DNA of 64,000 nt from contig CBDESZ010000026.1 in assembly GCA_965242725.1 (NCBI GenBank), forward strand, positions 1 through 64,000, given 5' to 3'. Both the position numbers and the translations under genes were made by a program. Origin of the DNA: Alkalispirochaeta sp. GTDB taxonomy: Bacteria; Spirochaetota; Spirochaetia; DSM-27196; Alkalispirochaetaceae. The notes under the pieces are model-generated. The model made no database searches. It was not told the origin of the DNA and saw only the letters and a program-made list of their open reading frames with translations. Positions 1 through 64,000 of this stretch are shown one piece after another; the stretch's first letter is position 1; each line of letters opens with the position of its first letter.

Positions 1-331
1 GGCCGCGGCGGAGTCCGTCGCCGCAACGATGCATCTCGCCGGCGGTGACGTGCGCTATGGCGAGGCCTATCCCGCGTGGCCTCCCCGGCCGGAAAGTCCG
101 ATAGTTGATACGGCGGTGGAAACCTATAGACGGGTATTCCACGACGAACCAACGGTGGGCGCATTTCACGCAGGCCTCGAATGCGGGGTCATCGGTGACA
201 AGGTCGGTAATATGGATATGATCTCCTTTGGCCCGGAGATGTCGGGGGTCCATACACCGGAAGAACGGGTAAGCATCCCTTCAACGGAGCGGACGTGGCA
301 TCTCCTGCTTGAGATTTTTGCGGCGATCTGA
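1..331 (+). CDS. pepD: Aminoacyl-histidine dipeptidase (PepD/M20 family), C-terminal part; begins before window
   Basis: Frame open from base 2; HAGLECG and SFGP..HTPEE motifs typical of the PepD C-terminus. Confidence 0.85.
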   Translation, partial: AAAESVAATMHLAGGDVRYGEAYPAWPPRPESPIVDTAVETYRRVFHDEPTVGAFHAGLECGVIGDKVGNMDMISFGPEMSGVHTPEERVSIPSTERTWHLLLEIFAAI

Positions 332-350
332 TGAACCGAAAAATCGGTCG

Positions 351-379
351 TTGCCTTCCGCGGTTCAAGGCATTACGGT
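351..379 (+). promoter_or_regulatory. Putative sigma70 promoter for the response regulator gene
   Basis: TTGCCT-N17-TACGGT, followed by AGGA RBS before ATG 399. Confidence 0.4.
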
Positions 380-398
380 GTAGAAAGGAAAATAAGAT

Positions 399-764
399 AT
401 GGGTAAACGAATATTAGTAGTCGATGATTCCGCAGCGGTACGGCAAAGTGTCTCCTTTGTTCTCGAACAGGAAGGGTATGAAATCGTTCAGGCTGACGAC
501 GGAAGTACGGCACTGAAGAAACTTGATGGTGATCCCTATGCACTGATCATCTCGGATGTAAACATGCCCACCATGGACGGGATCGAGCTCACCCGGCGGA
601 TACGTCAGGAGGAGGCGTACAAATTTACGCCCGTCGTCATACTCACGACGGAATCACAGGCAGACAAGATGAACTCAGGCAAAGAGGCGGGCGCCACGGG
701 GTGGATCGTCAAGCCCTTCAACTCCGAGAAATTGCTCCAGGTGGTGAAGCGGCTCGCCGGATAG
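399..764 (+). CDS. cheY: Stand-alone CheY-like response regulator
   Basis: 121-aa receiver domain: VVDDS, DVNMPTMDG, TPVVILTTE, GATGWIVKPF. Confidence 0.85.
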   Translation: MGKRILVVDDSAAVRQSVSFVLEQEGYEIVQADDGSTALKKLDGDPYALIISDVNMPTMDGIELTRRIRQEEAYKFTPVVILTTESQADKMNSGKEAGATGWIVKPFNSEKLLQVVKRLAG

Positions 765-783
765 GTTCGTATTCGAGGAAAAC

Positions 784-1365
784 ATGAACGCGATTACAGT
801 TATCCTGTTGGCCCTTGCGATACACAGCGGCGGTGTTGATGTCGATACCGCTCGGGATGTGGAGCTGCACTGGTACGATCAGGGCCACCCCAGGGGGACG
901 TGGACAATGACCGGCCGGGAAGAAGGACTCTACCGCTTCTCCGGAACGGCAGGGGAGTTGGATATTCGCCGTCTACCCGAGAGGGATCTTACGTACGCCG
1001 TTACCGGATCCGATACAGAGGGAGCACGGCCGTTTCTTGGGATTCTCACGCTGCCGGTGGAAGGCAATATTTCGGCGGTACGCCGGGAGGATGTGCTCGT
1101 TGCATTCACCCGTCCCGCACCATCCGCTGCCGATTCCGTCGGGAACGCCGGGGCAGGGGATGCCGGACAGATGACCGCTGCGGCGCCGACCGGAACGGCG
1201 GGTAACGGGGAATCCGCGCCGCAGCCCCGTGCCGGGATGGGCGGAGATGAAGGCTCCGCGACGTCAGACGCCGCCTCTCCGGGCATAACCGTGCGAAACG
1301 CCCGCGGATTGGTGACGACCGGCGACAGCGGGAGCGGGCAGATTGTCGTTCTGCGCTTCTTTTAA
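784..1365 (+). CDS. Hypothetical exported protein with an Ala/Gly/Ser-rich low-complexity segment
   Basis: GAGG RBS; hydrophobic N-terminus; fills the gap between cheY and the phosphatase. Confidence 0.55.
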   Translation: MNAITVILLALAIHSGGVDVDTARDVELHWYDQGHPRGTWTMTGREEGLYRFSGTAGELDIRRLPERDLTYAVTGSDTEGARPFLGILTLPVEGNISAVRREDVLVAFTRPAPSAADSVGNAGAGDAGQMTAAAPTGTAGNGESAPQPRAGMGGDEGSATSDAASPGITVRNARGLVTTGDSGSGQIVVLRFF

Positions 1366-1376
1366 GTATTGATACT

Positions 1377-1898
1377 ATGGCGATTAAAATAATCTTTGTC
1401 TGTTCAGGAAATATCTGCAGGAGTCCCCTTGCCCACAGAATGATGGAACACCATGCGCGGGAGCGTCATCTCGAAGAGCGTGTGGAGGTTGAATCTTCCG
1501 GTACGGGAGCGTGGCACGTCGGTGAGGACGCAGACGGACGCATGCGGCGTGTTGCCGCCCGTCACGGTCTCGTATTTCATCATCCCGCCCGGCAACTTTC
1601 ACGGACGGACCTCTCGGAGGGTGATCTTATCTTCGCCATGGATAGAGGCCACTATCGGGAGATCCTCGCGGCGGGAAGACATACTTCCATAAATGAAGAT
1701 GATTTACGGTCTCGTCTGTATCTCTTCCGTCAGTTTGATCCCGATGCGGCGGAGACGGTGCCACTGCCCGTTGATGAAACGCCCGATGTGGCGGACCCCT
1801 ATTACGGCGGTGACCGCGGTTTTGAAGAGGTGTACCGCATCGTCGACCGTACCTGCACGCGGATCCTTGACGAAATCGAAGCGGGACGGTTGCCGTGA
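1377..1898 (+). CDS. Low-molecular-weight protein-tyrosine phosphatase
   Basis: FVCSGNICRSP P-loop and DPYYG motif. Confidence 0.92.
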   Translation: MAIKIIFVCSGNICRSPLAHRMMEHHARERHLEERVEVESSGTGAWHVGEDADGRMRRVAARHGLVFHHPARQLSRTDLSEGDLIFAMDRGHYREILAAGRHTSINEDDLRSRLYLFRQFDPDAAETVPLPVDETPDVADPYYGGDRGFEEVYRIVDRTCTRILDEIEAGRLP

Positions 1899-2835
1899 CC
1901 GTCCCGGATGAAGGGGAAGGCCTCCCGGTAATCGATATTTCCGACATCCTCTTTGATACGGCGGACCTGGATACGCTTGTGCGTGCACTCTGGGGCGAGG
2001 GCGTTTCCGTAGTCCGTCGCCGCACCGTCGGCGGAGGCAGCATAAACCGCACGGAAGAGGTAGAGCTCGCTCCGGAGCGGCTGATCTTTGTGAAACTGAA
2101 CTCAAGGGATCACACGGGTTTGTTTGAGGAAGAAGCTCGTGGCTTGCGGGCGTTGCGCGTATCCGGTGGACCCCGCGTCCCCGCTCCTCTTGCAATCGGA
2201 AGGGGGGAGCGCACCCAGATACTCATCATGGAGTACATTGAGGCCGGCCGCAAGAACGCGGCGTACTACCGGCAACTGGGTGTTTCTCTCTTGCCACCCT
2301 CCACCGCGGGCGACGCAATCGGCGCTGCGGATTCGACAGGGACAACCATATCGGCGAGACACCACAGCACAACAGTTGGGATGACGACTGGTTCCGATTT
2401 TTCGGCGAGCAGCGTCTCCTTTTTCAGGCGCGCCTCGCGCGGCACCGGGGATATGATGACGGCGGGATGGTTCGGCAGGTTGAAGCGGTGATACGGCGGC
2501 TACCCGATATGTTGCCGCCTCCCGATGAAGGCGAGGCGTCGCTGCTCCATGGGGATCTCTGGGGTGGAAATATCATGGCCGCAGGGGATGGGACTCCGGT
2601 TCTCATCGATCCGGCGGCGTACTTCGGTCACCGTGAAGCGGATCTCGCCATGACCCGTCTCTTCGGAGGATTCGGGAGTGATTTTTATCGCGCCTATCAC
2701 GAAACGTGGCCTCTGGAGGCCGGTTTTGAGGAACGGGTGGACATTTACAACCTGTATCATCTGTTGAATCACCTGAATCTATTCGGCACGTTATACCTGG
2801 CCGGATGCCGGTCCATTCTCCGCCGGTACGCCTGA
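1895..2835 (+). pseudogene. Fructosamine kinase family protein, frameshifted near 2290 (possibly sequencing error)
   Basis: GGGSIN/FVKLN N-terminus in one frame; LATLH..GFDRDNHIGETPQ..LLHGDLWGGN..IDPA continues in another; shift lies in a TCTCTC run. Confidence 0.8.
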
Positions 2836-2846
2836 TTGTCGAAGTC

Positions 2847-3699
2847 TCACATATAACCGGCGAATGTGACGACCCGGTAATACCACAGCCCGACAACTTC
2901 CCGTATCGTCCCGGCGCTGAGATAGAATGCGTGGTGGTTGGGCATGAAATCTACGGCTCGCAGGGCCCGGCGGTCAGCCTGATAGGGCGCCGGAGCCGGC
3001 TAATGGGTCCAGTCCCGCCGCCCGGAATGCCTGGAGGGCACGGCGCATATGGTAGGCGCTGGTGACGACAACAACGGTGCGATAGGGGAATTGTTCGGCC
3101 GTACGGCGGGCATTTTCCGCCGTGGTCCGGCTCTCTTCTTCCAGACCGAGGCGGTCCGGCGGAAATCCCAGGTGAAGAAGGAGATCTCCCGCCACTGCCG
3201 CTTCCGGGGGGACGGCGGGATCCGCAAAGACGCGACCGCCGGAAACGACGATGGGCAAATCAAGTGCCGTGGCGAGGCGAAAACCGTAGAGGAGACGGGA
3301 TTCCGCCTCCGGGGCGAGGGCCGCGGCGTCGCCGTCGGATGCTCCGGCAATACGGTGAAGGAGTCCTTCCGAGGGAGTGTCCGCGATGACTCCTCCTCCC
3401 AGAATGACCACCGCATCGGCGGAGCGGAGCGCGGCAACCGGTGCGGGCGGAGTCGATCGTTCCAGGGCAAATCGAATCCGGTCCGAAACTAAGGGTATCG
3501 AGAGAAGGTACATGATCACCGAGGCGGCAAGAAGCGTCCATCCGGTTCGGCCGACGCGTTTCCTTTCGGCCGGGTGCGTTGCGAGTGTGCCCGCCGGCCT
3601 GCCGATGCGGATCAGCAGTAGGGCAAGAACAAAAATGAGAAGAATGAAAAAACCCGGAACAAGAACCCACGGTTCGATATACTTTGAGATCATGTCCAT
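2847..3699 (-). CDS. YdcF/DUF218 family membrane protein; apparent +1 frameshift near 3001 hides the true C-terminus
   Basis: VVILGGG, IVVSGG, ESRTTAENA, VTSAYHMRRA; alternative frame continues PAPAPYQ..DFMP..REVVGLWYY to TGA at 2847. Confidence 0.8.
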
Positions 3700-4277
3700 T
3701 CACTGAAAAGACGGCGGACGATTCCGTCCAGTTCTCCAAGCCAGGTGCGCCTCTGACGCCCGGTGCTCTCCCGTACGTTGTAAAGGGTCTTGAAGGTGAT
3801 CGAATCGATGCCTGAATAACTGAGTATGCGGTCGCGCCAGATCGTACGCATCGGTTCCTGACTCAGCGGATTGGTTTCATCGGTGGTATTGCATATGAGC
3901 GCCCGTTTGCCGGTGAGAAGAGGGACCTTGTGGGGTGTGGTGAACTCCGGACCTTCGTGATCAAAGGCGATTCCCGGCCGGAAGATGCGGTCGATCCATC
4001 CCTTCACGATCGCCGGCGGCATTCCCCACCAGTCGGGGTAGACGATGACGATTCCCCTCGCTTCCCGCAGTTCATGCACGTAGGCTGCAAAGGAGTCGTC
4101 AAAACTGAAGCGCCGCCGAATTTCCTCATTTTCAAGGATCGCCTGAAAATGCTCGGCGTACAGATCATGGCAGTGTACGGTCACCGCTTCTTCTGAAAGG
4201 GTCCGTGTGATTCTGTCTGCAATGACGTGGTTGAAACTTCTGGAATCGGGATGGCCGAGAATAAGGAGAACGCTCAT
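3690..4277 (-). CDS. NAD(P)H-dependent oxidoreductase, flavodoxin-like fold (NQO family)
   Basis: GHPDSRSFN and YPDWWGMPPAIVKGWIDR motifs; GGAG RBS before ATG 4277. Confidence 0.88.
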   Translation of the reverse strand: MSVLLILGHPDSRSFNHVIADRITRTLSEEAVTVHCHDLYAEHFQAILENEEIRRRFSFDDSFAAYVHELREARGIVIVYPDWWGMPPAIVKGWIDRIFRPGIAFDHEGPEFTTPHKVPLLTGKRALICNTTDETNPLSQEPMRTIWRDRILSYSGIDSITFKTLYNVRESTGRQRRTWLGELDGIVRRLFSEWT

Positions 4278-4390
4278 TGCCGCTCCTCCCGGGAAAAACC
4301 TGATAAGAATCGTTCTGAAAAATCGCGAAAGTGCTTGAAGGTAGCAGCCATTTACCAGTACTTTACCACACAAGTTAGGGAAGGTGAACA

Positions 4391-4693
4391 ATGGTTAGCA
4401 GGACTGACATATTAGAGTCGCTCAAGAAGGTAATTGATCCGGAAATCGGTCTCAATATAGTGGACGTCGGTTTGATATATCGGGTGGATGTCTCGGAGGA
4501 ACAGGTCGAAGTCGACTTTACCCTCACCACTCCGGCGTGTCCGCTGGGAGATACGATCAACAATGACATACTCACGGTACTGCGTGAGGATCACGGTCTG
4601 GATGCAGTGGTGACAAATCTTGTCTGGAATCCGCCGTGGAGTCTCGAGTTTATGAGTGAGGAAGCCCGCCTGGAATTGGGTTATCCCATCTGA
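4391..4693 (+). CDS. sufT: SUF-associated metal-sulfur cluster assembly factor (SufT/DUF59)
   Basis: DPE..NIVDVGL, TLTTPACP and WNPPW motifs; first gene of the suf operon. Confidence 0.9.
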   Translation: MVSRTDILESLKKVIDPEIGLNIVDVGLIYRVDVSEEQVEVDFTLTTPACPLGDTINNDILTVLREDHGLDAVVTNLVWNPPWSLEFMSEEARLELGYPI

Positions 4694-4735
4694 TTGACTG
4701 ACTGCAATTCAACGAGTAAAGCAAGGAGTACTTTG

Positions 4736-5518
4736 ATGAAAATCGAAATAAAGAATTTACAGGCCCGGATAGGGGATACCCCGATACTGAACGGCGTCGA
4801 TCTGACCCTTCACAGCGGCGAGGTGCACGCCCTGATGGGACCGAACGGTTCGGGTAAATCGACACTGTCCAACGTGATTTTCGGCAGTGAGACCTATGAA
4901 GTTACCGGCGGAGAGATCCTCGTGGACGGCGAAAATATCCTCGAAATGGAAACCCATGAGCGGGCGCAGCTTGGGCTTTTTCTCGCCTTTCAGTATCCCG
5001 TCGAAATACCCGGCGTATCGGTCGGCCGTTTTCTGAAGCGGGCCTCGGAGATCCGTTTTGACGAGGGTGACGAGCACCGGAAAAAATTCGTCAAGAATCT
5101 GCGGGCAAACATGACGTTCATGGATATCGACCAGCAGTTCATCAACCGCTACCTCAATGAGGGGTTTTCGGGCGGTGAAAAGAAGCGTATGGAAATTCTC
5201 CAGATGCTGATGCTGGAACCGCAGTTCGCGATCCTCGATGAAACGGACAGCGGTCTGGACATCGACGCTTTGAAGATCGTCGCCCGGGGTGTCAATAAAC
5301 TGCGGGAAGAGACCGATTTCGGGGCACTGGTTATTACCCACTACCAGCGGATTCTTGACCACATAAAACCCGATTACGTCCACATCATGTATCAGGGGCG
5401 GATCGTTACCTCCGGCGGAAACGAGCTCGTGGAAGAGCTGGAGGCGCGCGGCTATGACTGGGTCAAGAAGCAGCACGGTATACAGGAGGAGGAGCGAAAT
5501 GAGCAGCCCACAGGTTGA
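4736..5518 (+). CDS. sufC: Fe-S cluster assembly ATPase SufC
   Basis: [41 protein letters not shown]. Confidence 0.96.
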
Positions 5519-6899
5519 CATAGGCGATTACAAATACGGATTTCATTACGAGGACAAATCGGTCTTCAAGACGCGGAAGGGTCTGGACGCAGACGTTGTG
5601 CGGTCGATATCGGCGGCCAAGAATGAGCCCGACTGGATGCTTGAGTTTCGGCTCAAGTCGCTGGACGCCTTCAACTCCAAGCCGATGCCGACGTGGGGAG
5701 CCGATCTCGGTGATATCGATTTCAACGATATCATCTACTACGCCCGGCCGACGGAGACGGCAGGCGCGCGAAGCTGGGATGATCTGCCGCCGGAAATCAA
5801 GGAGACATACGACCGCCTTGGTATCCCCGAAGCGGAACAGAAATTTCTCGCCGGCGTCGGTGCCCAGTACGACTCCGAGGTCGTCTATCACAGCATCAAG
5901 GAAGATCTGGAGAAGATGGGCGTCCTTTTTCTCTCACCGGAACAGGCGATCGAGCAGCATCCGGAGATTGTGAAGAAGTATTTCGGCACCGTGATTCCCT
6001 ATAACGACAACAAGTTTGCCGCTCTGAACAGCGCCGTGTGGAGCGGCGGAAGTTTTGTCTACGTACCCAAAGGGGTCAGGGTGGACGTCCCGCTCCAGGC
6101 GTACTTCCGGATTAACTCCGAGAGTTTCGGCCAGTTTGAACGGACCCTTATCATCGCCGACGAGGGAAGTTTTGTTCACTACGTGGAGGGGTGTACCGCG
6201 CCGATTTATACGAAAGACAGTCTCCACAGCGCGGTTGTTGAAATCATCGCCCTTGACGGCGCGCGGGTGCGCTATTCGACGATTCAGAACTGGTCGAGCG
6301 ACGTCTACAACCTCGTCACGAAACGTGCGGTTGCCAACAGGAACGCCACCGTTGAATGGGTGGACGGCAATCTGGGCAGCAAGCGAACGATGAAATACCC
6401 CGCCGTCTATCTCATGGGGGAGGGCTCCCACGGTGAGGTTCTCTCCATTGCATTTGCAGGTAAAGGGCAGGAGCAGGACTCCGGCGGAAAGATCATACAT
6501 GCCGCCAGCAACACCAGCTCCCAGATCACCTCCAAATCGATAAGCAAGGACGGCGGGGTCGCCACCTATCGCGGTCATATTCGCGTGGAAGAAGGGGTTG
6601 AAAACGCACGGAGCAAAGTTGAATGTGACGCCCTTCTCATCGACGGCGACAGCACCACCAACACCTATCCCTACATGGACATCAAGTCCGACGACGTCGC
6701 CATTGAGCATGAGGCGACGGTAAGTAAGATCTCCGACGATCAGGTCTTTTACCTCATGAGCCGCGGCCTCAGTGAAGAGGAAGCGGCGACGATGATCGTC
6801 AACGGATTTCTTGATCCCCTGGTGAAGCAGTTGCCCATGGAGTACGCGGTAGAGCTGAACCGCCTGATTGAACTTGAAATGGAGGGCTCCGTCGGATGA
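5499..6899 (+). CDS. sufB: Fe-S cluster assembly protein SufB
   Basis: [33 protein letters not shown]-terminal EMEGSVG. Confidence 0.97.
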
Positions 6900-8200
6900 G
6901 CAGTCAGACAATTCACGATACTACGGCGGAGTCGATAGAACGGTTCATCGCCGATCGGAAGGAACCGGAGTGGATCACAGAGGTACGTCGTACCGCCCTC
7001 GATCGTTTTCGCGATATGGAGTGGCCGACAACCCAGGACGAGGAGTTTCGTCGCAGCGACGTCTCAAACTACCGGTTTGACCGCTACCAGCCGATAGTGA
7101 CCGGGGGAGTGCCGGCCGGTGTGGAAGTGCCCGTCGTGCATTCCGGCATCATCGAGTTCCACGGCACATCAGCCCAGCGCCGCGCCCTTGCGGAGGGGCT
7201 GGCGGAGAAAGGTGTCGTCTTCATCTCTCTTGAGGAAGCGATAGCGGACGAGCTTGATGGTTCAGTCGCCGACGCGGTCAAAGAAGCGCTCCTCAAAGGA
7301 GTGGCAAACGCGGACAACCGCCTCTCTCTCTGGCACTATGCGACGATAACACACGGCGTCATACTCTACGTTCCGAGGTTCCTGGAACTCAAAGATCCCT
7401 TTGTCGTCTCGTTGTACGATGATGAGGATGGAGAGGAAATTTTTCGATCTCCTCAGGTCGTTGCCGTCGCCGCGGAAGGCGCGCGCTTTTCCCTGGTCGT
7501 GAAAACGACGCAGGCCGAAGAGGGCGAAATACTCTACAACGAAGGAGTTGACATTGTGGTGGGCGACGCCGGGCAGGTTGAGTACTTTGCGCTGCAGAAC
7601 GTCAACATAGATTCAACCTATATCTCAAACGGCATTGCCTCGGTCGGACGGGATGCGACCTACCATGGTTACACAGCCGCATTCGGCGGGATGTTCAGCA
7701 AGTATCGCTTTGATGCGGAGATGGTCGGTGCCGGCGGCGACGCCTTTCTGGGCGGCGCATACTTCCCCCACGAGGATCAGCACATCGACCTGCGAACGGT
7801 GCAGCGGCACCTCGGGACAAACGCCCACAGCCTGACCCTCTACAAGGGAGCCGTGACCGACGAGGCGCACAGCGTTTATCAGGGCCTTATCAGTGTCGAC
7901 CATGACGCGCTGAGCACCGATGCCTACCTGACCAACAACAACCTCGTCCTCGGCGACGATGCGCAGGCGGATTCAATTCCGACGCTGCAGATACACACCG
8001 ACGAGGTTCGGTGCAGCCATGGATCAACGACGGGTAAACTGGACGCACGACAGCTGTACTATCTGGAAACCCGGGGTTACTCTCCGGAAGAGGCGCGGCA
8101 TATCCTCGTGCAGGGCTTCTTTGAACAGGTGCTCGGCCACTATCCAGAGGTGGTGTCGGACGAGCTGCATGAGATAATTGAACGGAGAATCACCGACTGA
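6896..8200 (+). CDS. sufD: Fe-S cluster assembly protein SufD
   Basis: PTLQI..CSHG..YLETRG motif; overlaps the sufB stop. Confidence 0.92.
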
Positions 8201-8206
8201 TCGCCT

Positions 8207-8509
8207 ATGGCAAAATGGCGGGAAGTATGCAGGGAAGGGGACTTTCAGCGAACCTACAAGTTCGTCCACCGTCGCAAGGAAGTCGCCCTCTTCAAGCTCC
8301 CTGACGGGATTTATGCGACGGAGAACTCATGCAGCCACGAATACTCGGAGCTGAGCGAGGGTATGATCATGGGTGACGACGTCTATTGCCCGAAACACGG
8401 TTCCCGCTTTGATATTCGAAGCGGGGCGGTGCGGGACCTTCCCGCGACGCGGCCGGTAAAAACCTACGACGTAAAGGTGGAAGACGGCGTCGTCTATGTC
8501 AAAGTCTGA
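8207..8509 (+). CDS. Rieske [2Fe-2S] ferredoxin
   Basis: CSH...CPKH Rieske ligands. Confidence 0.9.
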   Translation: MAKWREVCREGDFQRTYKFVHRRKEVALFKLPDGIYATENSCSHEYSELSEGMIMGDDVYCPKHGSRFDIRSGAVRDLPATRPVKTYDVKVEDGVVYVKV

Positions 8510-9476
8510 TCCAGTTCATACCGAAGCGCTGGCTCCGGGCGACGCCGCCCGGGCCGGTGCAATACTCGCCGCCGGCGGTCTCGTCGTTTTTCCAACGGAA
8601 ACGGTATATGGTCTCGGCGCATCTGCCGTAGACGCCGACGCGGTGAGGCGGGTATTTGCCGCAAAAGAGCGTCCCGCCGACAATCCCCTGATCGTGCACT
8701 TTTCACATCCCCGGGACGTCATGCGTCTGCTTCCGGCCGGCGGGAACGATCTCGTTCCTCTGGTGGAGGCCCTCATGCCGGGACCTTTCACGGCCGTTGT
8801 GGACGCGCCGCCGTGGGCGCCGGACGTTGTCCGGGCCGGCCTGGACAGCATCGCCGTACGTGTGCCTTCCCTCCCGGCGGCGCGGGACATCATTGCCGAG
8901 GCGGGAGTTCCCGTTGCCGCGCCGAGCGCAAACCGCAGCGGCAGGCCAAGTCCCACAACCTTTGAAATGGCCTGGGAAGAAATGGCCGGTCGTGTTGCGG
9001 CGATTATGGACGGCGGCGACTGCCCCATCGGTATTGAGTCGACGGTGGTGGATCTCCGGCAGCCGGGAGTGCTTACAATTCTTCGGCCCGGACAGATCAC
9101 TACGGAAGAGCTTCAACGTCATTCCGACAGGACGATCCGGCACTCCGGCGGGGAAGGGCACCGCTCCCCCGGCACGAAATATCGCCACTACCATCCGGGA
9201 ATACCCGTCTTTGCCGTCCCCGCACCGCTGTGGGAACGGGCCGGCGAGGAAGCACGGGCGCGCTTTTCCGCCGTATGCTCCCGGCGCATTTCCGATTTCG
9301 GCGATCTTGACCGCTATACCGGCGAGTTATACCGGACGCTCTGGCGGGCCGAACGGGACGGAGCTGCCTGTATTCTCCTTGAGGACGTTTCCGATGAATG
9401 TGCGTCGGGACTTGCGGACCGGCTCCATCGTGCCGCCGACGGAATCTACAGCCCCGGCATGATCACTGCGTTCTGA
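8496..9476 (+). CDS. sua5: L-threonylcarbamoyladenylate synthase (Sua5/TsaC)
   Basis: FPTETVYGLG, KERPADNPLIVH, APSANRSG, ESTVVD, PGTKYRHY. Confidence 0.93.
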   Translation: MSKSDPVHTEALAPGDAARAGAILAAGGLVVFPTETVYGLGASAVDADAVRRVFAAKERPADNPLIVHFSHPRDVMRLLPAGGNDLVPLVEALMPGPFTAVVDAPPWAPDVVRAGLDSIAVRVPSLPAARDIIAEAGVPVAAPSANRSGRPSPTTFEMAWEEMAGRVAAIMDGGDCPIGIESTVVDLRQPGVLTILRPGQITTEELQRHSDRTIRHSGGEGHRSPGTKYRHYHPGIPVFAVPAPLWERAGEEARARFSAVCSRRISDFGDLDRYTGELYRTLWRAERDGAACILLEDVSDECASGLADRLHRAADGIYSPGMITAF

Positions 9477-9534
9477 CGGCTGTATCCACAATCGTGTTGC
9501 ACCGCCTGTGCCTGCCGGCGTGGGTACCCGCTCA

Positions 9535-9858
9535 TCACGCCGCCTCAAGACTTTCCGGCACAACAGACCCGTACACATCCGCCCGACACTGGGAGAACTC
9601 TCCGTTGATTCGATTGATCACCTCCCGGGTATGTTGCCGCAGCCGATGCCGGATCAGCCGGTCCACATAGTTCACCGGAAAGAGCGGATTCAGCATCGTC
9701 CGAGGGGCGGTACTGGGAGTCATGCGATGTTCGGCACAAATAGGCCGCGTGGACATGGCGGAATATCGGTGAGCGCTCCCCGATGCGCCGATACCCCGGT
9801 GCAGATCGGTATCGATAATCGCCGGGAGGTGTGGGTTGAGGTCGAGATACGACCACAA
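9535..9858 (-). CDS. Possible small hypothetical protein (start uncertain)
   Basis: Co-directional with mtaB and fills a ~420 bp gap; only the C-terminal ~60 aa look protein-like. Confidence 0.3.
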   Translation of the reverse strand: MWSYLDLNPHLPAIIDTDLHRGIGASGSAHRYSAMSTRPICAEHRMTPSTAPRTMLNPLFPVNYVDRLIRHRLRQHTREVINRINGEFSQCRADVYGSVVPESLEAA

Positions 9859-9901
9859 TTCATTCCCTATACCGACAAGAGCTGTATCGCTTCATGAAAC
9901 A

Positions 9902-11269
9902 TCATTGTGTATACAGCCCAAGGAGCTCGGGTTCCGGGCTGTCGGTCAGGCCGTCGGGGGTGACCCGGTAGAACTCATTGGATTTCAGTTCACCCGTGGA
10001 CGTCACGACGACCGGTACGTAGTATTCGCTCAGACCACGACCTGTCCATGTGCCGTCAGGGGACGGGGAAACACGTTCCAGAAGAACACGCTGGGGAACA
10101 CCGAGCAGTGTCGTCCGATACCGCCGTTTTTCTTCTTCCGCGATGTGCCTCAGTGACTCGCCACGCCGCACTGCCGTGCGATGAGGAACCTTGTCGGCCA
10201 TCCGTTCCGCCCGTGTGCCGTTCCTGACGGAAAAGGGAAATGCGTGAACGTGGCCGAACCGTGATTCCCGCACCAACGTGAGTGTCTCGTGAAAATCCTC
10301 GTCCCGTTCACCGGGAAAGGCGACGATGATATCGGTGGTGATATTGAACAGGGGATTGTCGGTGCGCAGACGGGCTACCGCATCCGAAAACTGCCGCCGA
10401 CCATACATGCGGCGCATGGCGAGCAGTACCTTGTCGCTTCCGCTCTGAGCACAAAGATGAAGGTGAGGGCACATTTTGGGGTGCTGAAAAAGGGAAAAAA
10501 ACGACTCATCAAGGCCGTCAGGCTCCAGCGATGAAATGCGGAGTCGAAAATCCCCGGGAATATCGAGCATCCGTTCCACAAGGGAGGGGAAATCCGTTCC
10601 GTCGCTCCATCGGTAGCGGCTCATATTGACACCGGTGAGAACGAGTTCCCTGCTTCCCTTTTCCACCGCTTCCGTCGCCTCGGCGATAATCGCGTCGGGA
10701 GCGCGGCTCGCCGCGCGGCCCCGCACAAAGGGGATAATGCAAAATGTGCAGAAATTGTCGCATCCGTCCTGAACCTTGATGTTGGTACGAGTGTGAAAGA
10801 CTCTGCCCGGTACGGAGAACCCGAATATTCCCGGATCGAGCGCGTCGGGGTCGGGTATTTCACCCCGGAAATGCGCCTCAAGGATGTCGGGAATTGTGTT
10901 CTTGTGGACATTGTCCACCAGATAAGTTGCACCCTCTTCCGGATCGGCGACGCGATCGGGAGCGGGGCGGTGGTCCCCGGCGTTCCCGCGGGAGGACTCC
11001 CGGTCCCGCCGGCGGCTTTCGGTAAAGCAGCCGGTCAGTACGACGATCGCATCGGGCCCGCCGAGCCGCCGTGCCCTGTACACGGTGTTCCGGCTCTTCC
11101 GGTCCGCCTTGTTGGTGACGGTACACGAATTGACGACATAGGCATCGGCTCCCTCCCGAAAGGGCACGATTGAGTACCCCCGGTCCTGGAGCGTCGTTGC
11201 AATAGAATCGGACTCATAATGGTTGAGTTTGCAGCCAAGTGTTTCAAAGGCAACGCTCCGGCCGTTCAT
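9902..11269 (-). CDS. mtaB: tRNA t6A37 methylthiotransferase MtaB (radical SAM)
   Basis: TLGCKLN, NSCTVT, QDGCDNFCTFCIIP; C-terminal TRAM-like region. Confidence 0.92.
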   Translation of the reverse strand: MNGRSVAFETLGCKLNHYESDSIATTLQDRGYSIVPFREGADAYVVNSCTVTNKADRKSRNTVYRARRLGGPDAIVVLTGCFTESRRRDRESSRGNAGDHRPAPDRVADPEEGATYLVDNVHKNTIPDILEAHFRGEIPDPDALDPGIFGFSVPGRVFHTRTNIKVQDGCDNFCTFCIIPFVRGRAASRAPDAIIAEATEAVEKGSRELVLTGVNMSRYRWSDGTDFPSLVERMLDIPGDFRLRISSLEPDGLDESFFSLFQHPKMCPHLHLCAQSGSDKVLLAMRRMYGRRQFSDAVARLRTDNPLFNITTDIIVAFPGERDEDFHETLTLVRESRFGHVHAFPFSVRNGTRAERMADKVPHRTAVRRGESLRHIAEEEKRRYRTTLLGVPQRVLLERVSPSPDGTWTGRGLSEYYVPVVVTSTGELKSNEFYRVTPDGLTDSPEPELLGLYTQ

Positions 11270-12693
11270 AACCCCTCGGCTTTTCCGTAGAGTGAAAGGG
11301 GACGGGCGTCGGTGACGGTAATGGTGACAAATTCACCTGGGCGGGGTGGCGTCCGGCCGGAAGGCAGTTCAATACGGACGGGTATGCGCCCCTCGGTCCG
11401 TCCCGACGGAAATCCCTGCCGGTCGATACCTTCGACGAGCACGGGAATGCGTTTCCCGATCATGCGTTGATTGCGTTTGCCTGCGGTCCGTTGCAAAATA
11501 TCTGTCAGTACATGGAGGCGGTGTTTTTTCTCGTCCTGGTCGACGTCATCGGCCCAGCGGGAACTTGCAGCTCCCGGCCGGGGAGAGTACATCGCAATAT
11601 AGGCCATGTCGTATTCAAACTCCTCCATGGCGTCGGCGGTCCGCCGAAACTGTTGGTCCGTCTCACCGCTGAAACCGACGATGATATCGGTGAAGAGCGT
11701 CGCCTCAGGCAGGATGCGACGGACACTCCGGACAACCTCACGATACCCCGAGACGCGATAGTTCCTGTTCATGCGAATCAGAATCTTGTCGTCCCCGCTC
11801 TGAATGGGGAGATGAATCTGATTCGCCAGGGTGGGATGGGCCGCCACCGCCTCCAGTACGTCATCACCCATGTCACGGGGATGAGGTGAAGTGAAATAAA
11901 TCCACACGGGATGGTTTCTCGTCAGATCACCGATTTGATGGAGGAGGGATGCAAAAGACATCTCTCCACTCCGTCTGTCCAGTCCGTAGCTGTTGACGTT
12001 CTGACCGAGAAGGGTGATCGAACGGTACCCCTTCTCAATCAGGGTGGACACCTCTTCCAGGATCTCTCCCGACGGACGGGAAATCTCCCGTCCCCTGGTG
12101 TACGGGACGGCACAGAATGTGCAGAACTTGTCGCACCCGTTCTGTATGGGAACGTATGCCTCGAATGAAGAGGTGTACGTCGGTTCAACGTGCCAGAAAC
12201 CGTCGCGAATATCCGGTCCCGACTCCTCCGGCTTGGTGGGGATGATCATGCGACGCGTTCCCGGCGGATCCACCCTCATCCTCTTCGCGGTTCCCCCTTT
12301 CGATACGACCGTTCCCTGATGGAGCCCGGCGCTTGTCACGCCGACGGGCGTCATGACGCCGTACTGACGGATCATTTCCGGTAAATTGGGGAGTTCATTG
12401 ATTGTGAATACGAGATCGAAACGTCGGAGAAATTTTTCTCTGTCCGCAGGCAGGACACAACCGGAAACAAAGGTGAGGAGATTGCGGGCGCTTTTCCACT
12501 CATTCCATTTGTGGATCTTGCTGTATACCTTGTCGATCGCTTTCTGCCGCACCGAGCAGGCGACGATTCCGAGAATATCGGCGTCTTCTTCGTTGTCCGT
12601 CCCTTCATAGCCCATCTCTTCAAGGACCGTGACGATCCGTTCCGAGTCGGAGACGTTCATTTGACAACCGAAGGGGATAAGATGATAGCGCAT
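11266..12693 (-). CDS. miaB: tRNA i6A37 methylthiotransferase MiaB (radical SAM)
   Basis: FGCQMNVSDSE, CSVRQKA, GCDKFCTFCAVPYTRG, LLGQNVNSY, FTSPHP. Confidence 0.92.
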   Translation of the reverse strand: MRYHLIPFGCQMNVSDSERIVTVLEEMGYEGTDNEEDADILGIVACSVRQKAIDKVYSKIHKWNEWKSARNLLTFVSGCVLPADREKFLRRFDLVFTINELPNLPEMIRQYGVMTPVGVTSAGLHQGTVVSKGGTAKRMRVDPPGTRRMIIPTKPEESGPDIRDGFWHVEPTYTSSFEAYVPIQNGCDKFCTFCAVPYTRGREISRPSGEILEEVSTLIEKGYRSITLLGQNVNSYGLDRRSGEMSFASLLHQIGDLTRNHPVWIYFTSPHPRDMGDDVLEAVAAHPTLANQIHLPIQSGDDKILIRMNRNYRVSGYREVVRSVRRILPEATLFTDIIVGFSGETDQQFRRTADAMEEFEYDMAYIAMYSPRPGAASSRWADDVDQDEKKHRLHVLTDILQRTAGKRNQRMIGKRIPVLVEGIDRQGFPSGRTEGRIPVRIELPSGRTPPRPGEFVTITVTDARPLSLYGKAEGL

Positions 12694-13349
12694 TAAAAAT
12701 AAACCTCTGCAAATATGTGCGAGTGAGAAACTCCGCTGTCCTGGAGAATATCAAAGACTTCGTAGATCATATCGCAATTGCCGCACAGGTAATAGCGTCC
12801 GTCCCTGTCGATCTCTCGGGAACGGAGGTAGTCCGTTACCCGACCGGCAAAATCTCCTCCATCCTCCCGGGAAACGCATCGGGTAACTCTCTTTTCCTCA
12901 TAGGAATCCAGTTCAAAACGCTCGTCGGCAAACCGCGTCCCGTGGATGAGGGTATAGTCAATCCCGGGATATGCCGCCGTGATGAGGTGGAACGGAGATA
13001 TTCCCGTTCCAGTGGCGATAAAGTAATACCTGAACTCCCGCCAGTCGTCATCAACGGTAAAAAACCCGAAAGGCCCGTCAAGATTCACCGGATCTCCCGG
13101 TTTCAGTTCAGACAGCGCCCGACTCACGACGCCGCCTTCCACAACCTTCACGAGGATTTCGAGATAATCATCTCCTGCGGCATATATCGAATACTCCCGC
13201 ATGTCGATGGAACCCGAAGGACCGACGGCAATGTACTGACCGGGATCGAAACTCATACCGTTGTGACTGATACGCAGCACGAAGACGCTGTTGGTGAGCC
13301 ACCTGAGGTGCTGAACCGTTGTGGCGGCGGATAAAGATACGGTGCTCAT
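12693..13349 (-). CDS. Ferredoxin/flavodoxin-NADP+ reductase family FAD oxidoreductase
   Basis: REYSI, G.VS, ATGTGISPF, YLCG and terminal aromatic EVYF. Confidence 0.88.
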   Translation of the reverse strand: MSTVSLSAATTVQHLRWLTNSVFVLRISHNGMSFDPGQYIAVGPSGSIDMREYSIYAAGDDYLEILVKVVEGGVVSRALSELKPGDPVNLDGPFGFFTVDDDWREFRYYFIATGTGISPFHLITAAYPGIDYTLIHGTRFADERFELDSYEEKRVTRCVSREDGGDFAGRVTDYLRSREIDRDGRYYLCGNCDMIYEVFDILQDSGVSHSHIFAEVYF

Positions 13350-13422
13350 ACGTTGGCAAAAGATGATACTATAAGTCAGAAAAAGATTAAAGATGACGAT
13401 GTCCCATATCGCGAACGAAACG

Positions 13423-13452
13423 GTTGACCCGTTTAGTGGGTCGACGTACTAT
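13423..13452 (+). promoter_or_regulatory. Putative sigma70 promoter with an overlapping operator-like inverted repeat
   Basis: TTGACC-N17-TACTAT; GTTGACCC-N7-GGGTCGAC dyad covers the -35. Confidence 0.45.
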
Positions 13453-13465
13453 AAAGTCACACCCT

Positions 13466-14781
13466 ATGGGCATTGGAAAATCACGATTCCATCAACTATC
13501 TCTCGTGTTTTCCGTCGTGATGGGGCTGTTTGCGTTGCACGCCGCGATTCCCAGATTGTCTTGCAGAAGGAGTTGATTCTCGGTCGGGTCATCAATTTCG
13601 GCATATACGCCGTCGCCTCCGTAGTTTTCGGCGCACTCTATTTTTTCAGGGAGACAAAAGCGACCCGGTCTTTTCAGGTCGCATCATTGGTACTGTTCGG
13701 TGTATTGATAACCGCGCTCGTCACACCCGGGGAAATAGGCGGCGATTTAATGTTCGTCATCGCCTATTTTCTCGCCTATAAGTACGGACAGCTCGCGGAT
13801 CATCCCTTTTGGAAGACGGCGCTCTTTATCGGAATTCTCCTCGGGACGCGGATCTTTATCGTGATATATGACGATACTATCGCCCTTCAGAAAACCGTCG
13901 GTCAGGCGATCTTTTCGATCGCGTCCATACCGATTCTGTACTGGATCTTTGAGGACGAATCAAAGCGTGTGGCTGCACAGAAACGGGAACTTGAACGGCG
14001 TGTGAAAAAGGACCTTCCCTTTGTCGAGTTCGGCAAGAATATCGGGGGGATCGTCCATGATCTGAAAAACGATCTGGGCCTCTTTTCGATGTTCGGTCAG
14101 TTGCTGATGATGAATAAAGGAGAGACCATTTCCGATCGGCAGCTGGAAGAGTATCAGAGATATGTGCACCGCTTCTCCGATCGTATTGAACGGATACTCC
14201 TGGTCACCCGTATTCGTCACGACGAAAAATTCCGCAAGACCGAGATAGTGTCGCTCCTTCGATCGGTCCTGTACGTCTTTCAGACCAACCTTGATTTCCG
14301 CCGGGTTGTCCATTTCACCTTCCAGCACTCTCATGAGCAGATATACGTTGAAACAATTCCGGTTGAAGTTGTGTCTATTATGGAAAACGTCGTACGCAAC
14401 AGCTGTGAAGCCCTCGTCGACCACTACGGTGATGACCCCCAGGCGATCAGTCGTGCCACGCTGCTGCTGCAGTGCACCGTTTCCGAGCATTCCGTAACCG
14501 TCACCGTCAAGGACAACGGACCGGGCATTCCCTCATGTGCCAATTGTCGTTCCGGGAACTGTCTCGAATGCAGCGAATTTGAACTGGGCACGACCACGAA
14601 AGAGACGGGAAACGGAATCGGCCTTATTACCGTCAAATCGGCGGCGCGACGGATCGGCGTGTCGGTGTGTATGAAGAGTGAAGAAGGCCGGGGAGTAACG
14701 ACGGAAATCGCGTTTCCTCTCAGTGAGGCGTTGACGGCTGAATTCCCTCAACAATATACTCGTAACAACCAAAACAACTGA
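13466..14781 (+). CDS. Membrane-bound sensor histidine kinase with a Cys-rich insert in the ATPase domain; probable true start 13466 with a 1-nt deletion near 13550
   Basis: H-box VHDLKN, N-box ENVVRNSCEA, G1 DNGPG, G2 GNGIG; several TM helices; ORF track gives 13393-14781. Confidence 0.85.
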
Positions 14782-14810
14782 TCACATGTCCGGACTATGG
14801 GGGGGAGAAT

Positions 14811-15314
14811 ATGATCGCCGTTATCTACGGATCGTCTACGTTGAACACTGAATACTGCGCCCAGCGAATCCAGGCGGCGTTCGGCGATGGTGTCGCGGAC
14901 CTGCACAATGTGAAACATCTCGAGGTTGATCTGTTGCGGAGACGGGAATATCTCGTCTTTGTCAGCTCGACGTGGGGGACAGGGGACCTGCAGGATGACT
15001 GGGAACTCTTCTTTCCCCATCTGGACGACATCGATTTCAGGGGTAAGACCGTCGGTCTGGTGGGAGTGGGAGACCAGGAGAATTACCCTGAGACCTTTTG
15101 CGACGGCATCTCCCTGTTCTATGACAAAGTGCTGGAGAAGGGCGGCAGAATCGTCGGCTCAACCTCCACGAACGGGTATACCTTCACCCGCTCCCGGGCG
15201 ACAAAAGACGGCCGGTTTGTCGGCCTCGTCCTCGACGAGGACAGTCAGGCGGATCTGTCGGAAGATCGGATCGCCGAATGGGTGAGGGAATTCCGGCGTC
15301 AGATCGCCGGGTAA
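14811..15314 (+). CDS. fldA: Long-chain flavodoxin
   Basis: YGSSTLNT, STWGTGDLQDDW, GVGDQENY..FCD, FVGLVLDEDSQ. Confidence 0.92.
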   Translation: MIAVIYGSSTLNTEYCAQRIQAAFGDGVADLHNVKHLEVDLLRRREYLVFVSSTWGTGDLQDDWELFFPHLDDIDFRGKTVGLVGVGDQENYPETFCDGISLFYDKVLEKGGRIVGSTSTNGYTFTRSRATKDGRFVGLVLDEDSQADLSEDRIAEWVREFRRQIAG

Positions 15315-15338
15315 TCGCGACCGTCGGGGGGTGCAGGC

Positions 15339-15367
15339 TTGACAAATTCCCCCCGCTTTGTTACGTT
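15339..15367 (+). promoter_or_regulatory. sigma70 promoter for tRNA-Thr/tRNA-Trp/secE
   Basis: TTGACA-N17-TACGTT with upstream TG. Confidence 0.65.
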
Positions 15368-15384
15368 CCATGAGCCTAAATCAC

Positions 15385-15457
15385 GCCCTTGTAGCTCAGT
15401 CGGTAGAGCACATCCATGGTAAGGATGGGGTCATCGGTTCAAGTCCGATCGAGGGCT
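15385..15457 (+). tRNA. tRNA-Thr(GGT)
   Basis: Acceptor GCCCTTG/CGAGGGC, D-arm GCTC..GAGC, anticodon stem CATCC-ATGGTAA-GGATG, T-loop TTCAAGT; CCA not encoded. Confidence 0.96.
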
Positions 15458-15481
15458 TTGCGCAACAGGTCGTTCGCGTAT

Positions 15482-15555
15482 AGGCCAGTAGCTCCAATTG
15501 GTAGAGCGCCGGTCTCCAAAACCGGATGTTGTAGGTTCGAGTCCTGCCTGGCCTG
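15482..15555 (+). tRNA. tRNA-Trp(CCA)
   Basis: Acceptor AGGCCAG/CTGGCCT, anticodon stem CCGGT-CTCCAAA-ACCGG, T-loop TTCGAGT; usual position upstream of secE. Confidence 0.96.
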
Positions 15556-15600
15556 TTAGTGTGAAGGTATTACGCGGCATGTTGACACGTTGAGGAGCAA

Positions 15601-15783
15601 TTGGTGAAGAAAATCATAGGGTTTTTTCAGAATAGTTACGGAGAGCTGAAAAAAGTCACGTGGCCGTCACGGGAAGAGGTGGGTGCGTCCACACGGGTCG
15701 TCCTCGTGTCCGTTCTTATTTTTGCAGCCGTTCTCGGTGTACTGGACTATATCTTTCTGACCGGAATAGATCTCCTCTTCTAG
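15601..15783 (+). CDS. secE: Preprotein translocase subunit SecE
   Basis: ELKKVTWPS plus one TM helix; between tRNA-Trp and nusG. Confidence 0.93.
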   Translation: MVKKIIGFFQNSYGELKKVTWPSREEVGASTRVVLVSVLIFAAVLGVLDYIFLTGIDLLF

Positions 15784-15807
15784 TCGCGTCAATCGGGAAT
15801 TGGAATT

Positions 15808-16362
15808 ATGGCAAAAAATTGGTACGTCCTGCACACCTACTCGGGATATGAAAATAAAATCGAACGCACGATCCGCATGCTCATGGAAGAGGGCAAGCTG
15901 GGTGAAGCTGTGTCCGATATCAAAGTCCCGTCGGAACAGGTGGTTGAAGTAAAAGAAGGTAAAAAGCGGGTCACCAATAAGAAATTCCTGCCCGGATATG
16001 TTCTTATGGAAATGGACCTCCCCGACATCGGGTGGAAGAATGTCCTTTCCGAAATTCGGCGTATTAACGGCGTTACCGGGTTTGTCGGTTCCTCGCCCGG
16101 TTCCAAGCCCCATCCCATTACACAGGAAGAGGCGCGGACCATTCTTCAGAAGACCGGCGAAATCAAGGGCGACCGGACGATCAAGCCGAAAGAAGATTTT
16201 ATCGTCGGTGAAACGGTCAGGATCATTGATGGTCCCTTTAACACCTTCACCGGAACCGTTGAGCATGTGAATAACGAGAAAGCCAAGCTTCGGGTCATGG
16301 TCGGCATATTCGGTCGGTCCACTCCCGTTGAACTTGATTTTCTTCAAGTCGAAAAATTATAG
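15808..16362 (+). CDS. nusG: Transcription termination/antitermination factor NusG
   Basis: WYVLHTYSGYE, FLPGYV, KOW DGPF, IFGRSTPVEL. Confidence 0.97.
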   Translation: MAKNWYVLHTYSGYENKIERTIRMLMEEGKLGEAVSDIKVPSEQVVEVKEGKKRVTNKKFLPGYVLMEMDLPDIGWKNVLSEIRRINGVTGFVGSSPGSKPHPITQEEARTILQKTGEIKGDRTIKPKEDFIVGETVRIIDGPFNTFTGTVEHVNNEKAKLRVMVGIFGRSTPVELDFLQVEKL

Positions 16363-16393
16363 ATTCTGCGTCCGGGCGTCCTGATAAGACGCC

Positions 16394-16428
16394 TGGTGGG
16401 AGTTGCCCGTCGGGCAACGGTGGAACCA
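16394..16428 (+). promoter_or_regulatory. Probable L1-binding autoregulatory leader of rplK-rplA
   Basis: TGGT-GGGAG-TTGCCCG/CGGGCAA...ACCA stem with a GGGAG internal loop just upstream of the rplK RBS. Confidence 0.6.
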
Positions 16429-16441
16429 CAAAGGAGGCCGT

Positions 16442-16873
16442 ATGGCAAAAAAGAAGTTGGTGACGCAGATCAAACTGCAGGTTCCCGCGGGAAAGGCAAC
16501 TCCGGCACCGCCGGTCGGTCCCGCATTGGGTCCCCATGGGGTCAGTGCGCCGCAGTTTGTTCAGCAATTCAACGATGTCACCAAAAACTTTGAACCGGGA
16601 CTGCTCATTCCGGTCGTGATCTCGGTCTATGCCGACCGATCGTTCACTTTTATCACCAAGTCGCCCCCGGCGGCAGTGCTGATCCGGAAAGCGCTGAAGC
16701 TTGACAAGGGCTCTTCCGAGCCCAACAAGACCAAGGTCGGCACCATTACCCGGGCACAGCTGGAAGAGATTGCCAAGACAAAGATGGAAGATCTCAACGC
16801 AAACGATATGGATGCGGCGGTGAAGATTATCGCCGGAACGGCCCGCAGCATGGGCGTGAAGGTGGAGGGTTGA
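16442..16873 (+). CDS. rplK: 50S ribosomal protein L11
   Basis: [19 protein letters not shown]. Confidence 0.97.
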
Positions 16874-16877
16874 GTCA

Positions 16878-17552
16878 ATGAAACGTGGAAAGAAATATCA
16901 GGAAGCGTTTGGCAAGCTTGATCGTCTTCAGCAGTATCCGGTCGATTCAGCGGTTGAACTGGTGAAGGAGATCTCCTTTGCAAAGTTCGATGAGACGATC
17001 GAGCTTTCGATGAATCTCAACCTGAAGAAATCGCAGACCGTTCGGGATACCGTCGTGTTGCCCCATCAGTTTACCGGCGACAAGAGAATTGTCGTTTTTG
17101 CAAAAGGGGACAAGGCGGAAGAGGCTCGCAAGGCCGGCGCGATGTACGTCGGTGATGACGATTTGATTGAAAAGATTCGCGGTGGCTGGCTTGACTTTGA
17201 CGTAGCCGTTGCAACGCCGGACATGATGAAGGATGTCGGACGGTTGGGTCCGATTCTCGGACGCCGTGGCTTGATGCCGAACCCCAAGACACAGACGGTG
17301 ACCATGGATCTGACGGCCGCGATTGCGGAACTTCAGAAGGGCAGGGTCGAGTTTCGTTCCGATAAGACGGGAGTCGTCCACCTTGCCGTCGGGAAGGTTT
17401 CCATGGATGCGGCAAAGGTCGCGGAAAATATTCGTCTCGTCATGAGCGAGGTCCGGAAACGACGCCCCCCGGAGACGAAGGGCGAGTTTGTGAAGACCGT
17501 AGCTGTTTCATCGACGATGGGCCCCGGTATCCGTGTGGCTGTAGGAGAGTAA
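16878..17552 (+). CDS. rplA: 50S ribosomal protein L1
   Basis: AKFDET, GLMPNPK, SSTMGPG. Confidence 0.97.
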
Positions 17553-17555
17553 GAG

Positions 17556-18092
17556 ATGGCCGATTATCAGACGAGAGTGAACGATCGCAAGATTGCTGCG
17601 GTAAACGAACTGAAAGAGATGTTCTCCGAGGCAAACGACTATATCTTTGCCGACTATCGCGGGTTGACGGTGGACCAGATTACCCGGCTTCGGACGCAGC
17701 TGCGCAGCAGCGGAGCCGAGTTCCGGGTCGTAAAGAACAACTACGCCAGGATCGCCTTTCAGCAGATGGAAAAGCCCGATGTATCGGACTATCTGGTAGG
17801 TCCTACGGCTATCGCCATCACCAAAGCGGATTCAGCGCCGATCGTGAAGGTTCTGGTTGACTTTGCGAAGGAAGCGCCGGTAGAGGTCAAGGGTGCCCTC
17901 GTCGGCAAGACCGTTTTTGATGCTAAGCAGGCGGAGGCGTTCAGCAAGCTCCCCAGCCGGGAGGCCCTGATCGCACAGCTGATGAGCGTCATGCAGGCGC
18001 CGGTGCAGAACCTGGTATACGCCATCAACGGCGTGCCCACAAAGATGGTGCGCGTGTTGCAGGCGGTTGCGGACAAGAAAAACGAAGGCTGA
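17556..18092 (+). CDS. rplJ: 50S ribosomal protein L10
   Basis: ADYRGLTV, VVKN, KLPSRE. Confidence 0.96.
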   Translation: MADYQTRVNDRKIAAVNELKEMFSEANDYIFADYRGLTVDQITRLRTQLRSSGAEFRVVKNNYARIAFQQMEKPDVSDYLVGPTAIAITKADSAPIVKVLVDFAKEAPVEVKGALVGKTVFDAKQAEAFSKLPSREALIAQLMSVMQAPVQNLVYAINGVPTKMVRVLQAVADKKNEG

Positions 18093-18197
18093 TCGTTCCG
18101 TTGGATCGACGGCTTTCCGATATGTGGAAATATCCGGCGTTAGTCTTCACCCGTTGTCTGCTATCGCCGGAAAAAACAATTGAAAGGAGAAGGTAAT

Positions 18198-18596
18198 ATG
18201 GCAACGATTACCAAAGAGGATATCCTCGAAGCAGTAGCAGGAATGACCGTTCTTGAAGTAAGTGAACTGGTCAAAATGATGGAAGAGAAATTTGGCGTTA
18301 CCGCCGCTGCACCTGTCGCCGTCGCGGCCGGTGGTGCTGCACCCGCCGGTGGTGAGGGCGAAGCTGCTGAAGAGCAGACCGAGTTCACCGTCGTCCTGAA
18401 AGGGGTGAAAGAGGGTGGTAACAAGATTCAGGTAATCAAGGCGGTACGTACCGTTGTAACGGGCCTGGGTCTGAAAGAGGCAAAAGAGCTTGTTGAGGCC
18501 GGCGGAAAACCGGTACGTGAAGACGTGTCGAAAGAAGAAGCTGCCGAAATCAAGAAGACACTCGAGGAAGCCGGCGCTGAAGTCGAAGTTCAATAA
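18198..18596 (+). CDS. rplL: 50S ribosomal protein L7/L12
   Basis: [12 protein letters not shown] hinge, [12 protein letters not shown]. Confidence 0.97.
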
Positions 18597-18637
18597 CAGT
18601 ACGAAGCTGTTAGTACAGGATTTCTTAAGTCTCAAAC

Positions 18638-18673
18638 GCCACCGGTGTGCACATACACCGGTGGTGCATTTTT
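18638..18673 (+). terminator. Intrinsic terminator/attenuator between rplL and rpoB
   Basis: CACCGGTGT..ACACCGGTG stem followed by a T-run. Confidence 0.75.
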
Positions 18674-18700
18674 GTCTCAAGGCGATATCGGGAGGTGAAC

Positions 18701-21700
18701 ATGTTTGATAGAGAACAGACTATCAACCGTATTGAGGTCGGGACCGCTGGTCCAAAGGTAATGGAACTCCCCAATTTGGTTGATATTCAGCTCTCTTCTT
18801 TTGAGCGGTTTCTGCAGAGGGACCGCTTTCTGAAGGGTGAGCCCCCCCTCTCACAGGGGCTTCAGGAAGTATTTGAGTCGACCTTCCCCATAGAAAGCCC
18901 TTCCGGTGATCTTCGTCTGGAGTTTGACCACTATATACTTGAAGCCGACGGTATCAAGATGGACGAGGCGGAGTGCAAGAGCAAAGGCGCTACCTATGCC
19001 ATTACCATAAAAGCCCGTATAAACCTCATTTTTCTTGAAACCGGTGAGATCCGCCAGAAAGACATCTATATGGGTGATATACCCCTCATGACCGACAGGG
19101 GTACGTTTATCATCAACGGCGCCGAACGCGTTGTGGTAAGCCAGATTCACCGCAGCCCGGGCGTCATCTTTTCCCATGACAAGGGCGTCTACAGCTCCCG
19201 GATCATTCCGTATCGGGGCAGCTGGCTTGAATTTGAAATCGATCAGAAGAGAGACCTTATCTATGCGAAGATCGACCGCAAGAAACGTATTCTGGGAACG
19301 CTCTTTCTTCGCGCCCTCGGGTACGAGACGCGGGAACAGATAATTGACCTTTTCTATCAGACCGAAGAGGTTGATCTTTCAAACGACCGCGACCTGCGGG
19401 AGGAGCTCAACGGCCGGGTTCTCGCCCGCGCGGTCTTTGCCAAGGACGAAGAGGGCAACGAGCGAAAAATCTATCGTGCCGGTGAGAAAATTCACCCCCA
19501 CGATATTGAAGAACTGCTCCACAACGGCGTAACGGCAATTACCCTCATTGACGATCAGCATGAAGATTCTCTCCACACCGACGTCATTCTCAACTGCTTT
19601 GAACGGGAAGAGTCCAAATTTGTAAACGAAGAGTCCGGCAGGGATGAACCGAGCAAGGAAGATGCAATAACCGCGATCTACGCGGTGATTCAGCCTGGCG
19701 AGCCGATTACCATCGACAGTGCGGAGAAGGATTTTCACAGCATGTTCTTCTCGTCCCGTCGCTATGACCTCGGACGTGTCGGTCGGTACAAACTCAACAA
19801 GAAATTCGACTATCCGGAACCTACGGAAGAGTACATACTTACCAAAGACGACATCGTGAATACCATGCGGTATCTCATCAAGGTCTATATCGGCGAGGCA
19901 AATGTCGACGATATCGACCATCTCGGGAATCGCCGGGTACGTTCGGTCGGTGAGTTGCTTTCAAACTCCCTCAAGACCGCCTTCAGCAGAATGGAACGGA
20001 TTGCCAAGGATCGTATGTCCATGAAGGAGACCGAGACGATCAAGCCTCAGGATCTGATCTCCATAAAGCCCATTGTTGCGGCGATCAAGGAGTTTTTCGG
20101 CTCCTCCCAGCTTTCGCAGTTCATGGATCAGGTCAATCCGCTCTCCGAGCTGACCCATAAACGACGACTCAATGCCCTCGGGCCGGGCGGTCTTTCCAGG
20201 GACCGGGCGGGATTTGAAGTTCGGGACGTCCATTACACCCATTACGGACGTATGTGTCCCATCGAGACGCCGGAAGGTCCCAATATCGGTCTCATCGTAT
20301 CGCTCGCAAACTACACGCGGGTCAATGAGTACGGATTCCTGGAGACACCCTATCGTCCGGTGAAAGAAGGAAAGGTGACCAACGAGATTGAGTACCTCTC
20401 CGCGATGGACGAAGAAAAGTTCTTTATTGCCCAGGCAAACGCCCCGCTGACCGACAAGGGAGAGTTTGAGACCGACCAGATTTCGGTGCGCAGGAGCGGC
20501 GACTACACGACGCGGCCGCCGGAACTCATAGACTACATGGACGTCTCGCCGAAGCAGATTATCAGCGTCAGTGCGTCGCTTATTCCGTTCCTGGAACACG
20601 ATGACGCCAACCGGGCGCTGATGGGCTCAAACATGCAGCGTCAGGCGGTGCCTCTCGTCTTCCCTGAGCCTCCCCGGGTCGGTACCGGTATGGAAGCAAA
20701 GACCGCCTACGACTCGGGCGTCCTGGTGAAGGCGCGACGGGGCGGTACGGTCGTCTACGTCTCCAGTACCAAGGTTGTCGTCGATCCCGACGGGAAAAAG
20801 AGTGCCCAGGATCAGGACGTCTATGAGATGATCAAGTATCAGCGTACCAACCAGGATACGTGCTATCTGCAGAAGCCGATCGTCAGCTACGGGCAAAAAC
20901 TCGCCGCCGGCGACGTCATCGCCGATGGTCCTGCGACCTTCAAGGGTGAACTTGCCCTCGGGCGCAACGTTCTGGTCGGCTTTGTTCCCTGGAACGGATA
21001 CAACTACGAGGACGCCATTCTCATTTCCGAGAAGGTGGTAAAAGAGGATATATTCACCTCGGTCCATATCAAAGAGTTTTCAATAGACGTGCGGGAAACC
21101 AAGCTTGGACCGGAAAAGATCACCAACGATATCCCCAACGTCAGCGACAAGGCGCTTGCCAAGCTTGACGGAGAGGGGATCGTGCGCATCGGCGCCAAAG
21201 TTGGTTCCGGAGACATCCTCGTCGGGAAGGTAACGCCAAAGAGTGATACCGAGACGACCCCTGAGTTCAAGCTTCTCAACCAGATCTTCGGTGAAAAAGC
21301 AAAGGAAGTGCGCGACACGTCGCTCAAAATCCCCCACGGTGTGGAGGGAACGGTCATCGACGTGCAGCGATTGAGCCGGGCCGAAGGGGACGACCTCTCG
21401 CCCGGAGTTGAGCAGGTCGTGAAAGTCATGATCGCCACCAAGCGGAAGCTTCGGGAGGGCGACAAGATGGCGGGTCGCCACGGAAACAAGGGCGTTATCG
21501 CCCGGGTGTTGCCGGAAGAGGATATGCCCTACATGGCCGACGGTACGCCCCTCGATGTCTGTCTCAACCCCCTCGGGGTACCAAGCCGGATGAATCTCGG
21601 ACAGATTCTGGAAACCGAGCTTGGCTGGGCCGCCCTCGGCCTTGATGAATGGTACGCCACCCCCGTGTTTGAGTCGGCCACAAACGAGCAGGTTGCCGGG

Positions 21701-22204
21701 AAGCTGGAGGCCGCAGGCCTACCTTCGTCGTCAAAAACGACACTGTACGACGGCCGGACCGGTGAAGCCTTTGAAAACCCCGTCATGGTCGGCGTCATGT
21801 ATATGCTGAAACTGCACCATCTCGTGGACGACAAGATGCATGCCCGGTCGACCGGGCCGTACTCACTGGTAACGCAGCAGCCGTTGGGTGGTAAGGCCCA
21901 GTTCGGCGGTCAGCGTCTCGGTGAAATGGAAGTCTGGGCCCTCGAGGCGTACGGTGCGGCAAACACGCTGCAGGAACTCCTCACCATCAAGAGCGACGAC
22001 ATGAACGGACGGGCCAAGATTTATGAAAGCATCGTCAAGGGACTGCCCTCCAGTTCAGCGGGGGTTCCGGAATCGTTTAACGTTCTCGTGCAGGAACTGC
22101 GCGGTCTCGGGCTGGACATGTCGATATACGATTCCAAAGGGAAGCAGGTTCCTCTCACCGAGCGTGATGAAGAACTGATTAACCGGCAAGGCAGCAACTT
22201 CTAA
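18701..22204 (+). CDS. rpoB: DNA-directed RNA polymerase subunit beta
   Basis: [38 protein letters not shown]. Confidence 0.99.
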
Positions 22205-22217
22205 GGAGCGACGCCGT

Positions 22218-25200
22218 ATGCGAGATATTCAAGATTTTGACGCGATTACCATAAAACTGGCCTCTCCGGAGCAGATCCGTGCATGGAGCTACGGCGAGGT
22301 CAAAAAGCCGGAAACGATAAACTACCGGACCCTCCGACCCGAGAAAGACGGCCTCTTCTGCGAGCGTATCTTCGGGACGACCAAGGAATGGGAGTGTTAC
22401 TGCGGAAAGTTCAAGAGCATCCGGTACAAAGGGGTCATTTGTGACCGCTGTGGTGTGGAAGTCGCGCACCCCAAGGTCCGTCGTGAACGGATGGGCCATA
22501 TCGAGCTCTCAAGCCCCGTTTCCCATATCTGGTACTACCGGTCCGTTCCCTCCCGGATGGGGCTGCTGCTGGACCTTTCCGTCTCGGAATTGCGGTCCAT
22601 TCTCTACTACGAGAAGTACATCGTCATCGATCCGGGTGACACCGACCTGAAGAAAATGGAACTTCTCACGGAAGAGGACTACATGGAGGCCAAGGAGCGC
22701 TACGGTATGTCTTTTTCCGCCGGCATCGGCGCCGAGGCGATCCGGTCGCTCCTTGAAGAGCTTGACCTTGAAGCGCTTTCGGTGGAGCTGCGGGAACAGA
22801 TGGTCACCAAAGGCGCCAAATCGGACAAGCGTCTCCTCAAGCGGATCGAAATCGTAGAAAACTTCCGGGACAGCGGTAACGAGCCGGCGTGGATGGTCAT
22901 GGATGTGATTCCCGTCATTCCACCGGAACTGCGGCCGATGGTACAGCTTGACGGCGGCCGGTTTGCAACGAGCGACCTGAACGACCTGTACCGCCGCGTC
23001 ATCAACCGGAACAATCGTCTCAAGCGACTCCTTTCACTGAACGCGCCGGACATCATCATTCGCAATGAGAAACGGATGCTTCAGGAAGCGGTGGACGCCC
23101 TTTTTGACAACAGCAAAAAGAAACGCGTCGTGAAGGGTGCGAGCAATCGGCCCCTGAAGAGTCTGTCGGATATGCTGAAAGGGAAGCAGGGACGATTCAG
23201 ACAGAACCTGCTCGGAAAGCGTGTCGACTACTCGGGTCGGTCCGTCATCGTCGTCGGCCCGGAGCTCAAGCTTCATCAATGTGGTCTGCCCACGAAGATG
23301 GCCCTGGAGCTCTTCAAGCCCTTTATCATGAAGAAACTCGTCGAAAAGGACGTGGTCTACAATATCAAGCGCGCCAAGACGCTGGTAGAGCAGGCGACAC
23401 CGGAAGTGTTTGCGGTGCTCGATGAAGTGGTCAGGGAGCACCCGGTCATGCTGAACCGTGCACCGACGCTGCATCGCCTCGGTATACAGGCCTTTGAGCC
23501 CGTTCTTGTCGACGGGAAGGCGATCAAGCTTCATCCGCTTGTGTGCCACGCCTACAACGCCGACTTTGACGGTGACCAGATGGCGGTACACGTTCCGTTG
23601 ACCCAGGCAGCCCAGATCGAGGCGTGGACACTGATGCTCTCGTCCCGGAACCTCCTGGATCCGGCAAACGGACAGCCCATCGTCTTTCCGAGCCAAGACA
23701 TGGTTCTGGGAATCAACTATCTCACCCGAGCCCGTGAAGGAGCCCGGGGTGAGGGCAAGGTATTCCCCTCATTTCACGACGTCATTCTGGCGGTTGACGC
23801 AAAGGCGATTGAGTACGCGGCGTTGATCAAGGTGCCCATTGACGGCGAAATGACGGATACGACGGCGGGACGGGTCCTGCTGAACGAAGAAATGCCCCCT
23901 GAAGTCCCCTTCATCAATAAGGCGCTGGGAGACAAAGAGCTGCGCCGCCTGATCAGTGAGATCTATCAGGAGCGCGGTCCGGCGGTAACGGTGAAAATGC
24001 TCGATGTCATTAAGGCGATGGGTTTCAAGTATGCAACCCTCTTTGGAGCCACCATCGGTATCGACGACATCATCGTACCGGAAAGCAAGCGGGAGATGAT
24101 CGAGGTCGCCAACAACGAAGTAGCCTCCATACACAACCAGTATCTCACCGGTGTCATTACCCAGGACGAGCGGTACAACAAGGTTGTTGAGGTCTGGAGT
24201 AAGACCAACGAAGATCTCACAAATGAAATGATGAAAATCCTCCAGGGTGACCGCGGAGGCTTCAACCCCGTATACATGATGGCCGACTCCGGCGCCCGTG
24301 GTAGCCGCAGTCAGATTCGTCAGCTCGCCGGTATGCGTGGTCTTATGGCGAAACCGTCGGGTGACATTATCGAGCTGCCGATTCGCTCCAACTTCAAGGA
24401 GGGGCTGTCGGTGATCGAGTTCTTTATCTCCACAAACGGTGCCCGTAAAGGTCTCGCCGACACGGCCTTGAAAACTGCAGACGCCGGGTACCTTACCCGC
24501 CGTCTCGTCGATATCGCCCAGGATGTGGTCGTTACGAAGGAAGATTGCGGAACCATTAACGGTATCGACATGACCGCCCTCAAGGACGGTGAGGAGATCG
24601 TCGAAACGCTCTCGGACAGGATTCGGGGTCGCTTTACCCTTGAACGGGTAAAACACCCGATAACCGGTGAAGTGATCATCGACGTCAACCAGGAAATCAG
24701 CGACACCATCGCCGAAGAAATTGAAGAAGCGGGTATCGAGCACGTGAAGATTCGTACCGTACTCACCTGTGAAGCGGAATACGGGGTGTGTCAGAAGTGT
24801 TACGGTCGAAACCTTGCGGACAACCGGCTCGTCAATATCGGTGAAGCCGTCGGCATTATTGCGGCCCAGTCCATCGGACAACCGGGTACCCAGCTGACGA
24901 TGCGTACCTTCCATATCGGTGGTGCCGCAACCAAGACGAGCGAAGAAAACCGGACCTACTTGAGCTACCCCGCGGTCGTCCGTAGGGTGGAGGGAAGTAC
25001 AATCACCTTCAAGGACGGGACAACGCTGTTCACCCGGAAGGGATACCTCTTTGCTTCCCGGATACTCGGCAAGTACGAGATCGGAAAGAAAGATGAGCTC
25101 CTGGTGAAACACGACGACAAGATCGTCCGTGGCCAGACGATCATTAAGCGGGGGACGGAAGACGTTCTCGCCGAGGACAACGCCTACGCCCTTCTTGAGG

Positions 25201-26456
25201 ACAATGTCCTGTATCTCATCGGGCAGGAGCAGCGGCTGGAAATCCGGAACGGTGCGGAGCTGCTTGTGAAGGTCGGGGAGCTCATGGATGCCGATACGAC
25301 CATCGCCACCTTTGACCCCTTCAGCGAGCCGATCATCAGTGAATATGGCGGAACCGTCAAGTTCAAGGATATCGTCAAGGGAACGACCCTCAAGGAAGAG
25401 ATCAACGAAGAGACGGGAAATACGGAAAACAAGATCGTTGAGCACCCCGTTGAAAATATGCAGCCTAGTCTCGTCATCGTGGACAAAGACGACAATGAAG
25501 TCTTCTCCTACGCCGTGCCCAACAGCGCCTATCTCAGCGTCGTGGACGGTCAGGAGATAGAAGAGGGCCACATTCTCGCAAAGATGCTGAAAGAGAGCGT
25601 CAAGACGCGGGATATTACCGGTGGTCTTCCCCGGATCGGTGAACTCTTTGAAGCGCGTCGACCCAAGAACGCTGCGGTGCTCGCGCAGATCAGCGGTACC
25701 GTCAAGATGGGTAACGTGGTCAAGGGCAAACGGGTCGTCATGGTTGAAGATCCCTGGGGACGTGAGTTCAAGCACATGGTGCCCATGGGGCGACACATGC
25801 TTGTCCGCGATCTCGATGAGGTTGAGGCGGGAGAGCCACTCTGTGACGGCGCAATTGATCCCCATGATGTTCTGTCGATTCTGGGAGAAAACGCGCTGCA
25901 GACCTTCCTTGTAAATGAAGTCCAGGAGGTCTATCGTCTGCAGGGTGTAAACATCAACGACAAGCATATCGGCGTGATCATTCGCCAGATGATGCGGAAA
26001 CTGGAGATCGTCCAGGTTGGTGACACCCGTTTCATCTTTGGACAGCAGGTTGACAAGCACAAGTTCCACGAGGAAAACCGCAGGGTGACAAAGCAGGGCG
26101 GACAGCCCGCCGTCGGACGGCCGCTGCTCCTCGGTATCACCAGGGCCAGTCTCAATATTGACTCCTTTATCAGTGCGGCGAGCTTCCAGGAGACAACCCG
26201 GGTGCTTACAAACGCCGCCATCGCGGGAACGACGGACCAGCTGCGCGGACTGAAGGAAAACGTGGTAATCGGCCACCTCATTCCCGCGGGTACGGGAATG
26301 CGTCACTACAAGGAAATTCGCCTCTTCGACGATGAGACGGAAGACCTTGAGGCCCATGTATCGCAAATACTTGAAGCCCGGGCAAAAGAGAAGGCCGAAG
26401 AGGAAGAGATGGGCGAAAATATCGATGTGGATGTGGAAGTCGAGGTGTCCGAATAA
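22218..26456 (+). CDS. rpoC: DNA-directed RNA polymerase subunit beta'
   Basis: NADFDGD catalytic motif, Zn ribbon CYCG..CDRC. Confidence 0.99.
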
Positions 26457-26490
26457 GCGGACGAAATTGGAGGGCACGGGCCGTCCGGTC

Positions 26491-26519
26491 TTGACACCGG
26501 CGGTCCGGTTTGGTACTGT
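26491..26519 (+). promoter_or_regulatory. sigma70 promoter for rpsL-rpsG
   Basis: TTGACA-N17-TACTGT with extended TG. Confidence 0.65.
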
Positions 26520-26555
26520 GCCCGTCTACGAGAAAAACGGAGATTAAGTGAAACG

Positions 26556-26930
26556 ATGCCGACTGTAAATCAATTGATTCGTAAAGGACGTGTTCGACAA
26601 TTCAAGAACACAAAGTCGCCGGCGTTGCAGAATTGCCCCCAGAAGAGAGGGGTTTGCACCCGGGTAATGACGGTAACTCCCAAGAAGCCGAACTCCGCGC
26701 TCCGGAAGGTCGCTCGTGTTCGCCTTTCAAACGGTATTGAGGTAACCGCGTATATACCCGGTATTGGCCACAATCTGCAGGAGCACTCGGTTGTGCTGCT
26801 GCGAGGCGGCAGGGTGAAGGATCTTCCCGGTGTCCGGTATCATATTGTTCGAGGTACCAAAGACACCCTTGGCGTGGAAGATCGACGTAAAGCACGGTCC
26901 AAATACGGGACCAAACGGCCGAAGGCGTAG
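26556..26930 (+). CDS. rpsL: 30S ribosomal protein S12
   Basis: [19 protein letters not shown]. Confidence 0.98.
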
Positions 26931-26938
26931 GAGGTCAT

Positions 26939-27412
26939 ATGCCGAGACGACATATTCCTCAGCGAAAGCCGCCGCTTGCGGATCCGGTGCATAACGACGT
27001 TACGGTTTCCCGCTTTGTCAATCGAATGATGCTGCACGGGAAGCGCTCGATCAGCCAGGGAATCATACACGAAGCCCTCGCTGAATTGGGTCAAAAGGTC
27101 ACCGATAAGACCCCGGTAGAGGTTTTTCATGCCGCACTTGAAAATGTGCAGCCCATGATAGAGGTAAAGAGCCGACGCGTCGGTGGATCTACCTACCAGG
27201 TACCGGTGGAAATCAAGGACAATCGTCGGGAAGCACTCGCCATGAGATGGATCATCCAGGCGGCGCGTTCGCGCAGCGGGAAATCGATGGGGCAGCGTCT
27301 GAGTCAGGAACTTCTGGACGCGTACAACGGAACGGGAACCGCTTTCAAGAAGAAAGAGGATACCCACCGTATGGCGGAAGCGAACAAGGCGTTTGCTCAC
27401 TACCGCTGGTAG
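26939..27412 (+). CDS. rpsG: 30S ribosomal protein S7
   Basis: SRRVGGSTYQVP, C-terminal MAEANKAFAHYRW. Confidence 0.98.
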   Translation: MPRRHIPQRKPPLADPVHNDVTVSRFVNRMMLHGKRSISQGIIHEALAELGQKVTDKTPVEVFHAALENVQPMIEVKSRRVGGSTYQVPVEIKDNRREALAMRWIIQAARSRSGKSMGQRLSQELLDAYNGTGTAFKKKEDTHRMAEANKAFAHYRW

Positions 27413-27635
27413 CGAGCAAGCCGCCCTGAGATATCGCTTCGCGAATCTCTACGAGCTTTCGCGCATTACCGCTGGTAATCCGCGAAGAGCTACTGCGATA
27501 TCGCTTCGCGAATCGCCGCGAGCGTTTGCTCACTACCGCTGGTAGCGAGTAAGCCGCCCTGAGATATCGCTTCGCGAATCTCTACGAGCTTTCGCGCATT
27601 ACCGCTGGTAGCGAGTGAATCGCTACGGGATATCG
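27389..27635 (+). repeat. Tandem array of four 66-67 bp units, each starting with the last seven rpsG codons plus stop; two alternating sequence versions
   Basis: Unit starts 27389, 27455, 27522, 27588; 27389-27477 and 27522-27610 differ at one base; shared cores TACCGCTGGTA and GATATCGCTTCGCGAATC. Confidence 0.93.
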
Positions 27636-27687
27636 AACGCATGTGCCGGAAACGGCATCCCCGGAATAACGGGGGGGTAGATGACAA

Positions 27688-27722
27688 CAGACGTTTCCGA
27701 TACAATGGAAACGTCTGGTTTT
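27688..27722 (+). terminator. Probable intrinsic terminator downstream of rpsG
   Basis: 11-bp perfect stem CAGACGTTTCC/GGAAACGTCTG followed by GTTTT. Confidence 0.6.
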
Positions 27723-27846
27723 GGGAGCGTGTGTCTGCGGAGTTACCGCAGATAAACTGGTCCTGAGGAGCCAAACCGCGCAATTCAGCGTAGGTGGCGA
27801 CGGTAACTCGATCGTTGATCGAGAAACACTTCGCATTACGCGGTCC

Positions 27847-27876
27847 TTGACAACAAGGGCCCGGCTTCCTTATAAT
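27847..27876 (+). promoter_or_regulatory. Consensus sigma70 promoter for tuf
   Basis: TTGACA-N18-TATAAT. Confidence 0.8.
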
Positions 27877-27977
27877 CCAGCTCCCATATCAGCGGGCCGA
27901 AAAGCGTTAGCCGATCGGAACAAGGCTGAAAATTACAATCAGAATACTGTCGTTGTAACGTTGCAAGGAGGACGACA

Positions 27978-29168
27978 ATGGCCAAGGGCAAATTTGAAAG
28001 GACAAAACCGCATGTTAACGTCGGAACGATCGGTCACGTAGACCATGGTAAGACGACGCTGACTGCCGCAATGACCATGGTGAGTGCCGCGAAGTTCGGC
28101 TCCAAGGTCATGAGCTACGAGGAAATCGACAACGCTCCTGAAGAAAAAGAGCGCGGTATTACCATTAATACCCGGCACGTAGAGTATGAGACGGACAATC
28201 GTCACTACGCGCACGTCGACTGTCCCGGGCACGCCGACTACATCAAGAACATGATCACCGGTGCCGCCCAGATGGACGGTGCGATCCTCGTTGTCGCTGC
28301 AACAGATGGTGCCATGTCACAGACTCGTGAACACATTCTTCTTGCTCGACAGGTTGGTGTTCCGAAAATTATCGTGTTTATCAACAAGACCGACCAGGTT
28401 GATGATCCCGACATGATCGAACTTGTTGAAGAGGAAGTTCGTGACCTGCTGAACAGCTACGATTTCCCCGGTGACGAGGTCCCGGTGATCAAGGGAAGCG
28501 CCTTCATTTCCATGGAGAATCACGCTGATCCTGAGAAGACGAAGGAAATCCACGAGCTCTTTGAAGCGATGGACACCTACTTTCCGATTCCCGAGCGGGA
28601 CATTGACAAAGATTTCCTCATGCCGATTGAAGATATCTTCTCCATTCAGGGACGGGGAACTGTTGTTACCGGTCGTATCGAACGGGGAATCATCAAGGTT
28701 GGTGACGAAATCGAGATCGTCGGTATTCGTGACACCAAAAAAACGACCTGTACCGGTGTTGAGATGTTCAACAAGCTTCTCGATGAAGGACAGGCTGGTG
28801 ACAATATTGGCGCGCTCCTTCGTGGTGTTGAGAAGAAAGAAGTTGAGCGTGGACAGGTCCTGGCAAAGCCGGGTTCAATCACTCCCCATACCAAGTTCAA
28901 GGGTCAGGTTTACGCCCTGAGCAAGGAAGAGGGTGGTCGTCACTCTCCGTTCATGAGCGGGTATCGTCCGCAGTTCTACTTCCGGACGACCGACGTGACG
29001 GGAACCGTTACGCTGTCGGGTGACAAGCAGATGGTTATGCCTGGTGACAACACGGAAATTGATGTTGAGCTGATTAAGCCGATCGCTATGGATAAGGGGC
29101 TTCGCTTCGCTATTCGCGAAGGTGGTCGGACCGTAGCAAGTGGTCAGGTAATCGAAGTCGTCGAGTAA
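27978..29168 (+). CDS. tuf: Elongation factor Tu
   Basis: [27 protein letters not shown]. Confidence 0.99.
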
Positions 29169-29185
29169 CCTGCTTACTTGGCTGT

Positions 29186-29225
29186 AATTAAGCCTTGTTG
29201 CTCTTGCGATAAGGCTTAATTTTTT
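29186..29225 (+). terminator. Terminator/attenuator hairpin between tuf and rpsJ
   Basis: AATTAAGCCTTGTTGC..GCGATAAGGCTTAATT stem plus T-run. Confidence 0.75.
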
Positions 29226-29240
29226 GTCTTTGGAGGAACA

Positions 29241-29549
29241 ATGCCTGGGGAAAAAATCCGGGTTCGGTTGCGTGGTTTCGATGTCGGCCTCGTGGACCAG
29301 AGCGCGGCTTCAATCGTGCAGACGGTAACAAAAGCCGGGGCCAATGTGTCCGGGCCGATACCGTTGCCGACGCGAATCAACAAATTTACCGTTCTACGTT
29401 CACCTCATGTGAATAAGAAATCGCGCGAGCAGTTTGAGATGCGTACGCATAAGCGGCTGATTGACATAATTGAACCTTCGTCGGCAGTCATGGACTCGCT
29501 GATGAAGCTTGAATTGCCCGCCGGTGTGGACGTAGAGATCAAGCAGTAA
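29241..29549 (+). CDS. rpsJ: 30S ribosomal protein S10
   Basis: [21 protein letters not shown]. Confidence 0.98.
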
Positions 29550-29561
29550 CAGGAAATAGAC

Positions 29562-30194
29562 ATGGTTGGTCTTATTGGAAGAAAAGTCGGTATGACGCAG
29601 ATCTTTAACGAGCAGGGCGCTCTCGTGCCGGTTACGGTACTGAAGGTCGAACCCAACCTCGTAATACAGCGTCGTACTGAAGAGAAAGACGGATATTCCG
29701 CCGTCGTTCTTGGAGCCCACGGGAAAAAAGAATCCCGGACACGGAAAGCCGATCTGGGACAGCTTCCGGAAGGTGCTGCACCGCGGAAGGATCTCTTTGA
29801 ATTTCGAGACTTCGACGGTGATGTATCGGTGGGTGACGAGCTGACGCTGCAGCTTTTTAAGGATGTGGCGTTTGTAGATATCACGGGAACGTCAAAAGGT
29901 AAGGGCTTTCAGGGTGTCATGAAGCGCCACAACTTTGGTGGTGGTCGCAAGACACACGGCTCAAAGTTCCATCGCGCAAACGGTTCGACAGGTATGGCTG
30001 CGTGGCCTTCAAAGGTCATCAAGGGTACCAAGATGGCCGGTCGAATGGGTGGTGAACAGAGCACCGTACTGAGCCTGCGTGTCGTCGAGGTGGACGAAGA
30101 GGAAAACCTTTTGCTTGTCCGCGGCGCCGTTCCCGGGCGAAATGATTCGGTGGTGCGGATTCGTCCGGCCGTCAAGAAATCGGTGATCGGGTAA
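29562..30194 (+). CDS. rplC: 50S ribosomal protein L3
   Basis: [18 protein letters not shown]. Confidence 0.97.
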
Positions 30195-30204
30195 CAGGGC
30201 TTAG

Positions 30205-30840
30205 ATGATGGATGCAAAAGTATTGTCGAAAAAGGGAAAAGAGCTGCGCTCCCTGTCGCTGAACGACGACGTATTCGGTCGGGAAGTCAGCGAAGGGGCG
30301 ATTTATCACGCCATTCGGAACGAGCTCGCAAATCTGAGGCTCGGTACGGCGGCGACGCAGACTCGCGGACTCGTGAAGTTCAGCGGCCGCAAGCCGTGGA
30401 GACAGAAGGGTACAGGCCGCGCACGAGCGGGTTCCCGCCGGTCCCCCGTCTGGGTGGGTGGCGGTACCGCATTTGGGCCGCTCCCCCGGGATTACAGTTA
30501 TCGTCTTCCCCGGAAAATGAAGCGAGCCGCGATCCATTCCATTTTGTCTCAGAAAGCGGCGTCCGACGATCTTATCGTCATCGAGGACTTTACCGTTGAC
30601 AGTGGCAAGACGCGGGACATGGTCGCCCTTCTGCGGGGCGTTACGGATGCTCGCAAGGTCGTCCTTATTACCGGGCAGGATGATGCGATGGTAAAACGGG
30701 CGGCACGGAACATTCCGTGGCTGCAATTTCTTAACTGGAACCGTCTGCGCGCCCATGACTTGTTTTATGCACAGAAGGTCGTGGTGATGGAATCTGCAGC
30801 AAAGCAGCTGAGCGGCGTTGAAGCAGGGGGCGAAGCATGA
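30205..30840 (+). CDS. rplD: 50S ribosomal protein L4
   Basis: KPWRQKGTGRARAG. Confidence 0.97.
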   Translation: MMDAKVLSKKGKELRSLSLNDDVFGREVSEGAIYHAIRNELANLRLGTAATQTRGLVKFSGRKPWRQKGTGRARAGSRRSPVWVGGGTAFGPLPRDYSYRLPRKMKRAAIHSILSQKAASDDLIVIEDFTVDSGKTRDMVALLRGVTDARKVVLITGQDDAMVKRAARNIPWLQFLNWNRLRAHDLFYAQKVVVMESAAKQLSGVEAGGEA

Positions 30841-31121
30841 ATCCCGAACAGGTGATAATTGAACCGATACTGACGGAGAAAAGCAACGTTCTGCGTGAGT
30901 CGGGGGTGTACACGTTTCGGGTGAATCCGTCGTCCAACAAGATACAGATCAAACGGGCGGTGGCGGACCTTTTCAACGTGCACCCCGTGAAATGTCATGT
31001 ATTGACGGTAAAAGGGAAACCCAAACGGACGCGATACGCGAAAGGGAAGACGGCGTCGTGGAAGAAGGCCGTTGTGACCCTGGCGGAAGGCGAGCGTATT
31101 GCCGTCTTTGAAGGCGCGTAG
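30837..31121 (+). CDS. rplW: 50S ribosomal protein L23
   Basis: PILTEK, WKKAVVTL; operon position. Confidence 0.96.
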   Translation: MNPEQVIIEPILTEKSNVLRESGVYTFRVNPSSNKIQIKRAVADLFNVHPVKCHVLTVKGKPKRTRYAKGKTASWKKAVVTLAEGERIAVFEGA

Positions 31122-31133
31122 GAGTAACTGAAT

Positions 31134-31958
31134 ATGGCGATTAAAACCTATAAGCCCATTACGCCGGGCTTGCGGTTTAAGACGACACTCGTAAACGACC
31201 AGCTTACGGAAAAGAAGCCGGAGAAGGCGCTCACCAAGGGTGGGGCGTTCAAGGCGGGTCGGGACACAAACGGGCGTATCAGTGTTCGTCGAAAAGGTGG
31301 AAGAAACAAGCGGAAATATCGGGAGATAGACTTTGTGCGTAACAAGGTCGGAATTTCCGCCGTTGTGAAAGCTATCGAGTATGACCCGAACAGAAGTGCC
31401 AATATCGCTCTTCTGCATTATGCAGATGGTGAAAAGCGCTACATCATAGCGCCCCGGGGACTTCAGGTTGGAATGACCGTAGAAAACGGAGAGCACGCGG
31501 AACCGCGTGTGGGGAACTGTCTTCCTCTTCAAAACATTCCCGTTGGTACGGTGATTCACAACGTTGAGCTGCAGCTGGGAAAAGGCGGTCAGCTCGCCCG
31601 TGCCGCAGGCGCGTCGGCCACGCTCGCCGCTATTGAAGGCGATTACGTAACCGTCCGCCTTCCGTCGGGAGAGATGCGCATGGTCTTTCGGAAATGTCGC
31701 GCTACGGTCGGCATTGTTGGAAATGAAGACCACATGAACGTTTCCCTCGGGAAAGCAGGGCGCTCGCGATGGCTGGGACGTCGTCCCAAGGTGCGTGGTG
31801 TCGTCATGAACCCCGTCGATCATCCCCATGGTGGTGGTGAGGGTCGTACCAGCGGTGGCCGTCATCCGGTTTCACCCTGGGGTACGCCGACGAAGGGATA
31901 CAAGACACGGAAGAAGAGAAAGTCTTCCGGCAAGTTTATCGTGAAAAAGCGGAAATAG
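31134..31958 (+). CDS. rplB: 50S ribosomal protein L2
   Basis: [19 protein letters not shown]. Confidence 0.98.
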
Positions 31959-31967
31959 GAGAAGGTC

Positions 31968-32249
31968 GTGTCACGTTCCATTAAAAAGGGCCCGTTTATC
32001 GAAAAGAGCTTGTACACCCGCGTATTGGCGATGAACAAGTCGGGCGAGAAAAAGATGATAAAGACCTATTCTCGGACCTCCACGATCATTCCTGAGATGG
32101 TTGGTCTTACGATCTCCGTCTACAACGGAAAGGCGTGGGTGCCGGTATATATCACTGAAAACCTTGTGGGACACAAACTCGGCGAGTTTTCTCCCACGCG
32201 GTTGTTTCGTGGACACGCCGGATCCGACAAGAAAGCCGGGAAGCGGTAA
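31968..32249 (+). CDS. rpsS: 30S ribosomal protein S19
   Basis: [22 protein letters not shown] start. Confidence 0.97.
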
Positions 32250-32261
32250 AAGGATTAGACG

Positions 32262-32612
32262 ATGGGATACAAGGCAGAAGCCAAGTTTGTCCGGATTTCG
32301 CCGTTTAAAGCGCGGCGCGTTGCCGATATCGTTCGGCGCCGTCCGTATGTAGAAGCGGTTGCGATTTTGTCCAACATGCCCCACAAGGGAGCACGGCTGG
32401 TGAAGAAAGTCATTCAGTCGGCTGCGGCAAACGCGTTGAGCAATAACCGGAATCTGGATGAAGGGATGCTCGTTGTGAGCGAATTGTATGTCAATGAAGG
32501 GCCGCGGATGAAACGTCTTTGGGTGCGCGGTCGTGGTCGGGCGGATTTGTTGCTGAAGCGGATGAGTCATATCACCGCGGTAGTGGATCGCCTGGAACAG
32601 ACGGGAGAATAG
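32262..32612 (+). CDS. rplV: 50S ribosomal protein L22
   Basis: [18 protein letters not shown]. Confidence 0.96.
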
Positions 32613-32613
32613 C

Positions 32614-33315
32614 GTGGGACAGAAAGTAAATCCGTACGGTCTGCGTCTGGGTATTAACAAAACCTGGCGGTCCAAGTGGTACGTCGATCCTCGGGAATAT
32701 GCCGATACGCTGCACGAAGACCTTCATCTCAGAAAGGTGCTGCACGATTCGCCGGAAGCGCGGAGCGCCGACATTGCCGAGGTGGAAGTGATTCGCCATC
32801 CTCAGCGCATTACGCTGGTGATTCATACCTCCCGACCGGGCGTCATCATCGGTACCAAGGGATCAAACATTGAGAAGATCGGTGCACGTCTCCAGAAGGC
32901 GGCGGGCAAGAAGATCCAGATCAAGATCAAAGAGATTAAACGGCCCGAAACGCACGCTCAGGTTGTGGCGCTGAATATTGCGCGGCAATTGCGCTCCCGT
33001 GGTTCATTTCGGCGAACACTGAAAATGGCGGTAAACAACGCCATGAAAGCGGGAATCCAGGGCGTGAAAATACACATCGCCGGGCGTCTCGGCGGAGCTG
33101 AAATGTCACGGACGGAACAGCAGAAGGCGGGACGGGTACCCCTTCATACGCTGCGGGCAAACATCGATTACGGTTTTGCCGAGTCCCAGACGACCTTCGG
33201 CACTATCGGCGTGAAGGTATGGATGTTCCATGGGGAAGTCCTGAGCAAAGAAACAAAGCAGGATGCCGGTGCCGTTGTTCGTAAGAAACGACAGACAAGC
33301 GGGAGGACTGCCTGA
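32614..33315 (+). CDS. rpsC: 30S ribosomal protein S3
   Basis: [26 protein letters not shown]. Confidence 0.97.
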
Positions 33316-33740
33316 TGCTTAGTCCAAAGAGAGTTCGTTTTAGAAAACGACAACGACGGGTCAAGCGCGACCTGAAGGGTGATACCTTTCGGGGGAATAC
33401 GATCGCTTTCGGCGATTACGGTCTCGTTGCGCTTGAGGGTGAATGGATCACCAACCGTCAGATAGAAGCGGCTCGTATCGCCATGACGCGTAAAATCAAG
33501 CGTGGCGGAAAAGTGTGGATCCGGGTTTTTCCGGACGTCCCGTACACGAAGAAGCCGGCTGAAACGAGAATGGGTAAAGGTAAAGGAAGCCCCGAGTACT
33601 GGGTAGCCGCTGTAAAGCGCGGGCGGGTTCTTTTTGAACTGGCCGGTGTCGAGCACGAGCTTGCTGAAGCGGCTCTTACACTCGCGGCGAGCAAGCTTCC
33701 GATAAAAACGCGGTTTGTTGCGCGGAAAGGAGTTGAGTGA
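33315..33740 (+). CDS. rplP: 50S ribosomal protein L16
   Basis: [15 protein letters not shown]. Confidence 0.97.
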
Positions 33741-33741
33741 A

Positions 33742-33954
33742 ATGAAAAACTCTTTTCGCGACCTTACTTTCGAAGAACTGATCGTAAAACGGGAAGAATT
33801 GAATCGGAAGTACATGGACGCACGGATCGATAAGGTCGTAGGTCATGTTGAAAATCCCCTTGCGGTTCGTACCTTGCGTCGACAGATTGCGCGTTTGAAT
33901 ACGTTGATTTACAACCACGCCGAGGTTGCGGCGGTTGAAGAGGAGAACGCGTAA
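33742..33954 (+). CDS. rpmC: 50S ribosomal protein L29
   Basis: [12 protein letters not shown]; operon position. Confidence 0.93.
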
Positions 33955-34223
33955 TGGCGGCAGAGACGATCAGAACCACCGGAAAAAAGGTGTTTCAGGG
34001 ACGGGTCGTGAGCGACAAGATGGAGAAGACGATCGTTGTACGCGTGGAAGGACGGAAGGTTCATCCCCTGTACAAGAAGTACGTTAACTTCTCCAAGAAG
34101 CTGAAGGCCCACGATGAAAACAATGAGGCCCATGTGGGTGACACGGTGCGTGTCGTGGAGTCCAGGCCGATCAGCAAAGACAAGTGCTGGCGCCTCGTGG
34201 AAATCGTTGAGCGGGCTCGCTGA
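33954..34223 (+). CDS. rpsQ: 30S ribosomal protein S17
   Basis: [26 protein letters not shown]. Confidence 0.97.
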
Positions 34224-34234
34224 GGTATGGTGCA

Positions 34235-34603
34235 ATGATTCAAATGCAGACGTTTTTGAATGTAGCGGACAATAGCGGCGCAAAACGGGTGCAATGCATA
34301 AAGATCCTCGGAGGAAGCAAACGAAAATACGCTTCCGTCGGAGACGTTATCGTTGTAGCCGTAAAGGACGCGTTGCCGAATGCTCCGGTGAAAAAAGGGA
34401 CCGTTGAACAGGCGGTAATCGTTCGGACCAAAAAGGAGTTTCGTCGTGCCGACGGAACGTATATCCGCTTTGATGATAATGCGTGCGTTATTATCGATAA
34501 GACCCATAACCCCAAGGGAAAGCGGATCTTTGGCCCGGTGGCGAGAGAATTGCGAGATGCGGACTATATGAAGATCGTATCTCTCGCGCCTGAAGTGTTG
34601 TAG
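34235..34603 (+). CDS. rplN: 50S ribosomal protein L14
   Basis: [23 protein letters not shown]. Confidence 0.98.
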
Positions 34604-34617
34604 GAGCATCGTTGATT

Positions 34618-34926
34618 ATGAATACGAAGCTGAAGAAAAACGATCCGGTGGTAGTGATTGCCGGAAAAGACAAGGGAAAAACCGGGCGTATCCTGCGTAT
34701 CGATCGTGAGAAGGGACGTGTTCTCGTAGAGGGCGTCAACATGGTCAAGAAAGCGCAGCGTCAGCGCAGCCAGAATGAGAGCGGCGGTATCATCGAGAAG
34801 GAAGCGACAATCGCGATTTCTAACGTGATGTACGCCGGCAAGGACGGCAAGCCCGCACGCCTGGGCTTTCGCACCGAGGGCGGTGAGAAGGTCCGGTTTT
34901 CCAAGAAAACGGGGGATACGGTCTGA
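34618..34926 (+). CDS. rplX: 50S ribosomal protein L24
   Basis: [18 protein letters not shown]. Confidence 0.96.
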
Positions 34927-35474
34927 TGGCAAGTGTACCCACAATGGAAAAGAAGTATCTGGAAACGGTAAAAGGCGAACTCATGAAAGAGTTCGGCTAC
35001 CGTTCCGTGATGGAAGTACCGCGAATCGAGAAGATCGTCCTGAGCATGGGCGTCGGTGACGCGATCGACAACAAGAAGGCGATTGAGAGCGCTCAGAACG
35101 AGCTTTCCCTCATTGCCGGACAGCGCGCCGTGAGAACAAAGGCACGCAAGTCGATTGCGAACTTCAAGGTTCGGGAAGGTATGGAAATCGGCGCGAAGGT
35201 TACGCTGCGTCGAGCGAAGATGTGGGAGTTTCTCGATCGCCTGGTCAATGTGGCACTGCCGCGGGTCAAGGACTTTCGGGGCATCAATCCAAACGGATTT
35301 GATGGACACGGAAACTATTCGCTGGGTGTAACGGAGCACATTATTTTTCCGGAGATCGATTACGACAAGATCGACAAGATCACCGGACTGAACATTGTAA
35401 TCGTGACGACTGCCAAAAACGATCAGGAAGCCCGGTCGCTTTTGAGCAAAATGAATCTGCCGTTCCGTAAATAG
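34926..35474 (+). CDS. rplE: 50S ribosomal protein L5
   Basis: [21 protein letters not shown]. Confidence 0.97.
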
Positions 35475-35488
35475 GAAGAGGGGGCTCG

Positions 35489-35674
35489 ATGGCTAAGAAA
35501 TCGTTAATAATAAAGGCGCAACGGAAGCCGAAGTACTCGACGCGTCGGGTAAACCGGTGCCGTGTCTGTGGGCGTCCCCGCGGGTACATGCGCAAGTTTG
35601 AAATGTGCCGTGTGTGTTTCCGGAAATTGGCAAGCGAGGGGTTTATCCCCGGCGTGACAAAGTCGAGCTGGTAG
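35489..35674 (+). CDS. rpsN: 30S ribosomal protein S14, short Zn-binding (type Z) form
   Basis: 61 aa with CRVC..CRVC. Confidence 0.96.
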
Positions 35675-35683
35675 GAGAGAGAG

Positions 35684-36082
35684 ATGAGTGTATCTGATCC
35701 TGTAGCTGATATGCTTACCAAAATTCGGAACGGTAGTATGGCCAAGTTTGAGAAGGTTGACATCAATCCTTCAAAAATCAAGCTTGAGATCATCAAGATT
35801 CTGAAGAATGAAGGCTACATCAAGAACTTTAAGAAAATGAGTCAGGACGACCGGGAGTTCATCCGGGTTTTTCTGAAGTATGACGACAAGCAGATGCCGG
35901 TTATTCACGGGATTCAAAAGATCTCTTCACCGGGACGCCGTGTATACACGGGGTATCGCAAGATGCCGCGGGTGCTCAACGGGTATGGTACGTTAATCGT
36001 ATCGACCTCGGCGGGCGTGACCACCGGGCGTAAAGCTGCGGAGAAGCGGGTTGGCGGTGAGCTGATCTGCTCGATCTGGTGA
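35684..36082 (+). CDS. rpsH: 30S ribosomal protein S8
   Basis: [26 protein letters not shown]. Confidence 0.97.
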
Positions 36083-36094
36083 GGAGGAAGTAGC

Positions 36095-36634
36095 ATGTCT
36101 CGTGTTGGACGAATGCCGGTTCCGATTCCCCAAGGGGTGAGCGTTGCGGTGAAAGACGGATTGATCACCGTAAAGGGACCCAAAGGCGAACTCCAGAAGT
36201 CTCATCGCGGAGAGGTTGCAGTGACCGTTGGCGACCAGGAAGTGGTGGTAGAGCGGACCGCGGAAAGCCGGAAGGCCCGGGGATTTCACGGACTGTATCG
36301 GCAGATTATTCGCAATATGGTTGTCGGAGTTTCCGAGGGGTATTCCCGTACCCTGCTTATAACGGGTGTCGGTTTTCGCGCTGAGGTGAGCGGAAGCTCC
36401 ATCATGCTCAACCTGGGATACAGCAATCCCATTGAGTTCCGTCTTCCCGACGGAATCACCGCGGAAACGGACGGTCCCAACAAATTAACGGTACGGGGTA
36501 TCGATAAGGAGTTGGTAGGAAAGGTCGCCTCGGAGATTCGCAAGATCAGACCGCCTGAACCGTACAAGGGCAAGGGCGTGAAGTACGAGGACGAGTATGT
36601 ACGACGGAAGGTCGGAAAGTCCGGTATTAAGTAG
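36095..36634 (+). CDS. rplF: 50S ribosomal protein L6
   Basis: MSRVG, RPPEPYKGKG. Confidence 0.97.
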   Translation: MSRVGRMPVPIPQGVSVAVKDGLITVKGPKGELQKSHRGEVAVTVGDQEVVVERTAESRKARGFHGLYRQIIRNMVVGVSEGYSRTLLITGVGFRAEVSGSSIMLNLGYSNPIEFRLPDGITAETDGPNKLTVRGIDKELVGKVASEIRKIRPPEPYKGKGVKYEDEYVRRKVGKSGIK

Positions 36635-36649
36635 GACGGGTAGAACGAT

Positions 36650-37009
36650 ATGAAACGAATCATTGAAAAGAATCGTCGCCGGACTAAGCGGAAAATGCGG
36701 GTACGCGGACGGGTGACCGGTACGGCACAACGACCGCGTCTGACCGTGTTCCGTTCTAACAAGAATATCTACATTCAGGCGATCGACGACGAAAACAATC
36801 AGACGATCGCGTCGGCGTCCACGGTGAGCGGAGAGATGAAAAGCCTCAAGGCAAACGTGGAAGACGGCCAGAAAATCGGCGAGGCCATCGGGAAGGAACT
36901 CGTTGGCCGGAAGATCAAAGAAGCGGTGTTTGACCGCAACGGATACCTTTACCATGGTGTAGTGAAATCCGTCGCTGAAGGTGCCCGCAAAGCCGGCGTA
37001 AAGTTCTAG
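36650..37009 (+). CDS. rplR: 50S ribosomal protein L18
   Basis: [20 protein letters not shown]. Confidence 0.97.
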
Positions 37010-37019
37010 GGGGTATTGC

Positions 37020-37514
37020 GTGGATCGTGGTATGGATAAAGAGTTTGCAGAAAAACTGATCAAGCTGAACCGGGTTGCGAAAGTAGTAAAAGGCGGACGG
37101 CGCTTCTCCTTTTCCGCCCTTGTTGTGGTAGGTGACAAGAATGGTCGTGTCGGCTATGGCTACGGAAAAGCGAACGACGTTTCTGAAGCCATCAGGAAGG
37201 GTGTGGATCGTGCCAAACGAAGCATGATCGAAGTTCCCCGGCAGAAGCATACTATTCCGCATACGGTACAGGGTCGGTTCAAGAGCGCAAACGTCCTGTT
37301 GAAACCTGCGGCACCCGGTACCGGAATTATCGCCGGTGGACCGGTGCGTGCGGTATTGGAAGTCGGCGGCATCAACGACGTATTGAGCAAGTCGATGGGA
37401 AGCCAGAACGCCGTCAATATTGTAAAGGCCGTCTTTGAGGGACTCGGTGGGCTGATGCAGGCGCGACAGGTTGCGCACAGCCGTGGAAAGTCTCTCAAGG
37501 ATATGTGGGGGTAA
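37020..37514 (+). CDS. rpsE: 30S ribosomal protein S5
   Basis: [23 protein letters not shown]. Confidence 0.97.
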
Positions 37515-37518
37515 GGTC

Positions 37519-37698
37519 GTGAAGGTACGTATCACACTTGTGAAAAGTCCCCTTGGACGAAAACCGAATCAACGCAGAACGGTAGAAGCTCTCGGGTTGA
37601 AGCGGATTCGTCACAGCGTCGTTCACGAAATGAATGACGCGATCCAAGGAATGATTAATACCGTTTCCCATTTGGTACATGTCGAGGAAGAGAAATGA
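37519..37698 (+). CDS. rpmD: 50S ribosomal protein L30
   Basis: ITLVKS..ALGL..GMI..VSHLV; GTG start. Confidence 0.95.
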
Positions 37699-38156
37699 GT
37701 ACAATCCATTTACCGGAAGGTGCGACGAAACAGCGGAAACGACTCGGCCGGGGAATCGGATCGGGTAACGGAAAGACGTCGGGCAAGGGCCACAAAGGTC
37801 AGAATGCCCGATCCGGAGGCGGTGTACGTCCCGGGTTTGAGGGTGGTCAAATGCCCCTGTACCGTCGTATCGCCCGTCGCGGTTTTTCAAACTATCATTT
37901 CAAGAAGACGTATTTCCCGTTGAATCTTGACCAGCTCGCACTCTCTTTTAAGTCTGACGAGACGGTGGATCTCGATTCACTGAGGAAGAAGAAGGTGATC
38001 GGGAAAAACGTCAATGATGTGAAAGTTCTCGGTCGCGGGGAAATTGACAAAGCCCTCACCATTCGGGGACTTGTCGTCTCAGCGGGAGCGCGAGGCAAGA
38101 TCGAAGCGGCCGGCGGCAAGATTGTCGATGTCGCTTCTGAAGGAGCTGAAGGGTAA
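37695..38156 (+). CDS. rplO: 50S ribosomal protein L15
   Basis: [16 protein letters not shown]. Confidence 0.97.
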
Positions 38157-38161
38157 GCCAT

Positions 38162-39487
38162 ATGGCCTCGAATCCGATTGCGGACATTTTTAAGATCAAG
38201 GATCTCAGGGAACGGGTGCTTTTCACCTTAGGAATGCTTGCCATTTTTCGCCTTGGTGCGACGATACCGATCCCCGGGATCAACTTGAACGCGCTGCAGA
38301 CGTACTTCCTGACCCAGCAAGCGGGAGCGGGGATCTCGGTTACCGATTATCTCGACTTCTTTGCGGGAGGAGCATTTTCGCGGTTCAGCGTCTTTATGCT
38401 CGGCATCATGCCCTACATATCGATGTCGATCATTATGCAACTCCTGCTCCTGGTCTTCCCGAGTCTCAAGAAGATCTCCGAGGAAGAGGGCGGGCGCAAG
38501 AAGATACAACGATATACGCGGTACGGTACCGTCGTGGTAGCGCTTATTCAGTCATTTGCCGTGACCGTCTATGCGGACAGCATTCCCGATGCGATAACAA
38601 TTTCACGGGGATTGTATACGGTGGTTTCCATGCTGTCGGTAACGACGGGTACGGTATTTCTCATGTGGCTCGGTGAACAGATCAACCAGCGTGGTATCGG
38701 AAACGGAATATCATTGCTGATATTCAGCGGTATCGTCGCGCGGATGCCCAACGCCATCTGGATTCTCCTGCAGCGTGTCCGCACCGGTGATTTGAACCCC
38801 GTCTTCGTGATTGTCGTATTTGTCATGTTTGTCGGTGTTGTGGCGCTGGTCATATATGAGCAGCGGGGACAGCGAAAAATCCCGATTCACTACGCCAAAC
38901 GCGTCGTCGGACGCAGAATGTATGGAGCGCAGAACACCTACGTTCCCTTCAAGATCAATCCGTCCGGCGTCATTCCGGTCATATTCGCGTCAAGTGTCCT
39001 GACCTTCCCGCTGCAGATTGCACAGGGACTCGGCCCGGGCGTGAGATGGCTGCAACGGCTGGCATTCTGGATGCGACCCGATGGAACGGCGTATATCATC
39101 GTCTATACGGTGCTCATCATCTTCTTCGCCTACTTTTATACGCAGGTGACGTTGAACCCCATTGAGATATCAAAGAACATCCGTGAAAACGGCGGTTCGA
39201 TACCGGGGATCCGCAGCGAGAAGATGGAAGAATACTTCACCCGGGTGCTGAATCGGATTATTCTGCCGGGTGCAATATTCCTTGCATTCATCGCGGTTAT
39301 ACCGACGCTGATTCAGCGAATGTTCAATTTTCCGCAGCAGGTTGCATTTCTGCTCGGTGGAACGTCGCTGCTGATTATGGTCGGAGTTGATTTGGATCTT
39401 ATGTCCCAGATCGAGGGACATTTGAGAATGCACCATCACGACGGACTCACCAGGAAGGGTCGGATCAAGTCGCGACGGAGCTTGTAA
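38162..39487 (+). CDS. secY: Preprotein translocase subunit SecY
   Basis: LGIMPYI, GIGNGISL, GVIPVIFA, GGTSLLI. Confidence 0.98.
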   Translation: MASNPIADIFKIKDLRERVLFTLGMLAIFRLGATIPIPGINLNALQTYFLTQQAGAGISVTDYLDFFAGGAFSRFSVFMLGIMPYISMSIIMQLLLLVFPSLKKISEEEGGRKKIQRYTRYGTVVVALIQSFAVTVYADSIPDAITISRGLYTVVSMLSVTTGTVFLMWLGEQINQRGIGNGISLLIFSGIVARMPNAIWILLQRVRTGDLNPVFVIVVFVMFVGVVALVIYEQRGQRKIPIHYAKRVVGRRMYGAQNTYVPFKINPSGVIPVIFASSVLTFPLQIAQGLGPGVRWLQRLAFWMRPDGTAYIIVYTVLIIFFAYFYTQVTLNPIEISKNIRENGGSIPGIRSEKMEEYFTRVLNRIILPGAIFLAFIAVIPTLIQRMFNFPQQVAFLLGGTSLLIMVGVDLDLMSQIEGHLRMHHHDGLTRKGRIKSRRSL

Positions 39488-39505
39488 CTGGAGTAAGGTG
39501 GTAAT

Positions 39506-39622
39506 ATGAAGGTTCGTGCAAGTGTAAAACCGATTTGTGCCAATTGTAAGATAATCCGGAGACGCGGAGTCGTTCGGGTTATTTGTACCAATCCTAAGCA
39601 CAAACAACGCCAGAAGGGGTAA
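39506..39622 (+). CDS. rpmJ: 50S ribosomal protein L36 (Zn-ribbon form); below the ORF-track cutoff
   Basis: Manual translation [38 protein letters not shown]. Confidence 0.96.
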
Positions 39623-39625
39623 TTG

Positions 39626-39991
39626 ATGGCTCGTATTGCAGGAATAGATCTTCCGAATAAGCATGTCGATGTTGCGCTCACATACATTTACGGGATCGGC
39701 CGGTCATCGGCGATCGCAATCTGTAAGGCCGCAAACGTGGACACGGAGCGTCGGGTAAATGATCTCAACGCAGAAGAAATAAATGCCGTACGGCAGATAA
39801 TCGAAAATGATTACACCGTTGAGGGACGTCTTCGGACTCAGGTCTCGCTGAACATCAAACGGTTGATGGATATCGGTTCCTATCGAGGCCTCCGTCATAG
39901 AAAGGGCCTGCCCGTTCGCGGACAGCAGACCCGGACGAATGCCCGTACCCGGAAGGGAAAACGGAAGACGGTCGCAGGAAAGAAGAAATAG
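39626..39991 (+). CDS. rpsM: 30S ribosomal protein S13
   Basis: ARIAG, YRGLRH..LPVRGQ. Confidence 0.97.
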
Positions 39992-40005
39992 GGAGGGCCT
40001 GAACT

Positions 40006-40389
40006 TTGGCCAAAGTGACGAAGAAAAAGAAAGAAAAGAAGTCAATTTACGAGGGGCGAGTTGTCATTCAGGCGACGTTCAACAACACCATCGTGACGAT
40101 CAGCGACATGAACGGCAACGTCGTGTCCTGGAGCAGCGCGGGTTCTCTCGGTTTTCGTGGGGCGAAGAAATCGACACCCTATGCGGCGCAGTCAACGGCG
40201 GAGACCGCCGGACAGAAGGCTCTTTCTTCAGGACTCCAGGAAGTTCACGTCTTCGTGAAAGGTCCCGGTGTCGGACGGGAGTCCGCCATTCGCGCCCTCG
40301 GGCAGCTTGGACTGAAGGTACGGTCGATAGAAGATATTACCCCGATCCCCCACAACGGGTGTCGTCCGCGCAAGAGTCGGCGCGTATAA
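40006..40389 (+). CDS. rpsK: 30S ribosomal protein S11
   Basis: [20 protein letters not shown] start with GGAGG RBS. Confidence 0.97.
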
Positions 40390-40413
40390 TCCGGTCCGGG
40401 AAAGGAGACAGGT

Positions 40414-41466
40414 ATGGCTCGAAAAGCATTACTCAAAGGGTTTAAACGCCCAAAAGGGATCACCTTTGAACCGAGCGAATCTGGTCCGGACCACGGGACG
40501 TTTGTTGCATATCCCTTTGAACGTGGATACGGCACTACGATAGGGAACTCTCTCCGTCGGGTGCTGCTCAGTTCCATTCCAGGATGCGCAGTGACGGCGG
40601 TCCGGATCACCGTCTACGATAAAGACGGAAACCAGCGCTTTCTATCCAACGAATATGAATCCATTCCGGGGATCGTTGAAGACACGCCGGATATTCTCAA
40701 TCGCATCAAGCGACTGCAGATCCGGTTGCCCGATGAAACGGATCAGAAAGTTCTCTTTATAGAGCTGAAGGGTGCGCAGACGGTTACGGGAAAGGCATTC
40801 GCCGTTGACGGTATCGAGATCACGAATCCCGATATTCCGGTGATGACCCTCATGGAAGACGGATGGCTCGATATTGAACTGCAGATCGATCTGAACCGCG
40901 GCTACGTCGCGGCGGAGCAGAACGAGCAGTACATCGACGAGGTGGGTACCATTCCGTTGGACGCGGTCTATTCGCCCATTCGCCGGGTCAAGTATTCCAT
41001 CGAAAATACCCGGGTCGGTCAACGGAACGACTACGACAAGCTGATCCTGGACGTATGGACCGACGGGACGATCTCGCCCGTAGACGCCGTCGGAGAAGCG
41101 GCAAAGATCGCCAAGGACCACTTCGACGTCTTCATCAATTTCAACGAGGACGAAGTCGGATCGGATGACGAGGAAGATGAGGACATGAAGCTTGTCCGGG
41201 AGATCCTGTCGACACCGGTTGACGAACTGGAGCTCTCGGTGCGGGCGAGCAACTGTCTGAAAAATGCCAACATCAACAATCTCGGCGATTTGACACAGAA
41301 GACGGAAGACGAAATCGCCAAGACGCGTAACTTCGGAAAAAAATCTCTCCAGGAGATAAAGGAGAAGTTACAGGAGTGGGAACTGAGCCTCGGCATGACG
41401 GACTATACCGTCCTGAAGGACAACCCCGTGTTCCTGAAGAAAAAGGAAGAGAAGAATGAAGCATAA
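40414..41466 (+). CDS. rpoA: DNA-directed RNA polymerase subunit alpha
   Basis: [37 protein letters not shown]. Confidence 0.98.
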
Positions 41467-42076
41467 GATCGGTTTTAATCGCCTTGGAAGGCGCGCGGGA
41501 CATCGTAAGGCGATGACGCGAAATATGTTGACCTCTTTGTTCCGGCACGGCCGTATTCGGACGACCAAGGCAAAGGCTCTTGCGGTCCGTAGAACGGCTG
41601 AAAAGATGATCACCCGGGCAAAGGTGGATAGTGTCCACAATCGACGCATGATCGGTCGGGAGATCAAGGACCAGGAAACACTGGCAAAGATGTTTACCGA
41701 AATCGGTCCCCGTTTCAAGGAACGGCCGGGCGGTTACACACGGGTGCTGAAACTTGGACCTCGTCCGAGCGACGCCGCGGAAATGGTCATCCTCGAAATA
41801 CTGAGCGAGGATGAGGGTAAACCGGAAAAGAGCTCAAAGAAGAAGGCCGGGACCAAAAAATCCGCGACTGCCGGAACGGATTCCAAGAAGACGGCGTCAA
41901 AGAAAGCCTCTTCCAAGAAGGAAGATGGTTCCGAAAAGGCGGAAGAAAAGAGCTCCCCGAAGAAGAGCGCCGTCAGGAGCGAGGATAGCGAACCCTCTGA
42001 AGAAACGGCTGCCGCGGAAGCCTCAGCGGAAGACGACCAGGCTGAAGAAGCCGCGTCAGACAAGGACGAGAAGTAA
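41456..42076 (+). CDS. rplQ: 50S ribosomal protein L17 with a long low-complexity C-terminal tail
   Basis: [15 protein letters not shown]; ~85 extra Lys/Ser/Ala/Glu-rich residues. Confidence 0.96.
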
Positions 42077-42115
42077 CACACAATCGATGTCGTGCCTCCA
42101 GGCACATGGAGATAG

Positions 42116-42144
42116 AACACCGGCTTCAAGCCGGTGTTTTTTTT
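42116..42144 (+). terminator. Intrinsic terminator of the alpha operon
   Basis: AACACCGGCT-TCA-AGCCGGTGTT followed by a T-run. Confidence 0.85.
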
Positions 42145-42148
42145 GGGA

Positions 42149-42314
42149 CAGGAAGTTGTATACACATTCGTGTTGCACATCGAGACCAAAGTTTCTGCGG
42201 GGTCATGACTTACGGGCGCCGGAAGCCGGCTTGCCCCGTATTTCCGGTTGGTACCAGGAGATAGCTCCTGTTTTGCAACAACATTATGTATACCTAACGT
42301 TGAAAGAACGCCTG
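42149..42314. ncRNA. Candidate structured non-coding RNA, family unassigned
   Basis: Nested complementary segments GTATACA/TGTATAC, TGTTGCA/TGCAACA, ACCAA/TTGGT, TGCGGGG/CCCCGTA plus two local hairpins in an ORF-poor gap. Confidence 0.35.
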
Positions 42315-42327
42315 CGGATCGGAACGC

Positions 42328-43167
42328 TCAGGGAAGGGAACCCTCGAGGCGGCTCATGCTGCTCGGGCCGGTCCAACGTGCCGTTACTTCGCCGCTCGGA
42401 AGCAGTACGATTGTCGTCGGCGTCCCCCGGATCTGAAATTGTGACGAGAGAGCGCCGCTGCGGTCGAGGACGACGGGATACCGGATATCGTGGCTCACAA
42501 CATACTGACGCACATCTTCTTCAGACGTTTCGGTTCTGGTCATGTTAATCGCGACGAAATGGATTGAATCTTTATGCTCGGCGTAGAAACGCTTTTTTGC
42601 GGGTAGCTCCGCCCTGCAGGGTCCGCACCACGTCGCCCAGAAGGTCAGCACCGTGGGGTTTGACGGGGAGAGCAGGGGAGTATCTCCCAGCTCTGCCGAT
42701 GCGGAAAAGGCGGAGACGGACGGCCCACCCGCGAAAGGTGCGGTGACATAGTCGCTCTGTTCGGCCGCCACGTCGATGACGGCAAGGGAGAAGAGGAACG
42801 CCGTTCCGGCGGAGAAAACGGCGATAAGGGAGGGGAGAAGCAGCCGCCTGTCCCGTACGATTTTGTACGCCCCGTATGTGAGGGCGACGGCCATACCCGC
42901 GAGAAACCCGCCACGTCCACCGGGCATGCGCAAAAGAATCACCGGCGCTCTGATGATCTCTTCCCACCATCGGATGAGAGGCCACAACTTCCACACGAGG
43001 AAGGCGAGGAGCCCCGCGGTCCCGATCGTATCGACCACGGCCTGAGTTCCCACTTCCATGCGTTGACGCAACAGAAAAAGGACGACGTACCCAACGAGAA
43101 TCGCCGCAAATGCCGCCACGACGACGGCGGGAACGAGAAAAGGGCCTAAGGAAAAGGACGTACCCAT
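42328..43167 (-). CDS. Membrane-anchored TlpA-family thiol-disulfide oxidoreductase with a multi-TM N-terminus
   Basis: FWATWCGPC, GTPTT; about four N-terminal hydrophobic helices. Confidence 0.85.
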   Translation of the reverse strand: MGTSFSLGPFLVPAVVVAAFAAILVGYVVLFLLRQRMEVGTQAVVDTIGTAGLLAFLVWKLWPLIRWWEEIIRAPVILLRMPGGRGGFLAGMAVALTYGAYKIVRDRRLLLPSLIAVFSAGTAFLFSLAVIDVAAEQSDYVTAPFAGGPSVSAFSASAELGDTPLLSPSNPTVLTFWATWCGPCRAELPAKKRFYAEHKDSIHFVAINMTRTETSEEDVRQYVVSHDIRYPVVLDRSGALSSQFQIRGTPTTIVLLPSGEVTARWTGPSSMSRLEGSLP

Positions 43168-43241
43168 CGCCGAAACATATGAAAAATACTACATAAGGTC
43201 AAACAGTTGCGTATCTCAACGGGCGTTGAGATAATCTCTCC

Positions 43242-44609
43242 ATGCGACGGTATTACCCTACCCCGGCCGGAGACGACCATATCTACAAGGATCAAAGTAT
43301 ACGGCGTCTCTCGATAGATGAATGGCGAAAGATGTGGACTGAAGATCGTACGGAATGGTTCCGAACCCTGAAGGACCGGCCGAACCGATTTGACGGTTCC
43401 CTGTGGCACCGGGCGATCGCGTCGTGGAAAAACGATATTCCCGATGCCGGTGGTGCGGATCCCCTTGCGGGGGTTCCCTTCCTGGTGAAGGATCTCTTTG
43501 ATGTACCGGGTGAACGTACGACATGCAGCTCGGCGGTGTTGCTTGACGACGGTGGCGTCCGTACACCGCCGGCTGAAAAGCACGCATGGCTGACGGAATG
43601 CTTTCTTGAGTTGGGCGCCCATGTGACGGGGCGGACCAATATGAACGAGTTTGCCTACGGTCTGGACGGCCGGAACAGCAGGACCGGCAACTGTCCTCAC
43701 CCCCTTGACCGACGCAGGATTCCCGGCGGCTCGTCCAGCGGTTCCGCCTGGGCCGTCGCGGCGGGAATTGTTCCGTTTGCCCTTGGAACCGATACGGGAG
43801 GTTCAGTGCGATTGCCCGCAGCGTTATGCGGCATATACGGCGTTCGTCTCGGATGGAGCCGCGACCGTCTGCGGGGCGTCTTTCCCCTGGCGGGGTCCCT
43901 GGATACGGTAGGGTGGTTTACCCACAACCGGGGCGATATGGAGCAGCTGTTGTCGCTTGTCTGTACGGACGCGTCACATCCCGGGCCCTCAGGTTCCGCA
44001 GGTTTTCCAAGCGGCGGGAATCCGCGGATTGCGGCAATCCTTCCGCACGGCACCGTAATGGACGACGAGATCGGCGCGATGTGGCGGGAGGTGGTAGAAA
44101 AACTCGACACCCTGTCGGCGGGTGTCGACATCGCTGACGTTCCTCCCCTCCTCGGCGACGCTGCCGTGGACGCCTACAACATCATCGGTTCCAGCGAAGC
44201 GTGGGCCGTTCATCGTGACTGGATCGGTTCACATGGTGATCTCTACGATCCGGTGGTGCGGGGTCTGATAGAACGGGGTAAATACTGGAGCGGCGAGCGT
44301 CTCCGTCTTGCCGAAGAGACACGGTCAAGGGTCCGGGAATACGCTGCATCGTTATTTCAGGACTATGACTTCGTCATCCTTCCCGCAACGGTAGTGGCTA
44401 CGCCGCTCGACCGGGATATCGACGGGGACTTCAGAAGTCAGATAATACGGCTGAACACATTTGGATCTCTGGCGGGGTTGCCGGCCCTCTCGGTACCGGT
44501 ACACTTTGACGCCGTGAGGAGCGGCGGAATCCAGATACTCGCGCCTTCCGGTCGGGAGCGATCCTTTCAGGACGTTCTCCATATCTGGGACCGATTAAAC
44601 ACACTATAA
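43242..44609 (+). CDS. Amidase-signature family protein (start uncertain)
   Basis: LAGVPFLVKD, GGSSSGS, LGTDTGGSVRLPA. Confidence 0.9.
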   Translation: MRRYYPTPAGDDHIYKDQSIRRLSIDEWRKMWTEDRTEWFRTLKDRPNRFDGSLWHRAIASWKNDIPDAGGADPLAGVPFLVKDLFDVPGERTTCSSAVLLDDGGVRTPPAEKHAWLTECFLELGAHVTGRTNMNEFAYGLDGRNSRTGNCPHPLDRRRIPGGSSSGSAWAVAAGIVPFALGTDTGGSVRLPAALCGIYGVRLGWSRDRLRGVFPLAGSLDTVGWFTHNRGDMEQLLSLVCTDASHPGPSGSAGFPSGGNPRIAAILPHGTVMDDEIGAMWREVVEKLDTLSAGVDIADVPPLLGDAAVDAYNIIGSSEAWAVHRDWIGSHGDLYDPVVRGLIERGKYWSGERLRLAEETRSRVREYAASLFQDYDFVILPATVVATPLDRDIDGDFRSQIIRLNTFGSLAGLPALSVPVHFDAVRSGGIQILAPSGRERSFQDVLHIWDRLNTL

Positions 44610-44616
44610 TAGCGAT

Positions 44617-45594
44617 ATGGAATACCGATACGCAGGATCAACGGGGCTCAGGATCTCACAGCTGGCATTGGGCACGATGTCCTTCGGCGGCGACGCCGAC
44701 GAGGGGACAGCCCGCGCCCTCTTTGAGGAGGCCCGCTCCCGGGGAGTCAATTTTTTTGACTGCGCGGACGTCTATCAGAAGGGAAGGGCGGAGGAAATAC
44801 TCGGGCGACTCATACGGACATGTCGTGACGAGGTGATCATCAGCTCAAAAGTCGCGTCGCCCATGGGGGATGGGCCGAACGAAAGCGGGGCGTCGCGGTA
44901 CCGCATCGTCCGATCGGTGGAACGGTCCTTGAAACGTCTCGATACTGACCACCTCGACGTCTATTTTATCCATCGCTACGACGCGGCGACGGCGCTCGAG
45001 GACGTACTGCGCGCATTGGACGACCTTGTCCGGCAGGGAAAAATCCTTTACGGCGGGTTGAGCAACTTCTCGGCGTGGCAGGCGCAGCGGGCAATCGATA
45101 TTGCACGTTTCAGGGGGTACGCCGTACCCGCTTTCATACAACCGATGTACAGTCTGGCAAAACGGCAGGCGGAGGTGGAAATTCTCCCCATGGCGGCAGA
45201 CAACAATATCGCCGTCCTCTCCTACAGCCCCCTCGGAGGAGGTCTGCTGTCCGGAAAGTACGGAGTGAAGGACAAGCCCGCCGACGGCCGCCTCTCCACA
45301 AACAGCATGTATCAGGTGCGCTACGGGGACGCCGGGAACTACCGTATTGCCGAAGACTTTCGGAACCTTGCGGAACAATGGGGATATCATCCCGTCTCAC
45401 TCGCCGTGGCGTGGGTAGGCTCCCATCCGGCGGTAACGGCGCCCCTCTTGGGTGCGCGGTCGGTGGAACAGCTGAAACCGGCGCTGGACAGCGCGGATAT
45501 TTCACTGACCCCGGAGCAGCGACGCGAAATTTCCCGCCTGAGCCCGGCCCCACCGCCCGCGACTGATCGCATTGAGGAACAGCACAGGGAGTGA
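44617..45594 (+). CDS. Aldo/keto reductase
   Basis: LGTMSFG, FDCADVY, SLKRLDTD..YFIH, YSPLGGG. Confidence 0.92.
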   Translation: MEYRYAGSTGLRISQLALGTMSFGGDADEGTARALFEEARSRGVNFFDCADVYQKGRAEEILGRLIRTCRDEVIISSKVASPMGDGPNESGASRYRIVRSVERSLKRLDTDHLDVYFIHRYDAATALEDVLRALDDLVRQGKILYGGLSNFSAWQAQRAIDIARFRGYAVPAFIQPMYSLAKRQAEVEILPMAADNNIAVLSYSPLGGGLLSGKYGVKDKPADGRLSTNSMYQVRYGDAGNYRIAEDFRNLAEQWGYHPVSLAVAWVGSHPAVTAPLLGARSVEQLKPALDSADISLTPEQRREISRLSPAPPPATDRIEEQHRE

Positions 45595-45670
45595 CACCTC
45601 CCGTCGTCCCGGTCTGGCTCGTGACGACGATTTCTGTTATCATCGCCCAACAATTTTTCGGGAGATGACA

Positions 45671-48445
45671 ATGCACGCTGTGGAGTTGAGCAAGACATTT
45701 AACGCAGCCGATTTTGAAGATCGGAATTATAAAATGTGGAAGAATGCGGGCTATTTCAAGCCGGCGGAACACGGAGATCCAGAACGCGACAGTGATCCCT
45801 ACGTCATCGTCATTCCTCCTCCAAACGTAACGGGTGTGCTCCATATGGGGCACGGCCTTAACAACAGCCTGCAGGATATCCTCATTCGCTACCAGCGAAT
45901 GCAGGGACGCCCGACACTCTGGGTGCCCGGTACCGACCACGCCGGTATTGCGACGCAGAATGTGGTGGAACGCAAACTCCTCGCCGAAGGTACGAGCAGG
46001 GAAGAGCTCGGCCGGGAGAAATTTGTCGAACGAACGTGGCAGGTCAAGGAAGATCACCACACCATTATCACCCGTCAGCTGGAGAAGATCGGTGCCAGTT
46101 GTGACTGGAGCAGAGAGCGCTTCACCCTCGACCAGGGCCTGAACGACGCGGTGAAAGAGGTATTTGTAACGCTCTACGAGCGGGATCTCATTTACCGCGG
46201 CGAATACCTCATAAACTGGTGTCCAAGTTGCGGCACCGCCCTCTCCGACGACGAAGTGGAACATTCCGAAACGCATGGACACATCTGGCATATACAGTAT
46301 CCGATCGTCGATCCCGATAATCCCGACGCCGCGGAGGGGTCCCTCGGATGGATCGTCGTGGCGACGACGAGACCGGAGACGATGCTCGGTGATACCGCCG
46401 TCGCGGTGCATCCCGAGGATGAGCGATATCGCGGTCTCGTCGGTAAGTCGGTACGTCTCCCCCTTTCGGGACGGATCATTCCGATCGTTGCCGATTCATA
46501 TGTTGATCGCGAGTTCGGAAGCGGTGCGGTAAAAATCACCCCCGCCCACGACCAGAACGACTGGGAGATCGGGGAGCGCCACGGTCTTGAGCGAATCAAT
46601 ATCCTCACCGCCACTGCCCATTTGAACGAAAACGTACCGGAACCGTACCGGAACCTGTCCGTCCGGGACGGGCGGAAGCGCGTCGTGGCGGACCTGGAGG
46701 CGGGTGGGTATCTCCGGAAGACGGAAGATCATATTCATCAGGTCGGTCACTGCTACCGCTGTGATACCGCCGTGGAGCCGTGGGTGAGCACCCAGTGGTT
46801 TGTGCGCATGAAACCCCTTGCCGACAAGGCGCTGAAGGCGTGGAGGAACGACGAAATTCGTTTTTATCCGAAACACTGGGAAAACACCTACACCCACTGG
46901 CTTGAGAACATACGGGACTGGTGCATCTCCCGACAGCTCTGGTGGGGGCATCGGATACCGGTGTGGTACGACGATGCGACGGGGGAGATGATCGTGAGCA
47001 GGACCGATCCGACCGACGATCCCCGCTACGCGGGTAAGACGCTCCGCCAGGACCCCGATGTACTTGATACGTGGTTTTCAAGCTGGCTGTGGCCGTTCAG
47101 TACCCTTGGATGGCCCGAAGAAACGGAGGATCTCCGCAAATACTATCCGACGACCTCTCTTGTCACCGCATATGACATCATATTCTTCTGGGTATCCCGC
47201 ATGATCATGGCCGGTCTTGAGTTCAAGGGTGAGGTCCCCTTCCGGGACATCTACATTACCGGGCTCGTCAGGGATATCAATGGACGGAAAATGTCCAAGA
47301 GCCTTGGAAACGGTATTGATCCCCTGGATATCGTCGCGGAATACGGGGCGGATGCACACAAGTTTACTCTTGCATATCTGAGCGTCCAGGGATCGGACGT
47401 TCCCATCGCAACGGACAGCTTTCAGCTGGGCAGCAAGTTTGCCAACAAGATATGGAACGCCACACGCTATCTCCTCATGAACCTGGAGGGACGGGAGATC
47501 GTGCCATTTGATGAGATTGAACTCGACGACATCGACCGGTGGATCTACTACCGCCTCGACCGCTCGATACGGACCGTCGCGCATGCAATGGCGGGGTATC
47601 GCATGGATGAAGCGGCGCGCAGTGTGTACGAGTTTTTCTGGAACGACTTCTGCGACTGGTATATCGAGGCGAGCAAACTTCATCTCTACGCCGACGACAA
47701 CGCACGGAAGGACCGCTCCGTCTCTCTCCTGCTGTACATCCTTGAAGAGAGCCTGCGGCTTATGCATCCCTTCATGAGTTTCATTTCTGAAGAGATCTAT
47801 CAGAAACTGCCTGAAGCGCTGACGCCCGCCGACGGGGCGGCGACGTTACCCGGCTACCGGGAGGGGGCCCGTCGTTCCCGCCCGGAGGGACGCCCCGACG
47901 CGGTCATCGTCGCTCCCTATCCCCGGGAAACTGAGTGGAGAAAGAGTGAGGAGTCCGTCGCCGCCGCAACGGGCTTTTCAGGTCTCCAGGAGCTCGTGCG
48001 GGGAGTACGGACGATGCGCAGTGAGTTCACCATACCGCCGTCCAAGCGTTTCGACCTGTACATACGGTACAGCGATGATCGGACCGACCTGGGTGAGTAC
48101 TTTCGACGACACGGAGATCTTATTTCCATGCTTGGAGGGCTGGGTGCCCTGGAAATCGGGACGGATTCGGGACGAAGGTCCGGGTCAGTCGCCGTCGTGG
48201 GCAGCGGATTTGAGGCGTATCTCTATGTACGGGACATCATTGATGTGGAAGCACAGCTCGCGCGGCTTCGCAAGAATGTCGAAAAGATGCGCAACGGACT
48301 GAACCAGTCGGAAAGGAAGCTGTCGAGTCCGGGCTTTGTGGAAAAGGCGAAACCCGAGGTTGTCGAAAAGGAACGGGTTAAAGCCGCCGATCTGCGGGAC
48401 CAGCTTGAACGGACTGAAGCGGTTCTGCGGGAACTTGCGGACTGA
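45671..48445 (+). CDS. valS: Valine--tRNA ligase
   Basis: PPPNVTG.LHMGH, WCISRQLWWGH, KMSKS, C-terminal coiled coil. Confidence 0.97.
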   Translation: MHAVELSKTFNAADFEDRNYKMWKNAGYFKPAEHGDPERDSDPYVIVIPPPNVTGVLHMGHGLNNSLQDILIRYQRMQGRPTLWVPGTDHAGIATQNVVERKLLAEGTSREELGREKFVERTWQVKEDHHTIITRQLEKIGASCDWSRERFTLDQGLNDAVKEVFVTLYERDLIYRGEYLINWCPSCGTALSDDEVEHSETHGHIWHIQYPIVDPDNPDAAEGSLGWIVVATTRPETMLGDTAVAVHPEDERYRGLVGKSVRLPLSGRIIPIVADSYVDREFGSGAVKITPAHDQNDWEIGERHGLERINILTATAHLNENVPEPYRNLSVRDGRKRVVADLEAGGYLRKTEDHIHQVGHCYRCDTAVEPWVSTQWFVRMKPLADKALKAWRNDEIRFYPKHWENTYTHWLENIRDWCISRQLWWGHRIPVWYDDATGEMIVSRTDPTDDPRYAGKTLRQDPDVLDTWFSSWLWPFSTLGWPEETEDLRKYYPTTSLVTAYDIIFFWVSRMIMAGLEFKGEVPFRDIYITGLVRDINGRKMSKSLGNGIDPLDIVAEYGADAHKFTLAYLSVQGSDVPIATDSFQLGSKFANKIWNATRYLLMNLEGREIVPFDEIELDDIDRWIYYRLDRSIRTVAHAMAGYRMDEAARSVYEFFWNDFCDWYIEASKLHLYADDNARKDRSVSLLLYILEESLRLMHPFMSFISEEIYQKLPEALTPADGAATLPGYREGARRSRPEGRPDAVIVAPYPRETEWRKSEESVAAATGFSGLQELVRGVRTMRSEFTIPPSKRFDLYIRYSDDRTDLGEYFRRHGDLISMLGGLGALEIGTDSGRRSGSVAVVGSGFEAYLYVRDIIDVEAQLARLRKNVEKMRNGLNQSERKLSSPGFVEKAKPEVVEKERVKAADLRDQLERTEAVLRELAD

Positions 48446-48460
48446 AAATCGTCGGGACGC

Positions 48461-48513
48461 CGGCGTCCCTGCGACGCCGGCCCCCCGCCGTCCCGTCCAT
48501 CCCGACGGGACGG
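48461..48513. terminator. Two adjacent GC-rich hairpins between convergent genes
   Basis: CCGGCGTC/GACGCCGG and CCGTCCCGTC/GACGGGACGG; no T-tracts. Confidence 0.5.
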
Positions 48514-48518
48514 TCCCT

Positions 48519-49520
48519 TCAGTAGCCGGCCAGAAGATCGACGGCGCCGGAAACGTCGGCGGGCATGCCCGATTCCAGCCACTGAACCACCAGATCCACC
48601 ACTTCCCGGGCGCTTGCCTCCGTTGCCGGCGGGGTGTACCCGCCAAGGTGGGGAGAAAAAATGACGTTGTCCAACTGCTCCAGGGGATAGCGTGACGGAA
48701 GGCACCGGGTGCCCGCCGGATCGGGATAGGTGAACCACGTATCAATCGCCGCCGTGAGTGAGCCGGTGGCGCATGCTGAGTAGAGGGCGCCCTCATCTAT
48801 GACGTCTCCCCGTCCTACATTGACGAGGATTCCCCCGGACAGGGCGGCGAGGCGGGCGGAGTTGATGATTCCTTTTGTCTCCGCGGTACTCGGCAGGGTG
48901 ACGATAACCGCATCGGCGCGTTGCATTGCGTCATCCAGGTCGGTGGTGACCGCATCAAACAGGCCCGACGGGATACCGTCGTCCCCGTCCCTGCGGCGTA
49001 CTCCCACTATTTCCGGTCCCAGAGGCCGGAGAAATCGTGCCGTCCATTGACCGATGGAACCGGTGCCGACGATGGCGACCGTCATTTCCGACAAAGATCT
49101 CCAGCTCAGGTCAACACGTTCTCCCGCGGCAAAACCATGCCATCGGCCTCCGCGGAGATCCCGGTCGCCCGCGACGATCCGTCCGGCGGCGGCGAGGAGG
49201 AGCGAAAGGGCGCGTTCGGCGACCCACCGGCCGTTTGCGTGCGCATTTATGACGGCGATCTTCCGCAGCTGCAGCTCTGCGAGGGGGAGCGTGTTGATGC
49301 CCGCCATCGGAATGGCTATGAGCCGGAGTGACGGCAGACCCTTCAGGGTTTCACCGCTCAGCCCGTAGGTGACAAGAGCCTCCGCGGAATTGAGGGTTTC
49401 TCCGTCGGCGCGGGTGATCTCCTGGACGGAGCTGATCGTTGCATCGGTTTTCTTCCGTGTTTCCTCGATGAGGGATCGCCAGAAATCGTTTCGGGGGGTA
49501 TGAAAAAGAAGTGTTGCCAT
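48519..49520 (-). CDS. D-isomer-specific 2-hydroxyacid dehydrogenase family protein
   Basis: GTGSIG, LP.T.ET, NVGRG, SPHLGG. Confidence 0.9.
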   Translation of the reverse strand: MATLLFHTPRNDFWRSLIEETRKKTDATISSVQEITRADGETLNSAEALVTYGLSGETLKGLPSLRLIAIPMAGINTLPLAELQLRKIAVINAHANGRWVAERALSLLLAAAGRIVAGDRDLRGGRWHGFAAGERVDLSWRSLSEMTVAIVGTGSIGQWTARFLRPLGPEIVGVRRRDGDDGIPSGLFDAVTTDLDDAMQRADAVIVTLPSTAETKGIINSARLAALSGGILVNVGRGDVIDEGALYSACATGSLTAAIDTWFTYPDPAGTRCLPSRYPLEQLDNVIFSPHLGGYTPPATEASAREVVDLVVQWLESGMPADVSGAVDLLAGY

Positions 49521-49567
49521 GGCGGCAGTGTACCCAAGAATGTGAATGAAAGCTACAATGGAGCGCT

Positions 49568-50677
49568 ATGGAGTACATCGCAGCCGTCGATATCGGGGCA
49601 GGGGAAAGTACGAAACTTGCCCTGTGTCGCGATCCCCTGACTCTTTCGGGATACCGGGAATTACCCGTCTCCGCCTACGGTTCGAATTTCGAAGCGTACT
49701 GCACCGGCCTTGCCCGTGAGATTGAAGCGCTCCTGAAAGAGGCGGGGGCAAATCGGTCCGGTCTGCGGGGAATCGGTGTGGCGACGGCAGGTATTCTTGC
49801 CTCGGACGGACGGTTTCTCCGCACAAGCAACATTGCCATGCTTGAGGGGCACAACATCAGAGAGTGGCTCAGGCAACGATTTGACGTGCCAGTCGGTATC
49901 GCCAATGACGCCGACGCCGGCGGCCTTGCGGAGTGGGCGGTCCTGCAGGTGGAACTGCTCTATTGGGTCTTCGGCGGAGGATGGGGCGGATCGTGGATCT
50001 CCCGGGATGGAACGGTACGCTTTCCCTCTACCGACTGGAACGGCGACGACCGCACCCTGCACCCGACGAACGAACCGGGGTTTTCAATCCCCCTTTCAAA
50101 GGAGATCCTCCGGGACCTCTTTCCCGAGGTCGGTGCTTCCTATCGCAGATTTGAAGAGAATCTGCTGGAGGAGTTTTCAGGGGACGCGGGGGTTCTGACC
50201 GGGCCGGCGGGAAGTCCCGATACGATCCGGGCGGAAGTCATACTCAGTGGACCAGGTCGACTGCGACTTTTTCACGCAATCGTCGGCGACAACGACGGCT
50301 ACGAATCGTGGTTTGATGCCGACGAACGGGGCGGAATGGCGGACCCCGCAATGGCGGGACGCCTTATATCGAAACTTTCCCGCATGAGAGTTGATTATGC
50401 GTTGAATACGGACCGCCTCTACGGGAAGGTTCTTGCCCATGCGACGAGGGTCATGGTGCGACGCGCCACGGAAGACGGGCTGCCGCCGGGCGTTCCCATT
50501 TGTCTCGGCGGTAAACCGAGTTATGCCCTGCCGTATTTCGGGCCGAGTACGCAGCGATTTCTTGGAAAATTCGGGCTCCTGAACTACCTCAGGCCAAGCG
50601 TGATTGACGAGCGCGGTCTAAACGCCAATATCGTCGGTGCCGCCGTCGTCGGCGAACAGGCCGCCGCCCGAAGCTGA
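49568..50677 (+). CDS. Divergent ROK-family protein
   Basis: AVDIG, GIGVATAG, NDADAGGLAE, C-terminal A.IVGAA. Confidence 0.75.
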   Translation: MEYIAAVDIGAGESTKLALCRDPLTLSGYRELPVSAYGSNFEAYCTGLAREIEALLKEAGANRSGLRGIGVATAGILASDGRFLRTSNIAMLEGHNIREWLRQRFDVPVGIANDADAGGLAEWAVLQVELLYWVFGGGWGGSWISRDGTVRFPSTDWNGDDRTLHPTNEPGFSIPLSKEILRDLFPEVGASYRRFEENLLEEFSGDAGVLTGPAGSPDTIRAEVILSGPGRLRLFHAIVGDNDGYESWFDADERGGMADPAMAGRLISKLSRMRVDYALNTDRLYGKVLAHATRVMVRRATEDGLPPGVPICLGGKPSYALPYFGPSTQRFLGKFGLLNYLRPSVIDERGLNANIVGAAVVGEQAAARS

Positions 50678-51526
50678 CTCTCCCTCCGAACGCGGGGAGT
50701 GCTCCGTATCTCCGTGACGCTCCGGGGGAGCTCCCTCTCCGTCCCGGTCTCCCTCGTTCCGGGACAACTGGTAGATCCACAACGCCGAGTGGAGGAGGAT
50801 CTCCGCAAAGATTCTCATCAGAAAGAGAAATAGCACCGCCGACGCCAGCACACCGTAGACGACCACGCGACGCCCCGTCGTCCGGACGATCAGTCCGCTT
50901 ACGAAAGAAGCACCCTGCCACACCACGGCGGCGGAGAGGAAAACGGGCAGGGTAATACGGAACGGAATCGGTCGACCCGCCGAGAGGCGGACGATGCTGC
51001 CCAGGGTAAAGGCAAGGACGATCACCGAAGCGATGCGCGCAAGGAATTCGAGAAGAATTTCAGGCAGAGGTACATAGGTGGACCCGAATTGCACGACAAG
51101 TGTTGCCAGGGCCGTGGCATAGATCAAGAGGAGAAATACCGCGTTCAGTGCGACGGCGCGGAGACGTCCCCGGCCGGGGGTGAGCTCTATACCGAGCCCC
51201 GCGCGGACGACACGATGAACATCAAAGAAAAGGGTGTGCACCGAATAAAGGAAGACGCCGATGGTCACAACCGTCAACGATCCCGGACGGTCGGCAAAGA
51301 ACTCAAGACCAACCATGATGGACCGGCGGTAGGTGGCGGGGACCCCAGCCAGAAGCTGACTCTCCAGGATCGCCAGGACTTCTTCGGTGAGCACGATACT
51401 TCCCGCGAGGGTCAGAAGAAAGAGCAGGGGAATCGTGGCGAAGAGGGCTGAAAAACTGAGTCCTTTTGCGAGTAAGGGACCATGCATGCGGAAGTACCGC
51501 TGAATAACGGCGCGAACAGCGTTCAT
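50618..51526 (-). CDS. YihY/BrkB family membrane protein
   Basis: [22 protein letters not shown]; about six TM helices. Confidence 0.8.
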
Positions 51527-51586
51527 ACGCTATTTTCCGACAGGGGCACAACATTCGCAAGGGTTCACGCTGTTCCACCCTTATCC

Positions 51587-51615
51587 TTGACCTCCCGTGG
51601 GAAGGGGCATACGAT
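51587..51615 (+). promoter_or_regulatory. Putative sigma70 promoter for the FGGY kinase
   Basis: TTGACC-N17-TACGAT. Confidence 0.55.
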
Positions 51616-51645
51616 CTATGGGACACAAATTACAGGGAGCAGACA

Positions 51646-53272
51646 ATGGCCGAAAAAGACGTAATTGCACAGGGAAAAAGCATCCTCGGTATTGAGTTGG
51701 GTTCGACGAGAATTAAGGCGTCCCTCATAGGCGAAGACACCGCCCCCATCGCCGCCGGTTCCCACACGTGGGAGAATAAGCTGAAAGACGGCATCTGGAC
51801 GTACGATCTCGACGATGTCTGGACGGGGTTGCAGGCGTGTATGGCCGATCTGCAGCGGGACGTCTCCGACCGGTACGGAGTGACCCTTCGCAGCGTCGCA
51901 TCCGTCGGCGTCAGCGCGATGATGCATGGCTATCTGACCCTCGATAACGACGACAACCTGGTCGTTCCTTTTCGCACGTGGCGAAACAATATCACCGGTG
52001 AAGCCTCGGAGTTTCTGACCGAACTTTTTCAATATCCCATCCCCCAGCGCTGGAGTATCGCCCACCTCTATCAGGCGATTCTGAACGGGGAAGACCATGT
52101 GGGCCGGATCGCCCGCATGACGACCCTCGCGGGGTACGTACATTACAGACTGACGGGGCGCTTCGTACTCGGCATGAACGACGCATCGGGTATGTTTCCC
52201 GTTGATCCCGAGACGGGAGGGCTACTTTACGGGAATGCTGGACGCCTTTGACGGTGCCGTTGCGGAAAAGAAGTTTCCCTGGAAGATTCGCGACATCATG
52301 CCGGCGATCGTGGATGTCGGTGAGGAGGCGGGGGTACTGACGGAAGAGGGGTGCGGCACTGCTGGACCCGTCGGGAACGCTGACGGGCGGGCATTCCCCT
52401 CTGTCCTCCCGAGGGTGACGCCGGTACCGGAATGGTTGCAACCAACAGCATTAAAGTTCGTACCGGGAATGTGTCTGCCGGTACAATCCGTTTTTGTCAT
52501 GATCGTCCTTGAGAAGGCGCTGAAAAAAGGTTCATTCCGAGATCGACCTCATCGTTACGCCCCGACGGACATACGGTGGGCATGGCCCATTCAAACAACT
52601 GCACCTCCGATTTTGACGCGTGGGTCGGCCTCTTCGGTGAGGTGGCGACGGCGCTGGGGGTGACGGTCACGCCCGACAAGGTCTACGGCGCGCTGATGCC
52701 ACTCGCGGTAGGACCGGATGCGGACAGGGATGCAGGGGGGACTGCTTTCATACGGTTATATTTCCGGGGAACACGTCACCGGATTCACCGAGGGACGTCC
52801 CCCTCTTTGTCCGGGATCCTGCGGGTCGTTTCACCCTGCCGAATTTCATCAGAACCCATCTCTTTTCCGCCCTCGGTGCGATGCGTACGGGATTGAACAT
52901 CATGACCGAGGAAGAGGGCGTCCGGGTGGAGGAAATACGCGGACACGGTGGATTCTTCAAGACCCTCGATGTGGGAAGCCGTATCATGGCCGCCGCCACA
53001 AACACACCGGTAAGCGTCATGGCGACGGCCGGGGAGGGTGGTGCATGGGGAATGGCGCTGCTCGCGGCGTACATGACACGGAAGGGAACGGAAAACGACA
53101 CTTCCCCAGTTTCTGGACGCCATATTTGCCGACAGCATGGGCGTGCCGACGGCGCCCGATCCGGGCGATGTGGAGGGATTTGAGGAGTTTTTTCCGCCGC
53201 TATACCGCGGGGCTGGCCATAGAGCGCGCCGCCGTTGTAGCGCTGCCGGGAAGGGTAGTGTCGGACCGCTGA
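51646..53272 (+). pseudogene. FGGY-family pentulose kinase broken by many frameshifts (probably sequence error)
   Basis: [24 protein letters not shown]; later GDAGTGM, HSNNC, GHGGFFK and GEGGAWG are spread over all three frames. Confidence 0.85.
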
Positions 53273-53390
53273 CGACGGGAGACAACCAGGGGCAGATGGC
53301 GGCGGGCAGGTAGTGCCGGACAGACAAAGACGTGCAGGTAGCGCCTGCGCGTTGTCAGCCCGCCGGACCGCGTGGTATGCTCCATGGAAC

Positions 53391-54580
53391 ATGACCCATC
53401 GCATTCGTCTTTGAAATATTTCTACCGGTAGTAAATGGAATTGTAACGTCCAGCCATAACCTGGCGCAGAACCTCATGGCCCGGGGACATCGGGTAATTT
53501 ACATCGCACCGCGGTGGAAGGAATCGACAATAACGGACCATGAGGGTGTTCCGGTCTATTATGTGTCCAGTTACGAAACCTTTGTCTATCCGGGAATGCG
53601 AAACGTCATTCCCTGGAGTCGTCACGTAAAGCGCATCCTCCAGCGGGAAAAGGTGGATATCGTCCATGCGACGGGACCGTGGCTCCTGAACTGGGCGGCT
53701 CTCAGGGCGGCGCGAAAGCTCGGCTGCGGGACGGTACAGACCTTTCATACGATGCTGCAGGAGCCGAGTTACATTCGCTATTTTACCCACAGCGACAGCC
53801 TCGTTCCGGTTCTCCGGGCGCTGGCGTGGCGATACTTCGGGCTATACATGCGCCGAAGCGATGCCGTCACGGGGCCGAGCAAATACGTGGCCTCCCAACT
53901 CTCAAACCACTATCCGGATGTACCGATTCACTACATTCCAAAACGGCATAGATATCGAGAAGTTTTCACAGAAAACCGATTACGATGCGACGGTTGCCCG
54001 CTTCCCGATGTACAACAGAAAGACCTTTATCTTTATCGGCCGCCTGGGACAGGAAAAATCGGTGGACCGCCTCATTAACGGCATGAGTGTTGCCATGCGA
54101 CGGGACAAGGACATTCGTCCTGCTTCTCATCGGGGACGGTCCGGGTCGGAAGGCGTATGAAGCGCAGGTACGGGAATTGCGGCTCACGCGCTCCGTGTTC
54201 TTCCTCGGGAGAATTTCGCCGTATGATCTCTATACAAGCGGCCCTCATTCACAACGCCTGCGCAAATGTTACGGCCAGCACCACTGAAAGCTTCGGCATG
54301 ACCGTTATCGAGTCCATGGCGTCGGGCACACCGTCGATCGTTCCCAATGTCCCGGGAATTTCGGAGCTGGTTGAGGGGACGGGACTGACCTTTCCCCGGG
54401 ATGATCTGGAGGAGCTGGGCGGACCGTGTTCTTGCCATTGTGCAAGGATGATACGTTGCGACGGTCACTCTCGGCACAGTGCCTGAAACGGGCACAACGC
54501 TTTGACGGCGCGGTAATCGCAGACCAGTTTTGAAACAACTTTACCTCAGTGTCGCTCAAAAACACCCGATGGAACGTTGA
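53391..54580 (+). pseudogene. Glycosyltransferase family 4 (glycolipid synthase-like) broken by several frameshifts
   Basis: FLPVVNGIVTS, GRLGQEKS, GDGP and ESFGMTVIESMASG across frames. Confidence 0.8.
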
Positions 54581-54692
54581 CAAAGGACTTCTTGTACAAG
54601 GTGTAATTTCACCATAACACTCATCTCATACTACAACATTGGCTCGTGTCGCCCTGAACGTTGACTCCCCTGCCGCCAAAGAGGTCTGTCCG

Positions 54693-57600
54693 ATGACTCA
54701 ACCACTGCTCGGAATCGATATCGGTTCCACCACGGTTAAACTGGTTTTGTTGGAGCCTGCCGCACGAAAGGTGGTGTACCACCGGTACGGTCCGCCACGG
54801 AGCGCAGCAGCGGGCGACGACGATACGCCTTCTGAAGGACCTGCTGGCGGGGGTCGGCAATATTCGGGTACTGCCCATCTGTACCGGCAGCGGTGCAAAT
54901 GGTATCGCCCGCTCCTCCGGGCTGCCCCACGTTCAGGAGGTCGTGGCAAACAGCGTCGCCGTGCGCCCACTTCTATCCCGACACCCGGGTTGCCATTGAG
55001 CTGGGCGGACAGGGACGCCAAAGTCATCTTTTTTCGCCTTGATGAGGCTACCGGAGAGCTCCACGCATCGGATATGCGCATGAACGGGAGTTGTGCAGGC
55101 GGAACGGGAGCGTTTATCGATGAAGTCGCAAAACTGCTGCAGACACCGGTTGAGCAGTTTGACGACCTTGCGGCGCGGGGGGCGTCAGGTATACCAGATT
55201 TCCGGCCGCTGCGGTGTTTTTGCCAAGACCGACATACAGCCGCTTTTGAATCAGGGGGTGGACCCGCGCCGATCTCGCCCTGTCAACCTTTCACGCCGTC
55301 GCGCGGCAGACGATAGGAGGCCTTGCCCAGGGGTTGCACATCCATCCGCCCGTCATTTTTCAGGGCGGCCCCCCTTACTTTCAACCACACCCTCCTTGAA
55401 GTCTTTGCCCAGCGCCTCGGATTGAGTCCCGAAGAGGTGATTCGACCGGAACAGCCTGAAATATTTGTTGCACTGGGAGCGGCACTCTCCCTTCCGCTGA
55501 TCGCGCCTGAGATGAACGATCTCTCCGTCGATGAACTCATCGAACGCGTCGGCGTCATCGATGGAGACCCGGGAAGGGGAGACGATGAGTCCCCTGCCGG
55601 CCGGGAAGGCGCGGGGAGGTTCTTTTGCCGATCGCCGGGAACGGGATGACTTTGAGCGACGACAACCGACGGCCCCCGTGGAAGGCGCGAGACCTTTCCT
55701 CCGGGGAGTACCGTCGATGTCTATATCGGCATCGACGCGGGATCGACGACGACGAAAGCGGTCATCATAGACGAGGACGAACGCATTCTTGACAAGGGAT
55801 ATTCCCACAATGAAGGGGAGCCCCTTCAGACGGGGGTACGGATTCTTTCGGAACTGCTCGGTCGCTACGAAGAGGAGGGAGTGGCGCTCCGGATCAGGGG
55901 ACTCGGTACGACCGGCTACGGCGAGCGCCTCTTTGCCGCCGCCTTCCACGCCGATTTTCACACGGTAGAGACCGTCGCCCACGCCCATGCCGCGCTGGGA
56001 ATCGAACCTGACGTCGGTTTTGTCCTCGATATCGGCGGACAGGACATGAAGGCGATCACCATACATGAGGGGATCGTCACGGCGATCAGCCTGAACGAGG
56101 CGTGCTCCGCCGGATGCGGCTCCTTTCTCGAGAACTTTGCCCACAACCTTGAAGTTCCCGTCGAGTCGATTGCCGCACGCGCGTTTGCGGCGCACATGCC
56201 GAGTCAGCTTGGCTCCCGATGCACCGTATTCATGAACTCCTCAATCATTACGGAACAGAAAAACGGCAAAAGCCCCGACGACATCCTCGCCGGACTCTGC
56301 CGTTCGATCGTGGAGAATGTCTTCACCAAGGTTGTCCGGGTGCCGAACTTTTCCGCCCTCGGCGACACCGTGGTCGTCCAGGGCGGTACCTTCGAGAACG
56401 ACGCCGTCCTGCGCGCCCTGGAACAGTACACCGGGCGACGGGTAGTGCGGGCGCCGCACCCCGGACTGATGGGTGCCCTCGGTGTCGCACGGCTGACCCG
56501 GGAGCATATGGACCGGACGAAGACCGGCCCCTCCGCCTTTCCCGGTCTGGAGGGGCTGCGCACCTTTGAGGCGAAACGGGAAAGCGGACATATCTGCCCC
56601 TACTGCTCAAACGCATGCAATCGTACGGTGGTACGCTTTTCCGACGGTACCCTCTTTGTCACCGGCAACCGCTGTGAGCGGGGAGAGGTCCTTGAAGACC
56701 CGGCGGCGCCGGACGGGAAAGAACGGGAACGGGAACGGCTGCGCGAAATTGCCCGCCGCCATCGGGGCACACCCAATCTCATGCAGGAACGTGATCACCT
56801 GCTCTTCAGGCGCCCCCGGGAAGAGCTGATTCATGACGTGCGGAAGGTGACGATCGGCATTCCCCGGACACTGGAGTTCTGGCAGAGCTATCCCTTCTGG
56901 TACGCCTTCTGGACGACCCTGGGATTCGACGTCGTCCTTTCCGACGAAAGCAGCAAAGAGCTGTACGAAAACGGACTCTCGGCGGTACCGTCCGATACCG
57001 TATGCTTTCCCGCCAAGCTCGCCCACGGTCATGTGAGAAACCTCATTGCCAGGGGGGTGAACCGTATTTTTATGCCCATGATCAACCGCATGCCGCCGGA
57101 AAACCTCTCGGTTCAGAGCAATCACGTATGTGCCGTTGTGAAAGGCTATCCTATGGTCGTCGATGTGAGCGATGAGCCCGAGCGGAACTGGGGCATTCCC
57201 CTTGATCGCCCCATGTTTCACTGGGTTGACGAGAGAACGCGGCGGAAGCAGATCGTGAAGTGGGTCTCCGAGACCTTTCGTCTTCCTCCCGACGTGGTGG
57301 AGGAGGCGGTTCATCGCGGTAACATCAGGCAGACCGAGTTCGAGGGAGAGCTCATGCGCCGGGGTGCGTCTGTCCTGGCGGACCTTGAGGAGCGGCAAGA
57401 AGCCTTTGCGGTCGTCATTGCGGCGCGGCCGTACCATTCGGACCGGCTCATCAACCACGACCTTGCCGCGTTTTTTATCGAGGCAGGAATACCCGTACTG
57501 ACCGCCGACAGTCTGCCGGGGCTCTACGACGTCGATCTCTCGGCGACGAGATCGGAGATGACCATAAACTTTCACGTCCGTATGTATGCGGCGGCGTTGA

Positions 57601-59117
57601 AGGTCGCGGAAAATCCGAAACTTGAACTCGTTCAGATCGTCAGTTTTGGATGCGGTCATGATGCGGTCATCAGCGACGAGATCGTGCGTCTCCTTGAGAC
57701 GGGGAGCGGCAAGAGCCCGCTGACATTGAAACTCGACGAAACGGATGTCAAAGGACCACTGGCGATCAGAATCCGCTCATTCATAGAGACGGTCAGGACG
57801 CGCCGCCGCCGGGATCACCTCTCCCGCCGGCCCGGGGTGATACTTCCCGATCCCTTTCCTGTGAAGTTCAGGAAAGAAGACCGCCGCGAGAAGGTCATTA
57901 TGGCCCCAAACGTGAGCGAAGCGTTTTCAATAATCATCAGTGCCGCGATCAGGGCGGAAGGGTATCGCATCGAACCCCTTCCCCTGGCGGATCGGCGCGC
58001 CATAGAACTGGGCAAACGCTACATTCACAACGATATGTGCTACCCCGCACAGGTGAATGTCGGTGAAATGTTGCGGGCCCTGGAGACGGGTGTTGTGAAG
58101 CGGGAGCACGCGGTCTGCGGACTCGCCAAGAGTCAATGCGACTGCCGTCTCGCCCACTACGCCAGCCTCGCCCGGCGGGCCCTCGACGACGCGGGATATC
58201 CGGAGATTCCGATAATCACCACCGATATGGACACAAAAAACATGCATCCCGGTTTTGCATTGAGCCCGCTCTTTCAGTTGCGGATGCTCTGGGCGCTGGC
58301 GATGGTGGACGCTCTGGAAGCGCTGCGGTTGAAGTTGCGGCCCTACGAGCTGCATACGGGAGAGGTGGACGGTGTCATAAACGAGTCGGTGCAACAGGTC
58401 GCGGCGGCACTGGAGGTGTCGGTACGACGTGCCCTCCGCTCCTTTGAGCGGGCGATCGAGCGACTGCAGACGGTCCCCCTCTCGGATGCTCCCGCCCGTC
58501 GGAAGGTCTTCGTCATCGGAGAGTTCCTGCTCAATTTTCACGCCACTAGCAATAACAACATCGTCCACTATCTGGAATCCCACGATATGGAGGTGGTGCT
58601 TCCGGCGATCCTCGATTCGTTCCGACGCGATTTCATGCGTCAGAAGACGGAACGACGGGAGTTCTTCATTCGCTATCCCTTTGTGGAAACGGTCCTGGGG
58701 GAGGTGACGGACTATCTCTTTGAGCATGTCCTCAACCGCATTGCGTCGATCGCCGAGCGCCACCCCCGATACCACCGACGCATCGGCCTGCCTGAAATAG
58801 CGACGCTCTCCGAAAAGATCGTTCACCACACATTCACCTCCGGTGAGGGGTGGATGATCGCCGGCGAAATACTCCACCACGCCGCGGAAGGAATCAACTC
58901 CTTCCTCATTCTGCAGCCCTTCGGATGCCTCCCGAACCACGTGACGGGACGGGGGCTGGTAAAGAAACTGAAGGAAATCTATCCCCGTATCCAGATCCTC
59001 AGCCTCGATTACGATCCTGACACGAGTTTTGCAAATATCGAGAACCGTCTGCAGATGCTCGTAATGAACAGTCGCCTTGCCGCCGGGAAAGTGAAGGATT
59101 ACACTGAATACCCATGA
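54693..59117 (+). CDS. Multidomain CoA-substrate activase / 2-hydroxyacyl-CoA dehydratase-family protein; 5' ~1 kb frameshifted, intact from ~55.7 kb
   Basis: Two ASKHA repeats (GIDIGSTT, GIDAGSTT, CAGGTG, CSAGCG), CFPAK, SFGCGHD, CYPA, QPFGCLPNH. Confidence 0.85.
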
Positions 59118-59782
59118 ATGAACGGGTAATCGATGGAGTGATTTTTGATCTGGACGGCGTCGTGGTCTACACCGACGAGTATCACTACAAGGCGTGGAAA
59201 AAGCTCGCCGACAAAAACGGATGGGACTTTGACGAATCCCTGAATGACCGGCTCAGGGGGGTGTCCCGTATGGCGTCTCTTCAGATCATCCTTGACCACA
59301 ACGGGATTGAATTGCCTGAAGAGACGCGCACGGCCCTGGCGACGGAAAAAAATGAAGACTACAAGGCTTTTCTCGCCGAAATTGATGAAACCGCCCTCGT
59401 CGCCGGCTCTCTTGAGTTTATTCGGGCGCTCCGGGCGCGGGGAATAAAAACGGGCCTCGGAAGCAGCAGCAGGAACGCATCCCTCGTCCTTGATAAACTC
59501 GGAATTACCGAACTCTTTGACGCCGTGGTGACCGGCAGGGATATCGAAAAATCGAAACCCGACCCGGAGATCTTTGTGAAGGGTGCACACCGGCTGGGTA
59601 CTCCCATCGATCGGACCTATGTGTTTGAAGACGCCGCAAGCGGTGTTGACGCGGCGCAGGCGGGCGGAATGGTCGCCGTAGGATTCGGTCCGTCCGACGG
59701 CCTTGACCATGCTGATGTGCGGGTCCTTTCGTTTTCAGATATCGACGTGGATGTTTTTGTTCAGACCGGCCGTCCCGGGTAG
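59114..59782 (+). CDS. pgmB: Beta-phosphoglucomutase (HAD family)
   Basis: FDLDGV..T..YHY.AW, LRGVSR, SSSRNA, KPDPEIF, EDA..GV. Confidence 0.88.
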   Translation: MNERVIDGVIFDLDGVVVYTDEYHYKAWKKLADKNGWDFDESLNDRLRGVSRMASLQIILDHNGIELPEETRTALATEKNEDYKAFLAEIDETALVAGSLEFIRALRARGIKTGLGSSSRNASLVLDKLGITELFDAVVTGRDIEKSKPDPEIFVKGAHRLGTPIDRTYVFEDAASGVDAAQAGGMVAVGFGPSDGLDHADVRVLSFSDIDVDVFVQTGRPG

Positions 59783-60921
59783 GCGTCGAGAATTGCCGAC
59801 GCCTCCGCGGCATTGTGGGTGTCATAGAGCGCAAAGAGGAGTCTCGTCGCCTCGGGATCCTCGGGAGCGGCGGGAAGGCCGTCGGGTGGTCCGTCGGGGT
59901 AGACGCACAGATAATTGCGAAAAAACTTTTTCAGAACCTCGTAATTCCGGCGATCGCCCCACCGGGCGGTAAAGGCGTTGATCTGCTCGCGAAGATAGGC
60001 AAGCCGCCGGATCAGCGGTATTTCCGTCCATTCCGGTGGCTCACCGCCGTCCTGCGATCCTCGCGCAGCTGAACGCGCAGCTGTGGAGACGGATCTCCTG
60101 GCAAAGATAAGGGGATCGTAAAAGACACCACGGCCGATCATGATGCCGTCGACCCTCGTCTCTTCCACGCGCCGGAGTCCCTGATCGATCGAGTATACGT
60201 CGCCGTTCCCGATGATTGCGGTGTCGTGGCCGCCCCTCCGCAGGCGTTCATCCCGCAGGTTCACCGCCTTTGCCACCTCCGACCACTCCGCCGCACCTTC
60301 CGAAAGCTGGTCGGCGATGCGGCCGTGGATCGTCAACGCGTCGATATTCAACTCCAGGAGAAAATCGACCCATTCCTCGGTAACGACGCGATCGAGGCCG
60401 ATTCGCGTTTTCACGCTCAGGGGCAGCGATGATCCGGCGCGACATGCGGCGATGATTTCCGCGGCTACGTCGTGTCGCCCGATGAGGGCGGAACAGGCGC
60501 CGACTTTGCGGATTTTTCGCGCCGGGCATCCCATGTTTATGTCGATACCGTCAAACCCGAGGCGTTCCACCGCCTGCGCCGCCGCGTAAAACTCTTCCGG
60601 ACGGGTACCCCAGAGCTGGGCGACCATCGGGCGTTCAAAATCGGTATAGACGAGACGATCGTACCGCTCCGGGGAACCCGCCGTCGGGCGCGTCGCTTCC
60701 GTTTGTTGCGACTCATCAATCCGACGCGCCGCCTCCATCTGCCACGCCCGCACCGCGCCGTCGACACGGGTAAATTCGGAATACATGATTGCCGGTCCCG
60801 GACTGCCCCACGCCAGTGACCACCGGCGAATGAGGGTCCGGAAGACGGTATCGGTCACGTCTTCCATGGGAGCGAGTACGAAAAAGGGGCGCGGGATATC
60901 GCGATAGAGGGAGGACATCAC
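59761..60921 (-). CDS. dus: tRNA-dihydrouridine synthase
   Basis: LAPMEDVTD, DINMGCP, SVKTRIG, IHGR, GNGD, MIGRG. Confidence 0.92.
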   Translation of the reverse strand: MMSSLYRDIPRPFFVLAPMEDVTDTVFRTLIRRWSLAWGSPGPAIMYSEFTRVDGAVRAWQMEAARRIDESQQTEATRPTAGSPERYDRLVYTDFERPMVAQLWGTRPEEFYAAAQAVERLGFDGIDINMGCPARKIRKVGACSALIGRHDVAAEIIAACRAGSSLPLSVKTRIGLDRVVTEEWVDFLLELNIDALTIHGRIADQLSEGAAEWSEVAKAVNLRDERLRRGGHDTAIIGNGDVYSIDQGLRRVEETRVDGIMIGRGVFYDPLIFARRSVSTAARSAARGSQDGGEPPEWTEIPLIRRLAYLREQINAFTARWGDRRNYEVLKKFFRNYLCVYPDGPPDGLPAAPEDPEATRLLFALYDTHNAAEASAILDAYPGRPV

Positions 60922-62054
60922 AATGCGGACAGGAACCAGAACATGGCGACGCCGAGGTAATTTCCGACGGCGTACCCGATGACACCGGTGGTGATACCCG
61001 CCGCGATGAGACGGGGATCCCTGACAATAGGGGCGAGCATGCCCACAAAGGGAGGCGAACAGACCGCGGAAATGCTGGTGACCATGATCGTCCCCCTTCG
61101 AATCCTGAAAATTCGACCCAGAATGAAATGGAGGCCGAGGCTGCCGAAGACGACGATGGAGAGATAGGCGATGATCACCGGAGAGGTGGTGACCATCCGT
61201 TCCACTTCAGCCATCGATCCGACGGCGACGGAGAAGATGAGGATGAAAAACTCCCCGGTCCTGAAGCTTGTAGTCAACCGGGATATACCGGGAATTATGG
61301 TTGCCAGGAGGGAGAGTGTCGTCAAAAGGAGAATGGTCACCGTCGTCGCGTGCTCGTCGGGGACCATTGCCGAGAGGGCGACGCTCAAGAGTACGACGGC
61401 GGCGGCGCATCCAAGGGCGATGAACGTTGTCCCCCGGTTGCCCCGAGCGACTATTTGAACATACGCGGGTGAGAGATTATCGGCACCGCCGCCGGAGGGG
61501 GCGGCGGATCTGCCGTCACGCTCCTCTCCACCCAATATGCGCCGCCCGAGGAGGAGGATAAGGAGGATGTAGACGGCGCTCACGAGAAGATCCACCGTGT
61601 GAACCGTCAGGTAGAGGGAGCTTTCCACGTCAAGGGCGACGCGTATCGCCGCAAGATTCGGTGTTCCGCCGGTATAGACGCCCACGAGGAGTCCGCCGAT
61701 TTCCGCACCCGACTGGACGAGATGGGCAAGGAGGAAGTGGGCGACCGTCACCGCGATAAGTACCGAAATTCCGGCGAGGAGGAACGAAATGATCGCCTCC
61801 CGGCCCGCCCTCATCCAGCCACGGATATCGACGGCAAAGAGCATGAGGGGAATCGAAAACGCCACGGCGGCACTGGAAACGCCGTCCTGCAGTGCCCCCA
61901 TTGCCGCGGTGTGGGGCAGAACCAGCGAAAGGAGCAGTCCCGCCACGTAGGCGGGAATGATCGGATTGATGACGTTTGTCCGCGGCAGATAGTGCTGGAC
62001 AAAAATGATAATGACGGGAATCAGGATGAACAGGAGGGCGATGCTATACTCCAC
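60918..62054 (-). CDS. DUF819-like multi-pass membrane protein
   Basis: GVYTGGTPNLAAI, CSPPFV, GYAVGNYLG; many TM helices; GTG start with GGAG RBS. Confidence 0.75.
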   Translation of the reverse strand: MEYSIALLFILIPVIIIFVQHYLPRTNVINPIIPAYVAGLLLSLVLPHTAAMGALQDGVSSAAVAFSIPLMLFAVDIRGWMRAGREAIISFLLAGISVLIAVTVAHFLLAHLVQSGAEIGGLLVGVYTGGTPNLAAIRVALDVESSLYLTVHTVDLLVSAVYILLILLLGRRILGGEERDGRSAAPSGGGADNLSPAYVQIVARGNRGTTFIALGCAAAVVLLSVALSAMVPDEHATTVTILLLTTLSLLATIIPGISRLTTSFRTGEFFILIFSVAVGSMAEVERMVTTSPVIIAYLSIVVFGSLGLHFILGRIFRIRRGTIMVTSISAVCSPPFVGMLAPIVRDPRLIAAGITTGVIGYAVGNYLGVAMFWFLSAL

Positions 62055-62070
62055 AGGAAACTCCCCAATG

Positions 62071-62217
62071 CTACTTCTTCTTTTTCAGGGCAAGAAAAAT
62101 CGCGCCCAGGCTCCACAGTCCCACCGTGGCGAGGGCGGTTTGCCACATTGAATCAACGGTACCGGCAAGTACCGGAATCCAGAGCAGCACGGTCCCTGAA
62201 AGAAGAAGTACCATCAT
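62071..62217 (-). CDS. Small 48-aa hydrophobic membrane protein (not in ORF track)
   Basis: MMVLLLSGTVLLWIPVLAGTVDSMWQTALATVGLWSLGAIFLALKKKK; GAGGCGGGG RBS; fills the ZIP-DUF819 gap on the same strand. Confidence 0.6.
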   Translation of the reverse strand: MMVLLLSGTVLLWIPVLAGTVDSMWQTALATVGLWSLGAIFLALKKKK

Positions 62218-62230
62218 ACCCCGCCTCGTT

Positions 62231-62980
62231 TCAACCGGCGAGAACCTGAAACACCGTCATTCCCGCAACGGCGAGGGTAGTCGTCGTCGCGACGTGTTCC
62301 TTTTTGGCGTTTTCAAGAGCCTCGGGTATGAGTTCAGACGTGACCATCCATATCATGGCGCCGGCGGCAAGACCGAGACCGACGGGGAGTACCGGTTCAA
62401 AGAGCCGTACAAAGAGGAACGCCGGGACGGCGACGAGGGGCTGGGGAAGGCTTGAGAAAATGGCCCACAGTCCCGCTTTCCACGCCCTGACGCCGCGCGG
62501 AACGAGGATAAGTGAAATCGCGAGACCTTCCGGGATGTTGTGGACGGCGATGGCGAGGGAAATGAACGCGCCAAACTGCTCCCCTCCGCCGAAGGAGACC
62601 CCCACGCCGACGCCTTCCGCAAAGGAGTGAAGGGTCATGACACCGACAATCATGAGCGCTTTCTTTGCGTCCGCACCCTGAAGATCCCCCACTGAAACTC
62701 CGTCGTTGTGGTCAAGACGGGTCTGGGTCACGTAAATGAAGAGGACCCCGAGAAGAATACCTCCGACGGTACGCCACATGCTGTAGTCGATACCTTCGTA
62801 GATGAGATTGAAGCTCGCCGCGGCCATGATTCCCGCCGCAAAAGCGCCGGCCAGGGCGAGGACGCGCCTGGACAGATCCTTGCGGACAAAGAAAGGAATT
62901 GCCCCAAGCCCCGTTGCCAGGGCGGTAATCATGGCATAGACAAATACGATCCATACCGACGGGAGTGCGAGATCTTCCAT
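62231..62980 (-). CDS. ZIP family divalent-metal transporter (ZupT/GufA-like)
   Basis: LHSFAEG.G.G, AIAVHNIPEG, AAGAM..ELIPE. Confidence 0.9.
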   Translation of the reverse strand: MEDLALPSVWIVFVYAMITALATGLGAIPFFVRKDLSRRVLALAGAFAAGIMAAASFNLIYEGIDYSMWRTVGGILLGVLFIYVTQTRLDHNDGVSVGDLQGADAKKALMIVGVMTLHSFAEGVGVGVSFGGGEQFGAFISLAIAVHNIPEGLAISLILVPRGVRAWKAGLWAIFSSLPQPLVAVPAFLFVRLFEPVLPVGLGLAAGAMIWMVTSELIPEALENAKKEHVATTTTLAVAGMTVFQVLAG

Positions 62981-62983
62981 GGC

Positions 62984-63007
62984 ATTAATAATAATGATTC
63001 TTAATAA
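62984..63007. promoter_or_regulatory. Fur-family (Fur/Zur/PerR)-like operator upstream of the ZIP gene
   Basis: AT-rich 7-1-7 dyad TAATAAT-G-ATTCTTA at 62989-63003 in a GC-rich background. Confidence 0.55.
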
Positions 63008-63075
63008 GAGAGGCAATGAATCGTACATCGGACCGGCGGCTGCGCGGAAGGCGCACATGTGGTAGGATACTGCGA

Positions 63076-64000
63076 GTGAAAAGTCCGACAATCAGTGCGC
63101 TCATTATCGCGATGTTATTCGCCCTCGCCGGGTGTTCCGGAGGAAATGAAACGACTCAGCAATCCGAATCCTCGCCGGAACGAGTGGGAACCGGGTCAAA
63201 CCGACGTCCCTACGCGGGGGTGGAACTGCATATCCTCGCAAACGACCACCCCTGGGTCCACCACATATCTCAAAAGGTCTCCGCCTTTACCCGCGCGACC
63301 GGTGCAACCGTCCACTTTGAAGTCTATCCGGAGGAGCAGTTTCGGGTAAAACGGACCGTGGAAATGCTCTCCGGTATATCGGAGATCGATGCCTATATGA
63401 TCATGCCGGGAAACAGCCTTGACGAGTACTACCATCAGGGATGGATCGAACCGCTGGACGACTTCATGGGAACCGGTTTTCAGACCGATGACTTCTATCC
63501 CCGGGCACTCGCGGCAGGGATGAGGGAAGGGCAGCATTTCACCATTCCCCTGCTTCTTGAGACGTCCATCCTTGCATACAATCGCCGAATTTTTGACGAA
63601 TATGGTCTCACCGTGCCTCGAACGATGGAAGAACTGGAACGGGTCGCCGGGGAGGTCTATCGACGGTCAAACGGGACGATCTACGGCATTACCATGCGGG
63701 GGCGCGGTGCGTCGGCGACGAGTCAATGGGCGGATTTTCTCCACTCGTTCGGGGGGGCCTGGGTTGACGAAGACGGGATGGCCGCTCTTGACTCTCCCGA
63801 GGCGCGGGCGGCGCTTGAGTACTATGGACGGCTCCTGCGGGAGTACGGTCCGCCCGACGCAACGGGCAACGGCTGGTATGAAAGCCTCTCCCTCTTTATG
63901 CGCGGTGATGCGGCGATGATATTCGACGCCAATGTCTTTCGGACGCACTATGAAGACAGAGAACGATCGCTCGTCGCAGGCGAGGTGGGATACGCGACGC
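63076..64000 (+). CDS. Sugar ABC transporter substrate-binding lipoprotein; runs off the window end
   Basis: GTG start, MKSPTISALIIAMLFALAG-C lipobox; WIEPLDD, IP....ILAYNR.IF, VPRTMEEL; frame open to 64000. Confidence 0.85.
   Translation, partial: MKSPTISALIIAMLFALAGCSGGNETTQQSESSPERVGTGSNRRPYAGVELHILANDHPWVHHISQKVSAFTRATGATVHFEVYPEEQFRVKRTVEMLSGISEIDAYMIMPGNSLDEYYHQGWIEPLDDFMGTGFQTDDFYPRALAAGMREGQHFTIPLLLETSILAYNRRIFDEYGLTVPRTMEELERVAGEVYRRSNGTIYGITMRGRGASATSQWADFLHSFGGAWVDEDGMAALDSPEARAALEYYGRLLREYGPPDATGNGWYESLSLFMRGDAAMIFDANVFRTHYEDRERSLVAGEVGYAT

What the first reader, a model, noticed from the sequence alone, without database searches (positions are those of the whole stretch)
27389..27611. 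The 3' end of rpsG is re-encoded four times in two alternating synonymous-codon versions
Seen: GCG TTT GCT CAC TAC CGC TGG TAG (version A; 27389, the real gene end, and 27522) alternates with GCT TTC GCG CAT TAC CGC TGG TAA/TAG (version B; 27455, 27588) at 66-67 bp spacing. All encode AFAHYRW*. All five A/B differences are synonymous third-position changes, and homology stops sharply at the Ala codon. A freely decaying duplicate would not mutate only at wobble positions. Inference: version B came from, or has served as, a translated rpsG end. Models: stacked att-type scars of elements that integrate into and rebuild the rpsG 3' end; repeated capture of a foreign rpsG end; a decoy array of integration sites; or interchangeable gene-end/3'UTR cassettes. 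No recombinase is encoded in the window.
Basis: partly seen in the sequence, partly recalled or inferred. Interest (0 to 1): 0.82.

Follow-up and report, generated by a model that had tools for sequence, protein, structure and literature searches.

The report
Stacked hairpin cassettes replacing rpsG ends
The last eight codons of an essential ribosomal protein gene sit four times in a row, each inside a small folded DNA unit that seems to arrive carrying its own working copy of the gene end and push the old end aside, a pattern that recurs at this gene in three bacterial phyla although no responsible enzyme was found.

Summary
Confirmed and not an assembly artefact. Right arms match the copy upstream of them, not downstream (27 of 27 decided cases), so a unit carries its own gene end and lands in front of the old one. 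Similar arrays occur in 3 other species of the genus (28 synonymous, 0 non-synonymous differences), 17 of 51 genomes of another spirochaete family, 16 of 56 of a Lachnospiraceae-type genus and 2 Actinomycetota records; the rplN end control gave 0 of 62. The A/B alternation is largely one 133-bp duplication. No cargo gene, adjacent integrase, phage attP or enzyme tracking the arrays was found. Best reading: a tiny non-coding cassette that replaces the rpsG end (0.5); enzyme-free recombination between species is the main rival (0.25). Not found in the literature searched; this scan noted the same kind of insert before on other DNA (e1-5121718).

The parts
26939..27412 (+). rpsG (ribosomal protein S7); its last 8 codons are the live copy, version A
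   Evidence: ORF list; one rpsG match per genome in 28 of 31 genomes
27389..27424 (.). Unit 1 hairpin 1: live gene end A as left arm, 3-nt loop in the Arg codon, right arm starting in the Trp and stop codons
   Evidence: fold; right arm scores 9.0 with its own left arm vs 6.0 with B
27428..27449 (.). Unit 1 hairpin 2: 5-bp stem, one bulged purine, 4-bp stem, 3-nt loop; reads GCGAAGC on the bottom strand
27455..27490 (.). Unit 2 hairpin 1: displaced gene end B (27455-27478) with its own matching right arm
   Evidence: 10.5 with B vs 4.5 with A
27495..27516 (.). Unit 2 hairpin 2, with a compensated pair change in the outer stem against units 1 and 3
27522..27557 (.). Unit 3 hairpin 1: second copy of A (27522-27545); one change in the right arm
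27561..27582 (.). Unit 3 hairpin 2, identical to unit 1
27588..27623 (.). Terminal copy: B-type left arm (27588-27611, stop TAG) joined to an A-like right arm that no longer matches it; a recombinant or the old resident end
   Evidence: score 4.5 vs 7.5-10.5 for units 1-3; arms printed
27627..27639 (.). Probable decayed start of a fourth hairpin 2
   Evidence: read from the sequence; inference

Best explanation
The repeat is a stack of tiny non-coding cassettes specific to the rpsG 3' end. One cassette = the last 8 codons and stop of an rpsG allele + an inverted arm that pairs with them + a second small hairpin. SHOWN: the anatomy, that arm and upstream gene end travel together, that displaced ends differ from live ends almost only synonymously, and that such arrays recur at rpsG in three phyla. 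INFERRED: a cassette comes from another strain or species where its gene end was the working one, and is inserted at the base of the stem just before the Ala codon, so it becomes the new end of rpsG (protein unchanged) and pushes the resident end downstream; repeated events build the array from the gene side and old copies decay or are deleted. INFERRED, weakest: the folded single strand is the substrate of a trans-acting, structure-guided nicking or recombining enzyme encoded elsewhere. In this genome two versions (A, B) plus one 133-bp duplication or re-insertion give A-B-A-B.
For: Right arm closer to the upstream than to the downstream gene end in 7/0/1 (genus), 9/0/3 (second spirochaete family) and 11/0/2 (Lachnospiraceae-type) cases, closer/farther/tie. 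Own-arm vs swapped-arm permutation p = 0.00085 (8 units) and 0 of 20000 (15 units). 28 synonymous and 0 non-synonymous differences in 8 displaced copies of 4 genus members found by a DNA-distance scan, where 18-19% of single changes are synonymous. Terminal copies pair worse with their downstream sequence (genus mean 4.75 vs 9.25), as expected of old resident ends. Non-synonymous decay appears in later copies: rank 2 28:12, rank 3 6:1. G000 and G009 share an identical live end (7 of 7 degenerate codons) and hairpin 2, but only 17 of 44 upstream codons, with differences 3-4 codons before the unit. All 8 intact displaced copies in the genus start at the same base, 5-7 nt after hairpin 2. Gene specificity: 17 of 51 vs 0 of 62 for the rplN end; only rpsG in this genome. 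The same hairpin 2 sits as a 38-bp insert with a 6-bp flanking repeat in an IS91-like transposase gene, with filled and empty alleles in one genome, so this module does move.
Against: No enzyme found: Y1 transposase in 1 of 4 array genomes, reverse transcriptase 1 of 4, Uma2 3 of 4 and also in the array-free G006, integron integrase over cut-off in 1 of 4 and in G006, Y2 transposase 3 of 4. On the tree all array and relic genomes fall in two neighbouring clades, so one ancestral origin with losses is not excluded. The left junction is fixed within a clade but differs between clades (33, 24, 21 or 18 nt before the gene end). Spacer sequences are unrelated between phyla and some units enclose a native-looking terminator. 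Arm co-variation can arise by template switching with no selection or enzyme (PMC8794818, abstract). The contiguous-arm test failed for Lachnospiraceae (p = 0.89) because their arm lies further downstream. Rank-1 counts outside the genus (130:0 overall) are forced by the search pattern. Strand bias of wobble pairs is unclear: 5 G.T vs 5 A.C in the genus, 2 vs 9 in the other family. One relic copy in G013 has 4 non-synonymous differences of 8.
Confidence: 0.5

Rival explanations
1. No dedicated enzyme. A hairpin arose by template switching at the natural palindrome in the Tyr-Arg-Trp-stop codons; hairpin-assisted slippage made a first duplicate; after that, donor DNA from relatives recombines through two short homologies (live end and displaced end) and adds the donor's end plus 3' region in front of the recipient's end. 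The array spreads as a by-product of gene exchange.
For: Explains synonymous-only copies and upstream pairing of arms without an enzyme, and none was found. Units are almost fully folded, which would bring a slipping 3' end back to the unit start. Identical tandem units occur (L065, L074, L084). Units with different enclosed terminators and eroded 5' ends look like captured 3' regions. The hybrid fourth copy shows a crossover inside the core.
Against: No donor tract upstream of the unit in G000 vs G009, so crossovers must fall within about 8 nt of the unit start. Random crossovers in 24 nt should often uncouple the 5'-most wobble base from its arm, yet position 3 pairs in 15 of 20 units of the second family (units pre-filtered for pairing). 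Does not by itself explain why rpsG and not rplN.
Confidence: 0.25
2. The copies are kept in place by selection: an RNA structure or binding site spanning the rpsG stop (for example for S7 feedback or for coupling to the next gene), or decoy targets for an enzyme whose specificity mirrors the conserved codon positions.
For: A stem between the Ala-Phe-Ala codons and a downstream arm recurs in three phyla. Displaced copies of G000, G003 and G009 share the same middle codons. Array and relic genomes are neighbours on the tree.
Against: Most relatives have no arm at all (71 of 75 matching genomes in the order have one copy; array-free ends score 4.1). Unit lengths are often not multiples of 3, so the copies are not read through. 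G.U pairs on the mRNA strand are not in excess. No Rfam family. Two-base Arg codon swaps and a TAG-to-TGA stop swap need a translated source.
Confidence: 0.13
3. Stacked att scars of ordinary integrase-encoding islands or prophages that target the rpsG end and later lost their interior.
For: Same logic of gene-end restoration; known for other protein genes (e.g. PAISt at a palindrome in the bacA 3' end, PMC4057263, listing only).
Against: No full-length element: longest same-contig spacing 222 nt in 239 genomes searched (one array, G506, is split by a contig break); nearest tyrosine recombinases lie on other contigs; no viral, phage or plasmid attP. Repeated near-exact deletion to 66-67 nt is unlikely.
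Confidence: 0.08
4. Plain local tandem duplication with free decay, or an assembly artefact.
For: The second half of the array is a near-perfect 133-bp repeat; no single contig or read spans the array.
Against: Five of five A/B changes synonymous has probability about 0.003 if the copy decays freely while the live end drifts (0.31^5, my arithmetic); the same in three more species; independent assemblies carry arrays.
Confidence: 0.04

Closest known systems
Integrative elements that insert in a gene's 3' end and carry its replacement (tRNA/tmRNA/protein-gene islands; e.g. PAISt at bacA, PMC4057263, listing only; general rule recalled)
   Same: Restores the gene end, displaces the old end, can stack in tandem
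   Different: 55-140 nt, no integrase, no cargo; gene end is one arm of a co-varying hairpin; not found on phages or plasmids
REP/BIME/REPIN repeats mobilised by RAYT (PMC3116915, listing; details recalled)
   Same: Short non-coding palindromic modules in mosaic arrays just after a stop codon
   Different: One locus per genome, not hundreds; includes coding sequence; no Y1 transposase found in this genome
Cyanobacterial small dispersed repeats, SDR (Elhai et al. 2008: not held, recalled; one passage on SDR5 seen in PMC5861425)
   Same: Tiny structured modules with compensatory changes, site-specific for a palindromic target, no known enzyme; hairpin 2 behaves as a 29-nt module (G005)
   Different: SDRs are dispersed and reported only from Nostocaceae; they are not known to replace gene ends
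Integron attC sites and cassettes (recalled)
   Same: Structure-conserved, sequence-variable hairpins with unpaired bases; polar stacking; GCGAAGC-type loops occur in an attC-like site of this genome
   Different: No attC core boxes in the units, no genes, no full integron integrase in this assembly
Homology-facilitated illegitimate recombination (PMC3240628, start of abstract)
   Same: Foreign allele enters through homology on one side and leaves a duplicated end
   Different: Junction here is fixed within a clade and no upstream donor tract is seen

Membership tests
Integrase-encoding island targeting a gene 3' end | Displaced fragment of the target gene end | tested here: met
Integrase-encoding island targeting a gene 3' end | Integrase gene next to the att site | tested here: not met
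   4 PF00589 matches, all on contigs C12 and C25; only tuf follows
Integrase-encoding island targeting a gene 3' end | Cargo between attL and attR in some relative, or attP on a phage or plasmid | tested here: not met
   draft genomes, one array split by a contig break
REP/BIME with RAYT | Many dispersed copies per genome | tested here: not met
   hairpin 2 occurs 3 times, all in the array
REP/BIME with RAYT | Y1 (RAYT) transposase flanked by the repeats | tested here: not met
   no PF01797 in G000, G003, G005; G009 and G039 loci show no mini-hairpin clusters
Integron attC | RYYYAAC ... GTTRRRY core boxes on the hairpin (consensus recalled) | tested here: not met
   absent from 27389-27654 as read
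Integron attC | Integron integrase in the genome | tested here: inconclusive
   none over cut-off in G000 (92% complete); present in G003 and array-free G006, partial in G005 and G009
IS91-derived miniature element | Insertion 5' of GAAC or CAAG (rule recalled) | tested here: not met
   CAAG precedes the live end but displaced copies in the genus do not begin with it; paper search gave listings only
SDR elements | 21-27-nt structured module with compensatory changes found in unrelated contexts | tested here: inconclusive
   hairpin 2 fits in size and contexts; SDR sequences could not be compared, paper not held
Known structured RNA family (Rfam 15) | Covariance-model match | tested here: not met
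   one chance hit at E 2.3
Any enzyme-mobilised element | Mobility shown, enzyme identified | not testable with these tools
   needs strain panels and experiments

The most novel reading that the evidence does not exclude
A so far undescribed class of minimal mobile element: a 55-80-nt, gene-free, folded single-strand cassette that targets the conserved end of an essential ribosomal protein gene across phyla, makes its insertion harmless by supplying a recoded working gene end paired to its own arm, and is moved by an unknown structure-guided enzyme; the arrays are a chronological record of insertions, newest next to the gene.
Probability: 0.3. Interest if true: 0.85.

Novelty: new variant of a known kind. 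Interest (0 to 1): 0.68.

Why it matters
If true, an essential, supposedly static ribosomal gene has its last codons repeatedly swapped by one of the smallest mobile units known, and a site-specific enzyme that reads a conserved coding sequence while tolerating wobble changes awaits discovery; that would be a new insertion chemistry and a safe-harbour site shared across phyla. Even under the enzyme-free rival, the arrays are dated snapshots of inter-species exchange at a core gene. The array-rich clades found here (about one genome in three) make the question testable.

Tried and rejected
Rfam scan: nothing. Other gene-end echoes in this genome: none convincing. Viral contigs: one whole host rpsG; hairpin 2 hits lie mostly inside terminase-like coding sequence, 4 of 5, taken as chance. 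Phage and plasmid BLASTN: none useful. Metagenome scan for the junction found one contig, identical to the G003 array, no cargo. Phylum sample: 401 genomes, only this genome plus 2 matches (G261, G372) that do not look like units and were not followed up. Candidate enzymes (Y1, Y2, GIY-YIG, RT, integron integrase, Uma2, tyrosine recombinase) do not track the arrays in 5-genome comparisons, which have little power. Read-through or mini-ORF translation of the copies: rejected, frames differ between species. IS91 target rule: not met. Folded strand from wobble bias: a first count (G.T vs A.C 4 vs 7 and 0 vs 11) weakened on position-wise recount (5 vs 5 and 2 vs 9); inconclusive. The rplN control is imperfect (little intergenic room; G521 has a second, different match 1000 nt away). 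Runs were contigs only, so expression and strand were not testable; RNA run X5 and the small-share runs give no evidence. Literature searches for rpsG arrays or rpsG as an insertion site found 0, 1 irrelevant and 0 papers; the library lacks most subscription papers.

Full report
OBSERVATION. Copy 1 ends rpsG (26939-27412); tuf follows at 27978. A and the first B differ at five third positions, the last copy at four. Homology stops at the Ala codon. Neither version occurs elsewhere in the assembly, and a six-frame scan for ORF ends echoed within 30 kb gave 67 rows of which only the three rpsG rows are short synonymous echoes (the rest judged by eye). Contigs of run X1, probably the source sample, tile the region without a difference but none spans the array; run X6, from another study and about 9% different in rpsG, has an array piece and shows the B-type right arm directly behind its live stop. 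With arrays in three further species of the genus an artefact is very unlikely.

The repeat is the whole unit. The Tyr-Arg-Trp-stop codons form a natural small palindrome; behind the stop it is extended by an arm complementary to the gene end, giving a 36-nt hairpin with a 3-nt loop. The A arm pairs with A and the B arm with B. A second hairpin follows (5-bp stem, bulged purine, 4-bp stem, 3-nt loop) with a compensated change between A and B units; on the bottom strand it reads GCGAAGC, a mini-hairpin far more stable as DNA than as RNA (PMC13037366, passages; the RNA comparison there is for the 8-mer). Positions 27389-27477 recur at 27522-27610 with one difference, so A-B-A-B is two versions plus one 133-bp duplication or re-insertion. 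The fourth copy joins a B left arm to an A-like right arm.

DISTRIBUTION. Genus: 4 of 14 genomes with an assembled rpsG carry 2-4 copies; G013 has a decayed copy (8 mismatches, 4 non-synonymous) and G007 a more decayed remnant seen by eye. Order: no other array in 99 genomes, 75 with a match. Phylum sample: none convincing in 400 others. A scan of one genome per species for two copies 30-60 nt apart gave 33 stretches: 3 are the genus genomes above, 12 other spirochaete-type, 16 Lachnospiraceae/Clostridia-type, 2 Actinomycetota. In the family of one of these, 17 of 51 genomes with a match have tandem copies; in the genus of another, 16 of 56. The rplN end in the same family showed no tandem copy in 62 genomes with a match, an imperfect control. 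Spacer sequences differ between phyla, but each has an arm complementary to the (Lys-)Ala-Phe-Ala codons; in the second spirochaete family the copies often extend to Ala-Asn-Lys, some units enclose a terminator, and some copies are eroded from the 5' side.

WHAT THE PATTERN SHOWS. (1) Displaced ends come from translated ends. In the genus, a scan by DNA distance to the live end (up to 7 mismatches, blind to coding) found 8 copies with 28 synonymous and no non-synonymous differences, 32 to 4 with the G013 relic; 18-19% of single changes are synonymous. The copies are not independent, but A vs B alone has probability about 0.003 under free decay (my arithmetic). Outside the genus the first displaced copy is synonymous by construction of the pattern; later copies show decay (28:12 at rank 2, 6:1 at rank 3, all loci). 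(2) The unit is gene end + arm (+ hairpin 2). The arm is closer to the upstream than the downstream copy in 27 cases, never the reverse, with 6 ties; permutation p = 0.00085 in the genus and 0 of 20000 in the second family, but 0.89 in Lachnospiraceae with the contiguous-arm measure and 0.03 in array-free controls. Terminal copies pair worse. So new units sit in front of old ends. (3) The left edge is sharp. G000 and G009 have identical last eight codons but only 17 of 44 identical degenerate codons upstream, and G000's nearest relatives on the tree, G006 and G008, have no array. Against this, all array and relic genomes lie in two neighbouring clades, so one old origin with losses is possible; but neutral copies would not stay intact over branches on which half the synonymous sites have changed, so they are renewed or selected. 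(4) Hairpin 2 is a movable module: it is doubled in G005, occurs in longer repeats in G039, and forms a 38-bp insert in an IS91-like transposase gene of G009, G005 and G042, with an empty allele in G009 itself; the insert resembles its target and may have entered by homology.

WHAT WAS NOT FOUND. No cargo gene and no displaced copy more than 222 nt away on the same contig in 239 genomes; one array is cut by a contig break. No attP in viral contigs, phages or plasmids. No tyrosine recombinase on this contig. None of six further enzyme families separates array genomes from others in five-genome comparisons. No Rfam family. Wobble-pair bias does not settle which strand folds. Frames differ among species, so the copies are not translated by read-through.

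MECHANISM. Best reading (0.5): a gene-free cassette that carries a working rpsG end, inserts at the stem base before the Ala codon and displaces the resident end, moved by an unknown structure-guided enzyme in trans. The anatomy, polarity of pairing and recurrence are shown; horizontal origin is inferred; the enzyme is conjecture. Main rival (0.25): template switching makes and repairs the arm (PMC8794818, abstract), slippage seeds a duplicate, and recombination with relatives' DNA through short homologies adds units (HFIR-like; PMC3240628, start of abstract; lead from e1-4601278). The two differ only in the need for an enzyme and my data separate them weakly. In-place selection on an RNA structure or decoy gets 0.13, classical att scars 0.08, plain duplication or artefact 0.04.

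COMPARISON AND NOVELTY. It works like islands that restore a target gene's 3' end and is built like REP/BIME or SDR modules, but fails the membership tests that could be run for islands, REP/RAYT, attC and IS91 miniatures; SDR could not be compared (paper not held; one passage in PMC5861425; the rest recalled). Three searches for rpsG arrays or rpsG insertion sites found nothing relevant in a library lacking most subscription papers; no supplements were read. Verdict: real, recurrent, apparently undescribed in print; new variant of a known kind, interest 0.68.

Noticed in passing
window 27730-27830 (+): Conserved multi-hairpin motif between rpsG and the tuf promoter, recognisable across the order; on 12 of the loci RNAalifold gives 23 pairs, 10 with two-sided changes; no Rfam match. 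Candidate unknown structured RNA.
   Followed up: partly
window 27847-27876 (+): Perfect 12/12 sigma-70 consensus promoter (18-nt spacer) ahead of tuf; fusA is absent between rpsG and tuf here.
   Followed up: no
L139/L117 (G009:C271 about 1910-1955), L118, L122, L123; empty allele L143: 38-bp insert containing hairpin 2, with a 6-bp flanking repeat, frameshifts the end of an IS91-like transposase gene in three genomes of two families.
   Followed up: partly
G000:C6 about 98305-98385 and 98954-99780; second copy near 119400: attC-like site with a central GCGAAGC loop next to one of two identical IS91-like transposase copies in this genome, though no full integron integrase was found in the assembly. 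attC consensus recalled.
   Followed up: partly
L119, L120, L121 (G039): Longer multi-hairpin repeats containing hairpin 2, one downstream of a gene that looks like an Rpn/PD-(D/E)XK nuclease (label recalled); contigs break at two of them.
   Followed up: no
L157 (G502), L158 (G505), L159/L216 (G506), L217, L224: Long mosaic arrays behind rpsG with 123-222-nt units, enclosed terminators and 5'-eroded copies; a Uma2-like gene (label recalled) follows in G505 and G506.
   Followed up: partly
L075: Record titled Leptospira biflexa carries the unit type of the Rectinema-like family; the title may be wrong.
   Followed up: no
G000:C4 about 60000-62700: CRISPR-type repeats surfaced in the gene-end scan (label by eye).
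   Followed up: no
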